Below the pieces are notes generated by a model. The model was not told where the DNA came from and did no database searches. It saw only the letters and a list, made by a program, of their open reading frames with translations. Both the position numbers and the translations under genes were made by a program. DNA of 62,978 nt, filler included, from Octopus bimaculoides (taxonomy: Eukaryota): assembly GCF_001194135.2 (NCBI RefSeq). It is 10 parts of 8 records of this genome, joined end to end, with 100 filler letters (N's around TTAATTAATTAA, not from the genome) between each part and the next. Parts side by side here need not be neighbours in the genome. Positions count along the whole stretch, not along the records: positions 29,693 to 37,715 come from NC_068985.1; 9 more parts are not named here. One strand, given 5' to 3'. Of the stretch, positions 1 to 62,978 are shown one piece after another. Each line of letters begins with the position of its first letter. The stretch's first letter is position 1.

Positions 1-136
1 TATATATATATATATATCAGTGTAAGCATGACTGCGAGCAGTTCGTTGCGCAGCAACAGCATTGTATAAATTGTTTTATAATGATAAATTTGAGGACATA
101 ATATCTTTTACCAGCTCAAACTGAATGTTACATGAA

Positions 137-385
137 AATCTGGAGGTTAAGCTTGAGTACATGCTGTATATTGAATATTTGACATTTCTGCAAGATCGGT
201 TAGATTTCAAGGATATTTTAAATGCTAACTTGCCTCTTTCAACGGTTCCTGCTTTGATGCCAGATAATCTGGAGGCTAAGCTTGAATACATGCTGCATGT
301 TTATCATTTGACTCTTCTGTAAAATCGGTTATATTTCAAGGCTATTTTAAATGTTAACTTGCATCTTCCAACAATTCTTGTTTCA
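137..385. repeat. Two-copy 129-bp diverged tandem duplication
   Basis: AATCTGGAGG(T/C)TAAGCTTGA starts at 137 and 266. The copies stay alignable for about 120 bp, with many non-synonymous differences and a stop in copy 2. Confidence 0.85.
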
Positions 386-1008
386 AGCTACGGTGTGTTG
401 AAATTGTGACAATTGCAAACATACCATTGATCAGATATTAAACTAGATTAGACCAGAATGTTGGCAACGATCGATAACCAATCGTCCTCTACAATTAATC
501 CTCACGTGAGTGTCCATATTTTTCCAAATACTTGATGAAGGCGTTATCATGTTTAAAAGGGACATACCCCAAATCAGAGAAATGTGTAAGATAATCGTAG
601 CAAGAACTGAAAACTTTTTATTTATGGGAAAAGAAAGTAGCGCAAATATGTCCGAACCATTTCGATTGAAATAAGTGTTCTTGCTGCCACGAGCAAATAC
701 AAGCCACAACAACATATGCAGCATCGGAAAGAGCGATTACAGTTTGCGGATTAAGAGAAGCTACTTCAACAACAATAGTAACTTCGCATGAAAGTTAACA
801 AAGTAAATATTTGTCGAAAGATGAAAGTCAAGAATTAATTTGAACATACGCATCCTTTGAAACTAATGATCTAAACAAGAGAATGCAAACATTATCATTA
901 TCACATGACGGACAGGTTAACATAAGACAAACAATTATGACCAAAAAATGGCTTGAATGTGATTCTCTCTGCCCAAATCGTGGAAGCACAACTGAGAGCA
1001 GCATTTCC

Positions 1009-1011
<3 letters not shown>

Positions 1012-1089
<78 letters not shown>
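1012..1089. repeat. Compound (CA)n(TA)n microsatellite, representative of dozens of CA/TA/GATA/CAT/TAA tracts in the window
   Basis: Seen directly in the sequence. Confidence 0.98.
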
Positions 1090-1091
<2 letters not shown>

Positions 1092-1616
1092 TTGTACATA
1101 AAAACATCTTTCCTAATATTACTGAAGAGCATACTAATCCAACAGGTAGCAGTGTACGGACAGTAATTCGAAAATTAGGATTAAAGCTGAGATAGACTGC
1201 AATAAAGCTGATCTCCCTAGCAGAATCAACCAGGCTTATGGTTCTGCTCAAAAGAAAATAAGATATGTTGATGTGTTGGCTTCCCAAGTATATGTTATTT
1301 GCCAACCTTAGAATAGATGGAAGCGCACAAAATTGCACGAGCTGTGTAGGATTTGAATGCTAATTAATTCCATCATATGCTACACTGTGTAGATTGGGGT
1401 GACACCATACCTAGCATACCTGTTAATATGACTGAAATATAACAGTTTAAATTTTGTGGTAGTGTCAATTCTCTTATCAGGTAGACTTAGTTTGTATAAT
1501 AGTTATGAGATCCTTTATCATGATATATTAGTAAACGGTGCACTGCCGATTTTTGGGAAACCAAGATAAATTTCATATTTTTTAAACTGTATATACTCCC
1601 TATTGTATTTCTACAG

Positions 1617-1718
1617 TTATTACATAAATTGTTTAATCAGTGTAAAGTACATCTGACACGTGTTAGGACAGAGGAAGACCATCATTACATATGCGAAGAT
1701 ACCATTGAATCAATTCCA
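1617..1718 (+). CDS. Candidate internal exon (phase 0/0), LLHKLFNQCKVHLTRVRTEEDHHYICEDTIESIP, product unknown
   Basis: Pyrimidine-rich acceptor CCCTATTGTATTTCTACAG| and donor CA|GTGAGG; only one frame is open. No homology recognised. Confidence 0.2.
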
Positions 1719-1736
1719 GTGAGGACACACACACAC

Positions 1737-1783
<47 letters not shown>

Positions 1784-2125
1784 CACACAAACACGCACAC
1801 ACAAGTACGAAGTTACGCATGTATTCATACTTGCATGTATGATGTATGTACGTGTGTGTGTGCATATGGTGTGTTATTCAATTATACTGGTCATAAAGAA
1901 ATACACACGCAAATATAGGCACAAAGTGAAGAGCAGCGTGATAGATAAATATAGAAGTAATTACACCAACACTAAAACTAGTGAACACTTCAAAAAGTGC
2001 ATGAAAAAACAATAGGCACATTTTGAAGGCGATGGTGTACGTATATTAAAAATGTAATTACATTTGGGATGCGAAGAAATACACAAAGCTAAAACCGAGA
2101 ATACCTACAGTGCAATATTTCGCAG

Positions 2126-2195
2126 ACAATATGATTTAATGGAAAGAGAAGTATTGGCGCCTTGGAGGGCATCAACATTCGGCCAAATTTATTAC
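2126..2195 (+). CDS. Candidate exon (phase 2/0), QYDLMEREVLAPWRASTFGQIYY, product unknown
   Basis: Acceptor TATTTCGCAG| and strong donor AC|GTGAGT; one open frame. Its phase does not join the 1617-1718 candidate directly. Confidence 0.2.
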
Positions 2196-2455
2196 GTGAG
2201 TAAAATAGATGTACATTTCTTGTATTTTGTTGGCAATAAAGGCAAAGAAATATTGAGTTATAAGGCGATATCAAATAGATTATTTCGAAAACGAGATATA
2301 GCAACAATTCAAATACCAGTTGAATAAAAGAATACAGAAAGAAGAAATGCAAAATGTGTTCTACGTAGTGGTTAAAAACAGATAGCTATAAGGCATAAAC
2401 CCCAGTGAAATATGAAAATCATCGCCCGATTTAGGAGGCTTTCTGCAGAAAGATA

Positions 2456-2521
<66 letters not shown>

Positions 2522-2874
2522 NNNNNNNNNNNNNNNNNNNNNNNNNNNNNNNNNNNNNNNNNNNNNNNNNNNNNNNNNNNNNNNNNNNNNNNNNNNNNNN
2601 NNNNNNNNNNNNNNNNNNNNNNNNNNNNNNNNNNNNNNNNNNNNNNNNNNNNNNNNNNNNNNNNNNNNNNNNNNNNNNNNNNNNNNNNNNNNNNNNNNNN
2701 NNNNNNNNNNNNNNNNNNNNNNNNNNNNNNNNNNNNNNNNNNNNNNNNNNNNNNNNNNNNNNNNNNNNNNNNNNNNNNNNNNNNNNNNNNNNNNNNNNNN
2801 NNNNNNNNNNNNNNNNNNNNNNNNNNNNNNNNNNNNNNNNNNNNNNNNNNNNNNNNNNNNNNNNNNNNNNNNNN

Positions 2875-3150
2875 CGAGGTCTTTTTCTTTCTTTTGTTAC
2901 CTTTTCTATCAATATATATATATATATATATATATACATTACATCATTTAGGATTAGATAGGAAGTTCTTTTTATGGTCTTTGATTGTTATAAATGCCTC
3001 TTTTTTGGGGAGGACCTCTATTTTTTTTATCAAGTTTAAGTCTGGTGGTGATATTGCTACAAATAAATTCCTCTATTTACATAATATCGAGGTCTTTTTC
3101 TTTCTTTTGTTACCTTTTCTATCAATATATATATATATATATATATATAT
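2875..3150 (-). mobile_element. Penelope-like element fragment (region N-terminal to the RT core) in a ~213-bp tandem duplication ending in (TA)n
   Basis: The minus strand reads ...NITTRLKLDK/IEVLPKKEAFITIKDHKKNFLSNPK*C with one frameshift in an A-run. This matches the ITLKDHKDNF..PK motif of the PLE at 31914-33641. CGAGGTCTTTTTC recurs at 2875 and 3088. Confidence 0.75.
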
Positions 3151-3734
3151 TGAGAGATAGAGGGAGAGAGTTGTCTGTGTATGTGTGTGCATCATATATA
3201 TTAGGTCGTCATGTATGTAATTTGTAGTAAGGTATATGGTAAAAATTGGCAGCTTCTCATTTGGCACTATTAATATATTTTGACAATCATTATTTTTATT
3301 AGAAAGCTGAAACATCTATTTCTTTATTATAACTCATTTTGTGACTTATAAAGTATTTATAAATCGTTTTTGAGTCGTGGAATAGCACCTGCTCACTGTT
3401 ATTGATAGTATATGGTCAACATTTTACCTTCATTATCTCACATTAGCGAAGAAGACGAAGTTATGTCAAACTTCATGTGACTCTCTACGAGACGCTGCAG
3501 TTGATCAACCCACACACATATATATGAAAAGAATAAAATGTATGTTGCAGATATTATTAGGTAAGTGGAGAGTTATTTGAAATAGCTGAAAGTCTGTTTT
3601 TTTTTTCTAATGTAAACGCCTGTAAACGCATCCGTTATAGGTGTTGACCAGTGTGAGTGTGTGGAAAAAGGATAAATAGTTGTTTGTCTGGTCAAAGAGA
3701 GCAGAAAGTGTTCCCGTTTTTTATTGGGAAATGA

Positions 3735-3774
<40 letters not shown>

Positions 3775-5456
3775 TATTTATACCGAAATATACGCCCTCC
3801 CACGTATATATGCGTATATAAATATGTGTGTGTGTGTTTGCATAGACATGCATACATTCGTTGTATATGTATACTCCTGTTCATGTGTGTAGTTATTTTC
3901 GAGTGACTATGTGTGGAACGGGATGCGCGTGTAATTTTTCGCAGTGTATATATGATTGCAGCTGTGTATACGTCTGGTTTAATGGGGGCGAAATTGTCAA
4001 CTTTAGCAGGCAAATTGTAAAGAGAGTGAAAATATATGACGGTAAAAGAATGTATAACTATATATATTTATGTTTGCTTGTTTACAAAGGCACAATGGCA
4101 TAATAAATTCACTTACAAAGGCACAATGACATACTAAATTCATACTAAATTCACTAAATTCATAGGATATAGTGAGCGGAAAATGAAATGGCTTTCTCTA
4201 ATAAAATAAAACTGATTGATAAGCGGTGTAAAAAAAGCAACAGAATCTCTCGAACCTTCCATAACGTTCATGAAATTGGAGAACTATTATTTCAAAGTTT
4301 CAGCTATCAATATCACACTTAGTAATTAAATCAGGAAAACGTCAATATGTATTGATTGTTGTTTTGTTTTCTTTTCCCTTTTAAAATATCTGATGAAATA
4401 TTTGATAATTCCCATTACTGCGACATATACGTGTATTCATAATTTGGAACTTGCTATTGAAACGCCCCTTTCACTGTATGAAGAAGGGGAGCAGATCAAA
4501 TACGTTGAATATATGGTTGAATATTAAATAAAGATAACTACATAGAGTGGATCATGTTCTATTATATGCGTTTCCAATATAAAGCGACAAAAGGTGCCAT
4601 TGTGTTGTTATCATGTTCTTTCGTACCGAGTTGTATCACTTGAAATGAAAATTGTTGCAGCAACAGACATGAGCTGCAAATTGACAATGATGTTATCTTG
4701 TTCGTGTCACTACGCAGCAGCGCCACAATTCTATGTTAAACATGTTTTCGTCTGTTTTCGATTTTAATAGGAACCCGTAAAGGAAGTTGCGGCGAACCAG
4801 TTTAACCATTGTAAATAAAACCCATACGGCACAGTACCGAAGGCAAGATTTCTATCTTCACATAGCCACCCACCACCAACAATAGTCCTGTCTTCATTTT
4901 GGGCCTCCTGTGGCACACTTTTCTGCTGAATGCCAGCATGTCATCTACCTTTAAACATGTAACACCTTGTCTCAAGTAGTGGACATTACTTCTGGAACAC
5001 ATAATAAGAGGAAATGGCACGAGCATTATAAGTCTACTTCAACGAAAGCATCACATACTATTCTGGAAAAGACAGTCACATTAGAAGTGCCAGTCTTCAT
5101 ACTCTTCTCGGATGATCTCCAGAATGTGATGTCAGTATTCTAGATCTTCAGAAAGCAAGGAAATTCAATGTAGGAAAACAAGGAAATTCAAGCGAAAAAT
5201 GTATAGACTCTTATTATTTTTCTTCATTTACTACATATTTCTAAACTGAACTTCATGCATTAACGAATTCACTTTGATAAACCTAACCTAACTGTAAATA
5301 TCAGATTTAGTAACAAGTAAGGAACGTTTTGAACCATGAAGGATTTGTATCGGATTTTTGCAGAGTTTTGAATTCTGTTTTTTTAAATATATCTGTTGCA
5401 GTTGTCAGATAATATAGAATTAGATATGCCCAAATGTGTCAATAAATTGACATTGA

Positions 5457-5670
5457 AAGGCGACGAGCTGGTAGGAACGTTAGCATACCGGGCGAAATGC
5501 TTAGCGGTATGTTGTCTGCCGTTGCGTTCCGAGTTTAAATTCCGCCGAGGCCGAATTTGCCATTCATCCTTTCGGAGTCGATAAATTAAGTACCAGTTGC
5601 ATAATGGAGTCAATCTAATCGACTTTCCCCTCCCCCAAAATTTCGAGCCTTGTGTCTAGAGTAGAAAATG
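5457..5670 (+). mobile_element. tRNA-derived SINE, family A (body GCCTTTCATCCTTTCGGGGTCGATAAA)
   Basis: Has A-box-like and B-box-like (GAGTTTAAATTCC) heads. Same body as the copies at 15793, 20335, 42397 and 51922. Confidence 0.85.
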
Positions 5671-7147
5671 ATAAATTAACATTAATATTTGTTAACTATT
5701 GTTACAATAATCTTTTTTGTTTGTACTTTGTTCGAAAGGTTAGTCAAGGTGCATTGAATTCTATTTGTTGTTAATTGTTGTGTCTTAAGACACTTGATTT
5801 TTGCTGCCGTACGGCAGTTTTTTTGACGATTTCCCTGTTGTTTGAAGGGGGAAACATGGTAAAATGTAGAGAATTAGCTACTCGTACTTGTCGTCGTCTG
5901 AGGAGGGGCTAATAAGTTAACTACATAAGATAAAAATACGGAAAAGAAGAATTTCGTAGAGGCGATGAGACAGGGAATTTAGAGGGAATTGAAAATAAAT
6001 TCAAGAAATTAGGTAAAGGAAAGGGAACGATATTAAGGAATCTCCTCCCAGGGAAACCACCGAAAAGGAGGCGAAAAGAACGGTGTTGTTCCATACGTCT
6101 TTCGAAATTCAAAATTTTTGCTGCGTCCTATTTCCCACATTGCACATGATAACTAAATATTTTTTATCAAAATGTAAAAGGAATACATGCCGTTGCGCTT
6201 ATTCAATTGCTTAATTAAACAATACTGAAAGGTGTGTAATAATTACTAGAGTACCATCAGATATGAATAAATACAGAAACAATTCACGTATGAAAAGTAT
6301 CAAATCTAAAAACGAAATATTCTTCAGGGTTAAACATCAATAATATAAAGTATATAATGTAAGTAAGAAATCCTTCATGAACGCCTTACTGTCTTATTAA
6401 AGAAAATAGTTCGTTATCATTATAAAATTTACTTGACTTGTAAAAATGGCGTTGCATATAACATATGATCATTATCATACAGACTGCCCGAAGACAACAG
6501 ATAATATGCCTAACATTACAGAATTCGCAATCGATATATGAATTATGGTTTTAATAATTGACATTGCAGTACGAAATGAATATAAATGTGTGCATTGTTA
6601 ATGAATTAACTGTATATGGGTGATAAATTTATATAATGGCTTAGAATAGCTAATGAATTAAATACAATATGGCAGGTAACGCACGATTCCCTTAAACTCT
6701 CAGTAATTAGTATTACCAGAATGATACAAAATCGCTTATGTAAAGATTCAGCATGTTACCGTAGCCACATTTTGAACAATAATAGTTTTAGGTAACGCAA
6801 ATTCAGTATACAATTTATTCACAAAGCAGTTGGTAATCTTTAACAAATGAATGCATGTCTCAAAAGTACAAATATGTTTACGATATATGGAAAGACTTTC
6901 TAAGTATATCTCTCATAGAATCGCTAACATATACCTTATGATATGAAGATGCCATCGAAATAGATAATTACTTGTATTGTAGCAAATGACTCTAAATATG
7001 TGGGTATATGTGTATGTGAGTGAATGTGTAATGTGTGTATGTACGTGCGCAGCCTGCTGGTGCACCTCCTTGTGGGGGTTTAGTGTTACGAATCGATTCA
7101 AAATCTTTAAATCCTGCTAATTCTTCTATGGTTTTTTTTCTTCTTTT

Positions 7148-7335
7148 GCTAGCTTGCTGAGTTAAGGGTACGTAAACACACTAACGCTGGTTGTCAAGCG
7201 GCGGTCCCGGACAAACACGCACGCACACGCACACACATACATACACATACACGCACAAACACACGTACATACACACACGCACGCAATAGACGGTTTTATT
7301 CCGTCTGAAAATACACTCACAAGGCTTCAAATGTG
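7148..7335 (-). mobile_element. SINE family B internal fragment
   Basis: Matches the CTTGACAACC...GTTTAC...AACTTAGC and AAGCCTTGTGAGTG segments of the copies at 19235 and 53069. Confidence 0.6.
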
Positions 7336-8054
7336 TCACTCAAAGGAACTGAACACCCAACTATGTGGGTGAGAAGAAAACATCTTTGTGCGTATATGTA
7401 TGTATGTATCGAACTGTACATAGATTTTATGCTGAAATATTAAGCTGCTAAAAGGATATAACTATATGTAGTTCTGTATATGACTTGTACGTTCCAAAAT
7501 GATATAAGGACACTAATATATGAAATTGATTTTATCATTATATCGCAAGTATAAAGTACAACTGGTAAAACAACAAATGAATTGTGAAGTAGCATTCGGT
7601 TCCCTGTCTCCAACGTTTGTGATTTCCGAAGTTTTCTTTCTATTTTGTTATTAATATTTAATAAAATATGCTACGAACCATTCAGTTATGTGCCTAAAGT
7701 TTCTGTTTGTGTTTCAATCCTTATAGAACTATCAAAAGGTATAATAATGAATTGAATCCCCTAGCAACGTCGTACAAATTAGATAAATATAAGAAATATT
7801 TCATCATAAAACTATGGAAGAACATTTGCAACAATAATGATAGCGCTACAGACAGATCATTTTAAAATTGTACATTCACGAAAGTGTTTCTTTTCTAATC
7901 ATATCACTTGGATCAATAAAACATGTATCGTCAACACAACACAAGCGATTGATTTCCTGTTAAATACAATTCCTCTAAGGACATTTAGTTTCCTACGAGA
8001 ACAAAGGATAATGTCGTGACGTTATTGTGGCTATTTTTCATATTAATTTTATAG

Positions 8055-8153
8055 AATACCTGCTTCATCAGAGATTTTACGAATAAAAAAGATGAGGTTC
8101 CTAAATGTCATCAAAAATGAAACTATTACTATTGATCTTTATAAAGATCTCTG
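8055..8153 (+). CDS. Candidate exon (phase 2/2), IPASSEILRIKKMRFLNVIKNETITIDLYKDL
   Basis: Acceptor TTTTTCATATTAATTTTATAG| and donor TG|GTATTC; 99 nt, open, and joins 8659-8720 in frame. Confidence 0.25.
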
Positions 8154-8658
8154 GTATTCGTAAAGTTCACAGAAACTAATTGCATGTTCTACATGTTTAA
8201 AAATAATGATTATTTCTGAATGAAATTCAGAAATTTAATACAAAGGGTATTTGATATATATANNNNNNNNNNNNNNNNNNNNNNNNNNNNNNNNNNNNNN
8301 NNNNNNNNNNNNNNNNNNNNNNNNNNNNNNNNNNNNNNNNNNNNNNNNNNNNNNNNNNNNNNNNNNNNNNNNNNNNNNNNNATATAATATAATATCATGT
8401 ATTTAGAATTTTGATAAGCTGAATAAGATCCACCTAAAATTTAAATTTCTAACGTCGAATGCAAAGAAATAAGTACTATAATTTGTCACAGGTACTTGGT
8501 ATGCTTTAAGTACAATCTACGAGGCGTGATAGTCATTTTCACGAGTCAGAATTTCCTATATTTCTGAGTATATATTACTTATTTGTTTATTTTGTAAATA
8601 AATTCTATGCTTTACTTGTTTCGTTATACAACCTCGTATCATTCTCTCTTGACGTCAG

Positions 8659-8720
8659 TGCATTTTACGAGCATATTTGTCAAGCTTTCCCTGACATGGT
8701 CACTGAATGCACAGAAACAG
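8659..8720 (+). CDS. Candidate exon (phase 2/1), CAFYEHICQAFPDMVTECTET
   Basis: Acceptor TCATTCTCTCTTGACGTCAG| and donor AG|GTATTT; phase-compatible with 8055-8153. Confidence 0.25.
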
Positions 8721-10557
8721 GTATTTTCTCCTCCGTTCACAATCTAGCTATATATTTAAATAAAAAATAGACATTTCTCATTATTTATCCTGTCTTTATC
8801 TTTCGTTCTGTCCATTCCTCATGCTGTCTCAGAGGGATCTAGCTCATCCAGCTATATACAATCTATGGTCAAATATTTTATATTTATCTTTTCTCTTTTC
8901 AATTCTGCTTTTATTTTGTCCCATCTCACAACCAACAATGCTTGTTATTTTCTTCCTAAGTCTCATAGACCTATCTTATTTATCGCCTCATTTTCTCGGT
9001 AGCCTTGTAAATATGCAGCCAAATGTCAATGAAATGTTGTACGATTAAATCAATTTCTACAGTTGCAATGAATTTAACCTCATTGCAAGTATTGATGCGA
9101 CCGAACTTCTCCAGATCTAAAGTCTTGTAAGATAATACCGAAAAAAGTCTCAACAGTTAAAACTACTTTCTGAATCTTAATGAAGTTTGTAACCACAAAC
9201 CTGGAAACAGTGTTCATGCAATTTGTGTAGTGCTTTAACTAAAGCGGTATAGCAGCAATATAAAAAAAGCCAAAATCTTGCCTGTCTCAGCATCATATTA
9301 ATTTTCTGTCATATGTTTTGATAATAATTATCTTTTGAGAATGAAATTAATAATTTGTAATCAAAATCGAAATGTGAGTATGATTTTAAAATTATGTAAT
9401 ACATGTCTCGTGATAGAGATAATTTGCTGTTTGCTAATACATGGGTGCATTCTACACTAAACATTAAACATGTGTTTATGCTTCTATAAAGATAATAAGA
9501 ATAAATGGAAATATTTCTAGATAACTGGACTTCATTAAATCCGAGCAACACTATCAATTGAATTGTAATTGATTATTTAATGCACATGTCTTAAGAGCTT
9601 CGCGTCCGTTTTGTAAGTACACATTAAAAATATTAAAGCTCTAATGATAACATAAACACGTATTAATCTAATCAACACCTTCTTTAAAGTTTTAGAACTA
9701 GAAATAAACACTAAACACATTATGATACTATTGTCGAATGGTGCTAAAATATCAGGAGAGAAATTGTGGTTTAAAAGGGAGATAGAAGCTATGTATTTCA
9801 CATGTTCCTCTTATTGAATGTAATCAGAGCAAATAACATGTTAAATCAAGCGTATTTAAAATTCAAGTGAAATTGATAAATTCTTTTAAAACTTTATGTG
9901 AGTTAACGCGGAGATAGTATTAGTTTATGATAATTTGCATGGTGAATTGCATTCTTTGTCATTGAAGCTGTGACGTAAATGTTATTGGGATTATAATTAT
10001 ACTACAAATAACATTATTTCACATATGCAAAACGTTTAACATTTTGGTTCCGTGGTAATAAAAAGCATGGTACTTGACAGAATGTGCAATTTCACTAATA
10101 AGATTGTAGTCATCACGCATTCTATTATTGAAAGGCAATGCTTCACAGCACGCAGAACTTAGATGACACAGGCAAAATTAAATATTGTTGGCCTAAAAGG
10201 CAATATTTCCTAATTTCTACTTTGACATCATCATCATTACTTGTTCCACAAAGACACTAAATCTAAGTTGCACGGAGGGAGTGTCAATTGATATATTTAT
10301 ATAGAGCAGTCATCACATTCTCTTCCATATCGGCTAAGTGTGATGAAAGTAAGGTTATATAATCGGATTGTTACCTAACATTTCATTGTACCCGTAGCGC
10401 GAAACCAATTGATAAGACCAGCCGTAATGGATATATAATACTGTACAATTCGGATAAAATACTGCAAAATCGAAGAAGTCTGGCATAAATTATTTCTAAG
10501 AGACGTTTGCACATTCATACTTCAGATTAAGGTATAGTTGTATGATAAGAAGTATGA

Positions 10558-10705
10558 TTTCCAGTCACACAGTTTCGTGTTCAGCCGCACTACGTTGCAC
10601 TACGTTGCACTACGTTGCACTACGTTGCACCTTGTTCAAGTAAGTGTTTGCTACCTTAGGCTCGGACAGACGACACATTTGCTAGTGGATTTGGTAGACA
10701 GAATC
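10558..10705 (+). mobile_element. SINE family B 5' part with an internal (GCACTACGTT)x4.5 expansion
   Basis: TTCCAGTCACACAGTTTCGTGTTCAG...GCACCTTG...GTGGATTTGGTAGAC matches the family B head. The 10-bp repeat is at 10587-10631. Confidence 0.65.
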
Positions 10706-11094
10706 CGCCGGGTGGATACTCGTGCACCTGTTCGAACCACGTCGATTTTATATAAGGAGTGAGCTAATGAACAGCACGAACATTTGATCACTATAAACAA
10801 ACCATTTGTGCAGGTCTTTCGGCAACAGCTGAACGCTCATACGTCGTCTTCGACGGGAGAGTCCATCATCATATATATTATATGTGTGTATGTGTGAGTG
10901 TGTGTGTATGTGTGTGTGGATATGTACGCGTGAATATGTGTGTGAATATGTACGCGTGGATATATAATTTTCTATATGAGATGCGGCAAATTATTCAGGA
11001 GTAACTGAGTCATAGTTATCAGATAGTTCTTTCTCTCTCACAACTGGGTGACTAACAAGCACGATTGTACAACCATTACTTGAATTCTGGCACT

Positions 11095-11520
11095 TACTTC
11101 TGTTATTTTATCGTAGTTGGAACTCTGCCTTAAATGGTTTTCATTTGATGAAATCCAACCCTTTACACATTTCTTATTTCTGAAGTCTGGAATTTATTCT
11201 ATTGTTTCATTTTCCCACACCACGAAGTTAATGGCATGGATATTAACGAAACATGTTTATCCAGCAGTAGGTGAGGACAAAGACATTTACATACACGCAT
11301 ACATACATACGTATATGCAGACATACATACATACATACATACATACATGTGTGCATGTCCGATTTCTACGCCGTTTTGGGTAACCAAAGTGACTCACAAT
11401 GCATAGGTCGCCCCAAGGCTGCAGGAGAAAACGCCTATGCAACATCCCACGCAGTGAAACAGAATTCAAAACCACGTTGTTGCCAAGCGACCTCCTTAAG
11501 CACCTGCCATGCTTGCATCT
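11095..11520 (-). mobile_element. SINE family B, diverged near-full copy with internal (TACA)n
   Basis: The reverse complement aligns to the 53069-53433 head, internal microsatellite and 3' part. Confidence 0.65.
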
Positions 11521-12675
11521 AAGTCATTATCCTCGGTGGGAAAAAAGTCACCTTAATGAAATATATTTAGCCAAGGCAAAGAAGATAATGATTATTTGTG
11601 TATATAAAATTTGCATATATAAAATTGATGGTATAACGACATTGAAATCAGAATAAAATGTGAAAGTATATGAATGATATGGGGCAGATTTTAGTTCAAT
11701 AAGTCAGAGAACTAAACGTGCCATGTAAAAATATGTTGGCTGTCAGATAAATATGTCCTGTAAAAGGTTACGTACGATATAATATTTACAGTAAATGGCT
11801 TCCGGTCGATAAAATGCATAATACTTAGTTTTGTATTTGTTTAGAAATTCAAAAGTGAGCGGTTGGTGATTTCCTTGTTTAAAAAGTAAGAGTAATTATA
11901 TCATGAGTTGTTCAATATGTGAGTGACGCCTTTATGCGGAAGAGAGAAAGAATGAAAATATAAAAGTATGGCACCTGCATTAGAAATGTATTTGCTTATT
12001 ACTAAGAGCAGCAAACTTATTCATGTGCAAAACTAATATTTACAAGAAAGATATCTGAACGTTGGGATACACCGGAATTTATGTAAAAGGGGTTCAAAAG
12101 AACATAGCAAACGATAGAACAATTTGACTTTGTTGCGAGTTTCGCTCAATGATTAAACATAAATAAATTGTTTCATTATGTCTACTCGAGAGGGACCGTC
12201 CTGCAATTCTATACGATACAAAACGAACCAACCAGCCAGGCTGCCAGCGAACGAACCTCCATCCATTCATCCATCCATCCATCCATCGTTCCATTCATCC
12301 ATTCAGCCAGCCAAGCAGCCAAAGACAAATATATACGATCAGAAGAAAAATGTGTGGGTAATAAAATATACTATCTATTCTATCATTTCGCTTGCATCTT
12401 CATACATGCAAGGGAATATGTTACTTATAGATATGTCGATCGATGTTATAATTTCAGATTTGTAATCCAGACAATGCAACAGAGAATGTTCCAGCAATTG
12501 ATATAAATAATATAAGGTTCGACTGGTATTATTTTCTGTTAAGCCGCGATTAATAAACAACATTGCACATATGTAACCGATACATTCGGCTAATTTTCTC
12601 ATCTGTCAACATAAAAATGTAGTTATTAATCTTACTGCACCTAAATCTATTATTATGAGATCATACATACATACA

Positions 12676-12713
<38 letters not shown>

Positions 12714-12757
12714 NNNNNNNNNNNNNNNNNNNNNNNNNNNNNNNNNNNNNNNNNNNN

Positions 12758-12769
12758 TTAATTAATTAA
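12758..12769. other. Artificial gap spacer TTAATTAATTAA (also at 18036, 24698, 29637, 37760, 45935, 48399, 56431, 58920)
   Basis: The identical 12-mer sits in the middle of nine 100-base N gaps and has stops in all six frames. Confidence 0.95.
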
Positions 12770-13144
12770 NNNNNNNNNNNNNNNNNNNNNNNNNNNNNNN
12801 NNNNNNNNNNNNNGAACTCCAGATTTTTATGTTACCGGAATAAACAAACTTGTAACTCATTGGTAAAAATGTATTGATTGTAATGGTACTGGCTTTGATG
12901 AATAAAATTTCCACATTGTTGAAATATATTGTGATGAATTTCATGTTTCAAAATATTGCCTACTTTTTACTCAGCCTGGTAGTTGATGAAACTCCAAATT
13001 CAATTGGCAAATGCAATATATATAACTGTTAACTTCTTTTTCTGTTCGAAGACAGTGTATATTAAACGAAAAGTTTACATTCCTTGTAAACAATATGTTT
13101 AGCTTTGGCTAAAAATTCAATTAACTGTTCTATACTACATTTTA

Positions 13145-13736
13145 GGGATCTTTTATAAAACGGGGGCCACATTTTTCATTAATGTTTTACGTAGTGTTTT
13201 TGGTACCGAAAGACTTTCAAACTTCGTATACTTATCTATTTTGTGTTATAGAACAGAAAAATATTTTTGTATTCGAATTTATTTCATGTAAAAAATTGTC
13301 TTATTTCGATAATTTCAACCAATCACTGACGTCCACTCAGCCGATATACATTAAGTGCCGACTACATAAACAAACGATTCTTCGTTTTATTTGCTTTTTT
13401 CATTTTAAATTTGCTTTAACCCTAACCCTAAGCCTAACCCTAACCCTAACCCTAACTCTAACCCTAGGGTTAGGGTTAGGGTTAGAGTTAGGGTTAATTG
13501 TTTCAGAATCGTTTGTTTATGTAGTCGGCACTTAATGTATATCGGCTGAATGGACGTCAGTGATTGGTTGAAATTACAGAAATACGACAACTTTAACATG
13601 GAATAATTTATGGATTTCTTTTTTTTTAAAGAAGACTAAGAGAAAAAGATGTTTTATATGACACATTCTACCAGTGTTCCAAGTTTCAAAGTGTTTCGTT
13701 AATGAAAAATGTGGCCCCCGTTTTAAAAAAGATCCC
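13145..13736. mobile_element. Fold-back MITE with GGG...CCC termini, 6-bp TSD and a central inverted telomere-type repeat
   Basis: Outer IR is GGGATCTTTT.TAAAACGGGGGCCACATTTTTCATTAA at 13145 and its complement ending at 13736. ATTTTA is duplicated on both flanks. The inner 72-bp arms (13310-13381, 13505-13576) differ at 1 base. (TAACCC)n-(GGGTTA)n lies at 13417-13496. Confidence 0.9.
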
Positions 13737-13948
13737 ATTTTAGCAACGAAAGGAAGTTCTATCAACACTTCAGACATTTAATATTCAAATTAGTTGCCAA
13801 GGAATGTTAAATATGCAAATTAGACCATTGGTCCGTCCAGTTTATCTTAGTCCGTTTATAAACAGGACGTTCTTGGTAAACTAAGGGAAGGTGCTGAAAT
13901 GTGAAGCAAATGTATCTCGTCCTTATTTTTCTGTTTACGAAAATATTG

Positions 13949-13989
<41 letters not shown>

Positions 13990-14129
13990 GTCTGTCAGTA
14001 TATATATATATATATATCTGTCTGTCAGTATATATATATAATATAGATTTAATCAAAAAATTAAATGTGTACTTAAAATGTTTGTGGCACCAGAATTTGG
14101 TAGGGTAAAATCCATAAACAAAATCAAGA

Positions 14130-15005
14130 GATTTACCGGGTACCAGGACCCGGCCATCTTCAAAAAATCGGGGAAGCACATGTCCCCTACGGCCACTGGG
14201 ATCCATAAGGTCAATATTGCCTTAGCGCCCTTCCAGTTGACCGCAGGTGACATGTGCACATTAAGGAGTCTGGGTCCACTGTCCCCCAAGCCCCGCCGGA
14301 TGGCCTCTCTGAGCCATCCAGCTTCGGTACCTGGGGGAAATCCGAATACACAGGCTCTCACAATTTTTTTCCCACAATAAGTGGGGAGGAACAAAATCTC
14401 CTCCCCCCTGTAGTGGTTGGCTGGCTGCAATGCCAGCCTCTTCGGGGGAGTCAAACAGCAACCTCACCGTTGCAAATTTGACTCCCCTCGAGACAAAAAA
14501 GTTCTTCGCTGGCAGACAAACCGCCAGTTCCTTTTCGATCGTTTCTTTGTTGAAGAAGGCAACGGCATTGCGTGACTTCGAATAGGTCCGCAAGACCACT
14601 GTCCTCTTCTCCGTCTCTCTCACCCACTGCTTGGGCGGTATAATATCCCACTCCAAGAGAGTGGCCTCCCTGTTCACTTTTTTTTCCATGAAGTTCGAAA
14701 AGTTCACAAATAAATAAATAAAGTTCAAAAAACGAAAACGAAAGAAAAGAAAAACAAAAAACAATAGAAGAAAAAATAAAAAAATAAAAACACAGATCCA
14801 AATAAAAAGATACACAGAAAGGGGAGAAAACACGGTTCAAACACGGAAGAAAACTTCAGCCACTAGGTAATCCGGGCTTCTTCCAAAAGGTACTTCGATT
14901 CAAGGTACTCCGCTGCTTTTTCGGCAAAAAATTCCCACACAAAATATTTTTACTGTTGTGGTGGAGCGAACACTCGAACCACAAACAGCAAACACACAAT
15001 TCGTT
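14130..15005 (-). mobile_element. 5' UTR plus ORF1 fragment of an L1/Tx1-type LINE
   Basis: ATG at 14689 gives MEKKVNREATLLEW...FDSPEEA, then a frameshift in a C-run near 14405, then FLPTYCGKKIVRACVFGFPPG...CFPDFLKMAGSWYPV. This resembles the Tx1/L1 ORF1 RRM region and is truncated before the zinc knuckle. Confidence 0.6.
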
Positions 15006-15014
15006 CTCAAAATT

Positions 15015-15217
15015 TTCCATCGCTTACGATGTCCAGAGGGTTCCAGTTGATCCGATCAACGGAACAGCCTGCTCGTGAAATTAACGTGCAAGTGGATGAG
15101 CACTCCACAGACACGCGCACCCTTAACGTAGTTCTCGGGGATATTCAGCGTGACACAGTGACAAGGCTGACCCTTTGAATTACAGGCACAACAGAAACAA
15201 GAAGAAAGAGTGAGAGA
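15015..15217 (-). mobile_element. SINE family C 3' fragment
   Basis: Near-identical to 19680-19975 (GAGGGTTCCAGTTGATCCGATCAA...CGTGAAATTAACGTGCAAG). Confidence 0.85.
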
Positions 15218-15792
15218 ANNNNNNNNNNNNNNNNNNNNNNNNNNNNNNNNNNNNNNNNNNNNNNNNNNNNNNNNNNNNNNNNNNNNNNNNNNNNNNNNNN
15301 NNNNNNNNNNNNNNNNNNNNNNNNNNNNNNNNNNNNNNNNNNNNNNNNNNNNNNNNNNNNNNNNNNNNNNNNNNNNNNNNNNNNNNNNNNNNNNNNNNNN
15401 NNNNNNNNNNNNNNNNNNNNNNNNNNNNNNNNNNNNNNNNNNNNNNNNNNNNNNNNNNNNNNNNNNNNNNNNNNNNNNNNNNNNNNNNNNNNNNNNNNNN
15501 NNNNNNNNNNNNNNNNNNNNNNNNNNNNNNNNNNNNNNNNNNNNNNNNNNNNNNNNNNNNNNNNNNNNNNNNNNNNNNNNNNNNNNNNNNNNNNNNNNNN
15601 NNNNNNNNNNNNNNNNNNNNNNNNAAACAACAAATTACTGCTCAGATGAGTAACAAAACCGATTTACCTTGGCGAGTTCTTCAACTTTTTCTTTTTTAAA
15701 AATTTAATTGGCCAGAGCCGAAAGACTGATGTCCACTTCGTCTGACTTCTGGAAGACAACTAGCTCTCCTGTCAGGGAAGCACGCTTCTTGT

Positions 15793-16017
15793 TTCTTTAT
15801 TGCCCACAAGGAGCTAAACATAGAGTGGACAAACAAGGTCAGACAAAGGGATTAAGTCGATTACATCGACCCAAGTGCGTAACTGGTACTTAATTTATCG
15901 ACACCGAAAGGATGAAAGGCAAAGTTGACCTCGGCGGAATTTGAACTCAGAACGTAACGGCAGACGAAATACCGCTGAGCATTTCGCCCGGCATGCTAAC
16001 GATTCTGCCAGCACGCT
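15793..16017 (-). mobile_element. SINE family A, full-length
   Basis: Reverse complement of the family A head and body, with the TTTGTCC...GCAATAAAGAA 3' variant shared with 51922. Confidence 0.88.
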
Positions 16018-16415
16018 TCTTACCACACAGCCACACCAGCGCCTATATGTGAAGTTATGGATTTTTCTTCATTTCTACCAATTTTTACAGGAATTTCAAT
16101 CTGAAATTATTAAAGTGTCTGTAACAGACGGTTTGTAAATTGTGAATATAAATTTATTTTAATGCTATATGACATGCTTCAATTTATAATTGTTAAACAA
16201 GCAGATATTTCTAAAAGCTTTCTGTCTCTTAAGCTATGCGAATGTGTATATGTCTGTATACGCCTGTGTGTGTATGTGTATGAACATAAATAATATACAT
16301 ATATTCATACACATACATTTACATGCATATATAAATGTGTGTGTATGTGATTGTGTATGTATATATATTCGTACACGTATGTAGGTAAATAAATAGATAT
16401 ATACATACATGCACA

Positions 16416-16456
<41 letters not shown>

Positions 16457-17259
16457 GCATACATACATACATACTTATGCACATAAAAACATACGTGCAT
16501 GTGTTTATATAAATAGATAGATAGATAAAAAGATAGATACACACGCAGACATATATTCATATATACATATGTATGGAGGTATGTATGTAGGTAAATTAGC
16601 TATACACCTGTCTGTTATACCACTTGCCAATTTGATCTACTCTACAGCTAAACTCTCACAAAAAGCAAAAATGTATAGTTGTTCAAATACTTTACAGCTG
16701 TAACATACTCTACATCATAAATTATTGTGTAGACTTTAGGAATGCAAAATATATCACCCAAAACGGATGGTCATATAATTATATTGGAGAGGTAGACGCC
16801 CTTACACGTTCACGAGACTTTAAAAAATAAACACGTGGAGCTCAACCAATCTGCTGTTCAATGCATATACATGTCTTATAAACTAACATGGCGAGCTAGC
16901 TTAAAACTAGGCAGCAGGCTGAGAGCCAATGACGAGCATTGATCGAATCACTGGTGATCTGGCTATGCCTCGCATGCTATAGAGAGCTTGCTTCCCTTGT
17001 CAGTCATAAGATAAGTGCTTTCGTGTGGATAAGAGTTGTTTGAACTCTTATCTCTAGCAATGCTGGTGCTAACTAGTACCGTTAGTCACTTTACTGACTT
17101 TTCTTTCTCTCTTTATATATATATATAAATATGTATACATGTATACATGAAAACTTATCAGTTCGAATGTGCTTGAAATCTATTCGAAACAGCTGTAAGA
17201 AAGCCATCCGCAGTATCTTCGACATGGACAAAATTGCTCTCTCACTCTTTCTCTCTCTC

Positions 17260-17315
<56 letters not shown>

Positions 17316-17333
17316 GATTATCCTCTGTATTAT

Positions 17334-17475
17334 ACTTGCTTCAGTCATTACGTTGTGGTCATGCTAGGGCTTCGCCTTGAAGAAATTATACTCGAATCGA
17401 CCCCAGTTATATTTTGTAAGTCCGGGACTTATTCTATCAGCTTATTTTACCAAATTACGAAAACTTGAACACACC
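17334..17475 (-). mobile_element. SINE family B 3' fragment
   Basis: Reverse complement matches the GGGGTCGAT...CTTCAAGGCG...CAGCATGGCC...AATGACTGAA 3' end. Confidence 0.6.
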
Positions 17476-17702
17476 AGCATATGGCTGTCTACTCGTGGCC
17501 GACGAAGAGCGTCAATGTCCATTGCATCCGGGGTCTTCTTCACTCGGTCTTACGCCCGCTCGATGTGGCATTGGAAACTCGCCTAACCGGTGATCATGCT
17601 GCTTAAAATTATAGGTTCAATAAGGCGTGCACAAATATACATACATACATAGTTATGTACGTTCAAGTATACATACACACAGACAGGCAGACAGATATAT
17701 AA

Positions 17703-17765
<63 letters not shown>

Positions 17766-18091
17766 TATATTACCTGCTCCAGCATGGCCACATTTTTAGG
17801 GATGAAACGCATAAAAACAAAGACAAAAAAGAACATATATGCATGTATATGTATATATAAATATATACATATATATATATATACATGCATATATATATAT
17901 ATATATATACATGTATATATATATATATACATGTATATATATATATATACATGCATATATATATATATACATGTATATATATATATATATANNNNNNNNN
18001 NNNNNNNNNNNNNNNNNNNNNNNNNNNNNNNNNNNTTAATTAATTAANNNNNNNNNNNNNNNNNNNNNNNNNNNNNNNNNNNNNNNNNNNN

Positions 18092-18360
18092 ACCAGTTGA
18101 AGACACACGAGATGTCGAAATATCGTTCACCAGATAACAAATGGCACTCTTCTTTTAATTGTGACTCTATATCTTCAGGAGGAGTTACCTCAATCCTTTC
18201 TATATTAACCAAAATGAAGTAGATTGAAAAAATTTATTTTTTGAACCAGTTGAAGACACACGAGATGTCGAAATATCGTTCACCAGATAACAAATGGCAC
18301 TCTTCTTTTAATTTTGACTCTATATCTTCAGGAGGAGTTACCTCAATCCTTTCTATATTA
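18092..18360. repeat. 153-bp near-perfect tandem repeat (at least 1.75 units, runs into a gap)
   Basis: ACCAGTTGAAGACACACGAG starts at 18092 and 18245; 1 visible difference in about 116 bp. Confidence 0.9.
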
Positions 18361-18375
18361 TTATTATTATTATTA

Positions 18376-18735
18376 TTATTACACCCTAGGTATCGTTTTC
18401 AGTTGTTTTTGTTTGTCCGTCGACAAGATATCTCAAGAACCGCTGGATGGATTCGGATGAAGCTTTCAGGGATGTTTGGTCTCGTGACTGTATCGTGATA
18501 TTTGGTCTCGATTTTGGGATCGATCCGGATTATTTTTCCTGTTTTTTTTTTTTTTTTACTTAATCTTTGAGAGTGGTCAGGTTCATTTTTAGTATTCTTG
18601 TTTGTGAGAGCAGTCGAGATTATTTCAGATATTCTCATTNNNNNNNNNNCAGATATTCTCATTTTAAAAAATCATCTCTTGAGAAGACGTTGGTGTTGCC
18701 ATGGCGGACGTTTGCGCTCTCTGAGTGCACTTGTT
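18376..18735 (+). mobile_element. Helentron-associated non-autonomous element (HINE/DINE-1-like)
   Basis: Starts TTATTAC..., then GTTTGTCCGTC...GATATCTCAAGAACCGCTGGATGGATTCGGATGAAGCTTTCAGG, a subterminal GGCGGA motif, and a 3' hairpin GCGCTC-TCT-GAGTGC (18714-18728) followed by TT. The layout matches known HINEs. Confidence 0.6.
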
Positions 18736-18736
18736 A

Positions 18737-18770
<34 letters not shown>

Positions 18771-19034
18771 CATCATCATTATAGTCTGTAGATTGAAGGG
18801 GAATAATGTGGTGAGGATACTTGCTCCAATGATCGGGACGAGCGTGTTTTTTGCGGCGTCTCCACGAGCAGCCCCAGGTCTCCCTTTTTTAGGAAATTGT
18901 TCATTGTTAAAATTTATTGTCCTCCTTTTTATCTTTTACTGTTTACACGATTCAGTTTCTGTATTCGCACATTGTACGTACTGTCCTGTAGAATTCCCAA
19001 TATTTTTTTGTGAACCATAAGTGGTAAATAAATA

Positions 19035-19099
<65 letters not shown>

Positions 19100-19234
19100 A
19101 TGGTGGTGCTTGTGGTCGTGTTAGCAACTTTGAAATATTGTATGCCCTTGCCGTATGTTATATATGAATGTAAATACTGTGTATATGATTGATGCGCAGA
19201 AATGTTTTATGATATTTAAATTTATATTATTACA

Positions 19235-19662
19235 GCAAACATGGTTGTGTGATAGGACGTTTACTTCGCAACCATGTCATTCCGGGTTCATTCTCACTTT
19301 GGCAAGTGGTCTTCTACTATAGTTTCGGGTCAACCAAAGCCTTGTGAGTAGATTTAGTAGACTTAGTTGGGAAGCCTGGAGTATATGTTTGTGCATGTGT
19401 ATGTGCGTGTGTGTGTGTGTATGTGCGTGTGTGTGTGTGTATGTCTGTGTGTGCGTCCTTGCGTCTGTGTTTGTCCTCCACCACTGTTTCATAACAGGTA
19501 TTAGTGCGTTACATACCTGTGACATAGCGGTTCGGTAAAAAAGCTCGATAAAATAAGAACCAGGCTTTAAAACATTAGGTACTGGTGTCGATATTTTCGA
19601 ATAAAATTCTTCAAGGCGGCACTCCAGCATGGCCGCATTCTAATGACTGAAATATTGAAAAA
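19235..19662 (+). mobile_element. SINE family B (CORE-like CTTTGGCAAGTG motif), near full-length
   Basis: tRNA-like head, internal (TG)n, and 3' GGCGGCACTCCAGCATGGCCGCA...AATGACTGAAA. Confidence 0.85.
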
Positions 19663-19667
19663 TATTC

Positions 19668-20127
19668 TTGTTGTTGGCACTCCGCCGCTTACGACGTCGA
19701 GGGTTCCAGTTGATCCGATCAATGGAATAAATAGCCTGCTCGTGAAATTAACGTGCAAGTGGTTGAGCACTCCACAGACGCGTGTGCCCTTAACGTAGTT
19801 CTCGGAGATATTCAGCGTGACACAGTGTGACAAGGCNNNNNNNNNNTTGAGCACTCCACAGACGCGTGTGCCCTTAACGTAGTTCTCGGAGATATTCAGC
19901 GTGACACAGTGTGACAAGGCTGACCCTTTGAAATACAGGTACAACAGAAACAGGAAGAAAGAGTGAGAGAAAGAGTACAGCAGGGTTCGCCACCATCCCC
20001 TGCCGGAGCCTCCTGGGGCTTTAGGTGTTTTCGCTCAATAAACACTCACAACACCCGGTCTGGAATCGAAATCGCGATCCTATGACCGCGAGTCCGCTGC
20101 CCTAACCGCTGGGCCATTGCACCTCCA
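19668..20127 (-). mobile_element. tRNA-derived SINE family C, full-length, tail-to-tail with family B
   Basis: Minus-strand head TGGAGGTGCAATGGCCCAGCGGTTAGG...GATTTCGATTCC (A and B boxes) and a (CAA)n tail. The internal 74-bp duplication across the 10-N gap is an artefact. Confidence 0.85.
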
Positions 20128-20334
20128 CTTTGAAAAATATATATAAGTTCAAATTTACGCTGTATTCTGCATAAACGGATTGATTCTCTCTTTATAGAGA
20201 CTAAAAGAATTAAATGAATAAGGTGTGTGATTGGGTTTTGTTTTATTTATAGAAGGGAAGTCATCGCTTCCTTCAGGTGAGCCACGTACAAAAAACCGTT
20301 CGCTTGATATTACAGGCCAGGCCAAGACAAGACA

Positions 20335-20540
20335 GAGAGCTGGCAGAATCGTTAGCATGCCGGGCAAAATGCTAAGCAGCATTTCGTCCGTCTTCCCGTT
20401 CTGAGTTCAAGGTCCGCCGAGGTCGACTTTGCCTTTCATCCTTTCAGAGTCGATAAAATAAGTACTAGTTGAATATTGGGATCGATATGATTGACCTGTC
20501 CCCTATCCGAAATTTGTGGCCTTGTGTCAAAATTGGAGAG
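20335..20540 (+). mobile_element. SINE family A
   Basis: GAGCTGGCAGAATCGTTAGC...GAGTTCAAGGTCC...GCCTTTCATCCTTTC. Confidence 0.88.
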
Positions 20541-21517
20541 CAATATTTGACGCTAGGCCCCTCTAAAAACTAAAAATGTACAAACACATTTCGTAGACAA
20601 AAATATTTTAATTCCAATAGAAAATATTAACTATAACCACGAAGAAAAGGGAAACTTTTTGAATAGATATTTAACTTGCTTACATTCACCGCTAAACGCT
20701 AGAAGATAAGTGAACGAGTGAAAAAAATCAACAAAAACATTCTGAAAAACTGTTTCTATCGAGACGTTTTAAAAGAAGAAATTAACGAGACTCTTCTGAA
20801 CAATGGCACTTCTGTGTATAATTCTAGCGACAGAACCATCACTACTTTTAACACATTCATTTCTAAAATACAGTTAGATTCCAATAATGTCATTTTAAAA
20901 AGTAAGATAAAAAAAAATAACTCCTGAAATAATTAAAAGTTGAATATATTTGAATCAGACAAATAGAAATAATGAATAACCTGCTTTTTCTTTTCTTTTC
21001 TTTAAATTGGAAGCGGTTTTGTACATATCGCGTGTCTACGTGGACGCGATCGAAGAAGTAGCAGCAGTGATATAACACCGATTAAAGAGGAAACTGGCAT
21101 GTTTCTGCTTCTCTAAAGAAGTGAAGACGTCCTCAGTACGCCTTCAAAATGTAAATAAAGAAAGCTTTGCCTGATATAGGGGTTGATGTAGCCATCGATT
21201 ACTGAAGGGTATCTGGAATGTTCTGCTCATTTTTCAATACCTATGATAACGTAGGGTGATATTAGTGCACCGAGCCACCGACCATATCTTTATAAAGCAG
21301 TGTGTATTCCGGTGCAGAAAAAAGACAGGCAGGGTAAGAAGAAGTGTGGCGAACAAGCTTCAAAGGCGGTTGTTTTGACGGCACCACCAGTCAAAGCACC
21401 GATCGGAGCTCTAAGAATGGTTGACATTTGGACACAGTAGTTTTACAATGATAAGTAAAAACAGATTTCACAGCTTGGCGTTTGCTGCCAAAGAGACAGA
21501 GATTCTCCACAATTTCA

Positions 21518-21635
21518 AAGTCAATGGCCGGCGAAGTCAATCATCGAAGAAATCAATCATCGAAGAAGCCAATCATCGAAAAAGTCAATCATCGAAGAAG
21601 TCAATCATCGAAGAAGTCATTCGCCGGCGAAGTCA
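21518..21635. repeat. 16-bp minisatellite AAGTCAATCATCGAAG, 7+ units
   Basis: Five central units are flanked by two GCCGGCG variant units. Confidence 0.9.
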
Positions 21636-22555
21636 CACATTTTATACCAGAATCTTCAAGAGGGAACTTACCCATTTATGCTTCCAATCGAATGACACTA
21701 AGTTCCATATGCCCCAAAAACTGCAACGAGAACACACATCATCTGAAGTATAACTTCTGATATAAAACCCAAAGCAGAATAACTAATCTAAACATAATTA
21801 CTGTTCACATATGCCCTGACGGAAAATGGTGTTCTCTTAAATTATAACTTCTTTAGCTGTATTAGTTTTTACTGCAAGGATTGGATTGACGATAAAATAT
21901 TGGGTTTCCTATTCCTAATCCTTCTCTAAGTATCCTTATCAGAGAGCCCACTATTTCTACGCGCCTCATAAAAGCATCTTCAATAAAAGCATCTTCATCG
22001 GAAAATAACAAAAATACCCCTTTTACTAATATTGTCAGCCACGTTCTTCATATTATCAGGTGGTTGATTTGACTGTTTGTATATATGTATATATACTAAC
22101 TTCTCATTTGTTTTGAGGTATAGTCTGACACTATCATTGTCCAGTCTTAACGTTGCGTCAAGAAAATTTATATGTGTATATATACATCTATAAAAATATA
22201 GAGAGAAAGGGACCTAGAGATAAATAGACAGACAGACATATACATATATCGTTGAAGCCTTTAAGTAACAAAACCCTTTCTAATCTTTAAACATACTACT
22301 AATTTATACTCAGTCGTTAGTATAATCTCGCATCTAAACTGTAATTTCTCACTTCTTTTCAATTTTCGTCCAATTTTTATATGGTTACGTCATCAAGTTA
22401 AAACCCCTTCACGTTGCTCTCGTCCTAAGATTCAACTAAATTGATTAATTAAAATTATTTATCTCGTCTTAAGATGCCAATTTTCAGATACACTTCATTA
22501 AATTGTTTCTTGCTTTTTGTCTTCAGAATATGCTTTAGATTTTAATCTTCAGTCC

Positions 22556-22606
<51 letters not shown>

Positions 22607-23541
22607 ATATAAATATGTTTATATATATATATATANNNNNNNNNNNNNNNNNNNNNNNNNNNNNNNNNNNNNNNNNNNNNNNNNNNNNNNNNNNNNNNNN
22701 NNNNNNNNNNNNNNNNNNNNNNNNNNNNNNNNNNNNNNNNNNNNNNNNNNNNNNNNNNNNNNNNNNNNNNNNNNNNNNNNNNNNNNNNNNNNNNNNNNNN
22801 NNNNNNNNNNNNNNNNNNNNNNNNNNNNNNNNNNNNNNNNNNNNNNNNNNNNNNNNNNNNNNNNNNNNNNNNNNNNNNNNNNNNNNNNNNNNNNNNNNNN
22901 NNNNNNNNNNNNNNNNNNNNNNNNNNNNNNNNNNNNNNNNNNNNNNNNNNNNNNNNNNNNNNNNNNNNNNNNNNNNNNNNNNNNNNNNNNNNNNNNNNNN
23001 NNNNNNNNNNNNNNNNNNNNNNNNNNNNNNNNNNNNNNNNNNNNNNNNNNNNNNNNNNNNNNNNNNNNNNNNNNNNNNNNNNNNNNNNNNNNNNNNNNNN
23101 NNNNNNNNNNNNNNNNNNNNNNNNNNNNNNNNNNNNNNNNNNNNNNNNNNNNNNNNNNNNNNNNNNNNNNNNNNNNNNNNNNNNNNNNNNNNNNNNNNNN
23201 NNNNNNNNNNNNNNNNNNNNNNNNNNNNNNNNNNNNNNNNNNNNNNNNNNNNNNNNNNNNNNNNNNNNNNNNNNNNNNNNNNNNNNNNNNNNNNNNNNNN
23301 NNNNNNNNNNNNNNNNNNNNNNNNNNNNNNNNNNNNNNNNNNNNNNNNNNNNNNNNNNNNNNNNNNNNNNNNNNNNNNNNNNNNNNNNNNNNNNNNNNNN
23401 NNNNNNNNNNNNNNNNNNNNNNNNNNNNNNNNNNNNNNNNNNNNNNNNNNNNNNNNNNNNNNNNNNNNNNNNNNNNNNNNNNNNNNNNNNNNNNNNNNNN
23501 NNNNNNNNNNNNNNNNNNNNNNNNNNNNNNNNNNNNNNNNN

Positions 23542-23573
<32 letters not shown>

Positions 23574-23598
23574 GTATCTATGTATGCATATATATATG

Positions 23599-23629
<31 letters not shown>

Positions 23630-23689
23630 GTATGTACATGTATATCATGAAGTATATTTGCCACCTAAATGTGGATGACTCATATGGGA

Positions 23690-23875
23690 CGATGCTACTG
23701 TAGATTATAGCCCTAGGAAGACATTTCCTCCAGTTGGCTAATGACACACTGTCTGTGCCCTATCAGTATTTTCAAAAGGGAAATCATTGTTCCCATCCCT
23801 AGCTTGAAGTGATATACACGGACCTGGGTTTCTGAATAGTAACCAGTCATCAGCGTGTGACAATCATCGGCTTGG
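23690..23875 (-). mobile_element. HHR-bearing dispersed repeat (family E)
   Basis: Reverse complement aligns with 31481-31665 (ATTCAGAAACC.AGGTC.GTG..TATCAC...ATGGGA...ATGAT.TCCCTT). Confidence 0.8.
23816..23858 (-). ncRNA. Type I hammerhead ribozyme motif
   Basis: ACACG-CUGAUGA-C-UGGUUACUAUUCA-GAAA-CCCAGG-UC-CGUGU: 5-bp helix I, intact core, GUC site, weak helix II. Confidence 0.75.
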
Positions 23876-24004
23876 GATGAGAATTGATATTTCCGATGTA
23901 AATATATATTTTTCCAGCAAAATCTCGATAATCTCGAAAAAGAAGAAACAAGCAATAATAAATCTCTGAGCGAGATATAAACAGTAGCAGCACGACATCG
24001 CGAA

Positions 24005-24040
<36 letters not shown>

Positions 24041-24102
24041 TCGAAACATGTGTCGGAAGTAAAAGAATTTGAATAACGCCTTTTACAAATAACTCCATTT
24101 AT

Positions 24103-24620
24103 ATCATCATCATCATCGTCGTTTAACGTCCGCTTTCCGTGCTAGCATGGGTTGGACGATTTGACTGAGGACTGGCGGACCAGGAGGCGACACCCGGCTC
24201 CAATCTGATTTGGCAGGATTTCTACAGCTAGATGGCCTTCCTAACGACAACCACTCTGAGAGTGTAGTGGGTGCTTTTACGTGCCACCGGCACGAGGGCC
24301 ATTTAGGCGGGTACTGGCAACGGCCACGCTCGAAATCGTGTACTTTACGTTCCTCCTGCACGGGAGCCAGTCCATCGGCACTGGCAACGATCTCGCTCAG
24401 ATGTCTTACCGGCAACGATCACTTTCGCTTGCCCCAACAGGTCTTCGCAAGCGAAGTTTAGTGTTTCTACAAATTTAGTTCGATTTCGATTTCACTTGCC
24501 TCACCATGTCTTCGCAAGTGGAATTTAGTGTCCAATGAAGGAATGTTACACGTAAGTGGGCTGGCTACACCCCTGGCAAAGGCCTTGGATTTTGGTCTCA
24601 CTTGGCCTGCCGGGTCTTAT
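24103..24620 (-). mobile_element. SINE-like family D with (GAT)n tail
   Basis: Tail end CATCATCGT...TTAACGTCCGCTTTCC..GCTAGCATGGGTTGGACG; homologous to 24754-25046, 39905-40055 and 57925-58062. Confidence 0.8.
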
Positions 24621-24753
24621 ATATATGTGTGTGTATATATATATATATATATANNNNNNNNNNNNNNNNNNNNNNNNNNNNNNNNNNNNNNNNNNNNTTA
24701 ATTAATTAANNNNNNNNNNNNNNNNNNNNNNNNNNNNNNNNNNNNNNNNNNNN

Positions 24754-25046
24754 TAGGGTTTTCGAGCGAGATCGTTGCCAGTGCCCCTGGACTGGCTCTT
24801 GTGCGGGTGGCACATAAAAGACACCATTTCGAGCGTGGTCGTTTTCGTGCGGGTGACACGTAAAAGCACCCACTACACTCTCTGAGTGGTTGGCGTTAGG
24901 AAGGGCATCCAGCTGTAGAAACTCTGCCAAATTAGATTAGATTGGAGCCTGGTGTAGCCATCCGGTTGCACCAGTCCTCAGTCAAATCGTCCAACCCATG
25001 CTAGCATGGAAAGCGGACGTTAAACGATGATGATGATGATGATGAT
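24754..25046 (+). mobile_element. SINE-like family D, inverted relative to the 24103 copy
   Basis: GGCGTTAGGAAGGGCATCCAGCTGTAGAAA...GGAAAGCGGACGTTAAACGATGATGATG. Confidence 0.8.
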
Positions 25047-25460
25047 ATATATATATATATATATATACACACAAACACATGTACACACACACACACGTAT
25101 ATATGTATGTATATGCTCCTACCCTAAATATTGTGAAACGTACTATTTTCTTTTCTGTTTCTGATTGCAAGGAACATGCAAATATAAAAGTATATATGTA
25201 GTAATGTATATGAATATAAATGTGAGTTTGTATATGCATGTTTGTCTGTGTATATGTGTGTTTGCATGCATTAATTTCATATATCCTTGTAGTATTACAG
25301 TTTGGGGTTATTTAATTACCTAATCGTAAATACAGTTCATGACCAATCAATTACTAAAAATTTGTTTAGCAGGTATGTAACAAACATTTTTGGTAATAAT
25401 AATTGTAACAAGTAAAAATGACACTCAGTGTTAGAATGCTTTTATAGATATATGTATATA

Positions 25461-25685
25461 CAGTAATTCCTCACCATATTACAGTTCACCTATCGCAATT
25501 TATTATTTAAGCTTATGTCGATTCCTCTGTGGTGATGTTTTGAATTTATAATAAAATAAATATATATACAATTTATAAAAATAATTAAAAAAATATACAG
25601 TGCAGTACTGTTTCTACTTTGTGAATTTTCACCTATTACAGTGGGGTTTTGGAACATAAGACCCGCGATAGTTGAAGGATTACTG
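25461..25685. mobile_element. pogo/Tigger-type MITE
   Basis: Imperfect TIRs CAGTAATTCCTCACCATATT and GCGATAGTTGAAGGATTACTG; TA on the left flank. Confidence 0.7.
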
Positions 25686-25714
25686 CAGATAGATAGGTAG
25701 ATAGATAGATATAT

Positions 25715-25780
<66 letters not shown>

Positions 25781-25892
25781 GGATGGATAGATAGATAGAC
25801 AGATAGGTAAATAGACAGACAGACAGATAGACAGATAGATAGATAGATAATAGACAGACAGACAGACAGACAGACAGATAGATAGATATGTA

Positions 25893-26120
25893 GGTGTTTT
25901 TGTGTCTATGTTTGTTCCCTACCATCACTTGACAACAAGTGTTGATGTGTTTACTCCCCCCCACCACTGGACTTAGTAGTTCAACCAAAAAGACCAATAG
26001 AATAGGTATCAGGCTTCAAAAAAAAAAAGCACTAGGGTAGATACATTCAACTAAAAGTTCTTTAAGGTGGTGCTCCACCATGGCTGAATTTCAATGACTG
26101 AAACAAGTAAAAGATAAAAA
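25893..26120 (+). mobile_element. SINE family B 3' half, after a (GATA/GACA)n tract
   Basis: CACTTGACAAC...GGTGGTGCTCCACCATGGCTG...AATGACTGAAACAAGTAAAAGA. Confidence 0.75.
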
Positions 26121-26789
26121 TATCCATTCTGTATGCCATGTTCTAAGGATTCTTTCTCGCAACAAATGCAACAAAACAAAATATAGGAAAAGGTGTGTAA
26201 GAAGGAAAGGGTGAAAGGAAAAGGACAATAAACAAGAGAAGAATCACATATTCTTCTGAGGGTCTTTTGTTCTGTTGTAGCCAAAACTGAGATTTTCAAT
26301 GAAGTTTGGATTATTATTAGATAAATAATAAAAGACAAAGAGAAACTAGTTTATATAAAGAAAAACATATTTATTTTTAGTGATGTTTTCAATATTGTTA
26401 TTTGCATTTATGCATAGTAATACTGGTGGTGGTGATAGTGGCAGTATCAGTGATGGTGGCGGTGGTGGCGGTGGTGGAAGTGGCAGCGATGGCAGCAGCA
26501 GCAGCAATAGCAGTAGTAGTAGTAGTAGTTGTTATTTTGATTTTTACTGTTTTTGTTGTTCCTGTCACCATAGGACAACTGCTTCATAATCATTATCATT
26601 ATCATCATAGCCTAACTACATCTGCCTTCATATTATCCTCATCCTCATATTCATAATCATCATATTCATCTTCAGCATCATCATCATCATCACTATTATC
26701 ATTATTTGAAATCATCAGTATATCAGATAAGGTGCTTCTTTGTACAAAGTGCTAATATTTTAGATTCTGAGGTTAAATCTTGCTAAGGT

Positions 26790-26920
26790 CCATATGGTTC
26801 CGAGTTCAGTCCCACTGCATGGCACTTTGGGCAAGTGTCTTCTACAAGAGCCAACCAAATCTTTGTTTGGATTTGGTAGATGGAAACTGAAAGAAGCCCA
26901 TTGTGCATATATATGTGCTA
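26790..26920 (+). mobile_element. SINE family B 5' part
   Basis: GGTTCCGAGTTCAGTCCCACTGCATGGCACTTTGGGCAAGTGTCTTCTAC...GGATTTGGTAGATGGAAACTGAAAGAAGCCC. Confidence 0.8.
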
Positions 26921-26927
26921 CAGATCA

Positions 26928-27069
26928 TGATGGGAGGGATAACTTCCCTTGGCAAACAGGACACAGTAGTGTGTCGATAAGCCAGCTGGAGGAGATGTCC
27001 TCCTGGGGCTAAAAGCAACAGTAACATCCACCCCTAGGGGTCAGCCACACTTAAGTGGCAATATACTAC
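26928..27069 (+). mobile_element. Family E fragment lacking the HHR part
   Basis: GGACACAGTAGTGTGTCGATAAGCCAGCTGG...CCTGGGGCTAAAA matches 31594-31650. Confidence 0.65.
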
Positions 27070-27607
27070 ACTTTATCGTGCAGTTACTGTTAATACTTCA
27101 TTTAGAGAATTAACATTGCTTGTTTTCACCTTTTNNNNNNNNNNNNNNNNNNNNNNNNNNNNNNNNNNNNNNNNNNNNNNNNNNNNNNNNNNNNNNNNNN
27201 NNNNNNNNNNNNNNNNNNNNNNNNNNNNNNNNNNNNNNNNNNNNNNNNNNNNNNNNNNNNNNNNNNNNNNNNNNNNNNNNNNNNNNNNNNNNNNNNNNNN
27301 NNNNNNNNNNNNNNNNNNNNNNNNNNNNNNNNNNNNNNNNNNNNNNNNNNNNNNNNNNNNNNNNNNNNNNNNNNNNNNNNNNNNNNNNNNNNNNNNNNNN
27401 NNNNNNNNNNNNNNNNNNNNNNNNNNNNNNNNNNNNNNNNNNNNNNNNNNNNNNNNNNNNNNNNNNNNNNNNNNNNNNNNNNNNNNNNNNNNNNNNNNNN
27501 NNNNNNNNNNNNNNNNNNNNNNNNNNNNNNNNNNNNNNNNNNNNNNNNNNNNNNNNNNNNNNNNNNNNNNNNNNNNNNNNNNNNNNNNNNNNNNNNNNNN
27601 NNNNNNN

Positions 27608-27656
<49 letters not shown>

Positions 27657-27789
27657 TTGTGTGTGTATGTTTGTGTATTTGTGTCTGTGTTTGTCCCCAC
27701 CACCATTGCTTGACAATAGATGTTTGTGTGTTTACATCCCCCATAACTTCAGGATTTGTGCTTATTACTAATTATTGTTGTGGACTGCC

Positions 27790-28288
27790 AGTATTGCTAG
27801 GGTATCAGGAAAAAAGTACTTTGAGGTATTTGTTCTGTCACTTTACATTCTGAGTTCAAATCCTGCGAAGGACCACTTTGCCTTTCATCCTTTTGAGGAG
27901 GCGGGGGTCAATAAAATATCACTACCACCACCAATACCACTACTACTACTATTACTGCTATGCATAAATGCAAATAACAATACTAAAAACATCAATAAAA
28001 ATAAAATAAAATAAAATACCAGCCAAGTATTGGGGTTGTTGTCATTGACAAACACCTCCTCTGAAAAACTGATGATTTCTGTGCCTTAATCAGAAAATAT
28101 ATTTACTTCTTCTTCTTCTTCTTCTCATCACCACCATCCCCACCACCACCACCACCATCATCATCGTCATCATCATCATCATCATAATTTATTATCATTA
28201 TTATTAAGGTGGTAAGCTGGCAGAACCATTAGCAGGCCAAGTGATATACTTAGCAGCATTTTGTCCATCTTCACACTCTGAGTTCAGG
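27790..28288 (+). mobile_element. Two degenerate SINE family A fragments (27790-27917 and 28205-28288) separated by microsatellites
   Basis: CTGAGTTCAAATCC...GCCTTTCATCCTTT in the first; GGTAAGCTGGCAGAACCATTAGCA in the second. Confidence 0.6.
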
Positions 28289-29130
28289 ATTAATATTATT
28301 ATTATTNNNNNNNNNNNNNNNNNNNNNNNNNNNNNNNNNNNNNNNNNNNNNNNNNNNNNNNNNNNNNNNNNNNNNNNNNNNNNNNNNNNNNNNNNNNNNN
28401 NNNNNNATATATATATATACACACACACACACACTTTCTTTTACTTTACAAACAGAAAGAACTCAGTACATGCTATAGTGTATATTTAGAGATTGAAAAC
28501 TGTTGATTCACTTCATCCCTGCTCAAGATTCGTTTGACAAAATAGGTTTTGTAGTTTAGCAATGGAGTGAGTCATAAGTATCAAACAAAGAAAAACAGAT
28601 AAATATATGCATGTGTGTGATATTGAAGATAAATGTATAATAGCCTGTAAGGATGTATGTAACATTTATAGTTATAACACATGTATGTATAAATAATTTT
28701 ATCCACTAACAATGAAGTAGAAAAGCATCAAATGCCAACACACCTTTTTATTTACTATAATCAGTACTTAAGGATAGATCTCTTTCTCAGATTAAGAACA
28801 CCTTTTCACACAAACTATAGAAATTTAGCTGTCTTTGAGCAGAACTCACATATAAATCTGACCTCTCACATCTGAGTTCCCAAACAATAATATAAGACCA
28901 TTCTTTAATTTCCATTCATCAAAATAACAGACTTAAAAACAAATATAATCTACCAAATTGAAGGAAGCAAATGGTACTTACTCGACTAGAATAAGGCTTT
29001 TTGCCAGCCTTCTTTTCCCTCTCCACCCCATCATAAAAATATTCTAATGGAATTAAAAATTATTTTTATGATTTGTGTACATTTAAACTAATTAAATATT
29101 ATTTTACAGAATAATCGAATAAAAATTTCC

Positions 29131-29592
29131 ATGATTAAAACCCTTTCTAACATGGCAGTATGCAAAGAGCATTTAAGGCACATAATGCTTTATGAATACA
29201 AAAAAGGAAACTCTGCAGCCGAAGTGATTCAAAACATACACTCAGTTTATGGGAAAGAATGCTTAAATGAAAGAACTTGCAGAATATGGTTTGCAAAATT
29301 CAGAAGTGGAGATTTCAGCTTTGAAGATGAAGATTGAACATGACGTCCAGTTGAGTTTGATGATAAGCTCCTTGAGGCATTACTTGAAGAAAATCCTGCA
29401 TTATCAGTTGAACAATCGGCAATAAAGCTTAGTTCAAACCATACAACTGTTCATTGTCATCTTCAACAACTTGGAAAGGTTCCTAAACTTGGAAAATGGG
29501 TGCCTCATGAATTGTCTGAAAGCAACTGCAAATCCTGAGTTGACATCTGCTCTTCTTTCCATTCTCGCGAATTCATTTCACCCTTTTTGGAT
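29131..29592 (+). pseudogene. Mariner transposase 5' half (HTH domains to WVPHEL), with in-frame stops, cut by a gap
   Basis: KEHLRHIMLYEYKKGNSAAE...CRIWFAKFRSGDFSFEDED*T*RPVEFDD...HLQQLGKVPKLGKWVPHELS; WVPHEL is the mariner signature. Confidence 0.92.
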
Positions 29593-29934
29593 NNNNNNNN
29601 NNNNNNNNNNNNNNNNNNNNNNNNNNNNNNNNNNNNTTAATTAATTAANNNNNNNNNNNNNNNNNNNNNNNNNNNNNNNNNNNNNNNNNNNNATATATAT
29701 ATATATAAATATTAATATTTCTAAATCTCTCTAAAGGAGACTATAGCAGCAGTACTGGATATTAATAGTTATCGCCAAGCTAAAATGGCAGTCCAGGAAA
29801 TAGGATGAATGCTGCCATTGATTAGCTCCAAGAGGCCATCACCTCTAGCTAGCTATGTGACACACAAACCTGTGTCCATTACAACCTTTGAACCAGCAAG
29901 AGGAGGCCAGCAGCTTCCTCTTGCTGGTTCAACA

Positions 29935-29977
29935 TCCACAGACTAGGTTCGGGGTATTTTCCCCTTTTCAATGTGGA
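29935..29977 (-). ncRNA. Type I hammerhead ribozyme, U3-A8 core variant (A15.1 changed to C in this copy)
   Basis: UCCACA-UUGAAAA-GGGG-AAAAUA-CCCC-GAAC-CUAG-UC-UGUGGA: 6-bp helix I and 4-bp GC helix II. Confidence 0.8.
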
Positions 29978-30484
29978 GTAGCCGAACCAAGCAGGCGTCA
30001 CTGCTGACCGTCTGTTCGAAGGTTTATTTACCTAAATTCAGTGGAATACATGCACTGGTTTTCAAAAATAGAAGTATTAATATTTCTAAATCTCCCTAAA
30101 GGAGACTACGGCAGCAGTACTGGATATTAATAGTTATCGCCAAGCTAACATGGCAGTCCAAGATGAATGCTGCCATTGATTAGCTCCAAGAGGCTATCGC
30201 CTCTAGCTAACTATGTAACACACAAACCTGTGTCCATTACAACCTTCAAACAGGGGAGGTCAGCAGCTGGTTCAACATCCACAGACTAGTTTCAGGGTAT
30301 TTTCCTGAACTGCTATGTTAGCTTGGTGATAACTATTAATATCCAGTACTGCTGTCATAGTCTGCTTTAGAGAGATTTAGAAATATTAATACTTCTATTT
30401 TTGAAAACTAGTGGATGTATTCCACTGAATATAGGTAAATAAACCTTCGGACAGTCAGCAGTGACGCCTGCTGGGTTCGGCTGC

Positions 30485-30527
30485 TCCACATTGAAATGGG
30501 GAAAATACCTCGAAACTAGTCTGTGGA
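30485..30527 (+). ncRNA. Type I hammerhead ribozyme, U3-A8 core variant (A9 changed to U in this copy)
   Basis: UCCACA-UUGAAAU-GGGG-AAAAUA-CCUC-GAAA-CUAG-UC-UGUGGA. Helix I extends via GGUUCGGC (30474-81) pairing with GUUGAACC (30529-36). Helix III is the palindrome ACUAGU. Confidence 0.8.
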
Positions 30528-30987
30528 TGTTGAACCAGCAAGGGGAAGCTGCTGACCTCCCCTGTTCAAAGAGACTGTAATGGACACAGGTTTGTGTGTC
30601 ACATAGCTAACTATAGGCGATGGCCTCTTGGAGCTAATTAACGGCAGCATTCACTCTATTTTCCTGGACTGCCATGTTAGCTTGGCGATATANNNNNNNN
30701 NNNNNNNNNNNNNNNNNNNNNNNNNNNNNNNNNNNNNNNNNNNNNNNNNNNNNNNNNNNNNNNNNNNNNNNNNNNNNNNNNNNNNNNNNNNNNNNNNNNN
30801 NNNNNNNNNNNNNNNNNNNNNNNNNNNNNNNNNNNNNNNNNNNNNNNNNNNNNNNNNNNNNNNNNNNNNNNNNNNNNNNNNNNNNNNNNNNNNNNNNNNN
30901 NNNNNNNNNNNNNNNNNNNNNNNNNNNNNNNNNNNNNNNNNNNNNNNNNNNNNNNNNNNNNNNNNNNNNNNNNNNNNNNNNNNNNNN

Positions 30988-31022
<35 letters not shown>

Positions 31023-31480
31023 CACAGATACAATGCTAAGCTTGGTTAATTTACTAAATTGATAAGAGTAATTAAAATTATCAGTTAATAGGAAGATAAA
31101 GGGGGAATATATTAAGATTTAAGTGATGCTATGATATTAAGGGAAAACAGAAAATAGAAAAAATTGTACTTAAATGAGCTTCCATAGATGGATACAGATA
31201 GAAGAAGGGAGAAATAGTAGACACAGAGGAATGTAAGTAAACATAATAAAAATACTTGATAAATTATGAAGCAATGTTTAGAATAAGTAAAGATAAACTA
31301 GAAGATAATTAATGAATGAGACTATTATTATATGTACCATGATACAAATAATGATAGTTATTATTCTGTAACTGTATTTCCCTCACTCAGAGATTTAAAA
31401 CATGTTTTTCTTGATGCAAGATCAGTGACTGTGTGTCGCTTAAAGAATATATAGTATTTGCTAGTGGAGATAGCTTTTGT

Positions 31481-31682
31481 CACTAGCTGGTGGCTGTCTC
31501 ACACTGAGGATGGATAACATTCAGAAACCTAGGTCTGTGAGTATCACGTAAGGCTAGAAATGGGAGCGATGATCTCCCTTACAAATGGTATATATGGACA
31601 CAAACTGTGTGTCGATAGCCAGTTGGAAAAGATATTTTCCTGGGGCTAAAACAATCGTCCTTCATAGGACTGCCACGTTACA
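31481..31682 (+). mobile_element. HHR-bearing dispersed repeat (family E), a diverged relative of the 365-bp unit
   Basis: Same order and similar spacing of HHR, GGGAG/CTCCC stem, ATGGACACA..TGTGTGTC hairpin, GGRGCTAA and GGACTGCCAYGTTA as in 30485-30679. Confidence 0.8.
31498..31541 (+). ncRNA. Type I hammerhead ribozyme with intact core
   Basis: CUCACA-CUGAGGA-UGGAU-AAC-AUUCA-GAAA-CCUAGG-UC-UGUGAG: 6-bp helix I, 5-bp helix II, palindromic helix III ACCUAGGU, GUC site at 31533-31535. Confidence 0.88.
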
Positions 31683-31913
31683 TTCACTAATGTTACTATA
31701 TTTCTCACGGCGGTGCATCAGCATGGCCGCAGCTCTAAGCTGAAACTATAAANNNNNNNNNNNNNNNNNNNNNNNNNNNNNNNNNNNNNNNNNNNNNNNN
31801 NNNNNNNNNNNNNNNNNNNNNNNNNNNNNNNNNNNNNNNNNNNNNNNNNNNNAATTCATTAGTACACAACTTACAAAAATTATTACCTATACGATAAGAT
31901 TTCGCCTTACAAA

Positions 31914-33641
31914 CTATCTCTGAATGTAAATGTACTTAATATTTTTAGATTTTAGTTCCCAAATATATTTACTAAGGCCAGTAGAATTAATCAAATTTCT
32001 ATTCTTAAAGGAATGCATGTGTTGAGCGACACGTAATTTAATTTTATTCGAAGTCAATCCTATGTAAAGCTTATTTAAATTATAACCATTAAATTTATTC
32101 CCGTCCATTAAAGTCACTATACATTTATACACGACATCCTTCAAATTACATTTATTATTAAATTTACATTTAGTCTTATCTCTACATGTACAATTAATTA
32201 TATCCTGATCCTTATTATTGTTATTAGAATAAGTATTTAATTTATATTTGTAATACCTATTTAACTTAAATCTATTAAAAGAAGAAATGATGTTACCAAC
32301 ATTATTAGTAGTAGAATAACCTACACCCAAATTATTACTAGAAAAGATATAATATTTTTTATCATCTCTAAGGAATATATCAATTACATTCAAAATCTCT
32401 TTAATAATGTTAGTTTTAACTTGAACGCCGTAAGGAATGATTAGCCAAAGTTTGTTCTTATTATAGATATTATTATATTTATTATTTATATTATTAAATT
32501 TATTATTATCATTAAATGAATAAAATTTAATCTTATTAGTTTGTCCATTACAATTATGTTTATGTTTATGTGTTTTATTATCATTATACCTATTATTCTT
32601 ATCATAATTACCTAAATAGACCTTATAATTCTCAATGTTATGTTTATTAAATGGATCATTAATATTATAATCATTAATATTATAATTATATTTCGGATTA
32701 TTAAAGAATTGAATATCATTAGCATATCCTGCCTCGCGGAGGGCTCTATTGTAATAAGGTGCATGTTTTTCGAAGATTTCTAAATTGGATGAAAGTAATG
32801 ATATTCTCTTAACTATAGTATATGTTAACGATTTCTTAATTGAGGGTGGGTGATTACTTTTATCATAAATATATTTAATATTTTCATTAATCTTATGGTA
32901 AGGTTGGGTTTTACCTGTTGATAAGTTAAAATTAGCATCTAAATAATTTATATTATAGTTCTCATTATATATAGTAATCTTTAATCCATTTCTTTTTTTA
33001 AAAAAACTATATAGTTTCTTATATAATTCTAGTGTTCTATTGGTGCAATTCTTAGTTAGTAATAAGAGGTCATCCCTATATAAACCACCCTCCAATTTTA
33101 AGTTTTCAAGTTGAAGTTCTGATAATAAATATATACCTACTAAATTAGATACCTGTGCTGAATCGGGTGCCCCCTGTGGTATATCAAAATGGTCCCTAGT
33201 ATCTTTCCTAGCCGACAATTTATTATTATATTTAATCAACGATTTCCTAGCCATTTTAACTACATTAACTTCATCATAAATCATACCTACCTTCTTCATT
33301 GCATAAATTAGGGCCTTATTAAGTACAATCTCATTAATAGAAGAATAATAATTATCAATATCTATTTGAATAAATTTATATCTATTTTTATCTTTAATAT
33401 TATTAAACCATTTTAAAGTATCTATAGTACTATTCCATAATTTAAGGTAATTAATATCATTTAATCTATTGATATATTTACCTAAAATGATCTTACTTAA
33501 GTTACCTAGATCTGGCTTACAAGGACAAATATGCCTAACTTTAGGGTCAGCATAAAAATTATCCTTATGGTCTTTCAAAGTAATCCTAGGGTGCATAGGT
33601 ACATAAAGTTCAGTCTTATTAGCTAACTCATATTTCATCAT
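31914..33641 (-). CDS. PLE reverse transcriptase / GIY-YIG endonuclease, 575-aa open stretch of a disrupted ORF
   Basis: RT motifs IQIDIDNYYSSI, PQGAPDS and GLYRDDLL; Cys linker CTCRDKTKC...C; VVYKC...LYIGLTS...RVAQH...NSTGLSKYIWELK. Confidence 0.9.
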   Translation of the reverse strand: MMKYELANKTELYVPMHPRITLKDHKDNFYADPKVRHICPCKPDLGNLSKIILGKYINRLNDINYLKLWNSTIDTLKWFNNIKDKNRYKFIQIDIDNYYSSINEIVLNKALIYAMKKVGMIYDEVNVVKMARKSLIKYNNKLSARKDTRDHFDIPQGAPDSAQVSNLVGIYLLSELQLENLKLEGGLYRDDLLLLTKNCTNRTLELYKKLYSFFKKRNGLKITIYNENYNINYLDANFNLSTGKTQPYHKINENIKYIYDKSNHPPSIKKSLTYTIVKRISLLSSNLEIFEKHAPYYNRALREAGYANDIQFFNNPKYNYNINDYNINDPFNKHNIENYKVYLGNYDKNNRYNDNKTHKHKHNCNGQTNKIKFYSFNDNNKFNNINNKYNNIYNKNKLWLIIPYGVQVKTNIIKEILNVIDIFLRDDKKYYIFSSNNLGVGYSTTNNVGNIISSFNRFKLNRYYKYKLNTYSNNNNKDQDIINCTCRDKTKCKFNNKCNLKDVVYKCIVTLMDGNKFNGYNLNKLYIGLTSNKIKLRVAQHMHSFKNRNLINSTGLSKYIWELKSKNIKYIYIQR

Positions 33642-34155
33642 TATTAATTTAGAGGCCTTATTTATAGAATATAGAGTATTTTCCAGAACAATTTATGAAA
33701 TTTAATATTCTTCACCACCTTCCAAATATTATCCTCTAAAATCTGTAAATTCCTATTATACGGGGGTTCTTTTCTAGATTTAAATTCTGAATTAATATAA
33801 TTGGAATTATCTACATCGTTATTATTAGAAATATTATAATTATTATAGTAGACTTTCCATTTAATTCTAGTAATAAAATCCTTAATATTATTAATAAGTT
33901 TCAAAATATATTCATTTCTAGACGGAATGGGGATATCATTCAAAGATGAATTCCAAAACAGCGGCTCTATCCTACCTGTAAATTCTATAACTAACGAAAA
34001 CTGAAAGTTATAAATTGAAATAAAATAATTATGATGATAATATTAGGGATATTATTATTATTATTATTGTATTTTAACCCGAAGATTAGCTATATTTTTG
34101 AATAGAATTGATTTTCGATCGATTTATTTTAATCGATTTTATTTTATTTGATTTT

Positions 34156-34191
34156 CTATTTGAAAATGTAGTTATGAAACACGTGTAGTCG
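34156..34191 (+). ncRNA. Degenerate minimal HHR (U3-A8 type), antisense to PLE1
   Basis: CUAU-UUGAAAA-U-GUAGUUAU-GAAA-CACGUG-UA-GUCG: palindromic helix III, weak helices I and II. Confidence 0.45.
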
Positions 34192-34437
34192 TTTTACTAT
34201 TTTAATAATTATTATTTTGTATTTTATTATAGTTCTTTTTAGTGTATTTACTTATTAAATTTTTCTATGTGTGACTATGGATTTTCATGGATGAGTTCAG
34301 GAATTGTGGTTCTTTTTTCTAAATTATATATCTATATATTATATACTGTGAAACTTAATTCAATTTTAATTTTGATAAATTAAATTAAATTGAGTTTTAC
34401 CTATAAATTTGGATTTTTATCCCTAATATTATTATTA

Positions 34438-34474
<37 letters not shown>

Positions 34475-36089
34475 NNNNNNNNNNNNNNNNNNNNNNNNNN
34501 NNNNNNNNNNNNNNNNNNNNNNNNNNNNNNNNNNNNNNNNNNNNNNNNNNNNNNNNNNNNNNNNNNNNNNNNNNNNNNNNNNNNNNNNNNNNNNNNNNNN
34601 NNNNNNNNNNNNNNNNNNNNNNNNNNNNNNNNNNNNNNNNNNNNNNNNNNNNNNNNNNNNNNNNNNNNNNNNNNNNNNNNNNNNNNNNNNNNNNNNNNNN
34701 NNNNNNNNNNNNNNNNNNNNNNNNNNNNNNNNNNNNNNNNNNNNNNNNNNNNNNNNNNNNNNNNNNNNNNNNNNNNNNNNNNNNNNNNNNNNNNNNNNNN
34801 NNNNNNNNNNNNNNNNNNNNNNNNNNNNNNNNNNNNNNNNNNNNNNNNNNNNNNNNNNNNNNNNNNNNNNNNNNNNNNNNNNNNNNNNNNNNNNNNNNNN
34901 NNNNNNNNNNNNNNNNNNNNNNNNNNNNNNNNNNNNNNNNNNNNNNNNNNNNNNNNNNNNNNNNNNNNNNNNNNNNNNNNNNNNNNNNNNNNNNNNNNNN
35001 NNNNNNNNNNNNNNNNNNNNNNNNNNNNNNNNNNNNNNNNNNNNNNNNNNNNNNNNNNNNNNNNNNNNNNNNNNNNNNNNNNNNNNNNNNNNNNNNNNNN
35101 NNNNNNNNNNNNNNNNNNNNNNNNNNNNNNNNNNNNNNNNNNNNNNNNNNNNNNNNNNNNNNNNNNNNNNNNNNNNNNNNNNNNNNNNNATATATATATA
35201 TATACATTATATCTATGGCTGGGAAGACCCATATATAGAGATGGAGCGGATGGACCAGAGCCATACAGACCCCCCAAAACCAATATCAAGTACAGAAAAT
35301 GATCGCACATGCACTAGGATCTAGTATAAGAGTTATCCTAAAAGATCCCACATTTAAGTTTAACAACAAAATGTACACCCAGGATGAGGGGGCGGCCATC
35401 GGTATTAGCATTGCCAGTGATGTGGTCAACCTTTTCATGAGATGGTGAGACAGAAGGCTTAAAGAACGCCTGACACAGAACTCCATGCTCATGAACATGT
35501 ACTCTCGCTAACTCGATGATATCAACATAGTGGTAAAGGCACCCCCTCAAGAGACTACCCTAGAAATAGAAACAGAAACTAATACTATGGAGAGCATCCA
35601 GCAAATAGCTAACTCCATCCACCAGAGTATTAAGGTCATGATAGACTACCCTACGAAACACCCTAGCCATAGACTGCCAGTACTAGATACAGAACTCTGG
35701 CTGGAAACTGTGAATAATAAAACCTAAATCCTCCATTCACACTATGCCTCCAAATACCTGATCCATCTGATATTAGCTATCGCGGATAATGCCAAATTCA
35801 ATATATTGATGGCAGACCTCATCAGAGTAATGAGAAATGTGTCCCGCATGTGCAACCCTACAGAGTTAAAAGAACACATACAACACTTCATTTGCCGCAT
35901 AGAGAAAGGATCAGAGTATATAAAGGAGCCATTAGGAAATTTGAAACTATTATATGTAACGGTAGGAATAGGATTTGCCCACTCTATTGGAGAAAGTCAT
36001 GGAACGTCACTGACAGGAGTAAGAAGAAAATAGGGAAGGTCAGCTCATGGTATGATAGCCTCTAGGAGTGGTATACAAATACCAGTGTC

Positions 36090-36674
36090 ATGTTCATCGA
36101 CACCACCCCTAGAGGCGAACTGGCGTACCACTTTAGAAGGGCCCTAGACAAGCTTAAGCAAAGAATTAAGGTTGTAGAAAGGCCAGGTAACCCTATCAAA
36201 TCCCAAATCGGTAGAACCTACCCTTTTAGTAGAACCCCCTGTACTGACAGGAACTGTATTGTATGTAGATTTAGCCCACAAACAAACTGTAAAGCTAGGA
36301 ATGTAGTCTATAGTATAAGATGTACAGAGGGACGGTGCAGAAACAAGATGACGTATATAGTAGAGATAGCATGGAGCATAGGAGAGTGGATAAATGAGCA
36401 TTGGAGGGAACTTAAGGAAGAGAAGAGCTCATCGGTTCTATACCAGCATGCCGAGAGGGAACACGGGGGCTCACTCAACAACATAGAAGTTAAAATCTTG
36501 TCCACACATAGAACAGACACAACGCTTAGACAAATTACGGAAGCTACACACATAATAAAAGATAAACCTAGCCTAAATAGAAAACTAGAATGGAACACCA
36601 GCACACTCCGCGCACACAAACATGTACCACAACCTATGACAGAATATGATCCCCATAAACTAATAATAATATGA
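36090..36674 (+). pseudogene. GIY-YIG endonuclease region of PLE 2
   Basis: PCTDRNCIVC...CKARNVVYSIRC...C...YIVEIAWSIGEWINEH...LYQHAEREH...RQITEA...PSLNRKLEW. Confidence 0.88.
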
Positions 36675-36998
36675 AACTAATACAATACACAGATAAATAA
36701 ATGGAATCAAATAATTATATATATAAACAAAATAAAATAAATTAAATTAATAAAAAAACGAAAGAAATGAAAAAAGTAAGTAGATAAAAAAGATGAATAA
36801 AATAAATAAAAGTAAAATGAGCGTGAATAAACAGGGGATACTGATAATGCAGGTACCATACATATTCCCACACACACACTTACTAAACATAGACACATAC
36901 AGGGATATACGCATGTGCAATTAAAATACATACAACAGGAATACAAAATGGCAGATCGTTAGTAAGGAGCGACACAAAAAACGAAAGAAGAAAGCAAA

Positions 36999-37044
36999 GG
37001 ACCACTGATGAGGTTACAGAAGTGTGACGAAAGAACTCTGGCTG
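36999..37044 (+). ncRNA. Minimal hammerhead ribozyme motif in the PLE 2 3' region
   Basis: CCA-CUGAUGA-G-GUUACA-GAAG-UGUGAC-GAAA-GAAC-UC-UGG: intact core, 6-bp helix II, short helices I and III. Confidence 0.7.
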
Positions 37045-37254
37045 AAATACAATTAATATAAAATAAAGCTGAAGCAGGTGAACACCAAATATTTAGTGTG
37101 TGTGTTTTCTTTGGCTAAACTGGCAACATGACCATCCCCAAATACAACAATATCTGTTTCAACACATGAACTCACATCAAGAATCAGGCAAAACGAATAT
37201 ATAAACGTATATATGTATGTATATATATGTGTGTGTGTGTGTGCATGTATGTAC

Positions 37255-37288
<34 letters not shown>

Positions 37289-37431
37289 ATGTATATATAC
37301 ATATATATTTGTATATGTATATATGTATATACATATATATGTGTATATGTATATATATATGTATATATATATGTATATATATATATGTATGTGTGTGTGT
37401 GTGTGTGTGTGTATACATATATATATATATG

Positions 37432-37715
37432 TAACAGGACAAAAATCCCTTTCTTGAGAGACCTTGTTGCTTGCAATCAATCCTTATGCTTACGGAAACA
37501 CACCTGAAACCAGATATAGGAAATGCAGAAATACACATACCACAGTATGTTGTATTACGGACTGACAGAAAAGAAAGGAGTCATGGTGGAGTTGCTATGT
37601 ACATCTGCAAAGACCTCACACCCCAGGTCCTTTCTGTCACACTCAAATTCAGTATGTGACACACTAATTGTACATATAAGACAACTCAATGTAGTTATAT
37701 GTGCTACATATCGCC
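37432..37715 (+). pseudogene. APE endonuclease fragment of a CR1/L2-group LINE
   Basis: [42 protein letters not shown].../SNSVCDTLIVHIRQLNVVICATYR; cut by a gap. Confidence 0.88.
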
Positions 37716-38179
37716 NNNNNNNNNNNNNNNNNNNNNNNNNNNNNNNNNNNNNNNNNNNNTTAATTAATTAANNNNNNNNNNNNNNNNNNNNNNNNNNNNN
37801 NNNNNNNNNNNNNNNGATAGAGAAATACATAAATAGATAGATATAATATACATACACATACGGATATGAATAGAATGTACATGCAAATACATACTCACAC
37901 ACCTATAAATATTTAATGTGTGTATGTCATATAGTGATATCTAATTAGAAAGAGATGGGAAAGAGTGACTAGCATATAGACATAAATAAAGATACTAACA
38001 GACAGTAGACAGACAGACATAAGCAGAAAAGAAGACTTAGTAAAATAAAAAAAACAGACAGATGAATAGACAGACATACATACCGACAGACAGACAGATT
38101 GTTAGATAGGTAGATACAAAGAAAGAAAGAAAGAAAGAAAGAAAGAAACAAAGATAGATGATAGATAGATAGATAGGTT

Positions 38180-38215
<36 letters not shown>

Positions 38216-38249
38216 TACTCTCATGTTAGGACAGAAATAACTGATGTGA

Positions 38250-38357
<108 letters not shown>

Positions 38358-38941
38358 GTATATATATATGCATATATATTGATTTGTTAATTTAGAAATC
38401 TGGATTAAATTTTCACCCAACTTAAAGAATAGAAGAAAATAATAAAGAAAATATACAACATACAACAACAACAACATGAACATCGCTGTCATCATCAGCA
38501 GCAGCTGCAGCAGTGGCCAGTACAACAACCACAACATCAACAACAAAAATATCTAACGTAAAGATGAAAATATAAAAGACTAAATCATGTTTTAATTTAG
38601 CAAATGTCAAACTTCTTGTTGCAAATAGTTTTAATATCATTATTAAAGGCCATGATAGGTTGACCTTTCTGCTTCCCACAATGCAATTGAATGAGCAAAT
38701 AAACAGATGCTGGTTGCTGAATATAGAGGACCAAGAGAAATAAAGAATCTTTTATGATGTTGAATAGCAAGTGAAACTATAAACATTCACAGTCCGAGGT
38801 TGGCAATGACATTAAAAGCAGTGTCTTCTGTAACTTGCTGTTTCGCTTCATTGTCTGGCCTGAGTATCTCACAGAAAACCACTGCTAGATGCACAATGGA
38901 CAGATCGCAATGTATTTGTGTGTGGTGTGAGTGCTATTCAA

Positions 38942-39002
<61 letters not shown>

Positions 39003-39325
39003 ATACATACACACATAGATGGATAGATAGATTAGACATAGGTAGCCAAATATACCCTCAAGTTGGAACAGAAATTACTTATATATGTGTATATATATTG
39101 ACATTTTGATTTAGAAATCATTACACACAGACACATACACAAACACACACATGCGTGCACGCACACCCATACAAATATATATGTGTTCATATATACATAT
39201 ATATACATACATATGTATGCATATTACATATGTATGTATATTATATGTATGTATATTATATGTATGTATATAATATATATATATGTATACTATATATATA
39301 TGTATGAATATTATATATGTGTGTG

Positions 39326-39366
<41 letters not shown>

Positions 39367-39904
39367 CATACATACACATACAAACATATAATATATGTGT
39401 GTGTATAAATGTATATATATGTACACACACACAAACAAAGTTAAAAGTCTCAAATATGTAATGTAATGAGCTGAAAGAAGAAATTTTAAGTAACTGACAT
39501 TGTTGCAATTAAAAGTCAAAATCTCTCTCAGAAGAGAGGTTAAAATCTGACATCCCCCAACAAGAGAGATAACTCAACAAATATCAGCTAATCTCAACAT
39601 TTGAGAAATAAAGATAATGCAGTAAAGAGTAAACCATTTCTTTAAACTCAACATGTGGGGTAAAATAATGGACATCATGTTTCGATCATGTTGGACTTTA
39701 TCAGTACAGCATATTCACTTGAGTTGGCTAGGCTTAAAGACCTACTCTCTATAGAAATAGTGAGAAATTTGTGATACTTGATATGAATATCAGAAATATA
39801 ACCGGGAGTAAATACATCAAGGCTACTTTAAGGACCTTAAACTTACAAGTTACACAACGATTATCACCAGTGGTAGTGACATGCAAAAGAACCCAGTAGA
39901 CTCA

Positions 39905-40055
39905 GCAAATTGGTTGGTGTTAGGAAGGGTATCCAGCAGTAGAAACTATGCCATAGTAGACATTGGTCTTGGGTTGATGCAGTCCTCTAACATGAGATCT
40001 GGTCAAATCATCCAACCCATGCCAGCATGGAAGCCAGATATTTAATGATGATGAA
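39905..40055 (+). mobile_element. Family D 3' fragment
   Basis: TTAGGAAGGGTATCCAGC.GTAGAAA...CCAACCCATGCCAGCATGGAA...TAATGATGATG. Confidence 0.7.
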
Positions 40056-41714
40056 GAGGATATTGTGAATGATTGGATATTTCCAGCTAAGGGCCCCAGG
40101 CCCCAACCACCTTCTATTGTGCTCATGCTCTCTTTGGGATGAAAAATAAGGTTGGTGGGCCACCTCAAGTTCTCTTCCAGCACAATCAACTGTTAGGGTT
40201 TTATCCCTCAGCTTTTGCCTCTGTGCAAGCATTCACTAACAGTAAGGAGGTTTATGCTTGGAGTTGTCATACATCCTAGTCTGACTGCCTTCAAGGCAGT
40301 TGTGCCACCAGTGTAGCTGTGGATACAATGGTGCCTTATCCAAGAGACATGCTTTAATGTTTAATGAAAGCTAAGGCTACTTCACTCCAGGTGACCTTAC
40401 AACACACTGTACACTCACCAAAAATATATGAGTCCCTGGACTTTAGCTGGATCGTCCTTGATCTTGTGTTTGTTTCATTATGACAGATGTTGTTTTTGTC
40501 CTCTTGGGTTTATTAGCAACCTTTATTAGCAACCCTCTTAAGCCTGATTTAGAGCCAGTTTAATTGCTGGAACCTGATTATACAACAGGTTGTACTATAC
40601 TACATACAACCAGTAATTTGTGATTTCTCTGACACCAGTACATATGGTAGAGTTTCATAAATGTAATATAGTGAATTGACAAACCTTTTAAAATCTAAAA
40701 TAGAATAACCAGAGAAATCTCTCTCGATTACTGTTTTTAGATTCTAAGCACTCTAAGGGAAATTTTGTCTTCTAATTGCAAGGATAATTCATTCCAGTTA
40801 ATTGTATGTTTTTCAGCTGATTTTATTTCATATGTGAGACTCTACTGTTTGTAAATGTGTGTGTATGCATGTATGTGTTTGTGTATGCATGTATGTGTTT
40901 GTGTGTGCATGTATGCATGTGTGTACATGACTAAAATAGAGGATGCTCCCCAAAGTATTCTTCTTTTGCCCTATTGTTGATGCATTTATATGTTTTTCTC
41001 ATTGATAATAACAGTAGTAATATTATTATTAATAACATAATATGAAGATGGCAATGATGGTTGTTGTGGTGGTGGCTGTGGTAGTAGTGGTGGTGCTGGT
41101 GTTTAGTGGTTTTGATGGTGGTTGCCATGGTGACAAGGATGATGAAGATGTAGATGATGATAATGGTGATGATATCAATGAAGCAAACTGGAGAAGAAGA
41201 GAAGAATGAGCTAGAGAGATGATGATTGGTAAAGAAGTGAAAACAAAGATAAAAAATGTAACATACAATGAAGGAGTAATGAAAGTAATTAACTAAACTA
41301 ATTAACTAACTAAATTATACTAAACTAAACAACCAATATAATTATAAATGTGAAATTTGGAAATATTTATGGCTGCAAAACAAAAATGGTAAAATGAGAA
41401 ATGCTTTTACCATTTTATTCTTTTTGTTGTTAAATAGCTTTAGTTAATAGATTATTACCATATTGGGGCATTGCTTTCAAAGATATTTGGTCACTCTTAT
41501 TAACCCCAATATTTTGTTTAGTAGTCATTTTATTTTATCATTACTTTACATTTATTGTCTAAGTTCACTAGAGTTATGTCTCTTTTAAAAGTTATAGCTT
41601 TGCTATGGAATTAAATGTTGCAATGCATTTGCACAAATTTGCACCAATATATATATATATATATATAAACATAAATGCATAGACACAAACATACTTGCAA
41701 TAACTTGCAGTGGT

Positions 41715-41850
41715 GTGCATAAAAGTGTTGAGGGCATGTTACCTAGTTGTCAGGGTGTTGTACTCACAATCACAAGCTCATGAGTTCAATTCCTTGATTG
41801 GGCAGTGCATTGTGTTCCTAAATAAAACACTTCATTGCACATTGCTCTGA
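41715..41850 (+). mobile_element. Degenerate head of tRNA-SINE family F
   Basis: GTACTCACAATCACAAGCTCATGAGTTCAATTCC...TGTGTTCC...AACACTT...CACATTGCTC; similar to the 43754 head. Confidence 0.5.
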
Positions 41851-42287
41851 AATAAAATCAACATATGGTGCAACTGTACAGGAAATGTAGATTTGATGGA
41901 GGGGGAGAGAGAGAGAGAAGGAGAGAGAGGAAGAAAGAGAGAGGACTAATGCACAAAAACATTTGATCTCTATAAACAAATCATCTGTTCAGGTTGCTCT
42001 GCAAGAAATGGCAGAACCATCTTTCTCGGATCAAGACTATACCATTAGTTACTTTAATACAAACACACACACACACACACACACACAACAAAGAAATGGT
42101 CAAGCCAAGACTATAGTAGACAACACATACACCTAAAGTGCATACAGTAGGATTATAAGGTAATTGTAAGGTGGACATTGTATGCTCAACTTAGTTAAAA
42201 ATGTGAAAGACAGAAATATTTATAGAAAAATAACTATTTTGAGAAAAGAAAAAAACAATTTTTCAGTCTTTATTCTTCTATACTTGT

Positions 42288-43092
42288 TTTCTTTCATAAC
42301 TGCACTTCTGTTAAAGTGCACTGTTTTTATTTCAATTAATTTCAAAATTAGTGATGAATTTAATAAAATAACTGCCATTATTAAATTGGGGTTTTAAAAG
42401 GCAGCAAGCTGGCAGAATTGTTAGCATCCTGGGAAAAATGCCTAGCAGTATTTTATCTGTCGTTATGTTCTGAGTTCAAATTCCACCAAAGTCAACTATG
42501 CCTTTCATCCTTTCAGATTCAATAAAATACAAATCAATTGAGCACTGGAGTCAATGTAATCAACTAACCCCACTTCTCCAAATTTCGGGCCTTGTACCTA
42601 TAGCCAAAAAAGGATTATTAAGTTGGTGTAAGTTTTGATAGGTTTTTATTTAGATCACTATAACCCTTTTATTACTATATTTCTGTTAAAATAAACTGTC
42701 ATTGTTTCAGTTAATTTTAAAATAAAATAAATAATTTAATATAGTACCTTTGTTATTATTAAGTTGGTGTTAGAAAAACGTATTAACTAAAAATTTTAAT
42801 GGTAAGTTTTAATTTGAATCATTTTTAAAACAGGAATTTCGTATCATAGAACTAAAAACAGTCACAAGCCTTTTGTTACTACATTTCTGTTGAAATCCAA
42901 TGTCTTTAATTTGATTGATTCTGAAAATAAAGAAACATTTACTAAATAACTTTGTCATTATTAAGCTGATATTTGGAACATAAATTAACCTGACATATCG
43001 GTGCAAGTTTTTAATTTAGATCAATTTAAATCAGTAAATTTGTATTGCAGAACCATAAGTGGTTTCAAGCATGTTAGTACAGAAAAGATTAA
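42288..43092 (+). mobile_element. Three tandem diverged copies of a ~200-bp TTAA/piggyBac-type MITE family, the first interrupted by a SINE
   Basis: TTCTGTT(A/G)AA...TTAATT...ATTATTAA(G)..GGTG recurs near 42305, 42677 and 42880. TIR remnants are TAACCCTTT (42660) and GAAAAGATTAA (43092). Related to 60214-60404. Confidence 0.6.
42397..42613 (+). mobile_element. SINE family A with a 16-bp target-site duplication
   Basis: ATTATTAAATTGGGGT (42377-92) and ATTATTAAGTTGGTGT (42614-29) flank the SINE. Confidence 0.8.
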
Positions 43093-43410
43093 ATAGACCA
43101 AAGCCATGCAGCGGAACCATCTTCAAGGGTTTTGTTCAATCATATCAACTCCATTATCTAGTTCAGTAAGGAATGTACTATATTTAATGTCATAAAAGAC
43201 ACACGGGCATACTAGATATGCCCCAATTTCAGCAGCACATATACTGGTAAAATATTTTTCAGTGCATTAAAGCATAAAATTTAGAAACAAATTTACCATA
43301 TAGGGTCTGGGATGAATTTTGTGAGACAGCTTTTGTTTGTTTATTCTGTAAAAAAAATGTGCACACATACATGCACACACTCATATGCATATGTATGTAT
43401 ATATATAAAT

Positions 43411-43754
43411 AGGGTAAAGAGTAAGACACCCTTTGGTCATGAATGACCACGGGATTGCTCCTAGAAAGTTCCTTTCCATGGCACAAGTCAAGGCAAGATT
43501 GCTTGCGGAAGATCAGCAGTCACCCATGCATACCAGCCTCTTCCCTCCATACCACTGATGTTATCCAAAGGAAAGGCAAAGGTTGATACAACTTGGCACC
43601 AGTGACATCGCAACTTATTCCTACAGCTGACTGAACTGGAGCAATGTGAAAAATGTGTCCTGCTCAAGAACACAACTCACAACAGCCAAGTCTGGGAATC
43701 AAACTCACTATCTCATGATTGTGAGCCTGATGCTCTAACCACTGAGCCATGTGC
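43411..43754 (-). mobile_element. tRNA-derived SINE family F, full-length
   Basis: Minus head GCACATGGCTCAGTGGTTAGAGC...GAGTTTGATTCCC, then GTGTTCTTGAGCAGGACAC, with a CTTACTCTTTACCCT tail. Confidence 0.8.
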
Positions 43755-44277
43755 ATATATATATATATATCATCATCATCATCATCATAATAATCATCAT
43801 TGTCATCATCATCATTATCATTTAATGTCTGTTTTCCATGATTTTTCTTTGAGTTTTATTTAAGTTCTTCTTGAGAGAGTTTGAGCCAGTTGCTAACAAT
43901 GCAACAAGACTTTTTGAGTTAAGAGAGTTCCCAGTGCTTGTAAATATATGGTTGAGTTGGTGTGTTAATGGTTGAACTGTTAATGCATACACCTAAGTGT
44001 GGGGCATCTTTTCATTTAAGAATCTCAGGTGGAGATTTTTGGAATGTGTTACAAATCATGTATATATGAATATACATGTATGCATGCACGTGTCTATGTA
44101 TAAAGTATGTATGTATGTGCTGCTGAAGGTTAGCAATGGTCTTCCTTTGTTCACGAGTAGACGGCCATCATGTATGTATGTATGTATGTATTTATGTATG
44201 CATGTATGTATGTATGCATGTATGTATGTATGCATGTATGTATGTATGATAAGACTGGAGAAAAATGAAGCTAGCAT

Positions 44278-44475
44278 GCTCCACTGCTTGACAACCAGTG
44301 TTGGTTTGTTAACATTCCAGTAACTAACCAATTCAGCAAAAACAGACCAAAAGACTAAACACCGGACTAAAAACATAAGTAAAATAATATAAAAATATGT
44401 CTCAATTTGTTTAGCTAAACACCTTAATGCAGTGCCCCAGTATGGCCACAGTTAAATGACTGAAACAAAAAAAAA
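44278..44475 (+). mobile_element. SINE family B 3' half
   Basis: CACTGCTTGACAACCAGTGTTGG...GCAGTGCCCCAGTATGGCCACAGTTAAATGACTGAAAC. Confidence 0.7.
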
Positions 44476-44942
44476 AACCAGAAAAAAACATAATATTCCA
44501 TGTTGTTGGATTGAACCCACGACCACAAGTTTTACAAAGCAATATACTTCTTTACTGCACAACCAAGCTCACACCTATTTAATCATGTTTTTTTATAGTA
44601 ACTTCTTTTTAAAATTGATATCAGAAGCATTTGAATTGAATGTCATTCAAATGCACACTTCATTTCTTTTTCTTGCATTCTATATTTGCTTGAAATATTG
44701 CCAACATATTAAATCAATAAAATATTTTTGACAATTTACAGTTTTGTGTTGTTGTAGCTGTTGTTGTTGTTGTTGTGGTGGTTGTGGTTGGTGCTGTTGT
44801 TGTTATGATGTTTTGTTGCTTGATTTATTTTTGCTTTTTTTTTTTTAGAATTTTCTTTTTGCCTGTTGTAGTTTTGTAGTTTGTGTTTTGAGTATATATT
44901 TACATTTTATTTTACTTTATTAACTGGTGATCTAATTCTGGG

Positions 44943-44943
<1 letters not shown>

Positions 44944-45000
<57 letters not shown>

Positions 45001-45525
45001 AAAGAAAGAATGAAAGAAAGAAAAAAAGGAAAGAAAGACTGAAAGAAAAAATTAAGGAATACATGAAAGAACAAAAGAAAGAAAGAAAAAAATTAAAGAA
45101 TAAATGAAAGAAAAAACAAAAGAAAGAAAGAAAGAAAGAAAAGAAAGAATTAAAGAATAAATGAAGGAAAGAATGAAAGAAAGACAGAAAGAACGAAAGA
45201 AAAAAGAAAGAATTAAAGAATAAATGAAAGAAAGAAAGAAAAAAATTAAAGAATAGATTAAAGAAAAAACAAAAGAAAGAAAGAAAGAACAAAAGAAAGA
45301 ATTAAAGAATAAATGAAGGAAAGAAAGGAATGAAACAACAAACAATTGGAAGAATAAAGGAAAAATGAGGAAAGAATGAAGGAAGTTAGGAAGGAAGGAA
45401 ATAAAAAAGTGGGCAAGAAATAACGAATGAATAAAAAAACAGTAATAATGGATGAAAGAAAGAAGGAAAGAAAACCTTAATGAAAAAGGTAGAAAGGAAA
45501 GGAGAAAGGATGAATGAAATAATAA
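44944..45525. repeat. (GA)n followed by degenerate (GAAA)n purine-rich low-complexity tract
   Basis: Seen directly in the sequence. Confidence 0.95.
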
Positions 45526-45645
45526 ACCATTCTACTATAGGGCGTTCCTATAAGTAGGTTATCTCCCTTGGCTAGGCGGCGCTCCATGTGGACAATTAAA
45601 CTTCCGCAGACTATCCACGCTATTGTTATTGTTTTACGTCTTATC

Positions 45646-45890
45646 ATGGATATAAAGCAGCTCGATGATTCAGCTATCGAAGTACTTACTGTGCCTGAGT
45701 TAAAGAAATATTTAAGATTATATGGACAGTATGTTACTGGAAGAAAGGTGGACTTGACTGAAAGGTATAAAAATTCTGTCGATGAAGAATGTCAACAAAG
45801 TAAATTCATCGGATGATAAGTCTGAAGTATCGGACGATACTTCAGACAGGAATAAGCAGAAGCTTATATCTCCTCTCGGTGAAGTACTGC
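45646..45890 (+). pseudogene. SAP-domain ORF N-terminus, frameshifted and cut by a gap; probably a DNA-transposon accessory gene
   Basis: MDIKQLDDSAIEV-LTVPELKKYLRLYGQYVTGRKVDL fits the SAP pattern LxVxELKxxLxxxGLxxxGxKxxL. A second frame continues LKGIKIL...KLISPLGEVL. Confidence 0.7.
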
Positions 45891-45990
45891 NNNNNNNNNN
45901 NNNNNNNNNNNNNNNNNNNNNNNNNNNNNNNNNNTTAATTAATTAANNNNNNNNNNNNNNNNNNNNNNNNNNNNNNNNNNNNNNNNNNNN

Positions 45991-62978: not shown

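What the first reader, a model, noticed from the sequence alone, without database searches (positions are those of the whole stretch)
29710..30691. Hammerhead-ribozyme tandem array: a candidate cephalopod retrozyme
Seen: a non-coding ~365-bp unit repeated about 2.7 times between (TA)n tracts. Each unit holds a type I HHR; the consensus of the three copies is UCCACA-UUGAAAA-GGGG-AAAAUA-CCCC-GAAA-CUAG-UC-UGUGGA. Helix I extends by about 12 more pairs across a small internal loop. Cleavage-to-cleavage distance between units 2 and 1 is 343 nt (30283 to 29941, minus strand). Known: 170-400-nt HHR tandem repeats (newt satellite 2, Schistosoma Sm-alpha, metazoan non-LTR retrozymes) are cut to monomers, can circularise, and are thought to use PLE machinery. 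Inference: this is such a family, and PLEs lie 1.2 kb away. I do not know whether it has been described in octopus.
Basis: partly seen in the sequence, partly recalled or inferred. Interest (0 to 1): 0.92.

Follow-up and report, generated by a model that had tools for sequence, protein, structure and literature searches.

The report
Decayed hammerhead-ribozyme repeat insertion (retrozyme-like)
A roughly 980-bp non-coding insertion in a (TA)n microsatellite consists of 345-365-bp repeats that each carry a hammerhead self-cleaving ribozyme motif, a known kind of parasitic animal repeat (retrozyme), here old, mutated and arranged head-to-head, not as a simple tandem.

Summary
There are 1.65 head-to-tail units with the HHR on the minus strand (29705/12-30305). 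A further 1.09 units are inverted, with the HHR on the plus strand (30298-30690). The two arms meet 5'-end to 5'-end at an 8-nt microhomology. (TA)n flanks both sides.

Only two HHRs are complete. Each has one lesion at a conserved core position (C15.1 in A, U9 in C), and both carry U3-A8 in place of C3-G8. The third is a 3' half.

Rfam finds nothing, but it also misses a fully canonical type I HHR that I found at 31498-31541 (+). That HHR sits in a roughly 60%-identical relative of the unit. Compared with it, the array shows five compensatory pair changes, including C3-G8 to U3-A8.

The 343-nt monomer folds far better than shuffles (z = -7), and helix I extends into a long stem. Degenerate Penelope-like element (PLE) ORFs lie in the same piece.

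Verdict: a decayed member of the metazoan non-LTR retrozyme / PLE-associated HHR repeat class, with a PLE-style insertion architecture. This is a new member of a known kind. Copy number, expression, cleavage and host species could not be tested.

The parts
29693..29711 (.). Left flanking (TA)n microsatellite. It merges with the AU-rich 3' end of the left arm, so the boundary can only be placed within about 29705-29712.
   Evidence: Unit A departs from units B and C left of '...aatattaatatttc' and continues as (TA)n.
29712..30067 (-). Unit A. It is complete and HHR-sense on the minus strand. Its sense 3' end, ...GAAAUAUUAAUA, abuts (TA)n.
   Evidence: (families D1, D2).
29935..29977 (-). HHR copy A: UCCACA-UUGAAAA-GGGGAAAAUACCCC-GAA-C-CUAG-U-C / UGUGGA. 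It has the U3-A8 core and C at 15.1, which is a core lesion. C17 is the complement of 29941, and cleavage would fall between 29941 and 29940.
30068..30305 (-). Unit B, 5'-truncated in the sense orientation inside HHR loop II. It carries 10-, 5- and 8-nt deletions relative to A.
30278..30305 (-). HHR copy B, 3' half only: loop II, CCCU, GAAA, CUAG, UC, UGUGGA. C17 is the complement of 30284.
30298..30305 (.). Head-to-head inversion junction. The 8-nt microhomology TATTTTCC is shared by HHR loop II of the left arm and an internal site of the right arm.
   Evidence: D5, I3, I6. 30291-30331 matches 30650-30690 at a spacing of 359.
30298..30656 (+). Unit C, in inverted orientation and HHR-sense on the plus strand.
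   Evidence: (I1-I6).
30485..30527 (+). HHR copy C: UCCACA-UUGAAAU-GGGGAAAAUACCUC-GAA-A-CUAG-U-C / UGUGGA. It has the U3-A8 core and U at position 9, which is a core lesion. C17 is 30521.
30657..30690 (+). Start of unit D. The right arm ends at ...GGCGAUA, followed by 'ta', the N gap and (TA)n.
   Evidence: D5, I7, I8.
30693..31016 (.). Assembly gap of 295 N (30693-30987) followed by (TA)n (30988-31016). It probably stands for unresolved (TA)n on the right flank of the insertion.
31331..31700 (+). Element X, a diverged relative of the unit. About 61% of 171 aligned columns downstream of the HHR are identical. The part upstream of the HHR is not significantly similar. It is cut on the right by the gap at 31753.
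   Evidence: z = 13 and 10 against dinucleotide shuffles; reverse-strand controls at background.
31498..31541 (+). Fully canonical type I HHR inside X: CUCACA-CUGAGGA-UGGAUAACAUUCA-GAAA-CCUAGG-UC / UGUGAG. C17 is 31535.
   Evidence: Rfam does not detect it.
31914..33943 (-). PLE copy 1, degenerate, with 18-28% G+C. A 575-aa ORF carries RT motifs, a CxxC linker and a GIY-YIG-like C-terminus, plus an Asn-rich insert, and its C-terminus is truncated. A 93-aa upstream ORF fragment is also present. The stretch 31017-34441, which also holds element X and a 100-N gap, is bounded by (TA)n at 30988-31016 and 34442-34474.
35530..36674 (+). PLE copy 2, a fragment with about 41% G+C. Broken ORFs end in a 194-aa CxxC + GIY-YIG-like segment. 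Its 5' part is lost in the gap at 34475-35189.

Best explanation
This is an old, now-mutated insertion of a non-coding, hammerhead-bearing repeat of about 345-365 nt. It belongs to the metazoan non-LTR retrozyme class, that is, non-autonomous repeats related to the terminal repeats of Penelope-like elements (PLEs).

Inferred life cycle of the family, by analogy with described retrozymes:
1. A tandem array is transcribed.
2. Neighbouring HHRs pair through their palindromic helix III (ACUAGU with ACUAGU) into a double hammerhead and cut after GUC. This releases 343-365-nt monomers.
3. The monomers fold into a long, largely base-paired structure that continues helix I.
4. A host RNA ligase circularises them.
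5. A PLE reverse transcriptase/GIY-YIG endonuclease copies the circular or multimeric RNA into a nicked (TA)n target.

What the sequence of this locus shows directly:
- Both arms are longer than one unit.
- Each arm ends on its 3' side at a different AU-rich internal position of the unit, not at the cleavage site, directly against (TA)n.
- The two 5'-truncated ends meet head-to-head at an 8-nt microhomology.

This geometry is expected if both nicked target strands primed reverse transcription on a template with no fixed end (twin priming). It is also the arrangement described for PLE insertions.

Since insertion the units have diverged by 8-15%. Each surviving HHR has acquired a change at a conserved core position (A15.1 to C, A9 to U), so the locus itself is probably catalytically dead. 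U3-A8 in place of C3-G8 is shared by both complete copies. It was therefore present in the source RNA as a compensated core pair.
For: HHR motif:
- Two complete copies and one half copy have helix I of 6 bp, helix II of 4 bp with a 6-nt loop AAAAUA, GAA(A), a CUAG palindrome and GUC.
- Chance expectation is 0.013 hits per piece.
- A canonical HHR at 31498-31541 lies in a collinear relative of the unit.
- Between the two, 5 of 15 pairs show compensatory double changes: two in helix I, the core 3-8 pair, and two in helix II. 97.7% of cells are paired, against 0-1 compensatory pairs when partners are slid.
- The U3-A8 covariation is documented in natural PLE hammerheads (PMC4209133).
- Loop II differs by one base from the CAAAUA loop of the HHR sequence printed in PMC6412130, which I recall as Schistosoma-derived.

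Structure:
- The 343-nt monomer has a minimum free energy of -125.9 kcal/mol and z = -7.1. Helix I with a long extension and helix II appear in the minimum-energy folds of two independent monomers.
- The dimer fold forms the intermolecular helix III.

Class features:
- Unit of 343-365 bp, G+C 0.41-0.43, no ORF above 45 aa. This matches the described 150-450-bp, low-GC repeats, including 350-390 bp in mussel (PMC7229834).

Insertion architecture:
-, together with PLE features in PMC8557442: (TA)n targets, inverted 5'-truncated copies and partial tandems.
- Opposite-strand HHR pairs 100-700 bp apart are noted in PMC4209133.

PLE ORFs in the piece.
Against: - No Rfam hammerhead hit, even at E<=10. 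This is weakened by the same miss for the canonical HHR.
- No genomic copy of the array has an intact core.
- There are only two independent lineages (array and X), and the HHR alignment was made by hand to fit the structure. The covariation count therefore leans towards the structure.
- No covariation is seen among the array units over the rest of the fold.
- No other copy of the unit could be retrieved. Multi-copy status, transcription, cleavage and circles are therefore untested.
- The unit has no detectable similarity to either PLE in the piece.
- The right end of the insertion abuts an assembly gap.
Confidence: 0.7

Rival explanations
1. It is a DNA-level minisatellite derived from a PLE terminal repeat. 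A single 5'-truncated PLE end or pLTR carrying an HHR was duplicated by unequal crossing-over or replication slippage and later partly inverted. It never existed as an independent RNA-mobilised retrozyme.
For: - The 2026 preprint (10.64898/2026.07.22.740005) proposes local amplification of PLE termini into tandem repeats.
- The units differ by indels typical of array evolution.
- Only one locus is available.
- X may be such a solitary PLE-derived copy.
Against: - The two arms end at different internal unit positions, each directly against (TA)n.
- Their 5' ends join at a microhomology. This is the signature of primed cDNA synthesis, not of unequal exchange.
- The unit shares nothing with the two PLEs present.
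Confidence: 0.17
2. The head-to-head arrangement is an assembly artefact. The real locus would be a plain head-to-tail array, or two separate arrays, mis-joined in a short-read scaffold that is full of gaps and microsatellites.
For: - There are three N gaps in 8 kb, one of them directly at the right end of the array.
- PMC8557442 notes that PLE tandem and inverted insertions cause problems in short-read assemblies.
Against: - The junction shares only 8 nt, far shorter than the overlaps assemblers need for a false join.
- The arms differ by 8-18%, so they are distinct sequences and not one collapsed copy.
- Inverted 5'-truncated copies are a described feature of PLE insertions.
Confidence: 0.1
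3. It is an ordinary satellite repeat with a chance hammerhead-like string and no ribozyme ancestry.
For: - Non-canonical core (U3, A8), with one further core mismatch in each copy.
- No Rfam hit.
Against: - Chance expectation is 0.013 per piece, against 3 hits observed.
- A homologous element has a perfect core and compensatory changes.
- The helix sizes, the loop II sequence and the palindromic helix III are those of canonical metazoan HHRs.
Confidence: 0.03

Closest known systems
Metazoan non-LTR retrozymes, especially the 350-390-bp Mytilus galloprovincialis repeats (Cervera & de la Pena 2020, PMC7229834)
   Same: - Non-coding head-to-tail units of a few hundred bp (343-365 here).
- G+C below 45%.
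- One type I HHR per unit.
- Highly base-paired monomer fold.
- Mollusc precedent for the unit size.
- Co-occurrence with PLEs.
   Different: - Only 1.65 + 1.09 units, arranged head-to-head.
- U3-A8 core.
- Every copy here carries a core lesion.
- Expression, circles and copy number are unknown.
- The host species is not verified.
Amphibian satellite 2 / axolotl retrozymes (HHR_Amex1, 330-350-bp repeats; PMC7229834)
   Same: - In the monomer, helix III is a single A-U pair capped by a palindromic tetraloop (CUAG). Efficient cleavage is therefore expected only as a double hammerhead between tandem copies, and the dimer fold forms a 6-bp intermolecular helix III.
- Similar unit length.
   Different: - Different sequence family and different core pair (U3-A8).
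- Conservation of the loop I / loop II tertiary contacts was not established here.
PLE hammerheads (min-HHRs) in pLTRs, including the Schistosoma Cercyon U3-A8 variant (Cervera & de la Pena 2014, PMC4209133)
   Same: - Association with PLEs.
- U3-A8 covariation of the core.
- Palindromic 15.2-16.2 / loop 3.
- Occurrence of paired motifs on opposite strands a few hundred bp apart.
   Different: - Min-HHRs have a long helix II (7-8 bp), a short helix I (4-5 bp), a bulged base between position 9 and 10.1, and no helix III.
- The array motif has the canonical 6-bp / 4-bp architecture with no bulge.
- The unit repeats directly, with no PLE ORF between copies.
PLE insertion architecture (Craig et al. 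2021, PMC8557442) and L1 twin-priming inversions (from my own knowledge: Ostertag & Kazazian 2001)
   Same: - (TA)n target.
- More-than-unit-length copies.
- Inverted 5'-truncated copy joined head-to-head.
- Microhomology at the junction.
   Different: Here the inserted sequence is a roughly 360-nt non-coding repeat, not a 3-4-kb element. No 30-40-bp 'tail' was identified.

Membership tests
Hammerhead ribozyme, type I | Conserved core C3-U4-G5-A6-N7-G8-A9 ... G12-A13-A14, A15.1-U16.1, H17 | tested here: inconclusive
   - Both complete copies have U3/A8, a compensated pair known in natural PLE HHRs (PMC4209133).
- Copy A has C15.1 and copy C has U9.
- The inferred source sequence fits the core with U3-A8.
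- The relative X fits the canonical core perfectly.
Hammerhead ribozyme, type I | Three helices around the core, with helix I open-ended | tested here: met
   - Helix I is 6 bp plus a long extension.
- Helix II is 4 bp plus a 6-nt loop.
- Helix III is 1 bp plus the palindromic tetraloop CUAG, which becomes 6 bp in the dimer.
-.
Hammerhead ribozyme, type I | Helices supported by compensatory changes among relatives | tested here: met
   Array against X: 5 of 15 pairs changed on both sides and kept, 97.7% of cells paired, slid controls 0-1. Caveats: two lineages only, and a hand-made alignment.
Hammerhead ribozyme, type I | Match to the Rfam covariance models (Hammerhead_1, HH9, HH10 and others) | tested here: not met
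   No hit at gathering score or at E<=10. The models also miss the canonical HHR at 31498-31541, so the test is insensitive to this short-helix-III architecture.
Hammerhead ribozyme, type I | Self-cleavage after H17 | not testable with these tools
   Needs in vitro transcription of monomer and dimer.
Metazoan non-LTR retrozyme | Head-to-tail tandem repeats of about 150-450 bp, each with a type I HHR | tested here: inconclusive
   Head-to-tail continuity exists within each arm (A to B spacing 343-365; C to D spacing 359). However, there are only 1.65 and 1.09 units, in opposite orientation, with 2.5 HHRs.
Metazoan non-LTR retrozyme | Non-coding, low G+C (<45-50%), no LTR/PBS/PPT | tested here: met
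   - G+C 0.41-0.43.
- Longest ORF 45 aa.
- No protein relatives for any frame.
- No terminal repeats other than the unit itself.
- PBS and PPT were not specifically searched.
Metazoan non-LTR retrozyme | Multi-copy family dispersed in the genome | not testable with these tools
   No eukaryotic genome collection is available. Exact-word scans of metagenome, viral and prokaryote collections found nothing. One diverged relative (X) lies in the piece.
Metazoan non-LTR retrozyme | Expressed as monomer-length linear and circular RNA | not testable with these tools
   Only indirect evidence: the monomer fold has z = -7.1.
Metazoan non-LTR retrozyme | Co-occurrence with PLEs in the same genome | tested here: met
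   Two degenerate ORFs in the piece show PLE domain order: RT motifs, CxxC linker and GIY-YIG-like C-terminus. Pfam and PDB sequence searches did not name them.
PLE minimal hammerhead (min-HHR) | Helix II of 7-8 bp, helix I of 4-5 bp, unpaired base between 9 and 10.1, no helix III, located in a pLTR flanking a PLE ORF | tested here: not met
   The array motif has 6-bp and 4-bp helices, no bulge and a palindromic loop 3. Units follow each other directly without an ORF.

The most novel reading that the evidence does not exclude
The family may be a still-active retrozyme of a lineage (possibly cephalopods) where none has been described. Its hammerhead would combine the canonical, tertiary-stabilised type I architecture with a U3-A8 catalytic pair. 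Its insertions (more than unit length, variable AU-rich end points, head-to-head arms in (TA)n) would give the first sequence-level footprint of PLE-type twin-primed, rolling-circle reverse transcription of a circular ribozyme RNA.
Probability: 0.15. Interest if true: 0.6.

Novelty: new member of a known kind. Interest (0 to 1): 0.35.

Why it matters
Hammerhead-bearing tandem repeats (retrozymes) are thought to spread through small circular RNAs using PLE enzymes. The integration step has so far only been inferred from phylogenetic co-occurrence and from sequence similarity to PLE terminal repeats.

This locus adds a structural clue. The insertion has two arms longer than one unit and no fixed 3' end. 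It shows (TA)n targeting and a microhomology-joined head-to-head junction, which is the pattern described for PLE insertions.

It also shows the U3-A8 core covariation, previously reported for minimal PLE hammerheads, inside an HHR of canonical architecture.

If the host is a cephalopod, the known host range of the class would grow. By itself, one decayed locus changes no general picture.

Tried and rejected
- Rfam at gathering score on the whole piece, and at E<=10 on the array: no hammerhead. The same search misses the canonical HHR at 31498, so I did not count this negative against the motif.
- Six-frame peptide query of units A+B against 5.8 billion proteins, hoping to reach other copies through spurious ORFs: no hits.
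- Exact-word scans with two conserved 21- and 27-mers: nothing in JGI metagenomes, IMG/VR or prokaryote genomes.
- Exact look-up of the 575-aa ORF to recover the source contig and organism: not on record.
- The 194-aa ORF gave one 79%-identical Logan hit. Its best contig is 72% identical at the DNA level, has no HHR and has no usable organism label.
- Pfam and PDB sequence searches did not name the PLE ORFs. Identification rests on the alignment with about 700-aa animal RT proteins.
- RNAalifold on the three monomers: no covariation over the whole fold. This is expected if the differences arose after insertion.
- Looked for the unit in the PLE flanks of the piece and for HHRs next to PLE 1, PLE 2, L001 and L002: none.
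- Tested whether X is itself a tandem: no significant internal repeat.
- Looked for the missing C-terminus of PLE 1 beyond the stop: not found.
- One paper search failed because a term was too short.
- A paper search combining 'hammerhead ribozyme' with cephalopod terms listed no paper that holds both among its top results.
Full report
**1. What is in the sequence**

The piece runs from 29693 to 37715 and holds three assembly gaps: 30693-30987, 31753-31852 and 34475-35189. Between a (TA)n tract at 29693-29706 and the first gap lies a repeat with start-to-start spacings of 343-365 bp.

It is not a plain tandem.
- Units A (about 29712-30067) and B (30068-30305) follow each other head to tail.
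- From 30298 onward the sequence is the reverse complement of the same unit: unit C (30298-30656) and the first 34 nt of unit D (30657-30690). This shows as inverted repeats I1-I8 at 91-97% complementarity and in BLAST.
- Units are 82-91% identical. B carries deletions of 10, 5 and 8 nt.

The last bases before the gap read ggcgata-ta, where the unit would continue ggcgata-ac. (TA)n resumes right after the gap at 30988-31016. The insertion therefore most likely ends at about 30690, and the gap most likely stands for unresolved (TA)n. Total length is about 980 bp.

**2. The hammerhead motif**

In the sense orientation, copy A (minus strand, 29977 to 29935) reads UCCACA-UUGAAAA-GGGGAAAAUACCCC-GAA-C-CUAG-U-C/UGUGGA. 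Copy C (plus strand, 30485-30527) reads UCCACA-UUGAAAU-GGGGAAAAUACCUC-GAA-A-CUAG-U-C/UGUGGA. Copy B keeps only the 3' half, from loop II onward, because the inversion junction cuts it.

Relative to the canonical core:
- Both complete copies have U3 and A8 in place of C3 and G8.
- Copy A has C at 15.1.
- Copy C has U at position 9.

Position 9 is a tie between the array copies.

I wrote a descriptor requiring helix I of at least 5 bp, helix II of at least 4 bp, a C3-G8 or U3-A8 core, at most one core mismatch, and a 15.2-16.2 pair. It finds exactly three sites in the 8-kb piece: A, C and a third at 31498-31541. First-order Markov shuffles give 0.013 sites per piece.

**3. Rfam**

No hammerhead family is reported at gathering score, or at E<=10 when only the 1-kb array is searched.

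The third site is a textbook type I HHR: CUCACA-CUGAGGA-UGGAUAACAUUCA-GAAA-CCUAGG-UC/UGUGAG. Rfam misses it too at E<=10. The Rfam negative therefore says little about hammerheads with this very short helix III.

**4. A diverged relative supplies the comparative evidence**

The canonical HHR lies in a stretch I call X (about 31331-31700, plus strand). X aligns collinearly with the unit in sense orientation.
- Whole-region local score is 68-72, against 29 +/- 4 for shuffles (maximum 55) and 27-28 for the reverse strand.
- With the HHR itself excluded, the roughly 170 nt downstream of the cleavage site are 61% identical (z = 13 against copy A, z = 10 against copy C).
- The upstream part is not significantly similar.

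I made a hand-registered alignment of the HHR from A, C, X and the B half and counted pairs on it.
- 97.7% of cells form standard pairs.
- 5 of 15 pairs are changed on both sides and kept: C-G/U-A and U-A/C-G in helix I, C3-G8/U3-A8 in the core, and two in helix II.
- Structures slid by 1-3 columns give 0-1.

Helix III stays palindromic through a symmetric length change (CCUAGG against CUAG).

Caveats: there are only two independent lineages, the alignment was fitted by me, and the helix II columns are the least certain.

Outside the HHR, the hairpin just 3' of the cleavage site is kept in A, C and X. Between A and C it shows one A-U to G-C compensatory change (read directly from the sequences).

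**5. Fit to what is known of metazoan hammerheads**

Cervera & de la Pena (PMC4209133) describe canonical metazoan type I HHRs as follows: helix I of 6 bp, helix II of 4 bp, and helix III of 1-2 bp capped by a small palindromic loop. These work as dimers in tandem repeats. That is the architecture found here.

The same paper reports a natural U3-A8 covariation in PLE hammerheads of Schistosoma, with about 1,300 hits. It also reports pairs of motifs 100-700 bp apart on opposite strands. Here HHR A and HHR C are 580 bp apart on opposite strands.

Loop II (AAAAUA) differs by one base from the CAAAUA loop of the HHR sequence printed in PMC6412130. That this sequence is Schistosoma-derived is my own recollection. 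I did not establish the tertiary loop-loop contacts.

In a single molecule, ViennaRNA forms helices I and II but not III. Two molecules form the intermolecular helix III: -52.2 against 2 x -23.3 kcal/mol for the consensus, and -39.8 against 2 x -13.6 kcal/mol for X. This is consistent with a double-hammerhead mode, as in amphibian repeats (PMC7229834).

**6. The unit as an RNA**

The 343-nt monomer has a minimum free energy of -125.9 kcal/mol (shuffles -88.3 +/- 5.3, z = -7.1). The complementary strand gives z = -5.9.

Two independent monomers were folded: the B/A composite and the circularly permuted C unit. In both, the minimum-energy structure contains helix I, continued across a 3x1 internal loop into a stem of more than 20 further pairs, and helix II. 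The circular folds are the same.

Over the rest of the fold, the three array units show no covariation. That is expected if their differences arose after insertion.

**7. Insertion architecture (shown), and what it suggests (inferred)**

Shown:
- In sense orientation, the left arm reads from a 5' end inside HHR loop II (30305) through 1.65 units. It ends at ...GAAAUAUUAAUA, directly against (TA)n (about 29705-29712).
- The right arm reads from an internal position (30298) through 1.09 units. It ends at ...GGCGAUA, against 'ta', the gap and (TA)n.
- The two 5' ends overlap in the 8-nt microhomology TATTTTCC (30298-30305).
- Both arms exceed one unit. The two 3' ends lie at different AU-rich places of the unit, and neither lies at the cleavage site.

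Inferred: a template without a fixed 3' end (multimeric or circular RNA) was primed by (TA)n 3' ends on both nicked strands. The two cDNAs were then joined by microhomology.

Craig et al. (PMC8557442) list (TA)n targets, partial tandems and an adjacent inverted 5'-truncated copy as typical of PLE insertions.

An 8-nt overlap is too short to explain an assembler mis-join. Even so, the junction and the right flank need long-read confirmation.

**8. PLEs in the piece**

The 575-aa minus-strand ORF (31914-33641) has 581 relatives at E<=1e-3. The best hits are about 700-aa proteins, some found in corals and a jellyfish. One is named 'Reverse transcriptase domain-containing protein'.

The alignment shows RT motifs (FDI..FYPSI, MGS.DGAE, LYRDDGL, NFLD, SNHPP). 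A CNCR..C...C linker follows, then a VIY...YIGLTE...H..SF segment of GIY-YIG type. This is the domain order of canonical EN+ PLEs.

This copy has 18-28% G+C, carries an Asn-rich insert and lacks the last roughly 70 residues. The stretch 31017-34441, which also holds X and a 100-N gap, is bounded by (TA)n at 30988-31016 and 34442-34474.

A second, broken PLE on the plus strand ends in a 194-aa ORF (36090-36674) that aligns to the same linker + EN region.

Neither PLE shares sequence with the unit. No HHR was found beside them.

**9. Age and activity**

Pairwise divergence of 8-18% among units, together with independent core lesions in A and C, indicates an old insertion that has decayed neutrally. 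HHR-region differences between A and C are 4 in about 62 nt, similar to the unit average.

U3 and A8 are shared by A and C, so they were in the source RNA.

From established mutational knowledge of the hammerhead core, changes at A9 and A15.1 reduce activity strongly. Self-cleavage of transcripts from this locus is therefore unlikely. The claim concerns the family, not this copy.

**10. Comparison and novelty**

The closest described systems are:
- metazoan non-LTR retrozymes, with 350-390-bp units in mussel (PMC7229834);
- amphibian satellite-2-type repeats, which share the helix III type and the dimer requirement;
- PLE hammerheads, which share U3-A8 and the PLE context (PMC4209133).

A 2026 preprint argues that retrozymes are non-autonomous PLE derivatives, using distribution and pLTR similarity in vertebrates. 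It notes that invertebrates were not examined for that relationship (10.64898/2026.07.22.740005).

Literature searches turned up no description of an HHR repeat in a cephalopod. I could not verify that the host is a cephalopod.

The finding is a new member of a known kind. Two modestly interesting details are a U3-A8 core in a canonical-architecture HHR and a PLE-style head-to-head insertion of more than unit length.

**11. What remains open**

Still untested:
- copy number;
- conservation across copies;
- transcription, cleavage and circularisation;
- the true structure across the gap;
- the host species.

None of these could be addressed. No eukaryotic genome or transcriptome collection was searchable by DNA, and indirect routes failed.

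Noticed in passing
Rfam misses it even at E<=10. It lies in a diverged relative of the array unit.
   Followed up: yes
31914-33943 (-), with bounding (TA)n at 30988-31016 and 34442-34474: Degenerate PLE copy with unusually low G+C (18-28%). It has an Asn-rich insert of about 70 residues between the RT/thumb region and the endonuclease, and a truncated C-terminus. Its closest relatives (30-43% identity) include cnidarian proteins.
   Followed up: partly
35530-36674 (+) and downstream 36785-36908: Second PLE fragment (about 41% G+C) with broken frames. A 1.46-kb Logan contig (L002, run SRR11869391) is 72-77% identical at the DNA level, so related copies exist in another sequenced sample of unknown organism.
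   Followed up: partly
29888-29932 (unit A); homologous sites 30530-30571 (unit C) and about 31552-31575 (X): The hairpin immediately 3' of the cleavage site is kept in all relatives. It is a 20-bp near-perfect stem in A. Between A and C one pair changed A-U to G-C on both sides. B lost the 5' arm by a 10-nt deletion.
   Followed up: partly
31017-31330 (+): A purine-rich, AT-rich stretch of about 310 bp lies between (TA)n and element X. It has no similarity to anything else in the piece, and its origin is unknown.
   Followed up: no
37471-37715 (+): An ORF fragment (LTETHLKPD...VLRTDRKERSHGGVAMY) resembles, from memory, the N-terminus of an AP-type endonuclease of a non-LTR (LINE) retrotransposon. 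It runs into the edge of the piece. Pfam gave no hit for the 62-aa piece.
   Followed up: no
36693-36810 and 37207-37430: An A-rich low-complexity tract, and a compound (GTAT/AT)n microsatellite of about 220 bp. Together with the (TA)n tracts they mark this region as a microsatellite-rich landing zone for retroelements.
   Followed up: no
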